Assembly (NCBI RefSeq): GCF_037042905.1
Contig: NC_087251.1
Span: 62,001-126,000 of the forward strand
From: Lytechinus pictus
Taxonomy: Eukaryota
Length of the DNA: 64,000 nucleotides
Reading direction: 5' to 3'
Part shown: one piece after another, positions 1 to 64,000 of the stretch
Numbering within the stretch: position 1 is the stretch's first letter
Layout of the letters: each line of letters opens with the position of its first letter
Position numbers and translations under genes: made by a program
Notes under the pieces: model-generated
Databases searched by the model: none
Told to the model about the DNA's origin: nothing
What the model saw: the letters and a program-made list of their open reading frames with translations, nothing else

Positions 1-11
1 AGTAGTTGATT

Positions 12-69
12 GTGCGCCTTGATTGTCATCGACAGATATGTGCGCTATACAAATCTTAAATTATTATTA
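12..69 (+). mobile_element. 3' tail of an L2-type LINE or SINE
   Basis: GTGCGCCTTGA...GTGCGCTATACAAAT followed by (TTA)n, the usual L2/SINE stem-loop plus short-repeat tail. The body lies outside the window. Confidence 0.4.
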
Positions 70-2002
70 ATATATTACAAAACAACTGCAACTCAGTTGA
101 CTTTCTTCATTTCTATCACATAAAGATATAAACAGCTCTTACTGCACATGCAGCATTTCATAAAAGTTTGAAACCTTCAGCTCTGAACTGGTATTTGCCA
201 TATTTTATTTTCCGCTTATTTGGCGCAGCTTTCTACTTTTAGACATTCAGATTATGTTTAATTGAGGCTAAATAATAGCTGAATAAAAAAATCATGAAAA
301 CCTAGTCAAGATCTGCAGATTTCCATCTATTTAAGCACTGAATAATCGCCAGTGACATTTAGCTGGGCAAATTGAAAAAAATATAGAATTAATAATCTGA
401 AAATGTGGAAGTAAATTTTTTACTTTATTTACACCGACACAGTGACAGGTTACCTAAAATCCTCGCCCAATCCGGCCCTAAGTTGCAGCCTTTCTCATCA
501 AAATTCTAGATTTCATGGGGCACCTTTTTTTTTTCAATCTGAAAATAACTGGCCGATTTTTTTTTCAAGAAAATCATATATTTCTCTCAAATCTTTCGAG
601 ACCCTTTGAGAACAATCCTCTTAAGAAAGTTAGGAACATTATCAACTGATTTTTTTTGTGGAATTAAAAAAAATCCTGGGTGCGCAGACATGGGCCCCCT
701 ACATAAAAAATTATATTGTTCGGATTTTTGTTGTTTTTGTGTTTTATTATTTATGTTGGTACCAAGGCGGCACATGAAGAGTAGAAGAAGAAAGAGTTTG
801 AAATTTAAATTCTAAATCGAATTGCACATAATATTATCAAGATATGATAAGACGAACTTAGAACCTTCTCCATTCCGAATCTTTTGGGTTCTCGCTTTCT
901 CTGTAAATTCAGAGGGGATAACTTCCTACAGGCATCTTTTTTATTATTATTATTCACTTTAATATGCCATGCGAGAATGATTTTCATCGACGAAAGATTT
1001 TAGTCCTAATATTTGGGTACGATAACATTTTATTCGATGACTGTGATAACTTTCTTTCAAAAGAAGGGATTTCCACATCTCTGGGACGCATTGTATGCCA
1101 TTACCCTTCGGGATTTAGAGACATGAGCCTTCAACCTCCTTTTCAGGAGGCGGACTCCCAAACCATTGAGCCAATAATACAGAAAACGAAACGCTGTTAA
1201 TTCCTACCTGCCTGTGTCCTAGCTTCTTATCATTAGAAGTAGGTTTAATGTATTTTTTTCATTTGATTATTGTTCTATATAGATTGCAAATGTTTTTAAC
1301 ATTAAAAGGGTCATAGTGGTTTAGACTGAAAAAAAACAATGCTATTCAATATGATTTGTGACGATGATCTACAGAAGATCCATATTCCTAATATACCAAC
1401 AAATTGGAAGTGAAATACATACAAACTATTCATCCTTTGTCATTTCAGCATGTTTATTGCTACTGTAGAATATAGTATTAAAGCAAAACAATTTAGAAGT
1501 GAGCGAAAATAATTCATAGAGGCCATCGAACTGAATTGAAAATGGGAACAATAGATATTAGCAAACATATTTCATAACTCTATCATTGACAAATCGCATT
1601 TACGTTTGTTTTCTCATTTCCCAGATCTGCTAGTAAAAGCTTTGGGGTATAATCTTGCCTATCCACCTCTTAAATTTGCCGGTCGATGCACTTATTTGCT
1701 TCATTTCTTGCGCGCGGTTATGGTTATTACCTATGGTTATTACTCTCACAAACCACACCCGCCAACAATTAAGTAGGAAATGTGAAGTGAAGTGGGTAGA
1801 GATTGCAATACGAAAAAATAATCACATAAGGCCTCGATACTGAGAAATAGGGGAAAATATGAAATCGTCGACTGAAAATTAAGTATACTTTACATTACAA
1901 ACATCATGGAATATTAGATTTACATGGAGTTTAATTATGCATTTACAAAGAGGTCTGTTTCTAGTTATACTTTGAATCGGTCTTCTTTTTCTTCTCGGGT
2001 CA

Positions 2003-2400
2003 CTACACAAGACCTGTCCAGTGGAGGGTACCAGATCTGACTTCGGGGTTAAAGGACTCCAGATCTCCGGCATTGCACGACTCTGGTAGGAGGGGGCAGA
2101 CCAAAAGGTGTTGCATCGTCTGATCCTCCCCCACTCTCGCAAGCAGTTTTGTAGCCCCATTTCTGCATAAAGAATTTGCACCGTCCTGTTCCAGACCGTA
2201 GGCGATTAAGACATGAATAGCCAGGTTGGCCATTCCTCACTTGAACCCGATGGAGTGACTCGCTAGGTCCATAGGGAATGTTGTGTTGGTTGAGGTGGTT
2301 GGATCATAAGTTGACCCTTTGATTGTGAGCAGAGCCATCGAGGGGTTCAGTCGAGTGAAGGAAACTACGTCTTGATTTGAGGGCCAAACTTGAAGAAGGG
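2003..2400 (-). mobile_element. Decayed 3' end of a non-LTR retrotransposon ORF2 with a C-terminal zinc knuckle (I/Ingi/RTE-X-like; clade uncertain)
   Basis: Frameshifted minus-strand peptides join as LKSRRSFLHSTEPL...LNRLRSGTGRCKFFMQKWGYKTACE...EDQTMQHLLVCPLLPESC, a typical post-RT CCHC region. Confidence 0.7.
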
Positions 2401-2479
2401 GCGTTCACGTGCTGTCAGGAATCCATCCTGCGAATCCTTCTTCCACACTACACAATTTCTACTACTTTGAATCGGTTAA

Positions 2480-2830
2480 GTTGGTATTATTTCTTAAACT
2501 TGGTGGAAGATAGTTCTATTGTACTTGTGCAGCTTTCTGGAAAGTCCGATCCCTATATGATTTGGTCTTGACAGTGATTTGAGATTTCTTGAAAACCGAA
2601 CGAAAGATTACGCTTGGGTTTATGAATTTGGACAAGTTCTTGAAGATAAGGAGGGGCAATACCATACATACATTTGAATTTTAATATGAGAAAAATACAA
2701 TTGATCCTTGATTGAATTAGTAACCAGTGAAGGTCAAAACACAAAATGGAGTTAAATGAATCCTTTTTCGAGTTACAGGTCTTGCTACAAAAAATGGATA
2801 TGTTGTCATTTGTCGAGCAGTGATTCCTGG
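2480..2830 (-). mobile_element. Decayed 3' ORF2 fragment of an L2/CR1-group LINE
   Basis: DLHWLLIQSRINCIFLILKFKCMYGIAPPYLQEL matches the LHWLP..RI..K....APxYL C-terminal motif. It is preceded by a frameshifted ARPVTRKRIHLTP (the AR....HITP motif). Confidence 0.65.
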
Positions 2831-3660
2831 TTTCAAAAAATCAAACTATTAGTATTATTAGTTGTATTATGTCATAATGTCAATTCCAATTTTTTTCTTC
2901 CTAGGCTAGGGGTCCGGAATATAGAGAAATTACAAAAAAAAACACTCTTATTGTATTTTGAACTTAATTAACTATTAGTAAACAGTACATAGAATAAAAC
3001 AAGAAGTAAAGGCTACAACCACGAACACCACTCCCCTCGTAAAAAAATCTCAGATGTCGATGTAAAATTGAATCTTTGATCTCGAAGATATATAATTATT
3101 TCATTTAATTACTTATTTACTTATCAAACATATCAATGAAGGATAACATGTTAGATAAAGCAATTTGTTTTTCAACACGGTCCTGATACATTCAAAATAT
3201 ATAACAACAATGAAAATGCATACAATAACTAAGATACTGAGTATACTTAATTTACAATAGAGGGAGCTGGAGGACAGATACTGATGCAGAGTTCAGAAAA
3301 AATTGCATAAAAAAGAGAAGAGAGAGGAAAATAGAGACAGTGTGCTTATGTATAGGATAGAAGAGAGAGAGAAAGATTGAGGAGAGAATGACGTGCAACA
3401 ATATAATACTGAATAAACTATAATGAGACAATGACATATGGATAAGATATCAGTCTACTCTCAATTTAAAAAAAATAGTTATTTTTGTACCACCGCTTAA
3501 AGGGTAGGAGGTTTGGAGTAATGGTATTTTTTAGTAGTAGATTCGGTAGATTTTTAGTATGTTATTCCTGAGGTCACATAGTACCCCAAAACTGTTGAAA
3601 AATCATTTGTTGCAATTTTTTCCGGGTAAGGGTATTTTTGGTCGTATATTGACCCGTCTA

Positions 3661-4063
3661 TAAGGCATGACTGCAATGAATGACTCCAGATGCCAATGAT
3701 GTCATAGTCCTACATGAGTTACAGTATTTGCAATTTTCAATCAATTTAACTTGAGAAGTGATACTAAAATGTGCATATTAAACAATTATAATGTAAATTA
3801 CTGAAATGGTGATTTGAAATTGATTTAAATGTAACCCTTGTAGGATTATTACATCATTGACATTGGGATTCATTGCAGTCATGCCTTAAATTGGCGAAAA
3901 TTTTAAATCACTGCAAAGAATACCTCATGTTTATCCAAGCCTTAATACATACCAAACAAATGTGTTATCAAATTATTTTTAGACCATATATAATAATTAA
4001 ATGTTCATGACATATTTTTCCTTAAATTGGAGATTTGTGAGGTGTCAAGTTTTTTTCACACTG
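3661..4063. mobile_element. Partial Tc1/mariner-like MITE related to 18517-19156
   Basis: Internal inverted repeat TAAGGCATGACTGCAATGAAT / ATTCATTGCAGTCATGCCTTA (3661-3889). The right end TTTTCCTTAAATTGGAGATTTGTGAGGTGT...CACACTG|TA resembles 19100-19156. Confidence 0.5.
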
Positions 4064-5262
4064 TATAGTCGTCATCTGCTAAATTCAACCACAACACAGC
4101 TAGATTGTGAAGATGTACTCACTTTTTTTGTGGTTTTCCTATCCAGATAATTTCTTATTTCACCAATTTTATGATAGCCAATTGCTGCTCCCTACAAATA
4201 TCGTTAACACGGGGCTTCCCTCATACTTTATTTTGACAATTACCAATAGATATTGTGCCTTGGGGATAGGGTTAATAATAGAAACATCAACATTTAGGGT
4301 GGAAATATCATCTGAGTTTCTGTGACAAAATGTAATATGCAAATTTGAATTCTCAAATTTCTCAGAATTACACTTCAAATTATTTAAAGTTGACCATTTC
4401 ATAATTCCATTCAAATTCAATTCGGTTTTATAACGATATACTCATAAAAAATCCGAAGAATAACATTGTGAGTTTACAATCGAACATATTTTAAAAATAT
4501 ATCATACAAAATTAATATATAAAATGCACTACCCATTCGACGACCTACACAAAGAAAAAAGTATATTATAGTTATATTTCAAGAACGACTCTGTCTTGGG
4601 GAATATTGTACTACGGTATTTATCTGAGAACATCGAATAGCACACACATAACTATGCGTATAAAGACAAAACTGTGATGGGTAGAACACTCGTAACAAGG
4701 TGTGATACCTCCAATGAGTAGGCTACAGCCCGAACCCTACACAATAAATCGTTGAATTATCGCAATGAACAAGCCTTCACTTTGCTCTTAAAGAAACATT
4801 TGATATAAAAGTAAAGTGCATGTAATTGATTGTGGGGAACTTTTAATTTATATCATTCATGTATACTATTTGACAATGACACATGTCTTCCGCCATTATT
4901 TCATGTGGTCTTGTCACGTAATCGTTATTCATATCTTCCTAATTAGTAATTACCGTATACACCAAGTCAGTCATTATTAAAGACTGAGCGAAGCTGATCC
5001 CACAAGAATATTGATGCCTTGTGTTACTATGGCAACAACAATCCTTGTCATCTCTCTCCCTCTCTTATTGAGATAGGGAGGGAGAGATACGATAATATCA
5101 CGGATTGAAATGTACTTTGCACGCATTTACATCACTGCTCCTAAATGACTTCAGCAGTCTTCTCCCAATGCCAGTTCCTTACTTAGTAGTCGCACATATA
5201 TATATACGCTTTGCGTTTTGCGCACTGCGTTTCTTGGTGATGTTGACTAATAAATTCATCAT

Positions 5263-5295
5263 TTCCTGATGAAGCCCTATGGGCGAAAATTTGAT
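5263..5295 (+). ncRNA. Minimal type I hammerhead-ribozyme-like motif (PLE-type), weak stem I
   Basis: CTGATGA-A-GCCC-TAT-GGGC-GAAA-ATTT, with a palindromic AAATTT stem III. It sits in a ~150-bp island between TA tracts. Confidence 0.5.
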
Positions 5296-5359
5296 CTAAC
5301 TTTTCTCTCTACGGTTGTTTTATTCACCTTGTATTTTGCTTTATATATCTATATATATA

Positions 5360-7980
5360 TGCAGCAATGGAGATACACACCTGAAAGTTGACCCTGAGTC
5401 AAGCGACTTGAAGTCAATTTACTCAGAGTCATGTTCAGGACTTAGAATTTTTTCGAGCTCAGAGAGTGTACTGCGGGCGGCAACGGAGTGCTATATCACG
5501 ATTGCAGTTTCTTTCAGTTGATTTTTCTAACATGTTGTCTGTTTTCTTGATAAATGTTCAACTGGTTTGAGTTATTGCTTGGTTATTCATCTCTATTTGC
5601 GTTTCCTGTATTAATTATAATGCCTTAATAACAAAATAATGAGTCTAGATTTGTCATTGTAATGTTCCACGCAGAGCGATTAATGTGGGGTTGTGGTCGC
5701 TTATTAGAACATCCACTATACGTACGTGCATAGACCTACTGCGTAGGGTGTAGTCTTATTCCAGGAATAAATAAATAAGTAAAATAATAATTATAACAAT
5801 GCTCTAAAATTGTTTGGTTTTGTTTTTGTTGTTCAAACTGTGGTGTGATATTATGGTTCGACGCTTATTTTCCAAGATTCGTCAATTTTGACATCCAATA
5901 AAGTGTACTGACAGTGGCGTAGGCCTACTTCTGGTAGGGTTTGTGTCCGCGCTGCTGTTCCCCCATCCCCCATATTTTCTTCAAAAGGTTTGTGTGTGTA
6001 TGTGTGTGTGTGTGTGTGTGTGCGCGCGCATGTATGAAAATGTCGATTAATTTGATTTGATTTGATTTGTCAAGTTGAAAATGTAGATCTAGGCCGGATG
6101 AGGCAATTCTTGGTAGATCTATTGACATTGAATTGTACTTTTTTCAACATAATTAAAATACTAGATCTAGATCTATATGGTAACTATGTCAGATTTCGAT
6201 ACATATCGCCCCGCAACGCTAAAAAAAATCCACAAAGAGAGTCATAACAACTTGAGGTAAGATGACTACCACCATTATTGACCTGAAGTCAGCAAACTAA
6301 AACATATCATCACTTTGAGTCGATTTTAATGAGGGATATATTACTTTATATACTTCATATATTTTAGGTCAGTTTCACGCTAAATTAAGATACCAGTTGC
6401 TCCACCCCCCCCCCAAAAAAAAAAAACTATTATATTAAGATATGGACAGGATATGGGAATAGCGTAATGTCATCTATTCCTGAAAACCCACAAAGAGAGT
6501 CATAACAACTTCAGGTAAGATGTATACCACCATTATTGACCTCAAGTCAGCTAAGTAAAGTATATCATCACTTTGAGTCGATTATATTAAGGGATATAAG
6601 GTAATGTTATCTACTCCTGAAAATCCACAAATAGAGTCATAACAACTTCAGGTAAGATGAATACCACCATTATTGACCTCAAGTCAGCAAACTAAAACAT
6701 ATATTCTCTTTGAGTTGATTATATTAAGGGATATAAGGTAATGTTATCTAGTCCTGAAAATCCACAAAGAGAGTCATAACAACTGAACACACAGTCCCAT
6801 TCGCACGAAATCGCCTGGGCATTGCTGCATTAAGTCTCCATGCTGCAGAACTACTGGCGAGGAATGTGCGTCTTTAAATATCAACTCCCCCCCCCCCCCC
6901 AAATAAAAAATAAATAAATGAATAAATGGAAAAAAATAGTATGGGTAGATATGATACGTGGATGTCGGACATGCCGGGATAAATTAAATGTCTCTAGACA
7001 ATGTACACACATGAAAACCATAAAGTGACCCAAAACTTCAAGTAAAGTTAATACTACCCATAAAACCCGCAAGTCATCTAATAAAAAAACATGTCATCAC
7101 TTTTAGTCAGTTACATGAAGGAATATAATCACACGACTGAGGTTGTTTAATTAACAGTTTTATGCAAAATCATCATATCAATTCCCCCCCCCCCCCCCCC
7201 CCGCTGGTAAAAAAAAAGGTCATAGACAGGGTATGGGATGAGGTAATGTTATCTCAACATGAAAATCCATGAAGTGAGGCATAACAACATCAAGTTAAGT
7301 GAATACTACAGACAGTGACCTCCAGTCACCGTTCAAAAACATTCCATCACTTTTAGTCCATTATATCAAGAAATGTAATCATAATACTGAGTATTATGCT
7401 ATATTAATATATCAACTGCACCCTCCCCCAAAAAAAAAAATTGAGACATGGACAGGATCTATGATATGTTATGTATACATCGAAATCAAGTCGATCTACC
7501 TTTGTTTTCATTTTTATTGTTAATTCAAATATCAACTGCCCCCCCCCCCCCCCAACTGCAGCCCTGGAAACCCTACTAATCTAGGCCTCAGTACACTTAA
7601 TTGGATGTAATCCAAATTGAATTCAATGAACAAATATTTTGGTGATTAATCTTGGAACCATATTATTCAACTACAAAAAAATCCAAATTTTACTATTTTT
7701 TTTTAGTTATTTATTCGTTCCTGGAATAAGACTCCACTTTTTCACAAAATCAGCTGTCGCTCCGCAGAACACACAGCAGGTCTATGAATGTACGTAGTGG
7801 CTGTTCTAATAAGCGATCACACCCCCCAACTGTGTTTCCCATCGTGAAAGCACTCCATTGCCGCCCGTAGTACACTCTCCGAGCTCAAAAAATTCTAAGT
7901 CCTGAACATGACTCTGAGTAAATTGACTTCAAGTCGGTTGACTCGGGGTCAACTTTCAGGTGTGTATCTCCATTGCTGCA
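5360..7980. mobile_element. Non-autonomous DNA element with long inverted termini, inserted in a TA tract
   Basis: 5360-5503 is the near reverse complement of 7841-7980 (TGCAGCAATGGAGATACACACCTGAAAGTTGACC...). Further inverted blocks pair 5690-5785 with 7690-7825 and 5870-5910 with 7585-7655. Confidence 0.85.
6224..6785. repeat. ~137-bp tandem repeat inside the TIR element
   Basis: AAAATCCACAAAGAGAGTCATAACAAC recurs at ~6226, 6483, 6620 and 6757. Degenerate copies occur near 7012 and 7261. Confidence 0.85.
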
Positions 7981-8360
7981 TATAGCAATATATATATATA
8001 TTTAATATATACACAACAAAAAAAGTAAGTCCCCCCTAAATCAAATTGCTGTAACTTTTGAACGGAATTATTTTGAGATATATGATATTCCGTAGGTGGT
8101 TTTCTACACTCATTAAGCAACTCCTGGGGGAAAATAAGATTGATCGGTTGAGTCATGCATGAGTAATTAAAGATTGAATTAAAAATGACCATTTTTGAAA
8201 GTCACAAGAGTCGTTTTTCAGATTGTGCAAATACTAAGTTGGGCAAATGTTGTCTTTAGGTGAATTTTATGGTGTTATGCTGTTTTACTATCCATCATTT
8301 AGCCACTCCACACACAATTTTGATATAATATGTTCATGGTTGAGTGAGCATAATGTATTG

Positions 8361-8522
8361 CAGGGGCCGCGGAAGCGGGGGGGGGGGCTGGGCGGGGAGC
8401 TTCAGCCCCCTCCCCCACTTTTTTCCAAAAGCATGTACAAAAATGACCATACGATTGTGATTTTTTGCATGGTCAGCACCCCCCCCCCCCCCCCCACTTT
8501 GAAAACCCTTCCCCGGCCCCTG
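8361..8522. mobile_element. hAT-like MITE with 5-bp TSD
   Basis: TIRs CAGGGGCCGCGGAAG / CTTCCCCGGCCCCTG. TATTG is duplicated at 8356-8360 and 8523-8527. Confidence 0.8.
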
Positions 8523-10049
8523 TATTGTGACGTATCATCATAGGGGTTTATGGTAGTATCCTCTACAACTTGTTAGATCATGTTAAAATTTGAAAATGTT
8601 GGTGGCTCCCCCGATTATATGCCCCTCCCCATTTAAAAAGTTTGGACCCACCACTGATTTGTCCATAAATTAAACTGATCATGAAAAATTGTTAGGAAAA
8701 GAATACATTTATGCAGTATAAAGAGTATTCATTCCTAAGTTTTCGAATGTGCTCGCTCAACCATGAAAATGTTTAAAGTTCGGAAAGTGTGTGGTGATAG
8801 AAATGATGGATGATAAAAACAATAGCAATTAAAGTCTTATTTGAAAGCGAATTTGCCCCTAATATTCACTTTATTACCCTTTAAAATGAGTCTGTGACAT
8901 TGAAAATACAAATTTTCCCACTTTGATGCGTGCTCACTCATCCATAAATAAACAAATCGATTTCAGTTTTGCACAGAATTCTGCCCATAGGTTGATAAAC
9001 ATTACTGCCAAATGACATTGCTAAAGACAGCCGTGAAAAAAAGTTCCACCATATTGAATAAGGGGTTACTTATTCTTAAACATGTGCACCCATAATGTAC
9101 ACAAGTCTATGAGAGACGAAGTCAAAATTTTAACAAATATGAAATGAGGGTTTGTTTCATGGACGGTTTTTGTTACTTCTGCCAATAGCTATTTCATGAA
9201 ACTTCGTACATGGCTTCAGAGTTACACTATCCAAAAGGCGCGCACACCAAAATAACCATTCGATACGACACAGAGTGGGGCCAAGGCCTTGAACTTTCTT
9301 CTCATTTGCATAATTTTCGAATATTGTGTGCTCACTGATGCATTAAACATCGGGATTTTCATAAAAATCAAATCAAATGAACTATGCAAGGAGGTTTGTG
9401 ACAGATATCCATAGTAACAAATTGCATTTTTTCCAATAACGTAAAAAAGAGCTAACCGCATTCCACATGTTCATTCAAGCGTGGATATTTAATTAAACGC
9501 CTTTGAACCATTGAAGCAAGTTAATTGGTCATGAACAGAACGAAAAAGTTGAGAAAAGATCATTTTCAGTTCCCAAAATGAACAAATACTTGCCTATGAT
9601 ATTTGAAAATCGTATTTTTTTTTCAATAAATGTTCATTGAACCGTGAAACGATGAATATTGTTGAAGAAACTCTTCCAAAACTAACTGTCATCATATTCT
9701 ATAATTTGTATTGATATAAATGTGTAAAAAATCCAATTATAGCAAATTTGGACTTGTATTTATTAAACCGTGAAATTTAGCAAAAAAAGTTGTATCGTCT
9801 TTTAGAGAGTACCTTTTACAAACCTTCTGACTATTTTTTATGATGAGAATGTGGAATTAGTTCCAATAAAATGGAGTCAAAGTCATGATATTTGGCTTGT
9901 GACTTTTGAAAAGTGACATTTTTGCCTTCTGACGGTGCTCACTGAAGCATGAAGTGAAATACGTCCATAACGTTTACTCAGAGGGTAGCTTATAAAATTA
10001 CCTACACGCTCATGTAAAAATATATTAAAAACTCGCATTGGATCCCTAA

Positions 10050-10084
10050 GTCTCGCCTTCACCTCTGGTGGGCGAGACAAAAAG
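10050..10084 (-). other. Terminal hairpin next to a T-run, possibly the end of a Helentron-type non-autonomous element
   Basis: GTCTCGCC-N13-GGCGAGAC followed by an A-run. The other end was not identified. Confidence 0.3.
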
Positions 10085-10325
10085 GGTCAAATATAGCGGT
10101 ACCATGTGTACTTGTACAGCAGAATAATATGAAAAGGGGACGGCATACGGGACGGTATACAGCACAACATGTAAATGGGGATAAAGTGTGTACTGCAAGA
10201 GCAAAACGTGATAAAGGGGCAGTATACCGGAGCAGTGTGTACAGCAAATTATGATGAAAGGGGACAGCGTACCGATAAAGTGTGTACAGCAAAACATGAT
10301 AGGGGGACAGTATACCGATACAGTG
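10085..10325. repeat. ~43-45-bp minisatellite, first block; continues at 11322-11382 and 15355-15373
   Basis: Degenerate GGGGCAGTATACCGGTACAGTGTGTACAGCAAAACATGATAA units. Confidence 0.85.
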
Positions 10326-11319
10326 CCCGGGGGGCCACTTCCATTGACGAGTAATACCATGCGCGACCATGGGGTCCCGAAAAGCACCCTAAACAAGTAT
10401 TTTCCATATTCTGAAAATGCACCCCTTAACAATTATTGGCGTATGAAACCCTAGCCTTAACAAGTATTGGAAACAAAACGATACCCTTAATTGGCAAGTT
10501 ATTCCCTGAATTGAACCCCTAAACAAGTACAGCGATATTTTAAAGGAAATCAAAACCCGGAGAGAAATAATCTTATTGGAAAGAGTAAAATGAGAGGAAC
10601 AATTTAAAACAAGTTTCATCAAATCGGTTGTGAATTAAGCAAGTTAAGGACGTTTAAAAGGTCGTTGTACTATTTATGGGATCCTCATATTGGCAATCAT
10701 GCTTCAAACTGGCTGATTTGTGGACAACTCTCCATTTGTTTTGTACACAAGTTTTCAGATTTTCCCCATTATCTTTCACATTGTATCTTGCCTCCTTCTG
10801 GGCATAACATATGTCATGAGAAAATAATTCACACGACATATGTCAAGGTCAGGAGGAAATGATGTGAAATTAAGGGTAAAATCTGAAACTTGTTTTAAAT
10901 TGTTCCTCTTGTTTTACTCTTTTCAATAAGATTGCTTCTCTTCTTGGGTTTTGGATTCCTTTAATTGTTATATGACGTCGGTTTTACCTTTATCTACATC
11001 ATTGGGTTTAGTACAGCCCCACCTCCCACACCTCGCGCAAATCGGATTCTAAACACGTGGTGTTGACTGTTGGGGCAAAAAGTACATCCCCTATATAACA
11101 TTTTTTAGTCTTTTTACTCTCGCAAATTTGACCTTAAACACGTAGCTTTCCTAGCGAAATAGATACCCTTTTTTCATTATTTTAGTGTTTTTGACACCCT
11201 TATTACGTTACGTACGAAACGTGCCCTATCTTGAAAAAGACATGATTTTTACGTGGTTTTTTTTGGGGGGGTCGCACATGGTATGCACTCGTCAATGTAA
11301 GTGCCCCCCCCCCCCCCCG
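10326..11319. mobile_element. MITE with CCCGGGGG termini, inserted in the minisatellite
   Basis: CCCGGGGGGCCACTTCCATTGACGAGT ... ACTCGTCAATGTAAGTGCCCCC..CG. The same TIR family is nested at 13993-14291 and in the two sister copies. Confidence 0.8.
10544..10960. mobile_element. TTAA-target MITE (Kolobok-like)
   Basis: TTAA|AGGAAATCAAAACCC ... GGGTTTTGGATTCCT|TTAA, with imperfect TIRs of ~75 bp. Confidence 0.8.
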
Positions 11320-11685
11320 TGATGAAAAGGCTACAGTATAACGATACAGTGTGTACAGCAAAACATGATGAAAAGGGGACAGCATAGGGCGGATCCAGTC
11401 ATGAATATGCATATGTTGGTCCAGAACTCGGTGGGAAAAATAATTTCGCGGCCCGCCCCCCCCCCCCCTTATTGGCGGAGCAAAAAAAGACAAAAAAAGA
11501 GGGAGAAAGCAAGGAAAAAAAGAAAAAGACGGGAAAAGAGATGGGAAAAAAGGAGAAACATAAAAGTAGGAAGAAGAGTGGATAAAATAAGATTAGGGGA
11601 AGACTTGGAAATAAATAAAAAGAAAAATCTTTCATGTCACTATATAAACTTTTCGCTCGCATTGCCATTTAGGTGATTTACATAT

Positions 11686-12508
11686 GAAGAGTTCGGTTGC
11701 AAAATGGTTAGGTCCACTTTGGACCATTCCGAGAAAAGTCATGTTTTTTATTCTCACTTATTGCAATATTCTTATGAGAACTAAATTGCAATGATGTTCT
11801 ACCCTATCATGTGAACATAAAATTGGGAATAAAAGAAATTTACCTGTCTTCATTTTTTTATACATTTTAAAAAATATATCATTGTGGACCTAACCCCTTT
11901 TGCAAGCAAACCAAAATGAATCCAATCTCTTTTGAATAAAAAAGCGATTTTTCTTTGCCACCTTTATTCATGTTTTATTGTGAATTTCAAAATTTCTATG
12001 GTATCATCACAGCGACTAAAAATCTATAGGTTTTGAGACAGAAAAACAATAAAATTTAAGAAAAATGGACCTAACCCCTTCTGACAAATGAGCTCTTCAG
12101 AAGAGTTTGGTTGCAAAAGGGGTTAGGTCCACTCATAGAAAATCATTTTTTTTTAATTATCCCATATTGCAATACCGGTATTCTTATGCGAAACTAAATT
12201 GTCATGATAACCTACCATGTGAACATAACATTGGGTATGAAAGAAATCTACCTGTCTTCATATTTTTTTAATTTTCTTTTCCAAAAAAATTCTTTGTGGA
12301 CCTAAACCTTTTGCAACCAAACTGAAATGGACCTAACCCCTTTTGAAATAAAAAGTGATTTTTCTTTGCCATTTTTGTTCACTTTTTAATGGGAATTTCA
12401 ACTTTTCTTTGGTATCATCTTTTAGAGCTACTAAAAATTTATACATTGACACATAAAAATCAAATTTGTTGAAAAATGGACCTAACCCCTTTTGCAACTG
12501 AGCTCTTC
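11686..12508. mobile_element. Head-to-tail dimer of a ~410-bp MITE with GAAGAG termini (Sola-like, tentative)
   Basis: Copy 1 is 11686-12098 and copy 2 is 12100-12508. Each runs GAAGAGTT(C/T)GGTTGCAAAA..GGTTAGGTCCA to TGGACCTAACCCC..TGAGCTCTTC. The flanks are ATAT and ATAA. Confidence 0.8.
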
Positions 12509-13720
12509 ATAATATGGCTCAATAAGGAACTTGAGATATTAAATTTTGAAGTCAATATACAAAACATATTTCAGCTAGGTAATCGAACTTTCATTATTTT
12601 TTTTATTAACAAATTGATTTAAAAAAGTGCTCTGTAAAAAAAAATCAGTTTTATTGTCTGAATATGAACATTTTCTGCTCGCGCCGCGCGCTCGAAAAAT
12701 TTGATTTGTCAGGTACCTATTATTTTCCTGCATTCCATAAAGTTCTCAAAATATCTCTATTCAGGTCAGATTGTCAAAACGTATCACCTAGCACTGCACG
12801 CTCGCATTTTGATTGGTGAGTTATGTATAACTCAATATCAATTCTATAACAAACTACTTAAAATCCCCATTTCATGACAGTTTATCAAAAATTTCGGCTT
12901 GCAATGTGCGCTCGCATTGATTGTTAAAGATATATTTACTCATGAATCTTATTCATAATAACAAAAGAGCTTTAAATGTCCAGTTTTCAGGCCATAATAT
13001 TAACAGATTTCACGCTCTCATTAGGCTTATTAGATTAATAAATAAGATATTAATTTAATAATCAATTTTTTTTTTAGAATGGACTATCGACAAGTTTCAT
13101 CTCGCGCTATAGGAAGAGAAATAGGAAGATAGTCATCATTTTCATATAATGTCCCGGTCGGTCCTATGTCAAAACTCAAAATAATAATAATGAAACATAT
13201 CAGCTCTTTGCTTAGCTTTCATCCATATCCACATCACAATTTTCCTACCAAGTGCTTGAAATACAGAGCTTAAATTGACCCCTTTTCAGATCGGAATATC
13301 GAATATTTTAAGCTCGCGTTTCGCCCTCGCTTTATTGATTTTCAGGATAAAAAAGGTATTTAGAATGCCCAGATTCTAGGTCGAAATCTGAAACACGCCC
13401 GCGCATGTTTATTCAGATATGCAGCTTGATACATATTTAAATCATTAGCCATTTTCAGACCTAATATCAAAAATTTTCTGCTCGCGCTTTGCGCTCGCAT
13501 AATTAATATAGGAAGATTTCCAATTACTCTACATTTTCATGATTTACAAAACATTAATAGAGTGTCCCATTTTTAGGTGTAAATCTTGAATTTTTCCACT
13601 CGCGCTTGGCGCTCGCATCAATTATTTAGATATATACATATTCTTTTCACGATTACAAAAAGTGCTTAGAATTTCCATTCTTCAGATAGAAATGTTTAGC
13701 TTGCGCTTTGCGCTCGCATT

Positions 13721-14938
13721 CCCAACCTTTCGTTGGAAGAACGCGAACGCTTATTTACGACGATAGTTGATTTTGGAAGAGACTTTTGGGCCCGTCGTCA
13801 TGGTCGTAAAACTCTGTCCTGCAATGCAAACTGTGTGACATGAGATTTTTTTTCGTTTCGCATCTGGAACGGAAACATTCAATTTGCGTTTCGTGTGCAA
13901 AATTCTGGTTGCTACTATGGTAACAGCGATATGTCCGATTTAGGACGACTTTCCAAAGCCACATTTGGTTCCTCCTAGAGCTCGAGAGGCCGCCCGGGGG
14001 CCCACTTCCATTGATTAGTGGATACCAGGCGCAACCACGCGTAAAAGGGGACAGAGTGGGCAAGTACGTTACGTATAGGCCTATGTAACGTTATAAGGGT
14101 GTCAAAAACGATGTTTAAAATACTGAAAAAGGGGATATATATCCAATACTTGTAGGGTTTCACAAGCCAAATACTTGTTAAGAGATGCATTTTCATAATC
14201 TGGAAAAGACTTGCTTCCCTTGTTTAGGGTACTTTTCGAAACCCCATGATCGTGCCTGGTATCCACTCATCAATGGAAGTGGTCCCCCCGGAATTTGAAT
14301 CTAATCGCCCATTTCTGGGGAAAGTAAAACATTATGCCCATTACATCGTGTGCTAGAGGCATATCGTTTGTGTAGAAGGAGTAAACAAAGGAAACAAAAG
14401 AAACCCGCAAGTTCAAACGTATTGCATATACTGTGTACATATTAACGCATGCGAAATGGTTTCGGCTGGAGAGGTAATCTGACCCATGAAATCAATTGCC
14501 AGTGATCCACCAATAATCCACATTAAATGCAATATCGATTCGATGGACTGTAATGATCTATATCTAAGCCTTAATTCAGTAAGTTTTTCCTCACTCAATA
14601 TGTACTCGATTTGTTTTAAAAACCACTTTCTTATCCATGTCATATTCTATTTTTGGTCCTGCATTTCGAATATCTCCAGCCATTAGTCGTAATGTACATG
14701 CATGTGTATGGTGCGGGTGTCGCGGGAAAGAATTTTGCACACGAAAAGCAGATCTGTAGGGCCTGTAACCCCCTTGTAACACAAAGCTTAGCATTGATTG
14801 TAGAGCAGTTTTCTACGTTTGATTCTATTGACTATTATGTACAATCAATCTTAAAAATCAAGTGTATGATTAAGCGTTAACTTTTGTGTTAGGGGACCCT
14901 AATATTAGCGTCCGTGAGGATTGCAAAAGGTGGCAAAT
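13721..14938 (+). mobile_element. ~1.2-kb unclassified composite repeat, copy 1
   Basis: Collinear with 23136-24321 and 60928-62840. Ends are ACCTTTCG / C(G/A)AAAGGT. The empty site is visible at ~39945-39960 (GCTCGCATT|ATTTGATTG). Confidence 0.9.
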
Positions 14939-15835
14939 ATTTAATTGTTTAATATGTAACGTCTTGATGGCTAACTGCAAGCAGCCGTTAACAGATTATT
15001 TTTTTGATCAGATCAAAAGGTATATTAACAAATTCTGCTCGCGCTCGCAGTATTAATTAAATTGGATACACATCTCGTTTAGGATCACAAACATTGCCCA
15101 GAATGTTAAAATTTTAGGACAAAATACATGAAATAAAGAAAATAGCTCGCGCTTCGCGCTGGCACTATTTGAATAAGGCTTATGAGATTATATGTTTATG
15201 TTGATTTCTAAGAATAAAGCTTAAAAGTAACTATTAGGACTTCCCTTTCAAAGAAACGAAAAAAAATCAACTTCGAGCGGCCGATGGGGAAAATGTGGCG
15301 GAACAAATTCCGCCCCCCCCCCCCTCCTATTGGCGAAGGCTGGATCCGCCCCTGGACAGTATACCGGTACAGTCAGATTATCAGTAGATTGTGTCAGATA
15401 ATGTTGATAGTCAGTAGACTGTGTCAGATAATGTTGATATCTATTTGATATCACACATATGTATTTTATATTTTTTCATATTTGTATCTATGGAAGCATA
15501 AGTACTGAGTGCGAATGTTTACAAATTTAGTTTAATTTTCTTTGTTATTTTGTTTAATATTTTCTGTTAAAGAATCGAGCAGTATTTCCATGTATGTATT
15601 CATTGTTGTTTGTCATGCATTTTATTTAAACCCCTTTTTGGTTTTGCTCAATTTCCTAACGTTACTAAATGTTCACATTAAGTTTTACCTTGTAACATAT
15701 TGCTGTACACTATGTATATAGTTTAAGTCTTGTTTTATCATCTTTGTATGTTTGTACTGGGCTGATATGCGTCTTTGTGGTTATTTTCATGTATATTTTG
15801 TATTGTATTTTTACAAAGGGCCCCAATGAAAGGGC

Positions 15836-16460
15836 CCCAGCAAAACATGACAAGGGGGCAGTATATACCGGTACAGTGTGTACAGCAAAACATGATAAGG
15901 GGGCAGTATACCGGTACAGTGTGTACAGCAAAACATGATAAGGGGGCAGTATATACCGGCACAGTGTGTACAGCAAATCATGAAAAGGGGGCAGTATACC
16001 GGTACAGTGTGTACAGCAAAACATGATAAGGGGGCAGTATATACCGGCACAGTGTGTACAGCAAATCATGAAAAGGGGGTAGTATACCGGTACAGTGTGT
16101 ACAGCAAAACATGATAAGGGGGCAGTATGCCGGCACAGTGTGTAAAGCAAAACATGATAAGGGGGCAGTATGTACCGGTACAGTGTGTACAGAAAAACAT
16201 GACAAGGGGGTAGTATACCGGTACAGTGTGTACAGCAAAACATGAAAGGGGGCAGTATACCGGTACAGTGTGTACAGCAAAACATGATAAGGGGGCAGTA
16301 TACAGCAAAACATGAAAAGGCGGTAGTATACCCAGGGAAGTCGGAACTCCCACTTCCAAGGTATACCGGTAGAGTGTGTATCTCTAGCAGAATATTACGA
16401 TGTGTACACCTCAACATGAAAAGGGGAGCAATATACCGGTAAAGTGTGTACAACACAATA
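15836..16460. repeat. ~43-45-bp minisatellite, main array
   Basis: About a dozen well-conserved GGGGGCAGTATA(TA)CCGG(T/C)ACAGTGTGTACAGCAAAACATGATAA units. This array explains the repetitive ORFs here. Confidence 0.95.
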
Positions 16461-17497
16461 TGATTTGCTTCATCAATTCTAATTCAAAATAACCAATCAG
16501 TGTGCACAGCAAAATAAGAAAATTAAAGTTTTCATATACCTCTCGACATAACCATTCATGTCCGAAAACAATTCAAGATCAAGATATGGCGAAAAAATAC
16601 TCACTTTTTAATGCGCTACTCTTAAGTTGTAGTTTCATCTCAGCTGTCTGAAGATTCCGTGTAGAGAACATCAAGAGACTAACAGAAAGCATCAATCTTA
16701 ATTCTGAAGATTGAGAATGAAATTTTGTATACAATATGGACCATATAAAAATACGTCTGCTTGCTAACAAAAATTTCATTCTATATTATAACTTATATAA
16801 CTTATAATAGTCTTCGGTTTGACTTGATTTTTATAAACGTTGATAGGAATTTCCACTAACATGAACATTCTTAACCTGTGATATTTCATACGAAATGTTT
16901 TTCTATGTTATGAATTAATGTGTTTCCTTTTTATTTCACCCTATAGGTCCCACCAGTTACTTCTGAAGTAAATATGACATCGGCGAACATAAGTTCATCA
17001 ATTCCGTAGATCGCTTACTCTTCTCTAAACACAGGACTCTACAACTTTGAACTTGCACAGATCTTTACCGACATGACCGAGGAGTATCGCTTTCGTGAAC
17101 ACTCAACTATTGAAAATGAGAAATATTGAATGCAATTCGCCTTACAGAATTCAGAGCAGTTAAAGCTGTTTCATCCAGCAAATGCTGCGATTCAAAATGA
17201 TAGGAATCTATCACCATTGTTGGCTGCGTATGATGTAAGCAACACTTATTCATGGCGTGCATGCGCACTTTGTATACCTCTGATGAAGTATAGATTAACT
17301 ACAAGAGTGCAAGGTAAAGTAATGGCACGGTTAAAAATACAATCAAGAATTGCTACGAATGACGTACGAACGATTTTTATAGCTGAGATCTTCTGAAGAA
17401 GGCCATACGAAACCAGTATTTGCAGACCGTTCGTAGACTGTTCGTAAGATCGAGGTTTTGTCTGTGATCTTGTCAAAGATTTTTTTTAAGTTGTACG

Positions 17498-17673
17498 CAG
17501 GGGTGTGAGAGTTCAGATTTTTATCTGATTTCAGATTTTTTTTTTCAGCTTAATTTCAGCTTATTTTTGGCCTTCCTCTGTACAAAAAGTATGGGAGCTC
17601 TTTCTATTTCAGACTTTTTCAACACTCTTCAGCTTTTTTCTGATCTTTTTATTTGTGACCACTCACACCTCTG
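17498..17673. mobile_element. hAT MITE with 8-bp TSD
   Basis: CAGGGGTGTGAG ... CTCACACCTCTG. GTTGTACG is duplicated at 17490-17497 and 17674-17681. Confidence 0.9.
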
Positions 17674-18516
17674 GTTGTACGAAAACCTCTCTTCGTGAGG
17701 CGCCATACGAACGTCGTAAGAACATCTTAAAAGCTGCGCAATATTTGTGTAGGGTCGAGAGACAATTCTAGAAGCCTTTAAATTTTTACGATGTTCGTAA
17801 AAATATCTTACGTTGTTCATAGAGAGCTCTTGGGGCGTTTGTTAAAAGGCCTTGCGAACGGAGATTCATACGGTGCTCTTACGATCGAATTTAGCGTTTG
17901 TAAGGCGTTAGCAAGGTGCTTGTAAGGAATAGGTACACAATTTATGCAACTGTAAGTAAAAAAAAAATGTTACGAATAACTTCTGTGCCGTGGGTTACAA
18001 GTACGAACATCTTGTGAAAACAATGTTATTCTGTCGAATGAATAATTCGAGACAATCCCACGAAAAAACGTATGAATTCTACGGCAATTGTACGACCGAA
18101 AATCATTTTGTTTCTCAAGAAGGAATTGAGTTGTTCTGAATCAGGCCGTAGGAATCTATGCCCCATCTTGGAATCTCTGCGAACTCCGGAATGTTAACCT
18201 GCACTTACGTATACAGGACGAAATGTGTTAAAATGATATCATGGTAGTTCGAATTGAAAAGAACCCATGTAGGAAGAAAAACAAAAGTTTGTATTACCAA
18301 GTGGAATATTGACGCTAGAGTTTTTATTCTTCAATTTATAAGAGTTAATACGGAGTGAATGCCTTATTTTTTCATTTGAGCAGTATTGCAAGGGAGAAAA
18401 CTCTGATTATGATATATTCTAAAAGAAAGAAAAAGTATGACAGATTTATTTTCAGGTACACATGTCTTGACAGCGTTCTCTGACAAACAAAACCAAAAAT
18501 TCATCTTTTTTAACTA

Positions 18517-19156
18517 CCGAGTGAGTAAAAAAAAATCTACACCTAACAACTCCCAATTTAAGGAAGGGATATGTCATGAACACATTATTATTATGCATCT
18601 CCTGAAAAAGTATGTTTTCCAAAATAATTTGATACAATATTTATGTGGTATGTGTTAACGCTTGGATGAAACTATTCTTTGCAGTGATGTAAATTTTGAT
18701 TTGCGCCAAATAAAAGCATGACTGCGTTGAATGAATCTAGTGGTCAAGTAAGTAATCATCATCCTATAAGGGTTGCATTAAAATCCATTGTTAAACACCT
18801 TTTCAACGATTTACATTATGGTTTATTTAATAAACACTTTTTAGTATCAATTCTCACTGTTAATTTTACGACAAGGGATTTGATAATATGTGTACTAACT
18901 CAAGTAGGACTATGACATCAATGACATCTGGTTTCATTCATCATGTTTATTGCAGTCATGCCTTACTTTGGCACAAATCAAAATTTACATCCTTGCAAAG
19001 AATGCCTACTAATTATCCAAGCGTGAAGACATGCCGCATAAATATGGTATCAAATTATTTGAGAGACGGTACTCTTTTCAGCCATATGCGTTTATGAAAT
19101 ACCTTTTCCTTAAATTAGGGATTTGTGAGGTGTGAATATTTTTTTTACTCACACGG
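18517..19156. mobile_element. Tc1/mariner-like MITE
   Basis: TA|CCGAGTGAGTAAAAAAAA ... TTTTTTTACTCACACGG|TA, with long degenerate inverted arms. Confidence 0.8.
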
Positions 19157-20175
19157 TATAGTAAATCTGAATAAATCTGTACAACCTCTAATCTTCAAGT
19201 CAGAAGGTTGTGTTTAGCTTTTGCAAAATTATGACAAGAATAATACTAGAACTGGCAACCATGCAATCCATGTAAATTACCACAGCGAGAGAGATATCAA
19301 CCAACATGTAGAGCCTAAATATCAACAAACAGTGATTAATTTATAATTTATCGTATATTTATGTGGAATATATACTTTGATTTAATGAAGGCTGACAGTG
19401 CACCAATTTGATGCATTTAAAAACCAAGTCTTCTGATATATATTGGACCAAAGATGAATTTTTCTGAATAATTTAAGATTGATATCAGAATTTATGAAAA
19501 AAATGCAACTCAAATGGCAGATTTTGAAGTGTCAGTGTAGCAGGATACAAAAAAATAGTTACGCAATTCAAACGCCGTAATATATAGCTACATAATTTGA
19601 ATCAAAACCTGCGTCCACAAATCCCAACATAAAAAAGAGTTGTATATAAAATTTAGACTGTTTTCCCCATGGATTGTACATTTATTGAATTGGTACTATT
19701 ACACGAGTTTTTGTTCAGTCGTTTTGTAAATTTATTATGAATATATTTATTCATATATTTTTAGCAAAATTGTATAAATATGTACGTTGACATAAACACT
19801 TGCCTTTGAACTAGTTATAAATGTACATGTATTGTTGACTTTGTCACATCTTCAGTGAGTAAGCTGGGAGATAAAATTGCATACTTTGTCATTGTAATAC
19901 ATATTGATGTGATAAGTGGAACTTGTTTTTGTTACTCAATTTAGTGTCTTCTAAAGATGATTTTTGTTTTTTTATATTTTGTTTTGCATATAACTTTGCA
20001 GATCATCTTTCAAAACAGATTATAATCGCAATTTCTTTGACTCTTGTAAAAGAAAATCTTATTGAAGTGATGTTCTCCCTAAATGCAAGATATCCACTTA
20101 TCATATTCATCATCGAATTATTTAACAAAAATTATTTGTTTTGTATGGGAGAGGTCTTACAATTATATCAACATA

Positions 20176-20871
20176 CAGTTTGTCCAACAAACAAGGATAC
20201 CTGTTTTCAGAGAGATTTATTTCACAATTATTAAATATGCTTTTACTATAAATTTGATACCTGTGGAATGAGAGGAATATCCTCTTTATAAACTTGAGAC
20301 CAAAAGCCTAGCGCATCATTTACGCATGCCAGATTACAAACAATAAATATTGAGGCATATCAGAAACGATGTGCGCGGAAATTCACATACGAATCTAAAT
20401 CCACTCTCATTTCAGAGATCAGTCAGATAAACTTAACAAAGAATACAAAATAAATGCTAATTTGCCAATCGTCGAATTATACCTTGGTCACATTTGTTCT
20501 ACGGCGGCCGTACGGCGAGTCGAAAACAGCCGTTTTATTAATTTTAATTCAAACCACCTATATGTGGTTGGACAAAAAATGTTAAAACGGCTGTTTTCGA
20601 CTCGCCGTACGGCCGCCGTAGAGCAAATGTGTCCAAGGTATATAAAGCACTGTGGTTGTAATACAAACCAATGTTGCAACCTGATTTTGACAATGAAAAT
20701 TTTCGAACTCCTCTTGCTCATTAATGCGTGTATTGTTCTTTTCACATTAGGTGTTGAATGTAGAGGAATGATTGAATTGTATGACGATGTAAATGAAATG
20801 TCATAATTCATTTGCATTTGAAGTAATAAAGACGTGGAAATCCCGGTTTCCTTGTTTTCTGGGAAGCACTG
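20176..20871. mobile_element. Old Tc1/mariner-like MITE hosting a palindromic MITE
   Basis: TA|CAGTTTGTCCAACAAACAAGGATACC ... GGTTTCCTTGTTTTCTGGGAAGCACTG|TA. Confidence 0.55.
20480..20640. mobile_element. ~160-bp palindromic MITE (PIF/Harbinger-like), copy 1
   Basis: ~57-bp TIRs TACCTTGGTCACATTTGTTCTACGGCGGCCGTACGGCGAGTCGAAAACAGCCGTTTTA. A sister copy lies at 35644-35805. Confidence 0.9.
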
Positions 20872-23135
20872 TATAAATCATTAAATGATGTAATACGCTT
20901 TCACGTCAGACTATAATCGTTTGCTATCATATTAATATAAACACTCTAAACACTCTGAAATTCAATAGAATAAACACAGGAAGTACTACTATCTAGTATT
21001 ATTTTACATGACAATTACAATATTCATTAATGAAAAAGTGAAGAACTCCAAGCCCTTTGATAAACATTGGCTAAAATGAAAAATTTTCTAGTAAATATTC
21101 AAAAACCAAAAGACACGCCGAATTCTGATACATCCTGACCACTATTTCGGTACTAACTAGTGACCATTACATTGGTCAATCTTTACCAATATTTTGGATG
21201 GGCACATCCTCACAAATACATTGATTAGCTTTGACTGGTCCGCTTTAAGAGTGTGCCCTTATAACTTTATTAAAGGTTGAAGCTGAGATTTTTTTTGATA
21301 AATTGGTAGCATGATTTGTACAACATATATCATATGATTACAATACAACGAATGTAATAAAATTTGGAAATTCGTATAATAGTAAGGCCTATGCGTCGTT
21401 AAAACAAATTGTAGAAATATCTATTGTTTACAATTGCCTTCAGTTACACTAATCGCATGTAAACTGTTCTCAGTTTGATAAATGTACTTTTCATCATTGT
21501 AGCGTCGTTATCTATTTCGAATAACTGTTTCATGCACTAAAATTTCACTTGTAAATATTATCAAGGTTACATTATATGAACACAAGTATATCTAAGATAT
21601 TTATTATGTCTATACTTACAAAAGGAAAGTGTATATATAAATCAAACTAAATGGGCTGTGTTTAAAAACACAATTATAATTTATTTCTTGATATATCACA
21701 TAATTATCGTCTACAAACATCATTGATGCTACCTGAAAAAAATCACTCTTATCGGAGTGAAATATCATTCCTCGAAAGATCATTAGATGAAGCAAAATAA
21801 GATCTCGGGTGCGGGCTGCTCCCGATATCTTAACGCAGCTGGCAGATGTGATTTTCTTCGTAAAGTTAAGTTTTTATATATATTTTCCCAGTTAATTATT
21901 AAGAATTTGTATATTAGTTGTATTGATTTGTCCTTTGAACATTTTGTTACGGATAATGGTGATAATGATAATAATAATAATATAATTGAAAATGCTTATG
22001 ATAGTAGCGTTTTATTTACCCTACGCTACCGTGGCCACGAACATCCCATCAATAGAGTTTTATTTAAATGTTGAATATACTTTCAGCTTTATAACACAAA
22101 AATGTTCGGAGTATATCTTATTGACCCTTTACAGTTGTTATTACAGCCGACACATTAAAATACACTAGTAAATATATGGCAGACTATTACAGTTGGACAT
22201 TGATAATAATTGCCCATACATTTTCTATATTACCAGCATGCATTATGTGCGATGTATGGCTCTTACAGTTGCATCATGCCTACTTGTTATTAAAATATTC
22301 AAAGAAATTTATCAGCTCTAATATACATCAACAATAAGCATCGGTTCAATGTGACGGCGTTTTATATAATAAATGTCTCGTTTATGATCGTTATAGTCAT
22401 ACACAATGTATAATTTCATCAAATATCATGTTGTTATATCTACAAACCATATTCCTATTCAGTTGTAAGTATCAATTTTACGGACGATTTAAAGAAGGCT
22501 AGTCTCGAGGTTTGAGTAACCAGTAGTGGTGTCAGAATCTCATTATCATTGATGAATACGCTTTGAGATCTAATAAATGTCGGCAAAATATCCAATGAGC
22601 CTGAGGAAATGAATCATGAAATGATATCACGACACAAATCGAAGAAGTGAAAAAATCTTTTTTTCGGAGCAACTAAAGGAGAAATCATTACCCAGTGATT
22701 AAGAAATATTGAACTTGTTTTTATTTATCGCTGAAATAAACTTCATATAGAGTTCATAAAAGAAATAGTGATATAAAATGTATTTATCAGGTTAATATTC
22801 TATTGAAGTTATGTTTCAAACTTTAATTTTGAGGAATATATATGTCAAGAGGCATTTTCAGTGTTTGAGATTAAAATAAAAATGAAAATTGTTTTTGAAA
22901 TAAATTTGTGTGTTAGAGTTCACTCTGTATTGTGGTTATGCATGTTGAACTGTGATCATGTATAATGCATTCATTTATTTGAATTACGGCAAAATTGGCA
23001 AACATGTTGTACATGTTCATCATATTCCAACGGAGTTATAACCAATATCAAGCTCTTACGTGAAAGATACAACCAGGGATTACTGAGATATAAATGGTGA
23101 ATAGGTATATCACGAAACAAAAGGATATTCTTTGC

Positions 23136-24321
23136 ACGACGTTAGTTGATTTTAGAAGAGACTTTTGGGCCCGTCGTCATGGTCTTAAAACTCTGTCCTG
23201 CAATGCAAATTGTGTGACATGAGATTTTTTTTTCGTTTCGCATCTGGAACGGAAACATTCAATTTGCGTTTCGTGTGCAAAATTCTGGTTGCTATATGGT
23301 AACAGCGATATATATACGATTTAGGACGACTTTCCAAATCCACATTTGGTTCCTCCCAGAGCTCGAGAGGCCGCCCGGGGGGCCCACTTTCATTGAAGAG
23401 TGGATACCAGGCGCAACAACCCGTAAAAAGGGAAAGAGTGGGTAAGTACGTTACGTATAGGACTATGTAACGTTATAAAGGTGTCAAAAACGATGATTAA
23501 AATACTGAAAAAAGGGATATATTTCCAATATTTGTAGGGTTTCACAAGCCAAATAATTGTTAAAAGAAACATTTTCATAATCTGGAAAAGACTTGCTTCC
23601 CTTGTTTAGGGTACTTTTCGAAACCCCATGGTCGTGCCTGGTATCCACTCATCAATGGAAGTGGTCCCCCGGAAATTGAATCTAACCCCCCATTTCTGGG
23701 GAAAGTAAAACATAATACCCTTTACATCGTGTGCTAGAGGCGTATCGTTTGTGTAGAAGGAGTGAACAAAAGAAACAAAAGAAACCCGCATGCAAACGTA
23801 TTGCATACGCTGTGTACATATGCGAAATGGGTTCGGCTAGAGAGTTGATCTGACCCATGGAAACAATTGCCAGTCATCCACCAATAATCCACATTAAATG
23901 CAATATCGATTCGATGGACTGTAATGATCTATATCTAAGCCTTAATTTAGTAAGTTTTTCCTCACTCAATATGTACTCGAATTGTTTGAAAAACCACTTT
24001 CTTATCCATGTCATATTCTATTTTAGGTCCTGCATTTCGAATATCTCCAGCCATCAGTCGTAATGTACATGCATGTATGGCGCGCGGGTGTCGCGGGAAA
24101 GAATTTTGCACACGAAAAGCAGATCTGTAGGGCCTGTAACCCCCCCCCCCCCCCCACCCTGTAACACAAATCTTAGCATTGATTGTAGAGCAGATTTCTA
24201 CGTTTGATTCTATTGACTATAATGTACAATCAATCTTAAAAATCAAGTGTATGATTAAGCGTCAACTTTTGTGTTAGGGGACCCTAATATTAGCGTCCGT
24301 GATGATTGCGAAAGGTGGCAA
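23136..24321 (+). mobile_element. Composite repeat, copy 2 (left end truncated)
   Basis: Collinear with 13755-14938; ends GCGAAAGGTGGCAA. Confidence 0.9.
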
Positions 24322-24858
24322 TTGTCTAACCGAAAACCATTTCTTTTCTCATGAAGGTCTTAAGTTGTGCAGTAAGGCAGTAAGAATCTACGCCCCATTG
24401 ATGAATCTCTATACAAACACCAGAATTCGCACGAACGCGTACGAACGGATCGTTCATGCAAACCTTAGTGACCGTATTTTGTTTATGCTGAATACATTTG
24501 TATAACCGTGATTATATAAAAATATACCCTTGTATTTACATAAATGATACCCCTCCCTCCCCCCAGGTATATATATATGTTGCATTTATGAGTTAAAATG
24601 CGTGGCCGGTGTTTCTACTTAAGATCCGGCTTTATATATTTACTATGTCATAAAAATTGCGACGAGTAAGATAATAAAACAAATTATGATATATGATATG
24701 AACGAACCAACAAACGCGTCCACAACCACCCAATCGCACATTACTCGCACATGTTTAACTGCATAGTATACACAGTTAACGCGAACAACATGGGCCCAAA
24801 ACATATTTATCTATTCTAAAGTCGCCTATTTTTGTTTGTTATCTATGATATATTTTTA

Positions 24859-25399
24859 CGGAGCCTTTAAAGTGCCATCGACTTGACGACATGGCGAGAT
24901 ACGTTATCTCGCCATATCGACTTATAAAAAGTTATATGCTGACATGGCGAGATACGTTATCTCGCCAAGTCGACTTATAAAAGGCTATATGTCGACATGA
25001 CGAGATACATTATCTTGCCAAGTTGACTTATAAAAAGTTTTACGTCAACATGGCGAGATATTTTATCTTGCCAAGTCGACTTTTAAAAAGTTATATGTCA
25101 ACTTGGCGAGATATTTGGACTCTCGCCGGGCCTTGGATACTTCATATCTTGTCATGTCGACATATAATGTTTGATAAGTCGACTTGGCAAGATAAAATAT
25201 CTCGCTATGTTGACATATAACGTTTTATAAGTCAATTTGGTAAGATACCGTATCTCGCCATGTCGACATATAACTTTTTATAAGTCGACTTGGCGAGATA
25301 CCGTATCTTGCCATGTCGACATAAAAAGGTTATTATGTCGACATGGCAAGATAAAGTATCTCGCCACGTCGTCAAGTCGATGGCACTTTAAAGGCTCCG
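24859..25399. mobile_element. Foldback MITE with TA TSD, built from ~55-bp internal repeats
   Basis: TA|CGGAGCCTTTAAAGTGCCATCGACTTGACGAC ... GTCGTCAAGTCGATGGCACTTTAAAGGCTCCG|TA. The arms consist of GACATGGCGAGATA..ATCTCGCCAAGTCGACTTATAAAAAG units. Confidence 0.92.
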
Positions 25400-26491
25400 T
25401 ATATTTTATATAAAAACATAGGTTACTGTGAATATAGACCCAATACTGAAGTGAATTAATGTAACGCTCGAAATATTATTTCTCAAAATGGAAAATTAAG
25501 GACTAAATTGACAGTATGGTTATTCCGCCGGGTTTACTCCTTCAAAATTTTATGATGTGAGTTTGGTATGTTGATCCCCGATGGTATGAAACCCTGCAAG
25601 GCTTAGGAATCCTCGGTATGCAAGCAATGCGAGCACTGATTGTGATTAAACAAAGATATGTAAGTTAGCCTTGCTCTCCCTGTTGCGCGAGATAGTCGGT
25701 GAAAGGAAATTATTTTCCCCGTCTCCTTGGGAACGGAGTATGATCAGTTTCTGTCTAACAATTAATCCATGTTGCATAAATATGATTATGAAACAGATAA
25801 TCTGTATACTCATATACACATCTTGTATGATTATGCTTACGGTGTACGAGCCTCAGACACCGGCATAGATAGATAGTCATAATTATTGTGCTTGTTGCAG
25901 CATACTACCCTACCGTTTGTTACAAAAACAGTGATCAAACTGAACCATATATAATCAGATCTATCTTGGACAGTCAATATGAATTAAATTCAAATTCCTC
26001 GGGATTTCAAAATGATTTTGTAGATTCAAACTAAATAAAATTTAATTGGCCCTAATTCCAGTCCACTGTTAAATCCCTGCAATTTTACAGTGCAAGTATC
26101 CACATTCAACACATTATTTATCGCAAAACAAGGAGGGATTGATTATTGAAATTTCAAACTCTCATTTGCCTTTAGTCAAACTAGTAAAAGTTTTTCTTGC
26201 AGATTACACAGTCTGGTATATATCACAAAGAGTGGTATATATTTTGTGAGGAGTTACATGGAATTGAAAAGTTTAACAAAGGAAGGGATTTTTTTATTTA
26301 AAGTACAAAAAATGGCTAGTTATGAGGAATGAGACATTGCTTCGCTAATTTGGTTTAATACAGCCCCTGTAATTTCATAATACTCTTTCATGAAAAATAG
26401 CGTATTTTCAAAATGATGACCAAACTGTTCCTGTTTGTTACTATTTAATCATGTCTATACATCTTGTATCATACATAGTAATTCATGCCCG

Positions 26492-26530
26492 TTCTTCTTC
26501 TTTTTCTTGTTCTTCTTCTTCTAATTCATA

Positions 26531-26573
<43 letters not shown>

Positions 26574-26865
26574 TATTATTCTCCTACTTGCTCGCCTCTC
26601 TAGCCCTTTGTCTTCTCCTCTCTTCTATTTATTTCCCTTCTCTTAGCCCTTTCTTTTGGTATTTGTTATTTAGTTACAGGCGTCTCCCGACACAAGCACC
26701 TGCTGCTTTCTGGGGTTTTTAGACCTTCTTCTATGTACATAAATAACATATTGCATTTACAGTCATTGTTATATTACTACATTATTGATTTGTTTATTGT
26801 ATATGAATTTGGATGTAGCCTGTGTGATGTCAATCTGAAAAAATAAAAGTTTACTTGAACTGAGT
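26492..26865 (+). repeat. (CTT)n/(TTA)n microsatellite followed by a probable LINE 3'-UTR remnant
   Basis: Simple repeats at 26492-26581, an ACAAGC..GCTTT hairpin at ~26690 like the one at 42560, then AATAAA. Confidence 0.5.
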
Positions 26866-29800
26866 TTTATACATTTTACTTCATTTATAAGGCAACTTTA
26901 GAATTTACGGTGATTCTACCCTCCCCCTCTACCCCACCTTTCCCGTTTTCCCCCGGCTTCGTCACAGACTACTTCAGTTTCGGACGAACGAAATTATATT
27001 AATGAACCTTCGGAATAACGCCATAAATGTTCGGATTAGCATCGAGGTGTAGGCAATTTACGTGTTTCGGAATATCGAACCTTCGGAATAGCGAGTTGTA
27101 ACCGACGTAATCATGGTAATGTAAGTAATAATGAGGTTTAATACTTTCATCCTATACTCATGATACTAGTACGCATTCCGTTTACACGCTATCGTCATGA
27201 TAAACTGCAAACATGAACCGACGAGGAATCTGAAGACTTAGCCTGCGTTTTTCCGGTTTTTTTTTCTCGTAGTCCCAAACCGTCCATTCTAAGTTTAGTA
27301 CAGAAAAATAATACTAATGTTAACCCACTTCCCAGGTTAATCAACCCACTTCCCAGGTTAATCAGAACATGAATATGCAATATTTTGGGGTAGAATATAC
27401 TAGGTAAAACAATTGTGTTTTTTTACATAAGATAATAACATTGGAAGTTATTTTACCCAACAAACATTCCATCTATATCCTATATTGTGTAAACCTCCGA
27501 ATGTATTAAATTTTTTAATATTCGCTTTTATTTTCGAATTGCATCTCCTTCCTTTTTTCAGTTATGTAGTCCCATAATTTATTGTCAATACATCGTGATG
27601 ATATGTTCTTTGAAATCAAGTCATATTCACGTGGTCTACTTTACCATGTTTACCTTAATTTTTCTATACCCTACATACTGTAAAATGTATTTTCATTTCA
27701 CATTATTGTCTTTTCCATTTCCTATATTACCTAATCTACGCTTTATATATAGCACACACACAGATACATTCCAATTCCTTACTTACTCACTATCACAATA
27801 AAACACACACACACACTCCTTTCAACAGCCAACTATACACGTACGCAAACTTTTATATCTAACATGTTTAAAGGCACGCCAGAATCTATACAAATAAAGG
27901 GGAACACGTAATATCTAGATTCGTTGAATGAGATGGTTAGCAGGTACCTTACAAAATCATAATAAAGCTGCTACACCAATACCTTGTGAAGAAGGTATCC
28001 TGGCGGTTTATTTATTGAAATTAAAATCCAGTGGATGTTTAATGATATTTGAACCAAAAAAAGAGACGATAAGGGGTTCTTTGAGCCTTTGGATATAAAA
28101 AATAATTTCCACAATTTGTTTCATAATATCATGCCATATATATGTCCAGGAAATTGACAGAAGAAAATAGTGCATAAAATTCATTTTCGTAACATGTTTT
28201 TTTTTTCATTCGTATAGAGCCAATTGCTAGTATTAAAAATGTCACAAGATATACCTTTTTATTTAATAATTTTAGTAATTCACAACTTCTTTACTTCCTA
28301 ATTTGTTCGTTTGTTCATCTATTCTCTTCTCTAATTTGTTCGACTTTAGAACGTGATAAAAATGGCCAAATATTTAGATTTTGAAGCATGAAGTTATTGA
28401 TAGTAGTACCAAAAGGGACAATGCGTGTTTCATGCATCATACAACCAGTTTGTGTTATAGGCGAAGAATCATGGCGGCAATATGGCGTATTATAAGCGGA
28501 GGAAGTGGGGTTATCATAACAGCGCACAGCACGGCTATTATAAATACGCATTGCCCTGATATCTTCTCCCTAACTCATTCGGAATACCCCCTTCAGGCTG
28601 AAAAGATAATATCTTGATCAGTTGATGTGGCTGTCGAATAAATCAACCAGTTCCTCAAGATTGCAATCCCTTCATATTAACACAGATTGATTCGCCCGCT
28701 CGCTCTATCCTCCCTTCGGCCATGTTCGCTCTAATTGTCTTTCATCATCTTCTAATGGCCTAGAAACACGCACAATGTACTACTTTGCCTTATTCTCACT
28801 TGTATGACCTAAGAATGAGCAATGGCTTTGCAATATAGCCATAATAATCAAGCGCATACACTCTTACATATATTCTTATTCACGAATTAATTTGTAGATA
28901 CAATCATTAAATGATTATAAAAGACGTAAACAATGTCGTAAAAACATGATGTTTTCTCGTCAAGAATGCTATAATTATTAAAAGTTCAAATATTCTTACT
29001 TTTGAATGTTTCTCTATTTCTAGTGAATTATGAAAAAGTCTTTTAAACAATCTGGGCATACCCAACCCGTCAAATATGCAGCTTTGGCTTTTTTGGTGTA
29101 AAACTATGGGTTAACGTTGATGGAAGCACTAAATAATTCAAAAGACATTTCTCCTCGCAAATCGTCCAAAAATATTTGACTATGTGAGCCGGAAAACAAG
29201 AAAATAATGTGACTTTTCTACAGTAATTCAAACGCATGTAATCTTACAGCTGCATCCACATAAGATGACGCCAGAGAATCCTTGTCGGTGAATGGCAAAA
29301 TATCTACCCATTTTCGATGTTTGCGAGACGGGACGTATTTTCAAGAAATACTCAGCTGACGAGCTGCATAAATGCATGAAACTAGCTTTGTTGTATTTTG
29401 TAGCTTATCAACTTTCAATTGTGTATATTTTGTCAGTTCAATGTTTCGCTTCCAATACGGAGTTTAGTATTGTAAGAAGCTAGCGATAACTATATTTAGA
29501 AGAAATGCATAAGACAGGGTGAGTATCTCATTCCATCGACATTATTGAAGAAATTATAGTTTTAAATTTTTTCTAAGATTTTGAGGTTCGGTTTAGAGCA
29601 CTTTAAAGAGAAACCCTTGATGGAGCTTAATAATGTTATCTAGGAATATTTCACCACTGATCTCTGTAGATTCCCTAGGTCAAATTTGAATCTGGTGGAT
29701 TCATGGTAAGCGTCGATCACTCAGCTTTGGACGGGTTTGTTTATCAAGCAATGATTTAAAGCTTCATAAAACACATCGTCTGTCGTCTTACTCTGGTCTG

Positions 29801-30391
29801 GCGCCATGATCAGTGACGATACCATACTAGACGGTGAATGCAGCTAATGTAAACCATACCATGGCTCTGCATTAAACATTTTTAAGGAATACTATATAGC
29901 ATTCATCCACACCAATAGTTGGTGCTTCTTTCCCCTATAAGTGCTAAAAAATAATCTGGGAATTATGTAAAGCAATTATAGTTTGCAGATATTCCATGGC
30001 ATTTGTTCTGAAATGGTAATGGGAAAATATATTTTATCGAAAGAGTTCTAATAATAAGTACCGAAATCTGTTCATCATTATGCCTATTTAGTTTGCCGCA
30101 TTGATAATGAATAGTTTAAGAAATAAATAAATTATCATGATTTAAACTGAGAAAAACCTTTACTTATTTATTTTTGGTAAAGGATCACATACCCCTTGCT
30201 TGGTAGTCGCTATTGTCAAAACATCTTGGATATTCTCATTAAGAGGATTTAGATGCACATAACCATCATTCGGCGGATTTCATTCGATCAAAGAAAGAAT
30301 CGCTCTGAATGTCCATCCATATTATAATAGGTCCATGGTGTTACAAGCATGATTCTATGCAAATAATAGTTTATCCTTGAGAGTGAACAAA

Positions 30392-33300
30392 TAGTCAGTT
30401 TTGCTTTGTAATTTCGCCGGATTTTTTTGGAGAAATTGAAAATTATACATTTTTGGAAAGGTTATTGTATGAGGATTCAGAATAACAATGATTCCATTTG
30501 CACCGTGACCTATATGGCCGCCATCTTGGATTTTTCATGATGGCCGCCAAAAATAGGATTTTCGACAATATCTCGGCTTCTGAGTAACCTAGAATCATGA
30601 TTTTGACACCGAAACCACCTTTCATGAGGTCAAGGAATCGACTGGTATCAAAATCAACAGCTGTATTCAAGAAATTTATCATTTTTATGTCTTTTTCTAC
30701 GTATTTCCAGACAATAATTCACATTATAGTCCAAATTGAGGTATTCCAAATTAAGCGACCTGAACATACCTTGCAGTAAGGGAAATGATAAACCAGTGCG
30801 TCATACATGCTTTTAATAATCATTTAGCATGTGTTTCAGGTCACATGATCAGGTCACTGGTCACTTAGGGTCGATGAACTTTGGCCTTGCCGGCCGGGGT
30901 ATAAACTTGAAATCTTAATCAATGTTAAGTGTCAAAAAATCACCATAACCTATAGAGGATTTAGGTAATAAAGTACCAATGATCATCTTGTATGAGTTTC
31001 AGGTCACATGATCAAGGTCAAATGTCCTTTGGGGTTAATGCAATTTGACCATGTTGTAGTTTCACTAACCAAGACAAAACTTAACCAAAGTTAAGACTTA
31101 ACTTTCATACATTTACTCATCGAGTAGGCCTATCAGCAAATCGATGAACGACTTCCGGGTTACTAGGCGAAGTTCAAAGCTCAATCGATGGTCAAATCAG
31201 TTTAAGTGTAAAAAAAAGGTTATGACTTTATATTTCAGACATATTTTGAAAGTATAAGGACAAAATGCATAGACCTATAACGTTTAAAAGATTTCAGAAA
31301 TTAGATGAGTATAATTTCAGGTTATTGGTACAAGGTCAAAGGTCATTTCAGATCAATTGACTTGGATAAGAATTCATATTTTGTTAATTACCTGCAAAAA
31401 TACTTAATAGCAATAAATGAAACTTGTATGAGATCGGTATTGGATATCACAAATTATATGAAATGAAAAAGCATGTTTTTAAGTCAAGGTCAAAGGTCAT
31501 TTGGAATCAATAAACTTTATTATCAAATCAATGGGGGGTTTTCTTTTCATAAAAAGATTATTCGTTTTACAAGTGCGGTAGCTTTCAAAGTCAGTACTGC
31601 TGCTATATGTATATTGGTTTGTGTACTGCAGGCGATCTGTCAGAATTCAACTTAGAATACTTTGACAACAATCTGCTGACCCCACATACCAATGATCTTC
31701 TCTACGTGCCCTTAGTGACCTGAAATTCCATACGATTTGGTGATACTCGAGAACTACATTGTATTATATGTAATATTATTTAAATATTATGTCCTTATAC
31801 TTTCAGAGTTGTGATGACATTTCAAAACATAATCCTTACTCAAGATTGAAATTTTGATAGCACAACATGATATGGGTAATGGAGAATCACTGATCATCTT
31901 AGGCTGCGTTTATTCGACCTCAAGCCAGAATCATGATTTGAATCATGATTCGAATCATGATTCAAAACACAAACATGAATCACGATATCACAGAATCAGC
32001 GTTTAGACGACCTTCATTCCAATGCTGTTTCTCCTCAGATTCGGGCCAATCCAGTGCGCATCACTAGTGCGCAGTTTGACAGAGGAAGTTTTACGCACGT
32101 GCTTCGGCTCTCGAAAAATATTTTGCTTCCAGAATTCAGTCTATACCTAATTTTATTTACTTCTATCATATAGGGTCCATGTGCTTCTATTCATCTTGTT
32201 AATTTATCAAAAATGGTGTTCGGAAGTGAATTTCAGCGTAGATCCAATTTAATATTGACACTCTATACTCAACAACAACTGAGATCATTGTCTGTCCAGT
32301 TAATTCATTTACTAGAACTTGAAGTTGAAGACATGACCAAAAAATGAAAAGTAGTGGACGATGCGATGACCAACACAGAACTTGGACATGACAAGAAATG
32401 CATGCAGAGTAATCATGTACATACAATGAGCTGAGCTTGGCAAGAGTCAAACCGAAAGTAGCCCGACACAGTGAGGTCATATAATCATGATTCAAATCAC
32501 GATATCGTTTATTCGAACATTTTCGTACGTGATTCTGCAGAAACGTCTTTCCAAACGCCCCTTTTTTCGTGTTTCATGTTTGTGATTCTAATCATGATTA
32601 TATTCAATTTCGACTAAACGCAATCGTGATTCTGCAGAATCATGATTTGAATCATGATTCAGATCATGATTCTAGGGTGAAAAAGTGGCGGATAAACGCA
32701 CCCTTAGTTTCAGGCTGTCACATGATCAAGGCCAAATATAATTTAATGTTCTAAATTGTAGTGTCAACTTCGACCATGTTCGTGGTATTAACATTAACAT
32801 CTTATCCAAGGTGAGGTTTTAAAGTGTCATCAAAATTTCGAATGTGGAGGGACATATCTCATGAAAAAAAGTTTTCAAGTAAATTTATGAATGAAATTTC
32901 AGGTAGGAACTCAAAGGTTGCTTGGGGTGAACTATTTTCAACTGAAATAAAGTGGAATGCCTCAGGCAGCATCACCTGCACTAAAAAAAATCAATATAGA
33001 AGCAGTGCTGACCTCAAAATAAATGCATTTCATGTAAGATTAATGATTTTTCAAAAAGAGAAAAATAGCATTCATCTTAAATCCAAAGTTCATTGATCTC
33101 AAATGACCTTTTACCTCGACCTAAAAACTTCCTTTCCGTTTCATATCATTTGTTATATATAAAAAAAAATTATAAAAGTTTAATTGACTGCAATATTTAC
33201 TTCAAGTATTTCAAGATTATAAGCAAAATATCCATTCTCATCCAAATTAATACTTCTGTAATGACCTTGGACCAGTAACCTTTAAATCATAGTAATCTAA

Positions 33301-34173
33301 TTCCTGATACCTGTTAATCATTATATCCATATCTAACTTAATACTGGTTGATAATTTCTTTTATCAAAAATCTTACCTAATCTCTTTTTAATTTTCTTAA
33401 TTTTGACCCCTAAATGACCACTTACCTTCAAATGGAGAAATAAAATTCATGTATCAATTTTTCTGAATCTTGATGGCCATTATATGAATTTTTTAAAGAA
33501 TAGTGGCTTGTTAAATTATGCCTAGCTTGAAAAATCAAATCTTAACATTGGTTAAATTCTGAGAAGTGAAACCACAACATGGTCAAAGTGCAAAACTCTA
33601 AATGACCTTTGACCTTGATCATGTGACTTGAAACTCATGCAAAATGGTATGTGATACTCTGAGCTATGATGATCTTTCAAAACTTTAGCTTGTTTAATAT
33701 TTCAAGATACCCCAACATGATCAAAGTTCAGTGACCCTATATGACCTTTGACCTTTATCACGTAACCTGAAACACATGCTAAATGATTAGTAAAAGCATG
33801 TATGATGCACTGGTTTATCATTTCCCTTACTGCAAGGTATGTTAAGGTTGCTTAATTTGGAATACCTAAATTTGAACTTTAATGTGAATTATTGTCTTGA
33901 AATACGTAGAAAAGGGCATGAAAATTATTTCTTTCTTGAATAAAGATGTTGATTTTGATACCAGTCGATTCCTTGACCTCATAAAAGGTGGTTTCGGTGT
34001 CAAAATCATGATTCTAGGTTACTCAGAAGCCGAGATATTGTCGAAAACCCTATTTTTGGCGGCCATTCTGAAAAATCCAAGATGGCGGCCATATAGGTCA
34101 CGGTGCAAATAATTTTCAACTTCTCCAAAAAAATCCGGCGAAAGCTAAAAAATGAACATAGTGAACCTGACTA
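30392..34173. mobile_element. ~3.8-kb foldback element with TAGTCAG/CTGACTA ends
   Basis: 30412-30885 is the reverse complement of 33720-34143. Further inverted blocks pair 30990-31066 with 33564-33640 and 31480-31655 with 32945-33122. No TSD was seen. Confidence 0.85.
31902..32703. mobile_element. PIF/Harbinger-like MITE with TTA TSD
   Basis: TTA|GGCTGCGTTTATTCG ... CGGATAAACGCACCC|TTA, with subterminal palindromic GAATCATGATTC repeats at both ends. Confidence 0.85.
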
Positions 34174-34247
34174 TTACTTATTTGAAGCTCGTTTTCCTTA
34201 TACGTCTCTTGTATATAGGTAATTTTAATTAGTATTGGAACTTAGTT

Positions 34248-34410
34248 AAGGGACTTGCCTTTTTTACAAGCTCTACTTTTCTTGGCAAGTCCCTCTGCTG
34301 AGTAAATTTAAACTCAATATTTTTTTATGAAATGTATTTGAACATGTATTTGTTCTGTTACTCCGATTATATCATTTTGTTGAACGGAAATAAATGAATC
34401 TAAATCTAAA
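34248..34410 (+). mobile_element. CR1-group LINE 3'-UTR remnant
   Basis: Hairpin AGGGACTTGCC..ACAAGCT..GGCAAGTCCCT, then an AATAAATGAATCTAAATCTAAA tail. Confidence 0.5.
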
Positions 34411-35044
34411 TAGGTATCTCACTTAAAAAAAATTGATAACTAGAAAACTAAAAATATACTTCTCGTAATCATTAAAAAGGTAAGTATCTAAGTCAACAAT
34501 TTATGCGACATGATTGAAATAAAGCGTGAAATGACCTATTTTTATTTTATTTTAAGACCGGAAAAGCGGGTACTCTGAGCATTTTTGACATGATTGGAAA
34601 ATGAGACATTCTATTCACTTTTTCTAACAGTGGAAAGGAGGGGGATTTATCACATACATGACATAACAAATGAAATATATCGTTAGCGATCATGTTTTCA
34701 GACATTGCTTCACCCATAGATCACAAATACTTGCATTTTAGTGCTCACTTTAGTGAAAATAAATGTTATGTCAAAAATCATTTTTTTCAGAGAGTAATTC
34801 ACTCTGGCAGCACAACTGCATGTACTTTATAGCCAATGTGTGGGCAATTTTATGATTTTCATGGGTAATTTGTATATTTTGGCTGCCATATTTGATATTG
34901 CCAATTTGCAGAAAATGCTCTGCTCAAGGTTACACGAGTGGCATCATTCAGATTTGGAATCAGCACCCTCGAATTGACAAGAAACCATAACAAAAACATT
35001 GTATATCTAAGAAAACAAGGTTTGACCCCTTCTACCCTGGAATA

Positions 35045-35326
35045 CTTTCTGTGATTTAGGTATTAAATGAAAGAGCAGATATTAAACTTTTTAGGCATGT
35101 GATTTTATTTTTGGAATTCAGATGGCCCCCGCCAAATAAGTTTTCGGTATCCTTTCTTCAAATTGTTTTTCCTCACTCATAATTTAATGAGGAATAATCT
35201 AGGTAATTTCAGATGGAAGAGGAGATTCTAAGCTTTACATTGGTAGGTCATTTGTCTATTGTCTTTATGATTAAGTTATGATAAATCATCGCTAAATGTC
35301 GGGTTCGTTTTTTATTGGACGCGCTG
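35045..35326. mobile_element. Right arm of the Tc1-like MITE family of 38039-38851
   Basis: Collinear with 38580-38851; ends GGACGCGCTG|TA. Confidence 0.8.
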
Positions 35327-35643
35327 TATATCTCTGGCCTAATATACATACCAGCACATCCAAATGTTTATTGTCAAGTGTCCACATAAATCGTATATAA
35401 TATCACAAGGCGTAACACGTGAGGTTCTTGTTGTCATCAAGATAATTGCTGAAAATGTAATTTTTCAGAAGTATCTTTTATCAGAATAAACAATAAGAAA
35501 AACGTTTTTTTTAGAACGTATCATGCAGGCCTTAAAATTTCACCTATATTGTGACCTGACGCTGCATGCAAAACGCATCCAAGTTATTCATCCATACACG
35601 AATAAAATAATAATACAATGTGGTTCAGTACGCACAACTATTA

Positions 35644-35805
35644 TACCTCGGTCACATTTGCTCTACGGCGGCCGTACGGCGAGTCGAAAACAGCCGTTTT
35701 AACATTTTTTGTACCAGCTACATATAGGTGATTTGAATAAAAATGAATAAAACGGCTGTTTTCGACTCGTCGTACGGCCGCCGTAGAGCAAATATGACCG
35801 AGGTA
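35644..35805. mobile_element. ~160-bp palindromic MITE (PIF/Harbinger-like), copy 2
   Basis: TTA|TACCTCGGTCAC ... TGACCGAGGTA|TTA. The spacer is inverted relative to copy 1. Confidence 0.9.
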
Positions 35806-38038
35806 TTAGTTGTGCTTGCAATAAATTGTCTGTTTCCAAAGTTAGTATCTAGAAAGAGTGCAGTACGCTTAAAAGGGCCTTATGGTATACCGGCAACTCT
35901 TACTCGTAATCTAAATAGAAAATGATGGCAGTAAAGGGTAAAATGCAGGGTTCCTTACCTAGTCTAGATCTGGACGTTAGTAGTTATTTATTTGAAGAAA
36001 TGTAATATAACAGCAGCGCTGACTTTGAAAAAAAAAACAAGAATAATAATTTTTTCACCAATATCAAATGACAATCTCAGATCAGTTTCATTTGATTTGA
36101 TACAGTATTTTGAAAATAATGAACAAAACATTCAATCCTATCGGGGTTAATTCTGAATTCAAGTAAAATATACTTTGACCTTGAACCAGCAATCTTTATA
36201 CGCATCAAACTAACGCTACCACCGGTACCAAGTTCTAACTTCTGCTATACAGAAATAAATTGAGGAAAAAAATAATGATAATAAAATAATAAAAATGTTA
36301 ATAATAATTATATCATTACCATTAATAATGATTCTCAATTTCTTATCCTCTGCAACAAGTTCAGAATATCCAATAGGCATCATTCCATGAACAATGTATA
36401 CCTTTTATACCCTTGTGTACCCTTGGTTTTATACCCTTGCTTGTGTAAAACATTTGCAGTGTACTGCCGTCACATGAACCATTCAGCCACTAATACAGTA
36501 AATCAACTTTTACAAGGAATTCATTACAATTCTGACTTATCTGCATGACTGTTTGGCATAACATTTGGCTTGAAATTTACTGACAAGGCACAATCAAGCC
36601 TCATCTACCAGGGTACTCCTTTCAATTCCTGTGTTTAAATATCAGAAAACTGTTACCTTTTGAAAATTTCCAACATTTTTTTAAAAGTGCCGGAAATTAC
36701 CACAAAATTCCCCGGAAATTTGCAACCCTGTAGTCATCCCACACAGTATTAACACCCTGTCTTTTCCTTTTTATTCCCTTCAGTAAAAGGAAGTGAAATG
36801 ACCGGTTCTAGAACAACTACCCCCTGGACAATCACCCCCCGGACAACTACCCCCGGACAATTACCCCCCGAGGACAATTACCCCCTGGACAATTACCCGC
36901 CGAGGACAACTACCCCCGGACAACTACCCCCCGGACAACTACCCCCCGGACAACTACCCCCGGAAAATTACCCCCCGAGGACAATTACCCCCCGGACAAT
37001 AACCCCCCGGACAACCTCCCCCGGACAACTACCCCCCGGACAATTACCCCCTGGACAATTACCCCCCGGACAACTACCCCCCGCACAATTACCCTCCCGG
37101 ACAACTACCCCCCGGACAATTACCCCCCGGACAATTACCCCCCGCACAATTACTCCCTGGACAATTACCCCCGAGGACAATCATTTTATTCTCGAGTATC
37201 TTGCAATCAAACGATCACCGCTGTAAGAAGCCGTAAATAGTCAGCTTCATCTGCAAATCTTTACGAAATCCAAACTCGTACGAACGCATCATTCGTACGA
37301 TCATTATTTGTGGGCCGCCGGAAGATGTGATTGAAGCTTTTACATTCCAATGTAAATATCGCGCAGCTCAATAACCGCTACTTCCCGTGCGTTCAGGCGT
37401 GCTAAAATAGAGGGGGCGTGGAGCATATTTGAGTAGTTCTAGAGCTATAATCAGTTATCTTATCGTGTGTGCATGATGTGGTATGTAGGTTTCAAATACG
37501 ATTAGTCAAGGTGACCGTGATACATTGGCGGATCAAGGGGGGGCCGTGGCCCCCCCCCCCCCCCTTATTGGCGGAGCCACAAAATGAAAAAAAAGGGAAA
37601 GAAAGAGCAAAAAAATAAAAAAGGAAGGGGAAAGAACGGAGGAAAAAAGAAGAAGAAAATAGGAGGGAGACGAGTGAATAAAATAAGGTCAGGGGAATAG
37701 CCTGTTCGATGAGATACATAGCTTGCTTAATATGCTGATATGTAGCTTGAAATAAGTATTGAAGTCAATATACAAAACATATTTCATCTCGGAAATCGAA
37801 CTTTCATTATTTTGTGTGATTTACAAATTCATTTTTTTTAATTGCTCTGTAAAAATGTCAGTTTTATGGTCTGAATATTAAAATTTTGTGCTCTCGCTGA
37901 GCGCTCGCAAATTTTGATTTATCAGGTACCTTTTATTTCCTCGTATTCCATAACATTTTCAAAATATCCCTTTTCAGGTCTGATTGTAAAAACGTATCAG
38001 CTAGCGCTGCACACTCGCATTTTGATTGGCGAGTTATA

Positions 38039-38851
38039 CAGTGCGTCCCTCAAAAAACGAAACCGAGATTTAGCGATGATTTATCATAACTTAATCATAA
38101 ATACAATAGACAAATCACCTATCAATGTAAAGCTTAGAATCTCCTATTTCATCTGATATTTCTTAGATTATTCCTCATTCACGCATGAGTGAGCAAAAAC
38201 AATTTGAAGAAAGGTTACCAAAAACTCATTTGGCGGGGGGTATCTGAATTTCAAAAAGAAAATCACATGCCTAAAAAGTTCAATATCTGCCCTTTTATTT
38301 GATACCTTAATCACAAAAAACGGTCAAGAAGTAAGAAAGTTATGGTCCCTCGAAACAATGCTTGTATTTCCATAATTTCATTAAATAAACGTGTTTTCAC
38401 CGGTTTCCCACAGAAGCTATCGCATGGTTAACAAAAGACATGGCTGATCGTCAACAAAACGGAGTGTCGAGTGAGTTTGAACGCTAGCCTGTAAAACCTC
38501 TTCATTTTATGAAATTAATGAAATGCAAGCCTTATTTCAAATAACCAGTACTTTGTTATTTCTTGACCATTTTCTAAAATTGAGGTATCAAATTTAAGAG
38601 CAGATATTGAACTTTTTAAAAATGTGATTTTCTTTTTAAAACCCAGATACAGCCCGCCAAATGAATCTTTGGTATCCCCTCTTCAAATTGTTTTTGCTCA
38701 CTCATGCGTGAATGAGAAATAATCTTAGTGATTTCAGATGAAAGAGGAGATTCTAAGCTTTACAATGGTAGGTCATTTGTCTATTGTATTTGTGATTAAG
38801 TTATGATAAATCATCGATAAATCTCGGTTTCGTTTTTTGTGGGACGCACTG
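38039..38851. mobile_element. Complete Tc1/mariner-like MITE with long TIRs
   Basis: TA|CAGTGCGTCCCTCAAAAAACGAAACCGAGATTT ... AAATCTCGGTTTCGTTTTTTGTGGGACGCACTG|TA. Confidence 0.92.
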
Positions 38852-39534
38852 TATAATGTCTCAATATTAATTATACAACAAACTATACTTAAAATCCCCT
38901 TTTCATGACGGTGCATAAAAAAATTAGGCTCGCAATTTGCGCTCGCTTTAATGGTTTAAATACATTAACTGATGCGTCCTATTTATAATTACAAAAGTGC
39001 TTGAAATGTCAAGTTTTCAGGCCATAATATCATCAGATTTCGCGCCCTCATTAGGCATAGATATTAATTTAAGAATTAAATTGCCCTTTTGTTTCATCTT
39101 GCGCTTAGCAAAAGGAATAGGAAGACAGTCATTGACATGTCCTAAGGATGTCCCGGTCCTATGTCAAAACTTTTTTTTTTCAGATCGGAATATCAAATAG
39201 TTTATGCTCGCTTTGCGCTCACTTTGATTTTCATGATCAAAGATTATTTAGAATGCCTAGATTCTAGGTCTAAATATGAAACACGCGCGCGTATATTTGT
39301 ACAGATACTCAACTTGTTCTCTTAATTTAAATCATCCAGTTTCAGACCACAATATCAAAAATTTTCTGCTCGCGCTTTGTGCTCGCATTATTAATGTACG
39401 AAGATCCCCTATTACTCATTCTTTTCATAATTTACAAAACGTTAATAGAGTGCCCCGTTTTTAGGTCTAAATCTCGATTTTTTTTCCGCTCGCGCTTCGC
39501 GCTCGCATCAAATTATCAATTGTTTAGTTATATA

Positions 39535-39845
39535 TGTAAACAAATTTTCGGCATCACTCCTATGTGTTTAAGATCGCATGCCCGATCTTCAATGAAAATC
39601 ATAAGTCAGAAAAAATTGGAACCAGTGGGATTCGAACCTGCCATCTACTGCTTTCTGGGCAGCGACTTAACCACCAGGCCATTCTGGTTCACGGCTATCA
39701 CGATGAACTAGAATTCAAATACCCTCAATCCTCTTCTGTTATGATTTTCATTAAAGATCGAGCATGCGATCTTAAACACATAGGAGTAATGCCGAAAATT
39801 AATTTACAAATTATGTTTTCCTCCTATTTAAGCCTCTTTATTTAC
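39535..39845 (-). mobile_element. 311-bp tRNA-bearing hairpin retro-insert with 14-bp TSD
   Basis: TGTTTAGTTATATA is duplicated at 39521-39534 and 39846-39859. 70-bp inverted arms (39535-39604 and 39739-39808) enclose a tRNA-like module. The insert is absent from the paralogous site near 13625. Confidence 0.8.
39618..39690 (-). tRNA. Degenerate tRNA-like sequence (pseudo-tRNA; loop CCAGAAA)
   Basis: Acceptor stem GAACCAG/CTGGTTC, A box TGGCCTGGTGG, B box GGTTCGAATCC, anticodon stem GCTGC/GCAGT, and a T6 run 3 nt downstream. The D and T stems are imperfect. Confidence 0.55.
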
Positions 39846-40624
39846 TGTTTAGTTATATAGCTATCCTGTTCACGATTACAAAAATTGATTAAATTTGTCC
39901 ATTCTTTACGTAGAAATGTCAAAAATTTTCAGCTCGCGCTTCACGCTCGCATTATTTGATTGTTGAAATATGTAAAGTCTTCATGGGTAAGTGCAAGCAG
40001 TCATTTCATGAATGTTCAATTGTTTTATGAAAACTTGAAAATAAAAGGAATTATGAGGGACGCTTTACATATTATCTGATGCATATGTGAGTAACCAAAT
40101 TGGAGGTTTGGAGGCGCAAGCTCTGAAGTAAAAAAAAAAGGAAAAAGAAAAAAAATGAGAGAAAAAGAGAGAGAGGGAAAGAGAGAAAGGGAAATATAAA
40201 AGAGAAAAGGAAAGAGAAAGTTATTAAGATAAGGTGAAGTAGAAAATATTTCGAAAACCTGTGTCACCGGCCAAGACTTACAATGGATCCCACTTGATTC
40301 TAACATCTATGCCGGAGAGGAGGGGGAGGGGTAATTGTCCGGGGGTAGTTGTCCGGGGGTAATTGTCCGGGGGGTAATTGTCCGGGGGGGTAATTGTCAG
40401 GGGGGTAGTTGTCCGGGGGTAATTGTCCGGGGTAATTGTCCGGGGGGTAGTTGTCCGGGGGTAATTGTCCTCGGGGGGTAGTTGTCCTCAGGGGGTAATT
40501 GTCCGGGGGGTAGTTGTCCGGGGGGTAATTGTCCTCGGGGGGTAATTGTCCGGGGGTAGTTTCCGGGGGGTGATTGTCCAGGGGGTAGTTGTTCTGATAC
40601 GGAAATGGCCATGTGTGTATACTG

Positions 40625-42121
40625 TCACCTGGCTCAGATGATATTTCTCCTAGAATTGTAAAAGATTGTATTCATGTTATTGCAGATCCACTTTGTGACA
40701 TATTCAATAAATCATTGTTTCAAGGGGTAGTTCCCAACAAAATGAAAATAGCAAAAGTGGTTCCAGTATACAAAAAGAATGATCGAAAATGCATTGAGAA
40801 TTATAGACCCATTGCACTGTTGCCAATATTCTCAAAGATTCTAGAGAAAATAGTTTAGAAAAGATTGAATGACTTTTTGAACACCTTTGAAATTTTGATA
40901 CCCCAGCAATTTGGATTCCGTAAAAATTGTTCAACTAGCATGGGTGTTCTAAATTTGGTAAATACAATAGTTACTTCAATTGATGATGGGAAGTATTGCC
41001 TTGGAATATTTTTAGACTTGTCAAAAGCATTTGACACAATTGACCACGATATACTCCTAAGCAAACTTGAATATTACGGCGTTCGAGGTATAGCCTTAAG
41101 TTGGTTTAGAAGTTACCTAGAAAATAGACTACAATTTGTGTATATTAATGGCGCCAAATCACAATTAAGTAATGTAAACTATGGTGTACCACAGGGATCT
41201 GTCCTTGGCCCATTGTTGTTTTTGATTTACATTAATGATATCATCAATTCGTCTCAATTATTTACCTATTCTCTTTTTGCTGACGATACATGTTTATTAT
41301 ATTCTCACAAGAATATTCACACTCTTATGCAGTCAGTTAATTCTGAAATTTGTAAACTCTATGCATGGTTTTTTAGTAACAAACTGTTATTAAATACAGG
41401 TAAAACACAATGTGTATTTTTTAGATCCAGAGGGAGGGTAATCCCTGATGATGTTCATCACTTAATTATTGGCAATGAACAGATCAATTGCAGTCAACAT
41501 GTGCAATTTCTAGGTGTTACGGTTGATGAATATGTATCTTGGAAAAACCACCTTGATAATGTATGTACTAAAGTTTCTCGTTGTGTTGGAGTGATATCCA
41601 AACTTCGTTATTTCCTCCCCCAGCAGACCCTTGTTACTTTATATAATGCTATTGTCATGCCCCATTTGACGTACTGTAATGTTGCTTGGGGGCACACATA
41701 TAAGACTCATATACATAAATTGCAAGTTTTTCAAAGAAAAATTGTTAGATACATAACATATTCGGATTATAGGTCGCCAAGCACTCCTTTGTTTTTACAA
41801 CTGCAAATTTTACCTTTTGATGAATTGGTATCTCTTAACTGTGTCACATTTATGTTTAAGTGTCAATCACGCCAGAATGCATTTTTGTCTCATGTGTTTG
41901 TGGAAAATTCTTCCATCCATCATTATCATACTCGTCAAAGAAACCTTCTCCATCAGCCATTAGCCAGAACCCAAACTGCTTTGAATTCATTTAGAATAGT
42001 TTGTGTTAAAGAATGGAATAAGTTACCTCATGACGTTAGAAATAGCTTGGCTCTGTCCCGATTTAAAACATTGTGTAAAAAGCATCTCTTCGATAGATTG
42101 CGGTCGGATGTGAATGTATAA
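40625..42121 (+). pseudogene. Reverse transcriptase part of ORF2, with one premature TAG at 40856-40858
   Basis: ORFs 40613-40858 and 40865-42121 are in the same frame. Motifs: NYRPIALLPIFSKILEK, QFGFR, DLSKAFDTIDH, GVPQGSVLGPLLFLIYIND, FADD. Confidence 0.93.
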
Positions 42122-42688
42122 ATCATGAAGCAGATTGCAATGAGTGAGGTCTCCATGTGTGTGAGGGTGTGTATGTGTGTGTGAGGGTATGTGTGTACGT
42201 TAGTAATCGGGTGTGTATGGGGGGGGGTCATGTGTGTGTTTATTATTAGAGGTTGTCTATACAGGGGTAAAAAAGGGTGGTGTTTCGGTTTTTCTTAGGG
42301 CTCCTGTTCATTTGATGAGGTGTCCTTTCCTGAGCATTTTTTATGCACTCACAAATTTGGACCGATTTTAATGAATGAGGTTGTAGGATGCTTTGGGGAA
42401 TGTCCTGGCCCTGCTTCATTTAGGCTGTTACTAGGGTTACCTTAGGCAAGCTGAAACATCTCTATTTTATAACCTACCCCTTTTATTATACTGTTAAGTC
42501 ATTTGTTCTTAAGTTATACTCATTGTAAATATATTACTTACTATGTAAAGGGGCCCCGTTAACAAGCTGTGCTTCACTGGGATCCCAAACCTATCATTCT
42601 GAGTTCTATGATGTTGTATTCTGTACCATTGTTTGTGTTTGATATGGTTTGAAATAAATACTATACTACTACTACTATACTACTACTG
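40625..42688 (+). mobile_element. 5'-truncated CR1/Crack-group LINE
   Basis: RT-coding region, a 3' UTR with a hairpin at ~42550-42590, then AATAAA and a (TAC)n tail ending at ~42688. Confidence 0.92.
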
Positions 42689-43488
42689 TGTGGGTTGAAT
42701 GAGTTTAGGTTTTCTCCAAATAATTAACTACTAACTTCCCGATATAGACTAGTTTGTACCCGGGGTTGGGCACTGCAATAGGCATGATAGGAGAAAGGTC
42801 AAGTAACTGACAATAGTGAAGTCAGTGATGGAAGTGAAAGAGAAAAAGAAAAGGAAAGTGACAAAAAAGAAATGAACTAAAGGATGAGAGCTGTGGAGAA
42901 GAAAAACAATACAGATAGGCTGAATAACAATATACTTATGCATATATGCACTGTTAAAAATGCTAGTAATTTTACAAAGAAAAATCGTAAATTTACAGGA
43001 TGTTTACCTTTTAAAAACAGAAGACACAATGATTTAACAAACCAAACGTATTTATGCAGTGATATGTACTTACAAGCTAAATGTTAGACAAAGTAAAATA
43101 TAAAAATCTTTGTAAAAAATACCAACAAACTTGACAATGAATCGTGTTTTTAAGTTGATTGCAGTACATATATCGTATAAATAGTGTTCGTATTTGTACA
43201 ATAACGGCGATTTGCATGCTAAATGAAATACTTTGTGAAAATATCATCGAAGTTGACAACGGATTGTGTTTTGCATTGACCGCGGTTGTGTATCTCTCAA
43301 ATAAAACCCTATGGTTTATATTTTGTAAAATAACGGCGATTTTTCATGTTAAATGAAAAAATACTTTGTTAAAATACCGTTGGAGTTGACACAACTTTTT
43401 TTTTTTAAGTTGACCGCAGTGGATCTCTCGCATAAATGGTGTTCGTATGTGTAAGACAAAGGATATTTTCATGTTAAATGAAATATAC

Positions 43489-43695
43489 ACACTAAGAAAT
43501 AAAAGTTCAAACTTGAACTCCTAGCAGCACCCCAAGGGTTCAAAAATTGAACCCCTAATTTGGGTTCAAAAATTGAACCCCTGGTTAGGGTTCATTTTTT
43601 CCCCCACCCTTTGGGTTCAAACTGCAACCCTAGTAATCTAAAAGTACTCAGGGTTCATTTCAACATCCCTAGGGTTCAAATTTGCACCCTTAAAG
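43489..43695. mobile_element. Fragment of a CACTA/EnSpm-like MITE
   Basis: Begins ACACTAAGAAA, followed by repeated palindromic GGGTTCAA..TTGAACCC motifs. The other end was not found. Confidence 0.4.
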
Positions 43696-45299
43696 ACGGG
43701 ATGTAGACATGATGAGATCCGAGATCTCTTCAACAGAACCTTTTCCCTAAGAGATGTAATCATGACGAAATCCCAGATCTTGTCATCTGATCATCTCTTC
43801 TAAAAGATGTAGACATGACGAGATCCAAGATCTTGTCATCTGATCATCTCTCCCACATGATGTAGACATTATTTGTCCATACATCCACCCATACATTTTC
43901 CTTCTTCTTGTTTTTGGAGCAAATCGGAATAAAATTGTATAAGGAACAGGGGCTGCCCCCCCCCCCCCACACACACACACACACACTTCTTGAAGAACTG
44001 AAAAGTGCCCTCTTTACGCAAGAAAAATGACCCCTAATTGCCCTTTCTCGTATAAGTTTCAATTTTTACCAAAGAATGCCCCATCTCGAACGTGTTCTGT
44101 GCCACTTGCACCTGAGGTGGACCCGTTTTGTGTGTTACAATGTGCCCTTTTTCGTGTAAGTGCCCTTTTTACGCAAACAATGCCCCCAATTGTGCCCATT
44201 TCACCTGAGGACCCGTTTTATGTGTGAGCAAGTGCCCCCTTGCCTTCGTGTAAGTGTCCTTTCTCGTATCAGTGCCCCTCACGAATGTGTTCTGTGTCCC
44301 TTTCACCTGAAAGGAACCTTTTTTTATGTGTTCATGAGTGCCCCTCTGAAACAAGAAAGCGATATCCTCATTTTTTTCTGTTACTAATTATGAAGGAAAG
44401 AACTTGTAAGAATAATCCTATGTGCCTTAAGATTCATGAGTCAAGTGAATGAGGTAGATAAGCAATGGCGTTTTGATGGGGGGCTTGGGGGACTCTTCCC
44501 CCCCCCCCGCCAAAAAAAATCACGACCAAGAAAAAAAAAGACGAAAGGAAGAAAAGGAAACAGAGAAGGGTGAAATATATTATTTTCTGAATATTATGTC
44601 AAAATCTATCACAAATTTGGGTTATTTTTCGTGATAAAAATGTCAACAATTTTCCTCGCTCCCAACTTCTTATAAATTTTACGTGATGGGACATCTAGCC
44701 CCCTCAAAACCTTTTTTCCTGTGCCCCCCCCCCCCCAACACACACACACTTTCAACTTCGCCCCTGATGAGAAAAATAACAAGATTAAATATATCGAATC
44801 AGATACAAAGAGAAAATTCTCACTCGGATAAAGCTTTTTATGCCGGGAGAAGGGAGTTTTAATATATTTAAGTCAATTTCTACCATTGTTAATGACGGCA
44901 TGGTTGCCATAGTGATTGCTGATTATTTCTTTTGCTTCCTCTGATATATGCTATGATAAGCAGCACGACATACATGACACCAATTCTATTCAACTTGTCG
45001 CAGAGGAATACGAGTCCCACTAACCATGTTACCCATTCTCATTTTGACAATACACCACATGCTGAATAATAAATATAAAAATACATGAATAATGATCCAA
45101 ATTTACATTAATTATTACGATTCTTTTGTTGTAACCATGTACGAACAAAAATGAAGATGGAAATGAAAGATTGTTGTCTATCATTACACAGTGCCTTAAA
45201 TTTCTTGAATTTCTTGAAGATTTAAAAAAAATATATCCCCATATGTTCCAAATACACTGTAACATATTCTGTGTATCTGCCATCCAAGTGAAAATAACT

Positions 45300-45815
45300 G
45301 TCATGGAGTAAGTAAGTTGATGGATGATATGTTGATTATAGCTACTGAACACCTTGGCTTCAGACGAGGGTGTCGTGACTTGAATACCATGATAGGGTAT
45401 CATCACACCCGAAGAGTGATCACATGGTGCGCTACCTATCACCAATTCAACACCGTCTCATCACATGCCCGAATAGGTTAAATATGTCAAAATACCTCAT
45501 AACATCTCCAGCGATAGTCTGAATAATTTTCATTAGAGAGAAATCAATAAGTATTTCCTACCGTTTACACATCCTCATATTTGATTTGATTTTTTTTAAC
45601 AAAATGCAAAATCGATGTGAAGAGATCAGGACAATCACTACGCAGACGCTTTCTATAACTCAAATACCTTTTTGTCAAAAGCCTTTCAATAACAAAGCAA
45701 CCTTTCTCCAAAATCGATGGTAAAAACAACAGTGTATATCCTTTGGACAGACGACAAACTTGCAATTCTTCGTCCGGTCCGAATCTTTGAAAGATTTGCT
45801 GTCCCGGTCCACCAA
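45300..45815 (+). pseudogene. Possible highly decayed PLE RT relic
   Basis: Scattered peptides LMDDMLII (YxDD-like) and VRSESLKDLLSRS (like RR.KSLKD.LVRS) occur in plausible order, with many frameshifts. Confidence 0.25.
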
Positions 45816-46498
45816 CTTTCGACAAAAAACTTTCAGCTGGTCAGTATGATTTGACTTGATTTTTAAAAGATTTGGTAAACAGTTTCTACGTAATGATTGC
45901 AAAAATACGTTATTATCATCAGGTAACAGTCGAAGAAGGTTAATCAATTTTCATTCAACTAGTTTTCTTTAAATCTGAAGAATTAAAACTATATTACGTA
46001 AGAATAAATATGATATATAAGTATATAATTTTTCATTTTGGGGGGTAATTGTTTATGATGTAATCGATGATGTTTTCACCTAAATAGTCTATGTTTGCAC
46101 CTTTCTTGTCACTTTCACTTTATCATATGGCCCTTGAATGTCAGTATTTACTCTACTGTAAATGTTTTTTGTTTAAAAAAAAATGTTGATACTGATCTGA
46201 TCGATTTGAAATAAATTTTCACCTGCGGATTTTAAACGGAGTTCTACGAGGTATCGGATAGAGCGCCACCTGCTCACGTTTGAGAGACATAGGGAGTACA
46301 ATTTGCTTGTACTCCTGAGACGCCCTCGAAATGTACCTCGAGCGGGCTTGTCAGGATAACGTACTAATACATGGCACGAGAGGTGGTCTTGCACGATTTC
46401 CTAAGAACTTTTCTTTCCTATCTTTCCTTTACTTTTTTTTAACTGATATAGATTGAACAAAGAAATTATTCCTTTTGAAAAAAAAAAAAGCAAATTAA

Positions 46499-46615
46499 CA
46501 ATGGGAGAAATATTTCATCATCACCGGAAACAAAAACAACAATTTGAACTCTCGAACTGGACTCATATCTACCTGTAGACATAAGAAAAAGTTCCTCCTC
46601 GCTGGATATGGATAG
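46499..46615 (+). pseudogene. C-terminal fragment of a Naiad-type Penelope-like ORF
   Basis: Reads [38 protein letters not shown], matching the EK..I...LN.R.EL...CRH..KFLL ending I associate with Naiad-type PLEs. A hammerhead follows. Confidence 0.7.
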
Positions 46616-46819
46616 CCCCACCAGCCCCCCCCCCCCCCTCACTTGTAACCATGTAGTAATGACCCCTAAGTACCCCTTATGTAATAAACAATACACATGT
46701 ACCCCTTCAGTAACCCCATTTAATACAAATACATGCTCTGTCAACCCAATGCTATACCCTAATGCACATGCTCTGTATACTTTATTCTGTCTCAAAAAAT
46801 TGTGTTCTTCATACAAATC

Positions 46820-46859
46820 AGTCGCTGATGAGCCTTAGGGTGAAACAGTCTGTACGACT
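46820..46859 (+). ncRNA. Type I hammerhead ribozyme
   Basis: Stem I AGTCG/CGACT, core CTGATGA, stem II GCC-TTAG-GGT, GAAA, stem III CAG-T-CTG, and a GUA cleavage triplet. Confidence 0.85.
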
Positions 46860-46991
46860 AGCTTAGTTAAGCAATCCAACCAATAAATTATTTATACTCA
46901 GCTCCTACACAGTCGAGCACTTTTAGAGATTGCAGTATATTACTACTTACTTACTTACTTATTATACATACATACATACATGTTATGTATA

Positions 46992-47210
46992 CAGTGCGTC
47001 CCACAAAAAAATGAAACCGAGATTTATCCATAATTTATCATGCCTTAATCGCAAATACAATAGAAAAATGACCTATCATTGTAAAGCTTAAAGTCTCCTC
47101 TTTCATTTGAAATAACTTGGATTATTCCTCATTCATGCATGAGTGTGAAAAACAAATTCAAGAAAGGAAACCAAAAAGTCACTTGACGGGTGGTATTTGA
47201 GATTCAAAAG
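46992..47210. mobile_element. Left part of a Tc1-like MITE split by the LINE
   Basis: TA|CAGTGCGTCCCACAAAAAAATGAAACCGAGATTT, collinear with 38039-38257 up to TTCAAAAG. Confidence 0.9.
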
Positions 47211-47428
47211 ACTACATGGACGCCGACGTGTAAGCAGCAAATCTGACAGCTCTGGGCTGGTGGTAACGAATTTTACACTTTTCTACAATTTATTGAGCTA
47301 CATTCGACAATACTTCGTCGAAATACATTTCATCAAGACATTGATTCGATTTTGAACGTATTTTCTCAATAAAATATCGTGATATTTGACTGTATTCTGC
47401 AACGGATCTGTACTCCGCCTACTCCACC

Positions 47429-48223
47429 ATGCCGTACGAAACTCGAGCTAAACCACAGCAGCCACACGCTTCAGGTGCCACGCCCGACCAGCCCTCCCTT
47501 AGTGAACTCAAAACGGACATAGCAAAACTATCGGACCTCCTCTGCAAGAAAATAGACGCCATGCACATCAAGATCTCTGATATTGAAGCATCGTTAAAAG
47601 ACACAAGTGACCGTGCGCTGAACATTGAGCAAAACGAAATCCCAAAGCTTCGTAATGAACATAAAGCTGACATAGCAGCCATCGAAAAAAAACTTCTCAT
47701 GATGGAAATATACCAGCGCAAAGCTAACCTTATATTCTACGGAATTAGTCAAAACAGAGATGAGAATGTGTATGACAAATTGAGAAATGTCTTCATTGAG
47801 CTCGGCATATCACCTGAAGCGGCAGCGAAGATTACTATTGTGAACGCCCATCGACTCCCCCGGAAATCAAGAACCACGGATGGCGACCAAGGACCGGACC
47901 CCATCATAGCGAAATTTGCGATCATGACGGAACGCGAACTCCTACTTGACGCCTTCCAAGGACGTAAGAAGCACGCAACCGATGTTGACGACCCAGCGGA
48001 TAGGCAAGGCGCATCGAGCAGACCGCAAAGCAGGATTTCCGTCAGAACTGACCTACCGCCTGCAATGAAATATCGTCGCGGAAAGTTATCTAACATCGCT
48101 TATCGTCTCCGCAAGGAAAAGCATCTATCAACGAAAATATTCGTTCATGGAACGGATGTTATTCTACAATACAAGGAAAAAAGTGCAAGAGATTGGAAAA
48201 CGTATACCGATGAAGGAAATTAG
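47429..48223 (+). CDS. LINE ORF1p, L1-ORF1-like (coiled coil + RRM + CTD), 264 aa
   Basis: Heptad region followed by EIYQRKANLIFYGI, AHRLP, PIIAKF and ISVRTDLP..RR motifs. ATG start, open frame. Confidence 0.85.
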   Translation: MPYETRAKPQQPHASGATPDQPSLSELKTDIAKLSDLLCKKIDAMHIKISDIEASLKDTSDRALNIEQNEIPKLRNEHKADIAAIEKKLLMMEIYQRKANLIFYGISQNRDENVYDKLRNVFIELGISPEAAAKITIVNAHRLPRKSRTTDGDQGPDPIIAKFAIMTERELLLDAFQGRKKHATDVDDPADRQGASSRPQSRISVRTDLPPAMKYRRGKLSNIAYRLRKEKHLSTKIFVHGTDVILQYKEKSARDWKTYTDEGN

Positions 48224-48807
48224 GTATCTACATCGAGAGGATTGATGATTTGACTATGAGGATTGGAAATGAAACGCAACGCAAGTTAAGGAAACCGACA
48301 TGAACGTAAGAAATATTTTTCTTTCTCCCCTCTTCATAGGAGATTTTTTTTTTTTTTTTTTGTAACAGGATTCTATAACTTCTACAAACGATTTATAAGA
48401 TTATAAACACATTTTCAAATCAGTATTCATAAACAAGTTATTGCAAAGTGGACTTTATACAATTACTATTATTTTTCCAACTTAGAGAGAGAAAGTGATA
48501 TGGAGATTTAAACACTGTAAATTACCTTTCATGCACAATATAACATAACATTAAGTGTATGTATTATATATATATTTCTTTCTTTAAAAAAGAGATGAAA
48601 TTGACGAAACAACTTCACGACTTTTTAGGTAACTTATTTTCTATATAAAAGATATAGGCCTATTGCATTTTGTCTCTCTCACGTTGGATTAGTGTTATGA
48701 TTATTATATCAAATCATATTGATGAAGGCCTAAATAATACTGACAGTAGGTCCATGTTTTGTCATCACTTCTGGCAATGAATATGAACACATTTAACTTT
48801 TAAATTG

Positions 48808-51160
48808 TGAGATTCTTGAGTTCTGTTGTCGCATCTCTTTTTTTACATACATCGCAGAATGCTATCCTTATGTGGCTGTAGCTGTACAAGTGGATGTTAC
48901 ATTCAACAATCCTAATTATTATGACAACTAAGGCTGTTGTATTAAACATATTAAATTCCTCTGAATTAAAATGAGGATTTCAGCTCATTTTCCAATGGCA
49001 GTTATTGATATGTTAAACGTTCCATTGCGGAAAATGGCTGGATTTTAATCAAACTGAATTATGCTTTGCACGTTTGGCAGCTTATAATAATTGGTCACTT
49101 CAAAACAAAGCGACAACTTAATTCAAAAATCATATTACGGCCAATGAATCTACATGATATGTAACTGTTAAATTGATCATAGTAATTAGTCATTTGCCTA
49201 TTTTGTTACTCAAAAGTCAAAACACACACACATGAAGTTTAATGCAACGTGGAACCTTTTTTCACAAATGCATTGAAAACCAACAAAATATATACAATTA
49301 TTCGATGCAAATGAAAAAATATATAGGCCTACAAAATCTTATTTCTTAAGACGACTTTTAAGCAATTTTTTTTTGCTATAGTTATTTGAACAACACTGAA
49401 ATTATCCAAACGTTCAGCCTATATTGTGATGTACCATTATACTGTACGCATTATTTTCCATAGGATCCTCAAAATATGAACTCATGTGTCTTGTTTTGAA
49501 TTCCTTTGTATCTATATGAACTATCCATGTTCCACCGAGTATCAAATATTCTTAATAATGAAATAGACTGCGCTTTTTGTAATCTTTATATCAAATATCC
49601 ATGTATCTAATAACAGGCATCTCTTTTATGTCATTATTGAAATTCATATAAAAATCAAGCTCTACGCCTTTTATCTATTAAACAAGGATCTTCATTTAAT
49701 CCAGTCATTGTATTCACATTCCAAGATGTATACATTTCAGGCCTACCATTTTACCTGATTTTTCTGACTTAAAATTTCTTAAATGTCTTTACCCTTCCTG
49801 GCGAACGTAGGGGCGTATTTTGTATACATTTAGATATTTGTTTGCATACTCCACTTCGTTTAACACATATCACAACCAGGTCTGCGGACAATATAGTTAA
49901 TACATTTTTGCTATTGGGAACCGAAGCATAACTTCATATGAACTCTATTTCAAGCTCAGATTATATTCTGATAAGTTTAGACAATAGTGATCTGCGATTG
50001 CCCTGTATAAGATACACCTTTATGAGATTCTTGAATTCTGTTGTCGCATCTCTTTTTTTTAAATATGTATACATCGTGTAGAATACTATCCTTGTGTGGC
50101 TGTGGCGGTACAAGTGGAAGTTGTTTTTAATGCTCCAAATTATTATGACAATTAAGGCTGTTGTATTTAACATAGTGAATCCTCCTGAATTCAAATAAGG
50201 GTGTTATTCTCCTTTTACAGTTAGGACTATTGGACATGTAAAACGTTCCATTATATCACCTTCCACGGATAAGGGCCGGATTATAATCAAACTAAATTGT
50301 TCTTTGCCCATTTGGCAGCTTATACACGATCATTTATCAGTTCTAAACAAAGCGACAACGGAATTCACAAATCGTATTATGTTGGTATATGAATCTACAT
50401 AATCTATGTAACTGTTAAATTGATCATAGTAATTCGTCATTAGTCTATGTTGATGTTCTTTGGAGCACAGTCACAAGAGCTGGCTCTATGCATTTTTACC
50501 CATCAAACGCGATCACTATATGTCGACCTAAGTCAAAACACACGCATGGAGTCAAATCCAAATGAGGAACTTATTTCATAAATACATTGAAAATCATAAT
50601 ATATATTTAATCGATGCCATTAATAAAATCTTTCTTGAGATTTAGGCCTATACAAATTGTGGGAAAATCTTTATTTGAACAACACTAAAAACATCAAAAC
50701 GTTTTGTCTATATCATATACACTATAGGCATTATTTAAACATGATCTAGAACATAATACTCATTTTCCATATATAGTATCCTCAAAATACGAACTCATGT
50801 GTTATGTTTTGATTTCCTGCGTAGATCTATGAATCGATGTTTATTTGTTATCATCGATCATGTTCCTTCGAGTATCGAGTACTCTGACCATTGACCTACT
50901 TAACGGTCCATGCTCTAACCGATGGAATGTAAACTGCACTTGTTCAGATTTACCTCGAATATCATGTATAAATTCTTTGCTATTGCTTTTGTACCATTAT
51001 CTTTTTATGTATATCAAGCTATAGGCCTATCGTCAATTAAACAAGGATCTTCATTTATCCATTCATTGTGCCCACATATCATGATCTCATGTGGCGCCTA
51101 CCTTCATGACCTTTTCACCTGAATTTCTGGCGTAAATTTCTCCTTCCCTGGCGAACCCAG
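48808..51160 (+). repeat. Diverged ~1.0-1.2-kb direct duplication inside the LINE spacer
   Basis: TGAGATTCTTGA(G/A)TTCTGTTGTCGCATCTC occurs at 48808 and 50022. The copies stay collinear to CCTGGCGAAC at ~49800 and ~51150. Confidence 0.85.
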
Positions 51161-53072
51161 GACTGTGTTCTTTTTTCTTTATTGAAGTAAATCTGATTTT
51201 TCTTTATTCATACTCCATTTCGATTAATACATAGAACAATCAGGTTTACCGACAATAAGGTTACATTTAAAGCACTTACAGTGCAAACGGAGGCTTGCGT
51301 ATAATTTTTCATGTAAATTGCATTTCAGCCCAAAACAAAACATGCGTGTATTCTGCATGGTAATAATAATAAAAATAATATTAAAAAAAAAAGTGATCTG
51401 TGATTCATTTGTAAAGTTTTGCCACATCAAGATAATTACTTTGCTATTCGTAGGCTGTGCAGATCAGATATATTTGCACCTTCTTTAGGATTTAGGCCCT
51501 ATAGGTAACCCGCCTTAGGGCCTATAATGCCTTCTTTATAATCATAAACCAACTTTTTATTGTTTTATACGTCCTGGGCAAACGCAGGAACACAATATAC
51601 ATTTATATTCCGTTGATAATTCACGTAAATAACATTTAAAAAAAAGCCCAATCTCACTTTTGAATTTTTTGTTGGCCTTGTATGACATACTGTCAACCCA
51701 TTTCATTGAGAATTCAGGAATCACCTGGACATAAATACGTAAATGTTGTTCTCATTTTAAAACGACACATGCCTTCAAACCATTCAACTTGTGTAGTGGC
51801 TTTCCCCATACTGGAGATAGTCATTTCAAATTGGGATTGATATTGTCTATTATGTTGGATGTTCTTTCATCAATACATGCTCAGTGCCTTTCGGGTCTTC
51901 TTTCTCATTTGCATTTCTCGCCTAAATTTCCTATCCTAACCAGGCAAACACTTCAACGAATTGTTTTCATCTTTTTTATTGATGCAAAAATTCTTTATTC
52001 TTCGCTTCACCTACGTTGCTTTGAATCAGTTTTGCCGACAATCAGGTTAAAGTCAAAGCATGTATGGGCCTATGCAAATGAGAATAATATTCTCATTTGC
52101 ATAGGCCCATACATATTATGTTTCCTATTTTCAAGATTCAATCAAAACAAGTATTTAAAATAAAACATGTCTTCTTTTTAGCTTGCATGTTCAGCATCCC
52201 AAGGTTTAGTCATTCAAATGATATCGTTTTACCATTGTTACACATTCTATATGCTATAATCATAATGACATATTTCATATATTTGCTTTATGTATGTCCA
52301 AATTTATGGTTTATGAACGCCACTGGAATGATGCTTGATAATAGGTCCATGATTCAAACTAGTTACGCGTTAGAAGCGCTGTTTGGAGCTTTGAGCGCTT
52401 TGTTCGGGTGTGTCGCTCTGGCAACAGTTGTTCCGACTTTTGAATAGTCTAAAAAAAAAACAATTTGTTTAAAGTTTGGTTAAATTGGTTTGAGCAATGG
52501 TTGTTGGAATGGCGGCCTGAGCGACGTGCTTGGGGTTTGAATGGCGTTTTTTTCTTTTTGTTTGCGGTGTACATATTTATCCTATCTACGGTATTTCCGG
52601 GTAATTGCCATACCGGCAATTGAACCCCTTATCTTTGAACAATAACATTGTCTAATTTATTGTGATGGAAAAAATACATGCAATTTTATTTGATCTATTG
52701 TTCGTTCAGTTTGCTGAGTGTACACAAAACCATGTGCAGCTGTACTATGTATATACATTCAATTCTTTTTCAAGGCAATGTTGCCCATTTTGTTGAGGGT
52801 AATAGAATCCCACGAACATTATGTTTTATCTTAACATAATTATTTGCAAACAGCTATTTTACCTTTTTTCCTCCTTCTCCCCCCCCCCCCAATTTTTTTT
52901 GTAGCAAATGTCACAAAATACAGGTTGCCACTAGCCTTGAGTATGTCAGACCGTCACGCGTGAACACACCCTTATACACTCAACGCAAAACACATGCACC
53001 CCTCCTAGCACCTTGCACGCACCGAGCACTCCCAATCGTACTGCAAACCAAAATGTACCTCATTTGGATGAC

Positions 53073-56015
53073 ATGTTTAATGATGAAGTATTTGCCCCCC
53101 AGAGCAAATATTACACTGCTAAAGAATTTATTTCAGCTTTTAATACTAAAAATCGAAACGATAAACCAAATCACTTTAGCTTAATGCACATAAACATTCG
53201 AAGCTTACAAAAGAACTTTGAAACTTTCAGTGAATTCTTAAATATATTGAATAAATTTCCATTCTCTATTATAGGTATGACCGAGACGTGGTTACACTCA
53301 ACAACCCCTCCCATATTCGAAATTGATAATTATACATTTAACCATATAGATCGTAAACAAGGTAAGGGAGGTGGGGTCGCTTTTTATATTCACAATGATA
53401 TGCATTATAAAATAAGGGACGATATTCAACTTGACGGGTTAGAAACTTTATTCATAGAAATTATCGATGATAAACATAAAAATAAAATAGTCGGTGTAAT
53501 ATATAGGCCACCAAACAGCGTTGTTGATATATTTCTAGATAGATTAGAATTATGTCTCGAAACTGTATCTCGTGAAAATAAGGACATCTACATCATGGGC
53601 GATTTTAATATAGATCTCTCAATACCTTATACTGCCCTCGGCCAACACATGATCACTTTGATGTCATCATTTTCTTTTAAACCTCTCATTGATAAACCTA
53701 CGAGGATAACAAATGCGACACATACAATTATTGACAATATTTTTACAAATGTATTTAATACCAATAATAATGGAATAATATATTATGATATCTCTGATCA
53801 TTTACCTATTTTCACGATATGTTCAAGCACCTATCGCTTACATAAACAATGCAACACAGAACACACTACTCGACGAAAAGAGACCAAGCGCAACATAGAT
53901 TCCCTAAAAACAGATCTGTTTACAGAAACATGGCAAGATGTTTATCAAGAGCAGGATGTTAACAATTCATATGAAATATTCATAAACAAACTTCTTCATT
54001 ATTACAACAAAAACGTACCTTTGACAAAAATAACTTCAAACAAAAAGAAGAATAAACAACCATGGATCACTCAAGGAATAATTAAATCTATATTTACTCG
54101 CAATAGATTGTATAAGATATCACTTAAATCACCTACAATAGAACATCAAAATAAATACAAAAAATATCGTAATAAATTAACATCTGTAATCCGTTTAGCA
54201 CGAAAATCTTACTTCTCAGACAAAATTGAAAACAATAAAGACAATAACAAAACTTTATGGCATACAATAAATGACATTCTAGGTAAGAAAAAAGATGATC
54301 GAGACAATGATGAATTTTTAGAAAATGGTGACCACATCAGAGACCCCAGTGTTATTGCAAACGCATTCAATTCATTTTTTACTAATGTTGGTCCAAACCT
54401 AGCTTCGAAAATTGTTACCAATGACCATGATTTTTCACAATATTTAGATAACCATAACGAACACTCCTTATTTTTCAACCCTACTAATATTCAGGAAATG
54501 TTAGAAATTGTTCGATCCTTAAAACCCAGCAAATCCAGTGGCCATGATGGGATAAGTGTATATCTACTTAAACAAATAATTTTTTTCCTGGCTTCTCCAC
54601 TTGTACATATTTTCAATCTGTCTCTCTCTCAAGGTGTTTTTCCTGAATCGCTAAAACTTGCCAAAATTATTCCAATATATAAAAAAGATGACCCATGTCG
54701 GATTGTAAACTACCGCCCTATTTCACTGTTACCAAGCATTTCCAAAATACTTGAAAAAATTGTTTACAATCGTTTATACTCATTTTTGGACACTAACAAA
54801 TTATTAATCCCCAATCAATATGGTTTCAGAAAAAACCATTCAACCGATTATGCAATTTTACAATTATATGATAAAATAACTGATTCACTTTCAAAAAAGG
54901 AGCACACTATTGGGGTTTTTATGGATTTATCGAAGGCGTTCGATACAATGGACCATCGCATATTACTGAGTAAACTAAAGACATATGGAATCAGAGGGAT
55001 CGTACTATCTTGGTTTAAAGATTATTTAGCTAATAGACGCCAATATGTTAATTTTAAATCCAAATCATCTAATATATGCCCCGTAATATGTGGAGTACCA
55101 CAGGGTTCAATCCTGGGACCTTTATTATTTTTAATATATATGAACGACATTGTGAACACATCACCCTTACTTACATATGTTTTATTCGCAGATGACACCA
55201 ACATATTTTATTCACACCACAACTTAAACATACTTGTTGCAACTCTCAATCAAGAATTAAAGAAATTATCAATATGGTTTAAATCAAACAAACTTTCACT
55301 TAACATAGATAAAACAAATTTCATGTACTTCAAACACATTAATTCTAAACATATATTTCGCGATAATATTTATATCAATGATATACCCATTAATGAAAAA
55401 CAAGAAACTAAATTTTTAGGTGTAGTGATCGATGCTAACATAACTTGGAGTAGTCACATTCGTAATATAAGCATGATGGCAGGAAGAGGCATAGGCATTT
55501 TGTATAAATTAAAATATTATATCTCTCAAAGATCGTTACTTATGCTCTATAACTCATTTATCTTATCGTATATATCTTATTGTAATATTGTATGGGGAAA
55601 TAGTAACAAAATCAAAATCGATTCAATATTGCGCCTTCAAAAGAAAGCACTTCGCATTTGTCATCACTCCCATTATCTCGCTCATACTGATCCTATATTT
55701 CATGATTTTAAAACATTGAAGATCTACGATATTCACACTTATCAAACTGCTATTTTTATGTACAAATTTTCCACCAACACTATACCAACACCCTTTCGAA
55801 ATATTTTTGTCTATAATAGAGACATTCATTCATACCCTACTCGACATTCATCTGACTTTCATTTAACAAACCCAAAACTAATAATTGCTCACAAAACAAT
55901 ACGGCATCACGGCCCGGATGTTTGGAACAACCTTCCGAATGATATCAAACAAGCTGCATCTCTTATATCATTTAAAGCTTCACTAAAGAGGTACCTTTTA
56001 TCTAAATACTTATAA
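53073..56015 (+). CDS. LINE ORF2p: apurinic-like endonuclease + reverse transcriptase (980 aa from the first ATG; frame open from 52941)
   Basis: Endonuclease motifs HINIRSL, ETWL, YRPP, GDFN, IDNIF and SDH. RT motifs NYRPISLL, QYGFR, DLSKAFDT, GVPQGSILGP and FADD. No stops. Confidence 0.97.
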   Translation: MFNDEVFAPQSKYYTAKEFISAFNTKNRNDKPNHFSLMHINIRSLQKNFETFSEFLNILNKFPFSIIGMTETWLHSTTPPIFEIDNYTFNHIDRKQGKGGGVAFYIHNDMHYKIRDDIQLDGLETLFIEIIDDKHKNKIVGVIYRPPNSVVDIFLDRLELCLETVSRENKDIYIMGDFNIDLSIPYTALGQHMITLMSSFSFKPLIDKPTRITNATHTIIDNIFTNVFNTNNNGIIYYDISDHLPIFTICSSTYRLHKQCNTEHTTRRKETKRNIDSLKTDLFTETWQDVYQEQDVNNSYEIFINKLLHYYNKNVPLTKITSNKKKNKQPWITQGIIKSIFTRNRLYKISLKSPTIEHQNKYKKYRNKLTSVIRLARKSYFSDKIENNKDNNKTLWHTINDILGKKKDDRDNDEFLENGDHIRDPSVIANAFNSFFTNVGPNLASKIVTNDHDFSQYLDNHNEHSLFFNPTNIQEMLEIVRSLKPSKSSGHDGISVYLLKQIIFFLASPLVHIFNLSLSQGVFPESLKLAKIIPIYKKDDPCRIVNYRPISLLPSISKILEKIVYNRLYSFLDTNKLLIPNQYGFRKNHSTDYAILQLYDKITDSLSKKEHTIGVFMDLSKAFDTMDHRILLSKLKTYGIRGIVLSWFKDYLANRRQYVNFKSKSSNICPVICGVPQGSILGPLLFLIYMNDIVNTSPLLTYVLFADDTNIFYSHHNLNILVATLNQELKKLSIWFKSNKLSLNIDKTNFMYFKHINSKHIFRDNIYINDIPINEKQETKFLGVVIDANITWSSHIRNISMMAGRGIGILYKLKYYISQRSLLMLYNSFILSYISYCNIVWGNSNKIKIDSILRLQKKALRICHHSHYLAHTDPIFHDFKTLKIYDIHTYQTAIFMYKFSTNTIPTPFRNIFVYNRDIHSYPTRHSSDFHLTNPKLIIAHKTIRHHGPDVWNNLPNDIKQAASLISFKASLKRYLLSKYL

Positions 56016-56400
56016 ATTCTCACCTGCACTCGCACTCACTTGCACACACTTCATCTTGCCCCTTCCCCCCTTCCTTTTATTATATTTTAAGCTATATAAG
56101 TGACATCACTTTTAAATAATAAAGACTCGGTATTTTTATTATGGTTTCCATGTAGCCTCTTTTCCCCTGGCTGCTATTATTTCAAGCTTTCAGCTTACGA
56201 TAGCTGGCCTCTGCATTTACATTCATTTGTTATTGTTTACATGAATATTATGTCTATTATATCTACTTAACTACTATACAATTGTCACCTTTGTAACTTG
56301 ATCAGTATGTATGTTTCATTTTATATCATTGTTATAAATTTGTAATTTTGATTTATTAATAAATGCAGAAATACTGCTTTAAAAAAAAAAATTTTTAAAA

Positions 56401-56928
56401 AAAAGGAAAATAACATTTTTATAACGTTCAATTTCTGCTCTTTAATTTGATACCTCAATTACAGAAAACGGTCGAGAAAAAATAAAGTTCTGTTTATTTC
56501 AAATAAGGCATGAATTCCAATAAATTCATAAAATGAAGAGGGTTTACAAGGTAGCTTTCAGAACACTGCGTTTTCTTGACGATCAGCTATGCATTGAGTC
56601 TTTTGTTAAACGTGCGATAGCTTAGGTGGGAAACCGGTGAAAACCTGTTTGTTTCAGGAAATTATGGGAATACAAGCATTCTTTCGAAGAACCATAACTT
56701 TGTTATATTTTGACCATTTTCTGAGATTTAGCTATCAAATTAAGAGAAGATAGTGAACTTTTAGGCATGTGATTTTCTTTTAAAAATGTTGATACCCCCG
56801 CCGAATGACTATTTGCTATCCTTTCTTCAAATTGTTTTTACTCACTCATGCGTGGATGAGAAATCTTGTATGTTATACCAGTTAAGAGGAGATTCTAAGC
56901 TTTACAATGGTAGGTGCGAGACACACTG
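56401..56928. mobile_element. Right part of the split Tc1-like MITE (internal deletion near the end)
   Basis: Resumes at GAAAATAACAT..GTTCAATTTCTGC, collinear with 38258-38770; ends GAGACACACTG. Confidence 0.85.
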
Positions 56929-56930
56929 TG

Positions 56931-56969
56931 TATATATATATATATTGTTCTCTTCATCCATTTCCTTCA

Positions 56970-57060
<91 letters not shown>
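56931..57060. repeat. (TA)n/(TG)n microsatellite containing a 22-bp relic of the adjacent element
   Basis: Simple repeats. TGTTCTCTTCATCCATTTC at 56946 matches the sequence at ~57633. Confidence 0.9.
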
Positions 57061-57061
<1 letters not shown>

Positions 57062-57208
57062 AAAGTTATACATGTACAACAGCTATTGGCAACTCTTTTT
57101 ATTTAAATATTGTAAAGAAATGGATGAAGAGAACAAAGGTAGGCGTAGCTTAAATCAAGGTTCCCCAGAGCTATCTACCCTTTGGAAAAATTGGTGATGC
57201 CGAAAAAA

Positions 57209-57280
57209 TGTCTCTGCCGGGAATCGAACCCGGGCCCCCAGCTTTGAACGCCGGTGCCTTAACCACTAGACCACAGAGAC
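57209..57280 (-). tRNA. tRNA-like gene with UCA anticodon (tRNA-Glu-like D and T arms; not tRNA-Sec architecture)
   Basis: GTCTCTG TG GTCT AGTGGTTA AGGC A CCGGC GTTCAAA GCTGG GGGC CCGGG TTCGATT CCCGG CAGAGAC A, then TTTTTT. All four stems pair. G32 is atypical. Confidence 0.8.
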
Positions 57281-57895
57281 GGGTTAGTGGCTAGGGCGAC
57301 CCCGATCCGTTTGACCGTCAGATAGACAAATTTTCGACACCATGCCAATTATAATTTCCTTTGTCGGGTGAAGGTGGGTTTTTAACAATGACAAGCCGCC
57401 ATGCCTCAGCTGGATCAAAGCTATTGCTTCGATACAGTACACGTATGGGCGAAGAAATACAAATGTGTAAAGTTATACATGTACAACAGCTATTGGCAAC
57501 TCTTTTTTATTTAAATATTGTAAAGAAATGGATGAAGAGAACAAAGGTAGGCAGAGACATTTTTTCGGCATCACCAATTTTTCCAAAGGGTAGATAGCTC
57601 TGGGGAACCTTGATTTAAGCTACGCCTACCTTTGTTCTCTTCATCCATTTCTTTACAATATTTAAATAAAAAAGAGTTGCCAATAGCTGTTGTACATGTA
57701 TAACTTTACACATTTGTATTTCTTCGCCCATACGTGTACTGTATCGAAGCAATAGCTTTGATCCAGCTGAGGCATGGCGGCTTGTCATTGTTAAAAACCC
57801 ACCTTCACCCGACAAAGGAAATTATAATTGGCATGGTGTCGAAAATCTGTCTATCTGACGGTCAAACGGATCGGGGTCGCCCTAGCCACTAACCC

Positions 57896-57966
57896 GTCTC
57901 TGTGGTCTAGTGGTTAAGGCACCGGCGTTCAAAGCTGGGGCCCGGGTTCGATTCCCGGCAGAGACA
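57896..57966 (+). tRNA. Second copy of the UCA-anticodon tRNA-like gene
   Basis: Same sequence with one G fewer in the variable region, followed by TTTTTT. Confidence 0.75.
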
Positions 57967-58031
57967 TTTTTTCGGCATCACCAATTTTTCCAAAGGGTAG
58001 ATAGCTCTGGGGAACCTTGATTTAAGCTACG

Positions 58032-58083
<52 letters not shown>

Positions 58084-58094
58084 CTGTATATATG

Positions 58095-58768
58095 TATTTG
58101 AGATCAAGAGTATGGGAGGGCTGTAGCAAGGTCAATTCCAGTATTCATCAAGCTTTCGGGCACATGCCCTTCATCAGGATCTAAACCTATATAAAATACA
58201 AAATAAATAGACCTACTAATAACAATGATAAATATAATACAATGCAATATATAACGGAGATAAGTAATTACAGTCCATAAGTAATAACCAATTATTCATA
58301 TAAGGTAATGGTGAGTCAATATGTAACGAAGTATAGAATATATAGTTACCGTAAGGTCCGTAAGTATAGTGTATTGTTGACAGTAAAGTTAAGTGTAAAG
58401 TGAGGTCAGGTGTGCGGGGATGAGTTCATTAGAGGGTGAAGAGGGTCGTTTATTGGTCGGCGTTTATACCACGTGGTCTTATTAATGTTTTGAGTTTGTG
58501 TATCCAATGAGATTCCCTTTTCATGATGGTGTCGTGTTTCTTGTTTTTTACTATTTCGATGGCAGTGATTTTAATGTTGTGTACTGTATGGCCGGGAAGT
58601 TTTGAAATGTATGGTGTATGGGAGGGTTTTGCTGTTGGGTTTGTTTTTGTTGTAATTGGTTACTTCTGATCTAGTGTTATTTAGTCGTGTGTATAGTGTT
58701 GTTTCAGTCTTTCCGACGTATTGCATGTTGCATTTAATGCATGTTAGGAGGTAGATGACCCATGAGGA
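58095..58768 (-). mobile_element. 5'-truncated Penelope-like element (GIY-YIG C-terminus + 3' region) between TA tracts
   Basis: VIYLLTCIKCNMQYVGKTETTLYTRLNN..HF, then after frameshifts LPGHTVHNIKITAIE..RESHWIHKLKTL..PRGINADQ* (stop at 58450-58452). The CxxC in the motif is Neptune-like. Confidence 0.88.
58147..58180 (-). ncRNA. Minimal type I hammerhead ribozyme in the PLE 3' region
   Basis: ATC-CTGATGA-A-GGGC-ATGT-GCCC-GAAA-GC-TT-GAT, with a palindromic AAGCTT stem III as in dimeric PLE hammerheads. Confidence 0.75.
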
Positions 58769-60927
58769 TATATATATATATATATATATATACACTGCAT
58801 ACAATTAGTGAGTGTGGGGTTTTTCGCAATAATGAATTGCAAACGTCTAGATCTAGACTATAGGTGGATGTCTGTATGACCTGATTCGCATCAATCTAGC
58901 AACACTGATCACCCATCCAGGGGCTCCATCAGGTCCACCATCCAACATGACAACTCCAATCTGTGTATGAGAGCCTTTCAACACGATTCCCGGATTAGAT
59001 ACTCTCAAATCAATCATTCTCAATTGGGATATAATCAGGGATATCTTCCCTGGTTCTATTCAAAGTTGTAAAGATCGTGTTTCTCCACCATGGCACCGTG
59101 AATGAATTTATCACGGTTTAATTAATGCGCGCCCATAACGACTCAGTAATATATTCAAATAATGAATTAAGATCCCTCTTCTGAGCTTATGGTAGCAAGT
59201 TACTCCATTAACCTGTTTAACATGAAAAATAAATTAACCGTTTTAAAGACTCTATGTTTCTTTTTCAGGTAAGAAAATGGGGAAGCATTTAAGTAGGCTG
59301 GAACAAATTTTATTTGAAAGGGATATTCACTTGAACTATATGAAAAAAATAAAACCCCAATTTTCCCTACCTCGATGTGATAATGCCCCTACTGCAAGTC
59401 TAGAAGACTAAGGCAAACGCACTTTAATGACACATATGCCTTACTTAACAGTGGAGATATGAGATTTTTAGGGGCCAGATATGGTATCGGACAAGAGAGC
59501 AAAGTGAGCGAGAGGAGAGATTTTATTTATTAAGAAAATAACGTCATATTTCACCCTTCGTTCTTTCCTCTATTTTTCCTTTTCTCTTTTTTTTCTTGGT
59601 AGTGAAAAATTTAGGGGGAAGTGCCCTGAAGAACCCCCCCCCCCCCTCATCTGTACGCCATTGCAACTTATTGCCCTACTTGTGGGGTTTGGGAGGGGTC
59701 CTATTTTTTTTTTTTTACAAAGTTGGGATACAGTGAATTTATTCGAATCATTGCAGGCCTATTGTACACACCATGATGATAGCTTTAATAGCATTAAAAC
59801 ATCAGCCCAAAATGACCTTTAACTAGACAAAATTGAATCTATTTCCTAATTTATCAATAATTATATGCTTTTCACACTGCATTTCCTTAATAGTCCGGCA
59901 GCCCAGGAGATTTATTCAAACGAAAGCCTGACAAGCAAATGACCCCATAGCTGGATGACATGGACCCTTAAGTTTATAAAAATGCATTGCTGCCGGGTTT
60001 CATCCGTGATCTTCCCGCCGAAATGACGTAATATATGACGTCACTACAAAATGGCCCTATTTCACAATTTTTTAGACATTCTACACATAGCATGAAGTCA
60101 AGGGAATATATCTCAACCAAACCATGTTTTTTTGTATGAAATTTTCAAAATATATTGTTCAAGTAGTGCAAAAGAAACATGCAAAATTTCACGAACAGAA
60201 ATTATTGTTTACATATGCAGATTATGTCATGAAATTTGCATATCATTAGTTTGGAAGATTTCTTGCTTCAAAAATTGTCGAAAATCGATTCAGAAATGTA
60301 TTTTCTTTCTTAGTGTACTTTCTTTGATATATTTCCTGTCAAGCATGATATCGTTCTTTTTATCTATATCTCTACTTTTAGAAAATATATGTCAGTAATT
60401 GAAAATGACATTATAGACTGTGATTTCAGCCCCCTTTTCAATATGGTGCGTACATAGAAATCGTGCGTTTTGGGCCTATTTTCACCATATAGCTGAGGTG
60501 TGCTTACGATATGCCTACGTTATGGATGTTTCCTGCATTTTGCATGATATTAAATCTTCCAAACAACATATTTTCATCTTCATTATGTCTCTGCTAATAA
60601 ATTAAGGATTTCAGCAAAGATTGATTGCCCACTGGGCAGTCTATAGGCTACGTTTTCAGCCTAGTTTTCAACAACGAACCTATACCATGTATGACTGCAT
60701 TATTGTAGTCGTGTCGGAAATGGAAGTTCCTGTGCACTATCATAATATATTTTTAATCAACGTTTTTGTATTGCCTGAAGTGTCTAGTTAATGAATCTTG
60801 ATGTTCCCTTTGCAAAATCGTGTCCCACGGGGTTCAAAATTGATATCTTTGGCGGCCCTCTTGGATTTTTAAAATGAAAATTCATTATTTTCATATTTTT
60901 TTGCACAGAGTGTGACAATGGGACAAT

Positions 60928-62840
60928 CCCGACCTTTCGTTGGACAACGCGAACGCTTATTTGCGACGGTAGTTGATTTTGGAAGATACTTTTCGGCCCG
61001 TCGTCATTGTCGTAAAACTCTGTCCTGCAATGCAAATTGTGTGACATGATATTTTTTTTCGTTTCACATCTGGAACGGAAACATTCAATCTGCGTTTCGT
61101 GTGCAAAATTCTGGTTGCTACTATGGAAACAGCGATATATCCGATTTAGGACGACTTTCCAAAGCCACATTTGGTTCCTCCCAGAGCTCGAGAGGCCGCC
61201 CGGGGGGCCCACTTCCATTGAAGAGTGGATACCAGGCGCGACCACGCGTAAAAAGGGAAAGAGTGGGCAAGTACGTTACGTATAGGCCTATGTAACGTTA
61301 TAAGGGTGTCAAAAACGATGTTTAAAATACCAAAAAGGAAGATATGTTTTCAATACTTGTAGGGTTTTACAAGCTAAATACTTGTTAAGAGATGCATTTT
61401 CATAATCTGGAAAAGCCTTGCTTCCCTTGTTTAGGGTGCTTTTCGAAACTGCATGGTCGTGCCTGGTATCCACTCATCAATGGAAGTGGTCCCCCCGGAA
61501 ATTCAAATCTAATCCCCATTTCTGGGAAAAGTAAAACATAATGCCCATTACATTATGTGCTAGAGGCATATCGTTTGTGTAGGAGTAAACAAAATAAATT
61601 CTGGCTGGTACGTGTTCAGACCAAGGTAACTCCTTGTTTAGACGTATACATGCTGTGTACATAATCAACGCATGCGAAATGGTTTCGCTGGAGAGGTGAT
61701 TTGACCCATGGAATCAATTGCCAGCAGGCGCGTAGCCAGGGGGGCGGTGGGGGCGGTGCCCCCCCCCCCCCCCAAACGTCCCCAAAAAGAAAAAAAAAGG
61801 GAAAAAAGAGAGGAGAAAAGGGAAGGGAGGAAAGGGAAGAAAGGTAGCTTTGTCGGGTTTTTTTTTCTTTTCATTCTTTATTTTTTTCCTCAAAAGAGAA
61901 ACTCCTTCACTCTTGCTCTGAATTTATATATGAATTTTGCTCCCGCGCCGCGCGCGGTTAATGACAATATTGAAGTTCTCCATTGTTTCCCCCACCCTTT
62001 CTCTAACCCTGTTTTTTCACCTCAGCTATATGTGTTTCTTGCCAGTTAAAGTTCAAATGTATACATTAGGGCATGGAATTAGAGTAAGGTTAGGCTGAAG
62101 TATATGAAGTTATCTTTTTTTTAATTGATCGCGCAACTTCTGGTCGGGTCGGCTCCGGGCGGGTAAAATCTTTATATCAATTTCTGCCGTTACCTCCATA
62201 AAGTCAACTTCTCCCGCTTTTCAGCTCATTACTAAACAACCATAATTTTGGGGCAAACGGGTTCCTAATTTAAAAAGAGGAATGTATCAAATTCGTGTCG
62301 TATTAAATAAAAAAGTACAATATATTTTTATCAAATTCTATTAATCTTCATGTCATTTCCCTGCACATTCATCTCCTGTCCTGTTTTGCGCCCTCAGTTT
62401 GAAATTTTGAATGACACTTAGGTTTCTTTATAATTCCAAATGAAGCGCTTCAGGATAAGTCAAAGAAATTAGGCATCCTTTTTTATATCATTTCAATAAA
62501 TCACAGAAGTTTCAACTTTTTGCGCACTACTTTCCTTGTAATGAAGTTCAATAATCTTAGGAAATCAATTGAATTAGCCATCCAGCCATCAGTCGTAATG
62601 TACATGCATGTGTGGTGCGGGTGTCGCGGGAAAGAATTTTGCACACGAAAAGCAGATCTGTAGGGCCTGTAACCCCCCTGTAACACAAAGCTTAGCATTG
62701 ATTGTAGAGCAGTTTTCTACGTTTGATTCTATTGACTATAATGTACAATCAATCTTAAAAATCAAGTGTATGATTAAGCATTAACTTTTGTGTTAGGGGA
62801 CCCTAATATTAGCGTCCGTGAGGATTGCGAAAGGTCCCAA
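60928..62840 (+). mobile_element. Composite repeat, copy 3, with a secondary insertion
   Basis: CCCGACCTTTCG ... CGAAAGGTCCCAA; collinear with copy 1 except for 61725-62580. Confidence 0.9.
61725..62580 (+). mobile_element. One-ended hAT-like insertion with an adjacent host deletion
   Basis: Starts CAGGCGCGTAGCCAGGGGGG..poly-C. It replaces the host segment corresponding to ~14503-14675 of copy 1. Confidence 0.6.
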
Positions 62841-63258
62841 ATCTTAAATGAATACGCATTTCACTATGATTCGGATAGTAGAAATCGGTTGAAATTGTTT
62901 TCTGGACAGCTAATATATTTTGAAATAAATGAAAATTTATCCCGAAACTGTCATGCTATTGGGCAAAAATTTGCATGTGCATTGATATCTATCTGTTCAA
63001 TCATTAACATCAACAACTATTGCAAAATATCAGCATTCGACACGAAAGAGGATATATTATACCGAGAATACTGAAACGCTTCATGACAGTATATATGAAT
63101 GTCTTAATTTGCTTAGTTAAAGGGCAACTACCATGTATTACTCGATAATGCGATAAAATGACACCAAAAAGCAACCTCTGTCTCTTAGTCACACCCGCAA
63201 GAGCCTGAGGAAGGTGCCCTTACCTTATCAGTAGCTTGACTATAAAATATCGTGCTTT

Positions 63259-63990
63259 CTTGGAGCCCCCAATGTGGCAAGATGGTGTATCCTCTATGTA
63301 GAAAAACAATTCTTATTTTATTGAAATTACTTGGAGACAAAACAGTAGGCTTTTCTCTATCAGCTACATTATAAAGAAGTGCGGGCACAGCAAAGCCTAC
63401 CCTCCCCCCCCCCTTTCCGGGACCGCCGAAGTCCCCCCCCCCCCCCATCCCTTTTTCGTATTTTGCCTATTTATGGGAAAGTATGCCATTTTGGAGCCCC
63501 CATTGAGTAAAAAAAAGGTTTCTGCTATGTAGTAAAACCACTTTTATTGTTTTGAAACTATATGGAGACAAAAGAGTAGAGTTTCTTCTATCTGCTACAT
63601 AGTTATAAAGAAGTGCTGGCATATTGAAGCATACCCCTTAGGGGGTCACCGAAATCACCCACCCCTTTTCCATATTTTACCTTTTTATGGGAAAATATGC
63701 CATTTTCGAGCCCCCATTGAGGCAAAAAGTGTTTCTGCTATGTAGTAAAGCCACTTTTATTGTTTTGAAACTACGTGGAGACAAAGTAGTAGCCTTTCCT
63801 TTATCTGCTGCTAATAAGTGCTTGCGCAGCAAAGCCTATCCCCCTCAGGGGGTTCCCAAAGTCACCCACCCCTTTTCCATATTTTTTCAATATATGGGAA
63901 AATCTGCCCAATTTGGAGCCTCTAAAGAGGGTAGAAGTCGATGTGCCAGCACTCTTTTTACATGTAGCTGATAGAAAAAAGCCTATCTTT
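63259..63990. repeat. ~210-230-bp tandem repeat, 3-4 diverged units
   Basis: TT(G/C)GAGCCCCCA recurs at ~63260, 63491, 63705 and 63913, with shared GGAGACAAA and AAAGCCTA blocks. Confidence 0.85.
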
Positions 63991-64000
63991 CATTTCCAAG

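Follow-up and report, generated by a model that had tools for sequence, protein, structure and literature searches.

The 64,000-nucleotide stretch of Lytechinus pictus DNA analyzed here, which we call the window, carries at positions 39535-39845 an insert of 311 bp abutted on both sides by exact 14-bp repeats (39521..39534 and 39846..39859, plus strand). An empty copy of the host repeat (G000:C3:44358902-44359057) has the 14-mer once, the matches to the left and to the right flank having exactly 14 bp in common, so that the repeats represent a genuine target-site duplication (TSD). The insert length and TSD given in a first-pass annotation of this DNA thus agree with both the coordinates and the empty site. 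The host repeat covers 39401..40592 according to flank alignments of 87-93% identity. It is abundant, with about 2000 first-look candidates for its flanks in the genome, and it took the insertion to two further loci, L002 and L003 on C17. Two mutually inverted arrays of a 15-bp unit (36813-37181 and 40328-40592) flank the insert region and are possibly the ends of a larger foldback-type element. The window also contains a LINE-type open frame of 1024 aa with endonuclease and RT domains (52941-56015, plus strand), an RT fragment of 420 aa (40859-42121, plus strand) and a weak match to the HDV-like (CPEB3) ribozyme (2380-2441, plus strand), which at 25.6 bits and E 0.016 does not reach the gathering score.

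Alignment to the family unit, a monomer whose positions are written below with the prefix m, resolves the insert into two 5'-truncated copies of a repeat that we name F1. The sense copy (39535..39737, minus strand, m49-253) ends at a 3' site called A. The inverted copy (39734..39845, plus strand, m177-290) ends at a second 3' site, B; this copy provides the 70-bp arm and shares a few positions with the sense copy where the two meet. As the first-pass annotation had described, the arms (39535-39604 and 39739-39808) are mismatched at five of their 70 positions, namely 39541, 39542, 39555, 39582 and 39590, and four of the five mismatches are G-U pairs on the minus strand, which is the tRNA strand. 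End mapping over 35 loci identifies the segment between sites A and B as a PLE-type tail (PLE, Penelope-like element), present at one end only (39809..39845, plus strand). The putative RT starts are marked by TTTAC(A) at site A (39535..39540, minus strand) and TTTAC at site B (39841..39845, plus strand), a word limited to the end sites on the sense strands of F1 and of a second family, F2. The copy retains m49-72 of an antisense leader that spans m38-72 in the family (39714..39737, minus strand), the 5' part having been lost.

Between the arms lies a degenerate tRNA-derived module (39616..39690, minus strand). Rfam scores it at 21.7 bits on the related locus L020, where the gathering threshold is 29, and ARAGORN run on the window does not call it. 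The acceptor and anticodon stems are kept and the T-stem is broken; the anticodon loop reads GGA in the family and AGA in the window copy. Compared with the Pol III consensus, an A-box-like sequence (39671..39681, minus strand) shows one departure and a B-box-like sequence (39628..39638, minus strand) agrees. The module is followed by T6, resembling a Pol III terminator (39610..39615, minus strand), which is the sole run of at least five T on the F1 sense strand and precedes both 3' sites, with 75-115 nt between it and the RT starts. The tRNA-like module followed by T6 is thus present, as had been claimed, though weak.

A search of the 812-Mb assembly gave 148 F1 matches from the best 40 scored of 604 candidates, and an F1 17-mer has 409 exact matches in the genome. 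F1 is also found at 90-99% identity in contigs under a second organism label. The unit that emerges is not the hairpin: it is a 289-bp monomer devoid of any ORF and arranged in natural tandems, which occurs as fragments, tandems and inverted pairs. A 333-bp subfamily forms arrays of up to 13 units. Motif spacings of 333, 350-372 and 406 bp, considered as signs of extra families, turned out to be this subfamily and F2. One subfamily array (L092, G000:C1:28167200-28168800), flanked by a 13-bp TSD, has tail A-runs of about 12, 42 and 20 bases in successive units, differences due to slippage or assembly error. At the inverted end of the 13-unit array, about 140 bp of unrelated and partly palindromic filler separates the arms (L091:786-928).

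The ends were mapped at 35 loci. These represent 32 independent insertions, given that L001-L003 are a single insertion spread by the host repeat and L010 and L013 another. All 14 single-orientation insertions end at site A (about m249-258) or at site B (about m287-4), the two being about 35 nt apart, and their 5' ends are scattered. Inverted insertions, with their 3' ends outward, account for 18 of the 32 independent ones in a locus sample that the query had enriched for inverted copies. Both ends fall at a site in 15 of these 18, and one end is then at A and the other at B in 14 of 15; leaving out five loci picked for their likeness to the whole query, this A/B rule holds in 9 of 10 (one-sided p 0.011). 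At 20 of the 35 loci the TSD measures 11-14 bp, in varied target sequence; the remainder have one of 18 bp, one of 9 bp, three 7-mers that likely occur by chance, and none in 10. Arm length differs between loci, and 14 of the 32 independent insertions have no inverted arm. Where both arms could be scored for a subfamily allele at m199, they were identical (11/11 loci), which fits one source for the two arms of a locus. We also considered whether complementarity between leader and terminator guides the inversion junctions generally. By eye this applies to the window copy and about three look-alike loci, and the rule fails in the remaining F1 loci and in F2.

The first-pass annotation had attributed the arm asymmetry to pairing maintained at the RNA level, and had suggested looking in genomic copies for its fixation in the consensus. 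In the F1 family consensus the window arms are identical. The window alleles are rare elsewhere (2/64 copies at m198, 1/65 at m206, 4/71 at m233 and 1/72 at m247), and that at m206 is absent even from both duplicates of the window insertion. As the arms are two copies of one sequence, any transition in an arm gives a G-U pair on one strand, and four such changes falling on the same strand have a two-sided p of 0.125. Nine other inverted F1 loci together show 8 G-U and 7 A-C over 601 positions, or 8 and 5 once a duplicate is removed (p 0.58), six of the eight G-U coming from the single locus L009. This tally started from 22 loci, of which we dropped the window insertion with its two duplicates, eight loci with the whole module in both arms or in neither, and two without an inverted pair. 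A G-U bias of the arms is thus rejected as a family trait, and maintenance of the 70-bp pairing as RNA is not borne out. The asymmetry of the window arms is private decay, acquired later at the DNA level.

Three A>G changes are present in the tRNA-bearing arm both at L009 and at window positions 39555-39590, the pattern that ADAR editing of a hairpin would give. We rejected ADAR as the source of those in the window: the family as a whole shows no excess of such changes (65 A>G on 82 A against 67 T>C on 92 T), and one of the window changes is later than the DNA-level duplication.

A second repeat of comparable design lies further along the window. At 57057..58035 (no strand assigned), an inverted insertion of a 408-bp tRNA-bearing tandem unit, F2, occupies a (TA)n tract. 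Its tRNA module (57209-57280 and 57896-57966) is an intact cloverleaf with a TCA (UGA-reading) anticodon, scoring 60.9 bits. Like F1, F2 has a tandem unit (in arrays of about 21), a tRNA module with T6, an antisense leader, inverted copies and two 3' ends after TTTAC. It also follows the A/B rule: of 28 F2 loci examined, 15 are inverted and have each end at a site, and 13 of these have one A and one B end; two loci (L080 and L082) may be one insertion. The previous proposal that F1 and F2 are two families of one class is supported in so far as they have one design, with tandems, two 3' ends, inversions and a tRNA module with T6. F2 differs from F1 by its distinct and intact tRNA module, by a tail of about 53 nt, which is the distance between its two sites, by carrying a 13-mer common to the two families on the other strand, and by its microsatellite targets. 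F1 TSDs arise in varied sequence whereas F2 inserts in (TA)n/(CA)n, a contrast indicative of different partners. Close to F2, in its (TA)n neighbourhood, the window holds a 5'-truncated PLE 3' end with a frameshifted C-terminal GIY-YIG endonuclease (58100-58770, minus strand). A hammerhead-like motif that Rfam missed follows this remnant (58149-58177).

Both families have, directly before the tRNA, a leader that is a degraded antisense version of the 3' half of the tRNA together with T6. Alignment of the F1 leader (m38-72) with m152-187 gives 27 Watson-Crick pairs, 3 G-U and no A-C; in F2, m339-394 against m42-92 gives 40, 5 and none. None of 500 shuffles reaches the match score, in F1 or in F2. 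Pooled over the two families, this post hoc comparison yields 8 G-U to 0 A-C (p 0.004) in four of five strand-neutral scoring schemes and 10 to 1 in the fifth; under laxer scoring, which extends into noisy flanks, the ratio becomes 18 to 14 and is not significant. The strand-specific G-U pairs that had been described for the insert thus fail as a family trait of the 70-bp arms and reappear one level down, in the leader/tRNA helix of the monomer, with the reserve that the 8:0 count is post hoc. A natural F1 domain has a fold z of -6.9 on the tRNA (sense) strand versus -2.6 on the antisense strand, and the predicted fold buries the tRNA module in a rod. Recurrent F1 variants keep predicted pairs in 6 of 8 cases, as opposed to 18 of 57 for rare ones (p 0.025); the same test in F2 shows no effect (4/7 versus 27/67), and no two-sided compensatory change was seen in 57 pairs over 14 copies. 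Selection on the leader/tRNA pairing inside the monomer is therefore suggested rather than proven. RNA deamination, without any selection, would also push towards G-U.

The 13-mer itself, which reads GTRATGCCGAAAA on the F1 sense strand, was found in both window arms (39545..39557, minus strand, in the sense arm; 39786..39798, plus strand, in the inverted arm) and in the 57057-58035 unit, as announced by the first-pass annotation. It is enriched in the genome (3121 matches versus 6 for a reversed control), but only because it resides in the two repeats: the first 30 matches on C1 comprise 7 F1 and 23 F2 and nothing else. Its T-rich strand is antisense to the tRNA in 7/7 F1 loci and sense, directly after the tRNA, in 23/23 F2 loci. 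As the fixed 3' ends are tRNA-sense in both families, a reverse transcriptase would meet opposite strands of the 13-mer in F1 and in F2, which makes it a poor RT signal; such a role, as proposed earlier, is at best weakly supported. The earlier wording on a helix common to the two repeats is misleading on one point: the 13-mer closes the tRNA domain inside the F2 monomer, whereas the closing helix of F1 itself differs in sequence, the 13-mer helix being formed in the window only because this copy is an inverted duplication.

A shared 13-mer with one mismatch arises in 6% of shuffles. A second common word, an exact 14-mer (window 57347-57360 and 57816-57829; F1 m254-267), has no equal in 150 shuffles. 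It matches the 13-mer in order and relative orientation, F1 antisense corresponding to F2 sense, and a common origin of F1 and F2 with a strand flip is possible on this basis. The word TTTAC occurs exactly twice per sense monomer, at the two 3' sites, in F1 and in F2, and is absent from the antisense strands of both monomers. Any 5-mer common to all four end sites is obtained in 50 of 200,000 random placements, a figure to be read knowing that TTTAC was picked post hoc and varies at site A in subfamilies.

We then looked for a ribozyme. Even with one mismatch tolerated, no CTGANGA core followed by a stem II and GAAA was found on either strand of F1 or F2, and Rfam ribozyme models gave no match in either at E up to 10. 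The hammerhead negative rests on the motif scan, since Rfam also missed the motif at 58149-58177. Site A of F1 displays GAAA, a 6-bp hairpin and UA, and resembles a hammerhead 3' half with no core or stem II. Ordinary RNA-seq, from libraries that may lose small or circular RNA, showed no sign of an own transcript. Of about 12.9 million records, 798 and 1023 match, in both orientations; they reveal neither discrete starts nor discrete ends, and 65-70% of them run into unlike sequence. A scan for GIY-YIG gave 149 matches in the genome, 143 over the cut-off and 17 in frames of at least 750 aa, counted on the GIY-YIG match alone. As for an autonomous partner, none of 40 tail matches and none of 58 motif loci is closer than 10 kb to any of these 149 matches.

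Altogether, judging from sequence comparisons, F1 is probably a non-autonomous retroelement moved by a Penelope-like RT/GIY-YIG protein. In this mechanism, the PLE protein would nick both target strands 11-14 nt apart, and RT would be primed inside an RNA longer than the unit, at site A on one strand and at site B on the other, near TTTAC. Where both cDNAs survive, they would be joined tail-out and give a hairpin such as that of the window, whose junction lies in a word common to the leader and the terminator helix; the mismatches between the arms would correspond to DNA decay after insertion. Target-primed reverse transcription had been proposed from the long TSD, and it is supported in its PLE form by TSDs of 11-14 bp, fixed 3' ends, tandems and inverted copies. 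We infer, with good support, that a PLE protein carries it out on an RNA longer than the unit, starting at two internal sites, one for each target strand. Because T6 lies upstream of both RT starts, F1 templates need read-through. In the read-through RNA, the antisense leader would pair with the tRNA 3' half and U6 and could hide the tRNA fold and the U-tract of downstream units from tRNA processing.

The intact B box of the tRNA module, next to a broken T-stem, faintly suggests that the module is kept mainly as a Pol III-type promoter. Given PLE mobilisation, we find a promoter role just about plausible, a mere passenger a somewhat weaker possibility, and a processing signal rather unlikely. 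We tentatively suggest, and would not put it more strongly, that F1 and F2 could have been built separately and belong to one undescribed class, which would be to PLEs what SINEs are to LINEs and TRIMp3 to LTR elements. Such elements would combine a Pol III tRNA module, a terminator before two TTTAC RT starts, and a G-U-kept antisense leader masking the tRNA fold and the U-tract in read-through RNA, with no ribozyme needed. If this holds true, the A/B rule would be in vivo evidence for one PLE dimer priming both target strands from two sites of one template.

A first alternative is that the tRNA module and leader are the fossil of an old inverted tRNA/SINE insertion in a small PLE derivative, the templates being supplied by Pol II read-through and the G-U drift by RNA deamination or chance. 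We hold this to be unlikely, though of some weight. The leader is arranged like an inverted PLE arm, the RNA reads resemble host read-through, T6 cuts Pol III off from the RT starts and two-sided covariation is lacking. On the other hand, a fossil would hardly account for one layout in two families whose tRNA modules are dissimilar and whose remaining sequence is unrelated, for the intact B box, or for F1 recurrent variants that mostly keep the pairs.

One could also imagine a retrozyme without ribozyme, in which the tRNA module replaces the hammerhead, RNase P/Z cut the multimers, and the unit RNAs circularise and undergo rolling reverse transcription. Arrays of 13 units in F1 and about 21 in F2 would suit rolling copying, the F2 cloverleaf is intact at 60.9 bits, no hammerhead was found, and the unit size and tandem arrays recall non-LTR retrozymes (PMC7229834). 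Nevertheless, the broken T-stem of F1 and a predicted fold that hides the module in a rod fit badly with such processing, and in a biased sample of loci the 5' ends do not accumulate where the module begins, nor is there a step in read depth at that point. Moreover, PAc insertion in vitro did not need hammerhead cleavage (PMC11167929). We thus consider this reading improbable.

Very improbable, too, is either a DNA element (MITE or foldback) with TIRs or a LINE-dependent tRNA SINE with twin-priming inversions, even though the window copy resembles a TIR element and LINE-type RT frames are present in the window. A MITE or foldback would have fixed TIRs in all copies, whereas the F1 inverted arms are variable and optional, 14 of 32 independent insertions having none, and the ends are unequal by the tail. 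A tRNA SINE would agree with the A and B boxes, but the module is internal, copies continue into upstream units, and the 3' ends are two fixed non-A sites with no A or simple-repeat tail. Furthermore, twin priming on a single template would not duplicate one stretch in both arms, as is the case here. Finally, the model of the first-pass annotation, in which the whole 311-bp hairpin is what functions, the pairing of its arms is preserved in RNA and the 13-mer helix is the signal for an RT common to F2, is the least probable of all: it draws on the 4/4 transitions giving G-U on the tRNA strand in the window, on the 6:0 at L009 and on the two shared words (the 14-mer in the same relative orientation, 0/150 shuffles), and is contradicted by the p of 0.125 for the former, the 8:7 or 8:5 at other loci, the insertions without an inverted arm (14/32) and the varying arm lengths, the opposite polarity and 6% shuffle frequency of the 13-mer, and target preferences that point to different partners.

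No retroelement cycle is at present as poorly understood as that of PLEs. Short families of PLE type that encode no protein expose the minimal RNA signals. Since F1 and F2 are alike in layout only, TTTAC-type starts and a masked tRNA/terminator become candidate signals, and the one-A/one-B rule turns the known one-end tail into a countable prediction for the dimer model.

This brings us to the comparison with known systems. Among the marks of PLEs listed by Craig et al. (PMC8557442) are partial tandems, an inverted 5'-truncated copy and a 30-40-bp tail that is often at one end only. F1 displays four such structural marks, namely tandems, 5' truncation with fixed 3' ends, an inverted copy and a one-end tail. 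Working with PAc in vitro, Frangieh et al. (PMC11167929) place the tail between two internal RT starts and show cleavage and extension of both strands. MRC1 and non-autonomous Chlamys elements, as described in PMC8557442, share with F1 the lack of an ORF, head-to-tail multimers, 5' truncation, an inverted 5'-truncated copy and a 30-40-bp one-end tail, in a clade without canonical hammerhead; F1 is unlike them in its internal tRNA-derived module with T6 and antisense leader. Butterfly non-autonomous Penelope elements are reported with no mention of a tRNA link in the part of 10.1101/596502 considered.

A parallel can also be drawn with animal non-LTR retrozymes. These (PMC7229834; bioRxiv 10.64898/2026.07.22.740005) have 150-450-bp tandem units, low GC, TSDs above 4 bp and a proposed PLE dependence, as in F1. 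Both papers, together with PMC4209133, define them by a type I hammerhead in each unit, and none was found in F1 or F2. F1 is thus not a retrozyme by this definition, though its tandem unit and TSD fit. Retrozymes also yield plentiful linear and circular RNA of unit length; the F1 records from ordinary RNA-seq, where such RNA may be lost, showed read-through only. The SINE-like hammerhead repeats of Schistosoma mansoni, as reviewed in PMC6765202, have tandem units and an apparent Pol III promoter that depends on an upstream copy for propagation, as F1 may; they are hammerhead-released, whereas F1 has no hammerhead, a T6 right behind the module and PLE double ends. Where a tandem unit with its own promoter is concerned, these Pol III hammerhead repeats are the closest earlier case. 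The TRIMp3 elements Cassandra, Helenus and Ajax (PMC10886601) resemble F1 by a small-RNA-derived Pol III module in a repeated non-autonomous unit and by tandem arrays. They are LTR elements with PBS/PPT and short TSDs (4 bp for animal Helenus, 5 bp for Ajax). F1 does not show two LTRs with a 4-5-bp TSD; it has TSDs of 11-14 bp, 5' truncation and inversions, and we rejected this assignment.

No tRNA-bearing, hammerhead-less PLE derivative was found in the literature searched; Repbase, Dfam and supplements are beyond that scope and could hold F1. The PLE insertion marks of F1 are already known, and what appears new is the tRNA module with T6 and antisense leader in a non-autonomous PLE-type repeat. 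A PLE derivative that has a Pol III module and no ribozyme would occupy a place so far empty beside SINEs, which depend on LINEs, and TRIMp3, which depend on LTR elements.

Follow-up and report, generated by a model that had tools for sequence, protein, structure and literature searches.

A head-to-head pair of 407-nt units in a (TA)n/(TG)n tract

The window (the whole stretch of 64,000 nucleotides analysed here, from contig NC_087251.1 of Lytechinus pictus) carries two arms of a non-coding 407-nt unit, which we number so that unit position 1 is window position 57629 and unit position 407 is 58035 (Table 1). The original prediction described these arms as two ~1.2-mers with different permutation points, and this was confirmed by the coordinates of the direct repeats spaced 407/408 nt (57550-57628 equals 57957-58035 at 100%, with further pairs at 57057-57107/57464-57514 and 57096-57144/57504-57552) and of the inverted pairs, which are 57230-57552/57624-57946 (323 nt, 99%) and, at 100%, 57096-57218/57550-57672 and 57140-57238/57937-58035. 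The inverted joining at a GGC inside a TA/TG tract was also confirmed, both by the overlap of the arms and by their (TA)n/(TG)n flanks. On its own strand, the left arm has its 3' end at unit 84 (ACACA), adjoining (CA)n(TA)n, and the right arm has its 3' end at unit 407 (CCTA), adjoining (TA)n, which is a rare site found at only one of 60 readable 3' ends of the family. The short tail beyond the left microsatellite has its 3' end toward the microsatellite and is inverted with respect to the left arm.

Table 1. Features of the locus (window coordinates)
Feature	Position	Strand	Details
38-nt "tail"	56945..56982	+	unit 4-40, 87% identity
Compound microsatellite (TA)33(TG)11	56973..57060	.	adjoins 3' end of left arm
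(TA)33	56973-57038		
(TG)11	57039-57060		
Left arm, ~1.21 units	57059..57552	-	unit 403-407, 1-407, 1-84
tRNA module, left arm	57209..57280	-	anticodon TCA, 72 nt, 60.9 bits (Rfam tRNA)
GGC common to both arms	57550..57552	.	head-to-head (5'-to-5') junction, 3-nt overlap
Right arm, ~1.19 units	57550..58035	+	unit 329-407, 1-407
Conserved core, unit 181-407	57809..58035	+	rod-like fold, tRNA at tip
tRNA module, right arm	57896..57966	+	anticodon TCA, 71 nt, 54.8 bits (Rfam tRNA)
T6 run	57967-57972		unit 339-344, directly after right-arm tRNA
(TA)16 and (TA)8	58034..58083	.	between 3' ends of right arm and neighbouring hammerhead-bearing element

Each arm contains a tRNA module that is internal to the unit (positions 268-338), and no poly-A is present at the window copies, both as had been claimed. 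At the sequence level the module has the features of a functional gene, namely a cloverleaf with intact D and T arms and a downstream T-run, and a 13-mer of its D arm and a 20-mer of its T arm are identical to the genome's own tRNA-Glu genes. Position 32 of this tRNA is a G, which we take to be unusual. Furthermore, a tRNA is present in every full unit, the anticodon columns are invariant in all of the 67 aligned units and the T6 run is conserved.

The tRNA lies at the tip of a rod formed by a strongly folding core (unit 181-407), which includes the helix between 57817-57845 and 57969-57991 that had been proposed from the sequence; this helix is found in both the MFE and the centroid folds, with its two G-U pairs. 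The fold z was -5.56 for the sense RNA and -2.69 for the antisense RNA. A second proposed hairpin, CAAAGGGTAG...CTACCTTTG, does form locally, with a fold that 71 of 200 shuffles equal or better (z = -0.17), and it is absent from the whole-unit fold. Among 70 monomers, the minor-allele frequency is ~3% in unit 1-267 and ~1% in unit 268-407, and, of the differences that are diagnostic for two subfamilies, 12 fall in unit 1-180 and 2 in unit 181-407 (Fisher p = 0.0018). The named structure is 97.2% paired across the alignment and shuffles are equally so; only two pairs changed on both sides, a number reached by 181 of 500 shuffles, and covariation is undetectable because the copies are too alike in this alignment of 63 units of one subfamily and 4 of another, which has no power. 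The reported absence of a hammerhead was borne out, as CUGAnGA occurs on neither strand of the circularly extended consensus and no Rfam ribozyme family was matched, whether in 56000-59500 (E<=1) or in 57550-58035 (E<=10).

Ends and strand polarity of the family, and the PLEs of the same genome

The unit is multi-locus rather than single-locus: there were 894 first-look candidates in the genome, an exact 24-mer of the unit occurs 1,283 times and its tRNA-type pattern 1,947 times (all the genome-wide pattern counts given here require exact matches). Arrays of 0.1 to at least 43 units are present on all large contigs. The longest one noted (~43 units at C2:8866017-8883498) and an unplaced contig covered in its entirety by units (C317) are long homogeneous head-to-tail arrays, like those of classical satellites, and ordinary satellite expansion may be the source of their size; the array on C2 also terminates in a junction between unit position 32 and (TA)n. 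Two exact-pattern scans of metagenome contigs found no relatives, and a search of the open literature together with three k-mers of the unit found no published description of such an element (Repbase/Dfam and subscription journals being outside its scope). A candidate autonomous element between two units 2.1 kb apart (L070) was discarded, as the locus is one array split by a foreign 1.7-kb insertion.

The ends of the copies were read in 65 arms from 36 loci, a sample that is not random since it was made up of the 35 best-scoring of the 894 candidates and a few hand-picked places; in microsatellite targets, target-site duplications and empty sites cannot be read. On the tRNA-sense strand, 54 of 60 readable 3' ends fall at unit 25-40 (22), 84 (15) or 88-93 (17), three sites that carry TA or CA microhomology, and the remaining six are at other positions. 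TA/CA/TG microsatellite makes up at least half of the first 20 flanking bases at 52 of the 60 ends, and four lack a microsatellite altogether. The 5' ends, of which 62 could be read, are scattered over unit 1-386, and 44 of the 62 meet an inverted arm. None lies within 2 nt of the tRNA start (unit 268), in agreement with the earlier statement that this is not an ordinary SINE. Eight of the 62 are located in the T-arm region of the tRNA (unit 316-338; binomial p = 0.02, for an interval chosen post hoc), where an RT pause is possible. Arms of ~1.2-2.3 units are common, and 7 of the 65 arms, including the one at the left of the locus described above, are short tails of 33-40 nt that end at the canonical 3' sites. 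Twenty-two head-to-head pairs were found at other loci, each with its own individual junction, and the microhomology at the inversion junction, GGC in the window, is 0-3 nt elsewhere.

The junctions are also strongly polarised. Unit 16-32 followed by (TA)n gave 225 genome-wide matches versus 4 for its mirror image, in which (TA)n precedes unit 33 onward. Likewise, unit 70-84 followed by (TA)5 within 30 nt gave 163 matches on the plus strand alone (the minus-strand count of 1,421 is inflated by overlapping matches) versus none for (TA)n followed by unit 93 onward, and the reversed-pattern controls gave 0 in every genome-wide junction search. With this asymmetry (225 versus 4, and at least 163 versus 0), only one strand acts as template. 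Moreover, both arms in the window carry the rare variants 56T, 98G, 165A and 238A, each of which is present in only 3-4 of the 67 aligned units, and in a two-unit inverted pair (C19) the private variant 372A is found in both inner units and nowhere else in the pair. These shared rare variants indicate a single source for the two arms of a pair.

The same genome contains an intact 944-aa ORF with RT and with GIY-YIG at its C terminus (L043, 5137-7971, minus strand), whose PLE-type domain set was confirmed by a protein atlas search. This L043-type PLE shows a tandem pseudo-LTR of 561 bp along with a 5'-truncated copy in inverted orientation, and it carries a hammerhead-like core near its 3' end, ~60 nt from the 3' junction in the PLE tails. 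All 14 tail matches (in 12 loci, several of them overlapping) stop at two end sites, either at ...CATCTCAT directly on TA repeats (5 of 14) or 56 nt further, at ...CACAC then TATA (9 of 14), and they are alternative microhomology 3' ends of the same kind as in the 407-nt unit. In addition, a hammerhead-bearing PLE-type element has its 3' end in the same TA tract as the unit (window, L045).

The insertion architecture of the unit had been called PLE-like, and it does match the hallmarks described for PLEs, which are truncation at the 5' end, partial tandems, inversion of a 5'-truncated copy, a tail of 30-40 bp and a preference for (TA)n (Craig et al. 2021, PMC8557442), the intact PLE of this genome being alike. 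Thus the copies of the unit combine 5' truncation and fixed 3' ends with partial tandems, an inverted arm, tails and a microsatellite bias; 3'-end sequence in common with an autonomous PLE was not found in the two PLE-type families compared. The unit has no sequence in common with the L043-type PLE loci, and no significant similarity to the neighbouring hammerhead element; the best local alignment, which pairs unit 123-148 with the 5' part of the hammerhead, scores 23 for a shuffle maximum of 24 and was rejected as a homology. As there is no sequence common to the unit and these two families, no autonomous partner was identified. Non-autonomous elements usually resemble their autonomous partner at the 3' end.

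How the family may have spread

All these data suggest that the locus is probably one insertion of a non-autonomous, tRNA(UCA)-bearing family with a 407-nt unit, which has spread into (TA)n/(TG)n by PLE-type target-primed reverse transcription. According to this, arrays would be transcribed into multimeric tRNA-sense RNA, a PLE endonuclease would nick the microsatellite, and the freed DNA 3' end would anneal to a short complementary segment within that RNA, mostly AAUAU (unit 29-33), ACACA (80-84) or UAUAU (88-93) and rarely elsewhere, for example to CCUA at 407 in the window; the 3' junctions do cluster at exactly these microhomology sites. The RT would then copy 0.1 to several units toward the RNA 5' end and stop at variable points, the scattered 5' ends being the observed part of this step. 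Finally, the second DNA end would often prime on the same RNA, giving rise either to a head-to-head inverted arm or to an aborted 33-40-nt tail; the arms and the tails are observed, and the priming is what we infer from them. Very tentatively, unit 181-407 could be a cis-acting module needed by the RT/RNP, for recognition or for RNA stability, and we are inclined, with the same reserve, not to read it as a cleavage site or a template promoter. It is placed roughly where the PLE pseudo-LTRs carry the hammerhead.

The original prediction went further and proposed a PLE-mobilised, possibly circular RNA in which tRNA processing (RNase P/Z) or a Pol III promoter takes the role of the ribozyme; taken as a whole, it is partly supported. 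Such a retrozyme analogue, in which multimers would be cut by RNase P/Z at the tRNA or started by Pol III, circularised and copied by the PLE RT round the circle, is in our opinion unlikely. The insertions are indeed tandem, non-coding and PLE-like, arms longer than one unit require a template that is multimeric or circular, the tRNA is fully conserved in a sense RNA that forms a stable rod, and it is located ~100-150 nt from the 3' junction sites, roughly the place of the hammerhead in the PLE tails (~60 nt). However, not one of the 60 3' ends falls at unit 267, nor any of the 62 5' ends at unit 339 or 268 (within 2 nt), and excision would strip the tRNA from the product whereas every full unit retains it, which indicates that the template was copied without a cut at the tRNA. 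Pol III does not fare better as the source of the template, because the conserved T6 run directly 3' of the tRNA is expected to terminate it. RNase P and RNase Z produce ends with a 5'-phosphate and a 3'-OH, and it is established that RtcB does not use these. RtcB is the ligase that has been shown to circularise animal retrozymes (PMC7229834). Moreover, tandems do not require circles, since PLEs of 3-4 kb also form partial tandems (PMC8557442), and the variant private to the inner units of the C19 pair would fit a heterogeneous linear multimer better than a monomeric circle, although this is one example.

A different possibility is that extrachromosomal satellite circles or ectopic copies were patched at the DNA level into (TA)n breaks, by microhomology-mediated repair or replication template switching, a process that would give rise to fold-back inversions too. 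The strand asymmetry opposes this, because a double-stranded donor should be copied from either strand, and we regard it as quite unlikely; the discrete class of 33-40-nt tails and the presence in the same genome of an RT-encoding PLE with identical junction behaviour also speak against it. It would nevertheless be in keeping with the microhomology at the 3' and inversion junctions, with the existence of long satellite-like arrays and with the nature of long (TA)n tracts, which are known as fragile sites. The public sequencing runs bear on this point too, as their matches are contigs and give no proof of RNA. Twenty runs match part of the stretch, which is also present in a second species, and only one is recorded as RNA; the four that we compared were all available as contigs, which prove no transcription, strand, ends or circles. 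The RNA-labelled one, a marine metatranscriptome (X20), has three contigs over 57836-58035 with a depth of at most 11. Contigs of X11, X18 and X19, whose RNA label is a guess, cover the unit, and an adapter-like string, presumably a cDNA template-switch oligo, is present at some of the loose ends of X11 and X18.

It is very unlikely that the unit is instead a SINE-like partner of a microsatellite-tailed or microsatellite-targeting LINE, with inversions arising by L1-type twin priming. Its tRNA is not 5'-terminal, a single defined tail is absent, and in the comparison, which covered PLE-type families, the L043-type PLE inserts into the same target and has alternative 3' ends of a similar kind, even if 5' truncation and 5' inversion occur with LINEs also, some LINE clades target simple repeats or end in them, and no sequence link between the unit and the two PLE-type families compared was found. 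Lastly, an assembly artefact, in which a palindrome in this microsatellite region rich in repeats would be collapsed or chimeric, is scarcely credible: inverted repeats beside long (TA)n are hard to assemble and the only differences between the two arms are homopolymer lengths and one substitution, but their end points (84 versus 407) and inner break points differ, so that neither is a plain mirror image of the other, 22 head-to-head pairs elsewhere have their own junctions, and independent DNA runs contain 56-70% of the sampled words of the stretch (at the level of words, not of junction-spanning reads).

If the family was spread by PLE-type target-primed reverse transcription, as we favour, several consequences follow. 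The integration mechanism of PLEs is still undefined, as one published account states, and this small, abundant and young family offers hundreds of simple junctions in which the 3' end of the copy would be set by a few paired bases between the nicked microsatellite and the RNA, and in which both target strands would often prime on one RNA. Such pairing-set 3' ends recall the way in which telomerase, to which the PLE RT is most closely related, aligns its primer. A PLE rider would not need to carry a hammerhead, and this bears on the purpose of the hammerhead. Arrays of this kind also confuse tRNA gene counts, microsatellite markers and repeat annotation. It is doubtful, on the other hand, that the tRNA(UCA) at the rod tip is the working part of the element, either for the handling of the transcript by host enzymes (RNase P/Z, or splicing endonuclease plus RtcB) or as a vehicle that amplifies ~1,900 UGA-reading tRNA genes. 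The first version, if true, would mean that PLE-borne unit or circular RNAs arise without a ribozyme, by a route that depends on proteins. The second would mean ~1,900 potentially expressed tRNA genes, with a conceivable link to PLE ORFs with in-frame UGA, such as those of the selenoprotein PLEs named Naiad (PMC8557442). If the tRNA is expressed, it would be remarkable in itself for one genome to have close to two thousand genes for UGA-reading tRNAs.

Comparison with known systems

The unit has in common with tRNA-derived SINEs a tRNA module (here tRNA-Glu-like), a high copy number and no coding capacity, but its tRNA is internal, complete and followed by its own terminator, and the copies do not start at it. 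Furthermore, the copies are tandem or inverted and have neither poly-A nor a LINE-type tail (LINE tails were outside the comparison); instead, their 3' ends are at three internal microhomology sites directly on (TA)n/(CA)n. A small-RNA gene conserved in the terminal repeat of a non-autonomous retroelement has been described in TRIMp3 (Cassandra, Helenus and Ajax; Kojima 2024, PMC10886601). These, however, belong to the LTR elements: they have a primer-binding site and a polypurine tract, are flanked by target duplications of 4-5 bp, and contain tRNA-like parts that fail to fold as tRNAs (PMC10886601), whereas the unit has a PLE-like architecture and a perfect cloverleaf.

The animal non-LTR retrozymes are short non-coding units in dispersed head-to-tail arrays, like the 407-nt unit, and it has been proposed that they ride on PLEs as non-autonomous elements (PMC7229834; Li, Clavereau & Pollet 2026, 10.64898/2026.07.22.740005), with a stable, highly paired RNA (Cervera & de la Pena 2020, PMC7229834; preprint 10.64898/2026.07.22.740005). 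They have a type-I hammerhead in each unit, in contrast to our unit, which has an intact tRNA gene in place of a hammerhead or other Rfam ribozyme and whose copies have ends that give no sign of unit-length processing. Retrozymes form circular RNA, for which we claim no counterpart, the 407-nt unit being known from DNA copies. In short, the unit resembles a retrozyme without the ribozyme.

The non-autonomous PLEs MRC1 and other Chlamys derivatives come close in architecture, as they too form partial tandems of a pseudo-LTR-like type and multicopy head-to-tail insertions, are truncated at the 5' end, have inverted copies and tails, and insert into microsatellites (PMC8557442). Their 3' end is common with that of the autonomous family (PMC8557442), which was not found for the unit, and in that paper none is reported with a tRNA, the sole mention of the word there referring to tRNA-Sec. 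Finally, the autonomous L043 PLE is unlike the unit in that it encodes RT and GIY-YIG, carries a hammerhead-like core and has no sequence similarity to it, but in both the 3' end meets (TA)n at alternative microhomology sites, the 3' repeat is in tandem and a 5'-truncated copy lies inverted.

Locus structure and family size

We resolved the window locus by BLAST with the 407-nt non-coding unit into two inverted arms lying between microsatellites (see table; unit numbering runs from window 57629, position 1, to window 58035, position 407), and the repeat search returned both the 407/408-nt spacing of direct repeats and three long inverted pairs with 99-100% identity. Each arm contains a tRNA with anticodon TCA (60.9 and 54.8 bits with the Rfam tRNA model) at unit 268-338, directly followed by six T. 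No ribozyme family was found by Rfam searches of 56000-59500 at E<=1 and of 57550-58035 at E<=10, and CUGAnGA is absent from both strands of the unit consensus, in agreement with the lack of a hammerhead noted originally. According to the repeat search, BLAST, tRNA scan and Rfam, the locus had been described correctly in the original prediction except for a second hairpin, which folds no better than shuffled sequence (z = -0.17).

Features of the window locus and further elements in the window
Feature	Position	Strand	Remarks
Left arm	57059-57552	minus	unit 403-407, 1-407, 1-84 (BLAST)
Right arm	57550-58035	plus	unit 329-407, 1-407 (BLAST)
GGC common to both arms	57550-57552		5'-to-5' meeting point
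(TA)33(TG)11 microsatellite	left of locus		
(TA)16/(TA)8 microsatellite	right of locus		
38-nt unit piece	56945-56982		unit 4-40, 87% identity; beyond left microsatellite and oriented towards it
Hammerhead-bearing PLE-type element, 5'-truncated 3' end	58100-58190	minus	roughly 95 nt; core 58154-58177
CUGAUGA...GAAA core	5197-5362		within roughly 140-nt stretch, TA runs both sides; looks like another PLE 3' remnant
CUGAUGA...GAAA core	46825-46845		about 100 nt upstream of (TACT)n/(TACA)n tract
Inverted repeat	56442-56545 / 56640-56743		just upstream of locus; 104-nt arms, 74% complementary, 94 nt apart; could be MITE-like

Genome-wide, the unit proved to be a family and not a single locus. The 812-Mb assembly yielded 894 first-look candidates, 35 of which were scored and gave 156 matches of 91-100% identity. 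The 24-mer of unit 16-39 occurs exactly 1,283 times, and a pattern from the tRNA D-arm to the T-arm 1,947 times; three of the first 100 matches of the latter are ordinary tRNA-Glu genes, and nearly all others are of the unit's tRNA type, including a few diverged ones. Array sizes range from fragments up to about 43 units (C2:8866017-8883498), and one unplaced contig is covered by units. A sequencing run labelled as a different organism contains 54% of the sampled words. In one array (G000:C2:2664600-2667800) the units are split by a 1.7-kb foreign sequence, a nested insertion of a different mobile element, and unit positions 232-238 recur at both of its edges as a 7-bp duplication.

Template and polarity of copying

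Four rare variants (56T, 98G, 165A and 238A), each present in only 3-4 of the 67 aligned units, occur in both window arms, which therefore come from one source. Judged from the sequence, the window insertion was a single event, probably with a linear, multimeric template. An inverted pair on contig C19, with two full units per arm, has a private variant, 372A, which among all aligned units occurs in its two inner units alone. Such a mirrored pattern would be expected from priming by the two DNA ends at nearly the same place of a single heterogeneous, multimeric RNA. A DNA palindrome would also give rise to this pattern, but it would not be expected from a monomeric circle, as far as this single example goes.

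The ends of the copies were compared in 65 arms parsed in 36 loci, a sample (30 first-search loci, 20 further fetched places and one chance locus beside a PLE) that is biased to the best-scoring places. Most readable 3' ends (54 of 60) fall at unit 25-40 (22 arms), 84 (15) or 88-93 (17), where the unit sequence is ACAATAT, ACACA and TTTGTATAT; the right window arm, ending at 407 with CCTA followed by TATA, is the sole case of its kind among the 60. In 52 of the 60 3' flanks, 10 or more of the following 20 bases are TA/CA/TG microsatellite; a further four flanks have a TA or CA run of lesser length, and the remaining four have none. As ends at 84 lead into (CA)n and then (TA)n, and those at 32 or 91 into (TA)n alone, the junction tracks local microhomology. 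The 62 readable 5' ends are dispersed over unit 1-386, all of them more than 2 nt away from the tRNA boundaries. An inverted arm lies head-to-head with 44 of these ends (22 pairs, with break points differing pair by pair), eight adjoin microsatellite and ten other sequence. Seven of the 65 arms are merely 33-40 nt long, and all seven terminate at a canonical 3' site.

The same polarity was found genome-wide, where unit position 32 followed by (TA)n has 225 exact matches and its mirror, (TA)n followed by position 33 onward, has four. For positions 84-91 followed by (TA)n there are 163 exact matches, counted on the plus strand alone (overlapping matches inflate the minus-strand figure), and none for (TA)n followed by position 93 onward; reversed-pattern controls gave 0 in each junction search. 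A double-stranded donor patched into the genome should have left TA tracts on either side of the same TA-like sites, which was not observed. A single strand of the unit is copied, and the constant joining of the 3' side of the tRNA-sense strand to TA is what target-primed reverse transcription of the sense RNA predicts.

The conserved core and its tRNA

Variation is about 3% in unit 1-267 versus about 1% in 268-407 (70 monomers), and the diagnostic substitutions that separate a diverged subfamily of four copies from the main subfamily number 12 in unit 1-180 and two in 181-407 (Fisher p = 0.0018). None of the 67 aligned units deviates in the anticodon columns. Compared with shuffled sequences, the sense RNA has a far more stable fold (-135.9 kcal/mol, z = -5.56), and the antisense RNA exceeds them by less (z = -2.69). 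The predicted rod spans unit 148-405 with the tRNA region at its tip, and includes the 23-bp helix with two G-U pairs originally proposed, in which subfamily differences are confined to internal loops. Formal covariation is absent among the aligned units because almost nothing varies. A few changes preserve pairing: in the acceptor stem, A71G and A69G produce G-U pairs; C28U, G32A and A38U co-occur in a lineage on C21; and one diverged C1 copy has U-A for C-G in the anticodon stem. Four diverged copies (L018, L008, L069 and L067) have internal deletions between short direct repeats, three within the tRNA (about unit 306-329, 298-330 and 294-299) and one just past it (346-363), which may reflect reverse transcriptase skipping over stable hairpins or ordinary replication slippage.

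The unit tRNA has the same D-arm 13-mer and 20-nt T-arm string as the tRNA-Glu(CTC/TTC) of this genome, whereas its anticodon arm is different. Ordinary tRNA-Glu genes (TTC, CTC) with identical strings lie at G000:C1:23494042, C1:40688904 and C1:40703792, and such genes are the likely ancestral source of the module.

It had been suggested that tRNA processing by RNase P/Z, or a Pol III promoter, fills the role of the ribozyme. Cutting of the template by RNase P/Z should give copies lacking the tRNA or ending at unit 267 or 339, and none was found among the parsed arms; a Pol III transcript from the tRNA promoter should stop at the conserved T6 just past the tRNA. The T6 run pairs within the predicted rod, which may be the reason why it is kept. 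No support was obtained for models that invoke circular RNA, processing of the tRNA or a Pol III promoter. Given the lack of copies ending at the tRNA and the T6 stop, we read the core as a cis element, which could serve the reverse transcriptase/RNP or RNA stability. The core is located about 100-150 nt upstream of the patches used for priming, a position that roughly corresponds to that of the hammerhead in PLE tails. It is possible that the tRNA is a functional UGA-reading tRNA, or that it has a processing role via another enzyme.

Relationship to Penelope-like elements

According to PMC8557442, PLE insertions are characterized by strong 5' truncation, partial tandems giving pseudo-LTRs, a 5'-truncated inverted copy at the 5' end and a one-end tail of 30-40 bp, and PLEs insert into microsatellites, (TA)n in Naiads; LINEs are described there as lacking the tandem/inverted structures and tail (Craig et al. 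2021), and non-autonomous elements with multicopy head-to-tail insertions are mentioned. All the structural hallmarks listed there are present in the unit family.

An intact PLE of the same genome has a 561-bp tandem 3' repeat, a 1.9-kb inverted 5'-truncated copy and a CUGAnGA...GAAA core close to its end. Two kinds of end account for all 14 tail matches of this family (12 fetched loci, several overlapping): five have ...CATCTCAT as their last bases, with TA repeats directly adjoining, and nine continue for another 56 nt to ...CACAC and then TATA; part of the loci display the TA tract in full. This autonomous family (loci L034-L045, e.g. L043 3870-5137, minus strand) therefore has two alternative 3' termini 56 nt apart, each with a CAT or CACAC patch directly on TA repeats, which suggests that in PLEs in general the 3' end of a copy is determined by microhomology between primer and template. 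The tRNA unit behaves in the same way, with alternative 3' ends at TA/CA microhomology.

The hammerhead-bearing element of the table, the second PLE-type element, shares one (TA)n tract with the tRNA array and adjoins it by its 3' end. Its core consists of CUGAUGA, a 4-bp helix II, GAAA and then palindromic AGCU, with no Rfam match even at E<=10. With up to 2 mismatches allowed, a 30-mer of this element has 126 occurrences genome-wide; these often form closely spaced inverted pairs or follow one another on the same strand at a distance of about 3.3-3.5 kb. At locus L045, where a TA tract likewise bears its 3' end, it forms an inverted pair (6555-6745).

The unit has no similarity to the two PLE-type families compared, the intact PLE and the hammerhead element. 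The structure of the copies supports well the PLE mobilisation originally proposed, and on these sequence grounds we consider it rather likely that the unit is mobilised by a PLE-type mechanism. We file it among the non-autonomous PLE-type elements, as one that lacks a ribozyme, bears a tRNA and targets (TA)n. No earlier account of a PLE rider with a tRNA was found in the freely accessible literature searched. The closest analogues are the TRIMp3 LTR elements, which have small-RNA genes within their LTRs (PMC10886601).

Follow-up and report, generated by a model that had tools for sequence, protein, structure and literature searches.

A tRNA-shaped module with a UCA anticodon and a selected fold in a probable Penelope-like repeat family of Lytechinus pictus that lacks a hammerhead

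The window analysed here (64,000 nt of contig NC_087251.1 of Lytechinus pictus, positions 62,001 to 126,000 of the forward strand) contains a tRNA-shaped module which ARAGORN identifies as a 72-nt tRNA with anticodon TCA on the minus strand (57209-57280; Table 1), and which scores 60.9 bits with the Rfam model RF00005 (gathering score 29). All 21 stem pairs of its 7/4/5/5 cloverleaf form, two of them as G-U, while the anticodon loop reads G32-U33-U34-C35-A36-A37-A38 and the variable region comprises 4 nt. The complete 72-nt cloverleaf with a UCA anticodon and a T6 terminator, as described in the initial annotation, is thus confirmed. Eukaryotic tRNA-Sec has a 9/4 acceptor/T fold and a long variable arm; the module is rightly separated from it, as its fold is 7/5 and its variable region has only 4 nt. 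A second copy, absent from the initial annotation, lies on the plus strand (57896-57966), and both modules are part of a single insertion between (TA)n/(TG)n tracts, in which copies of a 408-nt tandem unit are inverted head to head.

Table 1. Features of the insertion and its surroundings (window coordinates; PLE, Penelope-like element)
Feature	Position	Strand	Remarks
tRNA-shaped module	57209..57280	-	72 nt, 7/4/5/5, A and B boxes, discriminator A73
Anticodon hairpin	57238..57254	-	Anticodon TCA at 57245-57247; sole arm kept in the predicted long-RNA fold
T6 run, Pol III terminator-like	57203..57208	-	Directly after the discriminator; family B has one too
Leader, imperfectly antisense to D arm, T arm, acceptor 3' strand and T run	57281..57359	-	Anticodon arm skipped
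Predicted rod, about 265 nt, monomer positions 51-317	57140..57406	-	z about -7
12-nt motif, also between hammerhead and short 3' end in several Neptune-type PLE families	57140..57151	-	
Insertion, left arm, 1.2 units	57057..57552	-	3' end (monomer 401) abuts (TG)n/(TA)n
Insertion, right arm, 1.2 units, 5'-truncated, head to head with left arm	57550..58035	+	3' end (monomer 317) abuts (TA)n
Second tRNA-shaped module, variable region one base (G) short, 71 nt	57896..57966	+	ARAGORN, Rfam
(TA)n/(TG)n target tract, left	56973..57060	.	
(TA)n target tract, right	58034..58083	.	

The window also contains a 38-nt stub of the unit's 3' end within the left microsatellite (56945-56982), and a minus-strand Penelope-like remnant (58085-58770) in the same (TA)n tract as the insertion, which possesses a minimal hammerhead core (58154-58177) and belongs to the family of L081 and L090. 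Two LINE frames are present on the plus strand, one of 1,024 aa that encodes both an endonuclease and a reverse transcriptase domain (52941-56015) and one of 420 aa with a reverse transcriptase (40859-42121), together with a MITE-like pair of 48-nt inverted repeats at a spacing of 203 nt (61200-61498).

In the 812-Mb assembly, exact anchors from the D and T arms give 1,871 matches and flank anchors give 914 matches for this repeat family (family A); a DNA search with the 72-nt module alone returned no matches, because the words of the module are too common. Insertion ends were mapped at 63 fetched loci, picked as full-length or exact-arm copies and including a few duplicates. Two classes of 3' ends about 50 nt apart account for 58 of 70 (27 at monomer positions 349-357 and 31 at 401-408), nearly all of which join (TA)n or (CA)n. 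The 71 5' ends are scattered from monomer position 18 to 385, many of them at head-to-head (inverted) junctions. Only three lie at the tRNA start (179-182), two of these being one duplicated event, and insertion ends do not coincide with the tRNA boundaries. Nine of the 71 5' ends fall within 18 nt of the T arm, but this cluster was not used, as it is no stronger than another at 308-333. Partial tandems, 5' truncation, inverted 5' copies, a tail at only some ends and a microsatellite target are all seen in the 408-nt unit, which also occurs in homogeneous long arrays of at least 43 copies (G000:C2:8866029-8883119) and about 21 copies (G000:C4:26000165-26008733). At L086:1094-2350, the 3' end of a 5'-truncated unit is fused directly to a 5'-truncated Neptune-type element, by either a template switch or a nested insertion.

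Penelope-like elements (PLEs) share this insertion structure, and a short end and a tail have been described for them (PMC8557442). Host PLE families with a C-terminal GIY-YIG endonuclease (Neptune-type) contain the same short end and tail; they show 45-57 nt and PMC8557442 gives 30-40 nt, compared with about 50 nt between the two end classes of the unit. In an anchored alignment of the unit's 3' region with seven PLE ends, the L079 family is the best match: of 28 comparisons, two give p 0.0005 and 0.002 and the remaining 26 have p >= 0.06; the likeness is short, and the unanchored comparison with the L079 end is not significant (p 0.13). The shared 3' motif follows a hammerhead core 199 times, versus 15 for the control. 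The 408-nt unit itself contains no match to the hammerhead core on either strand and no Rfam ribozyme at E <= 10. A search for the unit's exact motif behind a hammerhead gave a single, chance-like match. By its insertion pattern and 3' motif the 408-nt unit is probably a non-autonomous PLE, and the initial placing of the tRNA inside a mobile unit is upheld. Having a PLE-type mobility pattern and no hammerhead, it works like a retrozyme without possessing the feature that defines one.

A control search for position-37 variants revealed an older family, B, from which three copies were fetched. The tRNAs of families A and B differ at 10 of 72 positions, all by transitions and without any indel, and keep 21 of 21 pairs, three of which (2-71, 6-67 and 28-42) have undergone two-sided compensatory changes. 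Simulated random placement of 10 transitions gives such pair retention in 0.17% of trials (p 0.0017). The flanks are about 70% identical (about 30% different) with many indels, and the tRNA is less diverged than they are (Fisher p 0.016, from a single B copy, the decay of which raises the apparent flank divergence). As all pairs are kept through compensatory changes despite the diverged flanks, the fold is selected, as had been proposed from the window copy. G1-C72, A73, G32, U33 and UCA are unchanged between the families, and position 37 stays a purine. Inserted copies decay about evenly, at 1.4% in the tRNA versus 1.8-2.5% in the flanks of 36 independent loci (30 of the 63 fetched loci had been picked on exact D and T arms), which indicates that selection acts on the source elements. 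A search for a third family with a pyrimidine at position 32 gave five matches, all of them family-A mutants. Earlier simulations that started from a Gly or a Glu parent (0 and 2 of 200,000, respectively) assume a parent that need not be the right one, and are superseded by the comparison of A with B.

The anticodon reads TCA in 95 of the first 100 listed of the 914 family-A copies (counted by eye) and in six of six family-B copies found without use of the anticodon arm, while 21 pairs, U33 and TCA are all intact at 24 of 36 independent loci (insertions not scored). The keeping of UCA across families is compatible with chance, as three bases stay unchanged with P 0.36-0.51 at 20-29% neutral divergence. 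Arrays on two chromosomes have received copies of a U33A variant (6 of the first 100 listed family-A copies). Genome-wide, position-36 variants comprise 13 C, 3 T and 0 G (n=16), so that transversions, which make the anticodon TCC (Gly), are in excess, and position-37 variants comprise 11 G and 5 T (n=16). An ancestral TCC subfamily was rejected as the source of the position-36 excess, as family B has A36. G32 is atypical in a tRNA anticodon loop. The accessible part of PMC10275265 contains nothing on G32.

The D loop and T arm of the module match host tRNA-Glu, so this part of the initially noted Glu likeness stands, but Glu is only one of several possible parents. Six host tRNAs share 43-51 matches each with family A and no single parent stands out, whereas Arg-CCT and Gly-TCC tie at 53 matches for family B, of which 23 of the first 26 bases match Arg-CCT and the T arm matches Gly and Glu. 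A further comparison took in seven host tRNA genes and two repeats. The module is likely a mosaic or derives from a parent outside the sample. A register shift from a Glu anticodon was set aside, as it is weakened by the anticodon stem of family B. In eukaryotes and archaea, the Trp determinants include A73, G1-C72, C35 and A36, and in human the major one is A73 (PMC9976931). Against the sets in the tables of that paper, family A contains all four of these Trp residues and lacks C34, while C36, C2-G71 and G3-C70 of the Gly set are missing. For Arg it lacks A20, having U20 instead, where the host Arg tRNAs seen carry A20. This Arg determinant is present in four family-A copies (G000:C3:42160614, C11:34850150, C12:7162011 and C21:1152576), which would be better candidates for charging.

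As a long RNA, the monomer is predicted to fold into a rod of about 265 nt (z -6.7, versus -3.7 for the opposite strand), and its circular fold has z -7.0; 65% of the 408 nt are predicted to be paired. The antisense score of the leader was reached by 0 of 1000 shuffled leaders. In the monomer, pair probabilities are 0.0 for the acceptor, D and T arms and 0.99-1.0 for the anticodon stem, and the acceptor stem returns (0.94-1.0) when the leader is removed from the fold. The leader of family B is antisense to its own tRNA and skips the same anticodon arm; in both families the leader rod is thus predicted to mask all but the anticodon hairpin. The test for selection on the rod is not significant (eight G-U-type versus six A-C-type mismatches, p 0.40), and part of the rod may therefore be left over from an inverted insertion of old date.

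A link to a Naiad partner containing UGA codons, suggested initially, has no support from the inspected PLE loci, which are of the C-terminal-endonuclease (Neptune) type and in which TGA is sporadic. Of 122 matches of one reverse transcriptase family, 13 contain a TGA; of 150 scored endonuclease matches (from 468 candidates), 8 contain a TGA and 12 a TAA. Stop-free frames of 896-1,026 aa exist in Neptune-type families, the longest in one copy of the candidate partner family and those of 896-954 aa in the others; with an open frame of 1,026 aa, the candidate partner needs no UGA read-through. No autonomous family with a conserved in-frame TGA was found among the Neptune-type families examined, and the GIY-YIG copy L091, which has a TGA and a long frame, was rejected as a decayed Neptune-type copy whose sister L075 has Cys at that position. 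Selenoprotein Naiads are described from clams and spiders with SECIS elements, and echinoderms are not among the eight phyla given for Naiads in the accessible text of PMC8557442. As they use SECIS elements, such Naiads would need tRNA-Sec rather than a suppressor.

The reading we moderately favour is that a cis-acting, tRNA-shaped Pol III cassette or processing signal replaces the hammerhead, is silenced in multimers and carries the UCA anticodon as a passenger. It builds on the observed insertion pattern, the shared 3' motif, the lack of a hammerhead core and the selection on the cloverleaf. The unit would be a non-autonomous, retrozyme-like element, copied into (TA)n tracts by the enzyme of a Neptune-type family, in which the cassette occupies the place held by the hammerhead in those families. 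The cassette may serve the element in cis by binding Pol III factors and, at the 5' end of a transcript, may fold as a pre-tRNA recognised by host RNase P, RNase Z and CCA enzyme. In multi-unit transcripts, the antisense leader would mask the internal cloverleafs, and the masked RNA could escape cutting and be reverse-transcribed. The anticodon was probably fixed before families A and B split, and the atypical G32, the U20 in place of the host Arg A20 and a partner with no need of UGA read-through count for its being a passenger. This reading has two weak points. The T6 run behind the discriminator should stop Pol III, which leaves the source of multi-unit RNA unexplained, unless Pol III read-through or Pol II transcription is assumed. 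The acceptor stem, required of a real tRNA but not of a promoter alone, contains two of the three compensations. These two points keep a charged opal suppressor under consideration. The insertion ends away from the tRNA boundaries, the unanchored L079 comparison and the non-significant test on the rod also count against this reading.

According to that alternative, which is unlikely, the module would be a working, element-borne opal suppressor tRNA, made as a short Pol III transcript, charged, and kept for its effect in trans on the helper or the host. Charging by Trp would be most plausible, with Gly or Arg possible, and the leader would keep the tRNA inactive in long transcripts. The module contains the features of a nonsense suppressor (intact cloverleaf, U33, stop anticodon and purine 37), and its gene anatomy is complete, terminator included. 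The acceptor-stem compensations, the G1-C72, A73, U33-UCA and purine 37 kept in both families, the TCA counts in A and B with 24 of 36 loci intact, and the four Trp determinants (PMC9976931) are likewise in its favour. Against it stand the chance-level retention of TCA, the missing C34 (Trp), A20 (Arg) and C36, C2-G71 and G3-C70 (Gly) in family A, the lack of a client at the TGA frequencies given above and the spread of the U33A variant into arrays. The atypical G32 counts against it as well, and a host with some two thousand active copies would probably suffer from them. Equally doubtful is an extension of this idea, in which a domesticated chimeric tRNA gene is a self-regulated opal suppressor in about two thousand copies, set free solely from short Pol III transcripts and masked by its leader in replication intermediates, so that element activity would tune UGA read-through and compete with selenocysteine insertion.

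Replication as a rod-shaped circular RNA is unlikely as well. Here a host anticodon or tRNA-splicing nuclease would cut the exposed hairpin and RtcB-type ligation would close the circle, the hairpin replacing the hammerhead and the loop sequence being kept for the nuclease rather than for decoding. In retrozymes the RNA is circular and extensively self-paired, with RtcB closing the circle (PMC7229834), and the predicted rod exposing only the anticodon hairpin in both families, the z of the circular fold and the multi-unit insertions, with arrays of more than 40 units, are consistent with such a cycle. However, it leaves the acceptor-stem compensation unexplained, as that stem is not paired as such in the rod, insertion ends do not cluster in the anticodon loop, and one jump of the template at the hairpin base would be enough to account for the gap in the leader.

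A tRNA-derived SINE has a 5' tRNA head that is read through into the body, with no terminator after the head. An ordinary satellite or such a SINE, with the tRNA as a neutral relic and UCA as an accident, is very unlikely: despite the long head-to-tail arrays, the similar decay inside and outside the tRNA and the precedents of Sm-alpha (PMC2770079) and Helenus (PMC10886601) for thousands of false tRNA calls, the copies are dispersed, 5'-truncated and inverted with fixed 3' ends, the T6 run directly follows A73 in a module internal to the unit with only 3 of 71 5' ends near its start, and the compensated stems without an indel between A and B largely refute a neutral relic.

Among known systems, the closest are the non-LTR retrozymes of animals, non-autonomous Penelope-like derivatives (PMC7229834; bioRxiv 10.64898/2026.07.22.740005), which share with the unit tandem units of 170-400 nt in dimers to long arrays, low GC, highly self-paired RNA and kinship to PLE pseudo-LTRs. 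Unlike them, the unit contains no type I hammerhead and has a tRNA-shaped cassette and terminator upstream of a PLE-type 3' end. The non-autonomous PLE Chlamys MRC1 is similar in that it forms partial tandems, is truncated and has inverted copies at the 5' side, bears a tail at only one end, targets microsatellites and resembles autonomous families in its 3' end, whereas the partner of the unit appears to be Neptune-type and a tRNA module is unmentioned for Chlamys elements in the accessible text of PMC8557442. Selenoprotein Naiads resemble the unit in (TA)n targeting and PLE insertion structure (PMC8557442). Helenus/TRIMp3 is also a non-autonomous retroelement with a tRNA-like sequence that inflates tRNA counts, every predicted tRNA-Sup-CTA gene of two rust genera deriving from Helenus (PMC10886601). 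It is however an LTR element with a primer-binding site and target duplication, while the unit is tandem, with truncations, variable 5' ends, inversions and (TA)n targets in place of two LTRs around an internal part with a target duplication. Schistosoma Sm-alpha is likewise a tRNA-derived, high-copy, SINE-like repeat with thousands of tRNA calls, but it contains a hammerhead and a sense anticodon (Gln), and neither a compensated cloverleaf nor a masking leader is mentioned in the accessible text of PMC2770079. In the open-access literature, we found no hammerhead-less PLE dependant with a compensated tRNA and a masking leader; the sister family B with its compensated cloverleaf is new here.

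Read cautiously, the unit is a Penelope-dependent element with a selected tRNA fold in the place of the hammerhead, a fold that the leader is predicted to switch off, and it bears on the question of the role of the hammerhead in PLEs and retrozymes. The family accounts for roughly two thousand spurious predictions of tRNA-Sec or suppressor genes in the Lytechinus pictus genome. Should its RNA be charged, an animal transposon would encode a natural opal suppressor, of which no example was found in the open-access literature.

Among sequencing contigs, four of run X12 have a loose end with an A run after the A-rich tail region (window 57673), and four have a loose, adaptor-like end near the tRNA start (window 57894). 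Contigs of a second organism contain an identical module at low depth and were thus not counted as independent. The D and T arm pattern has no match in prokaryote or viral contigs. Eleven metagenome matches (L092-L102) were rejected, as they represent a different, unrelated SINE-like repeat without a cloverleaf, which has in common with the module only the B box and the A box with the five bases that follow it. Another repeat (L105 and L106) contains the same D loop with a Glu-like anticodon loop and a broken cloverleaf.
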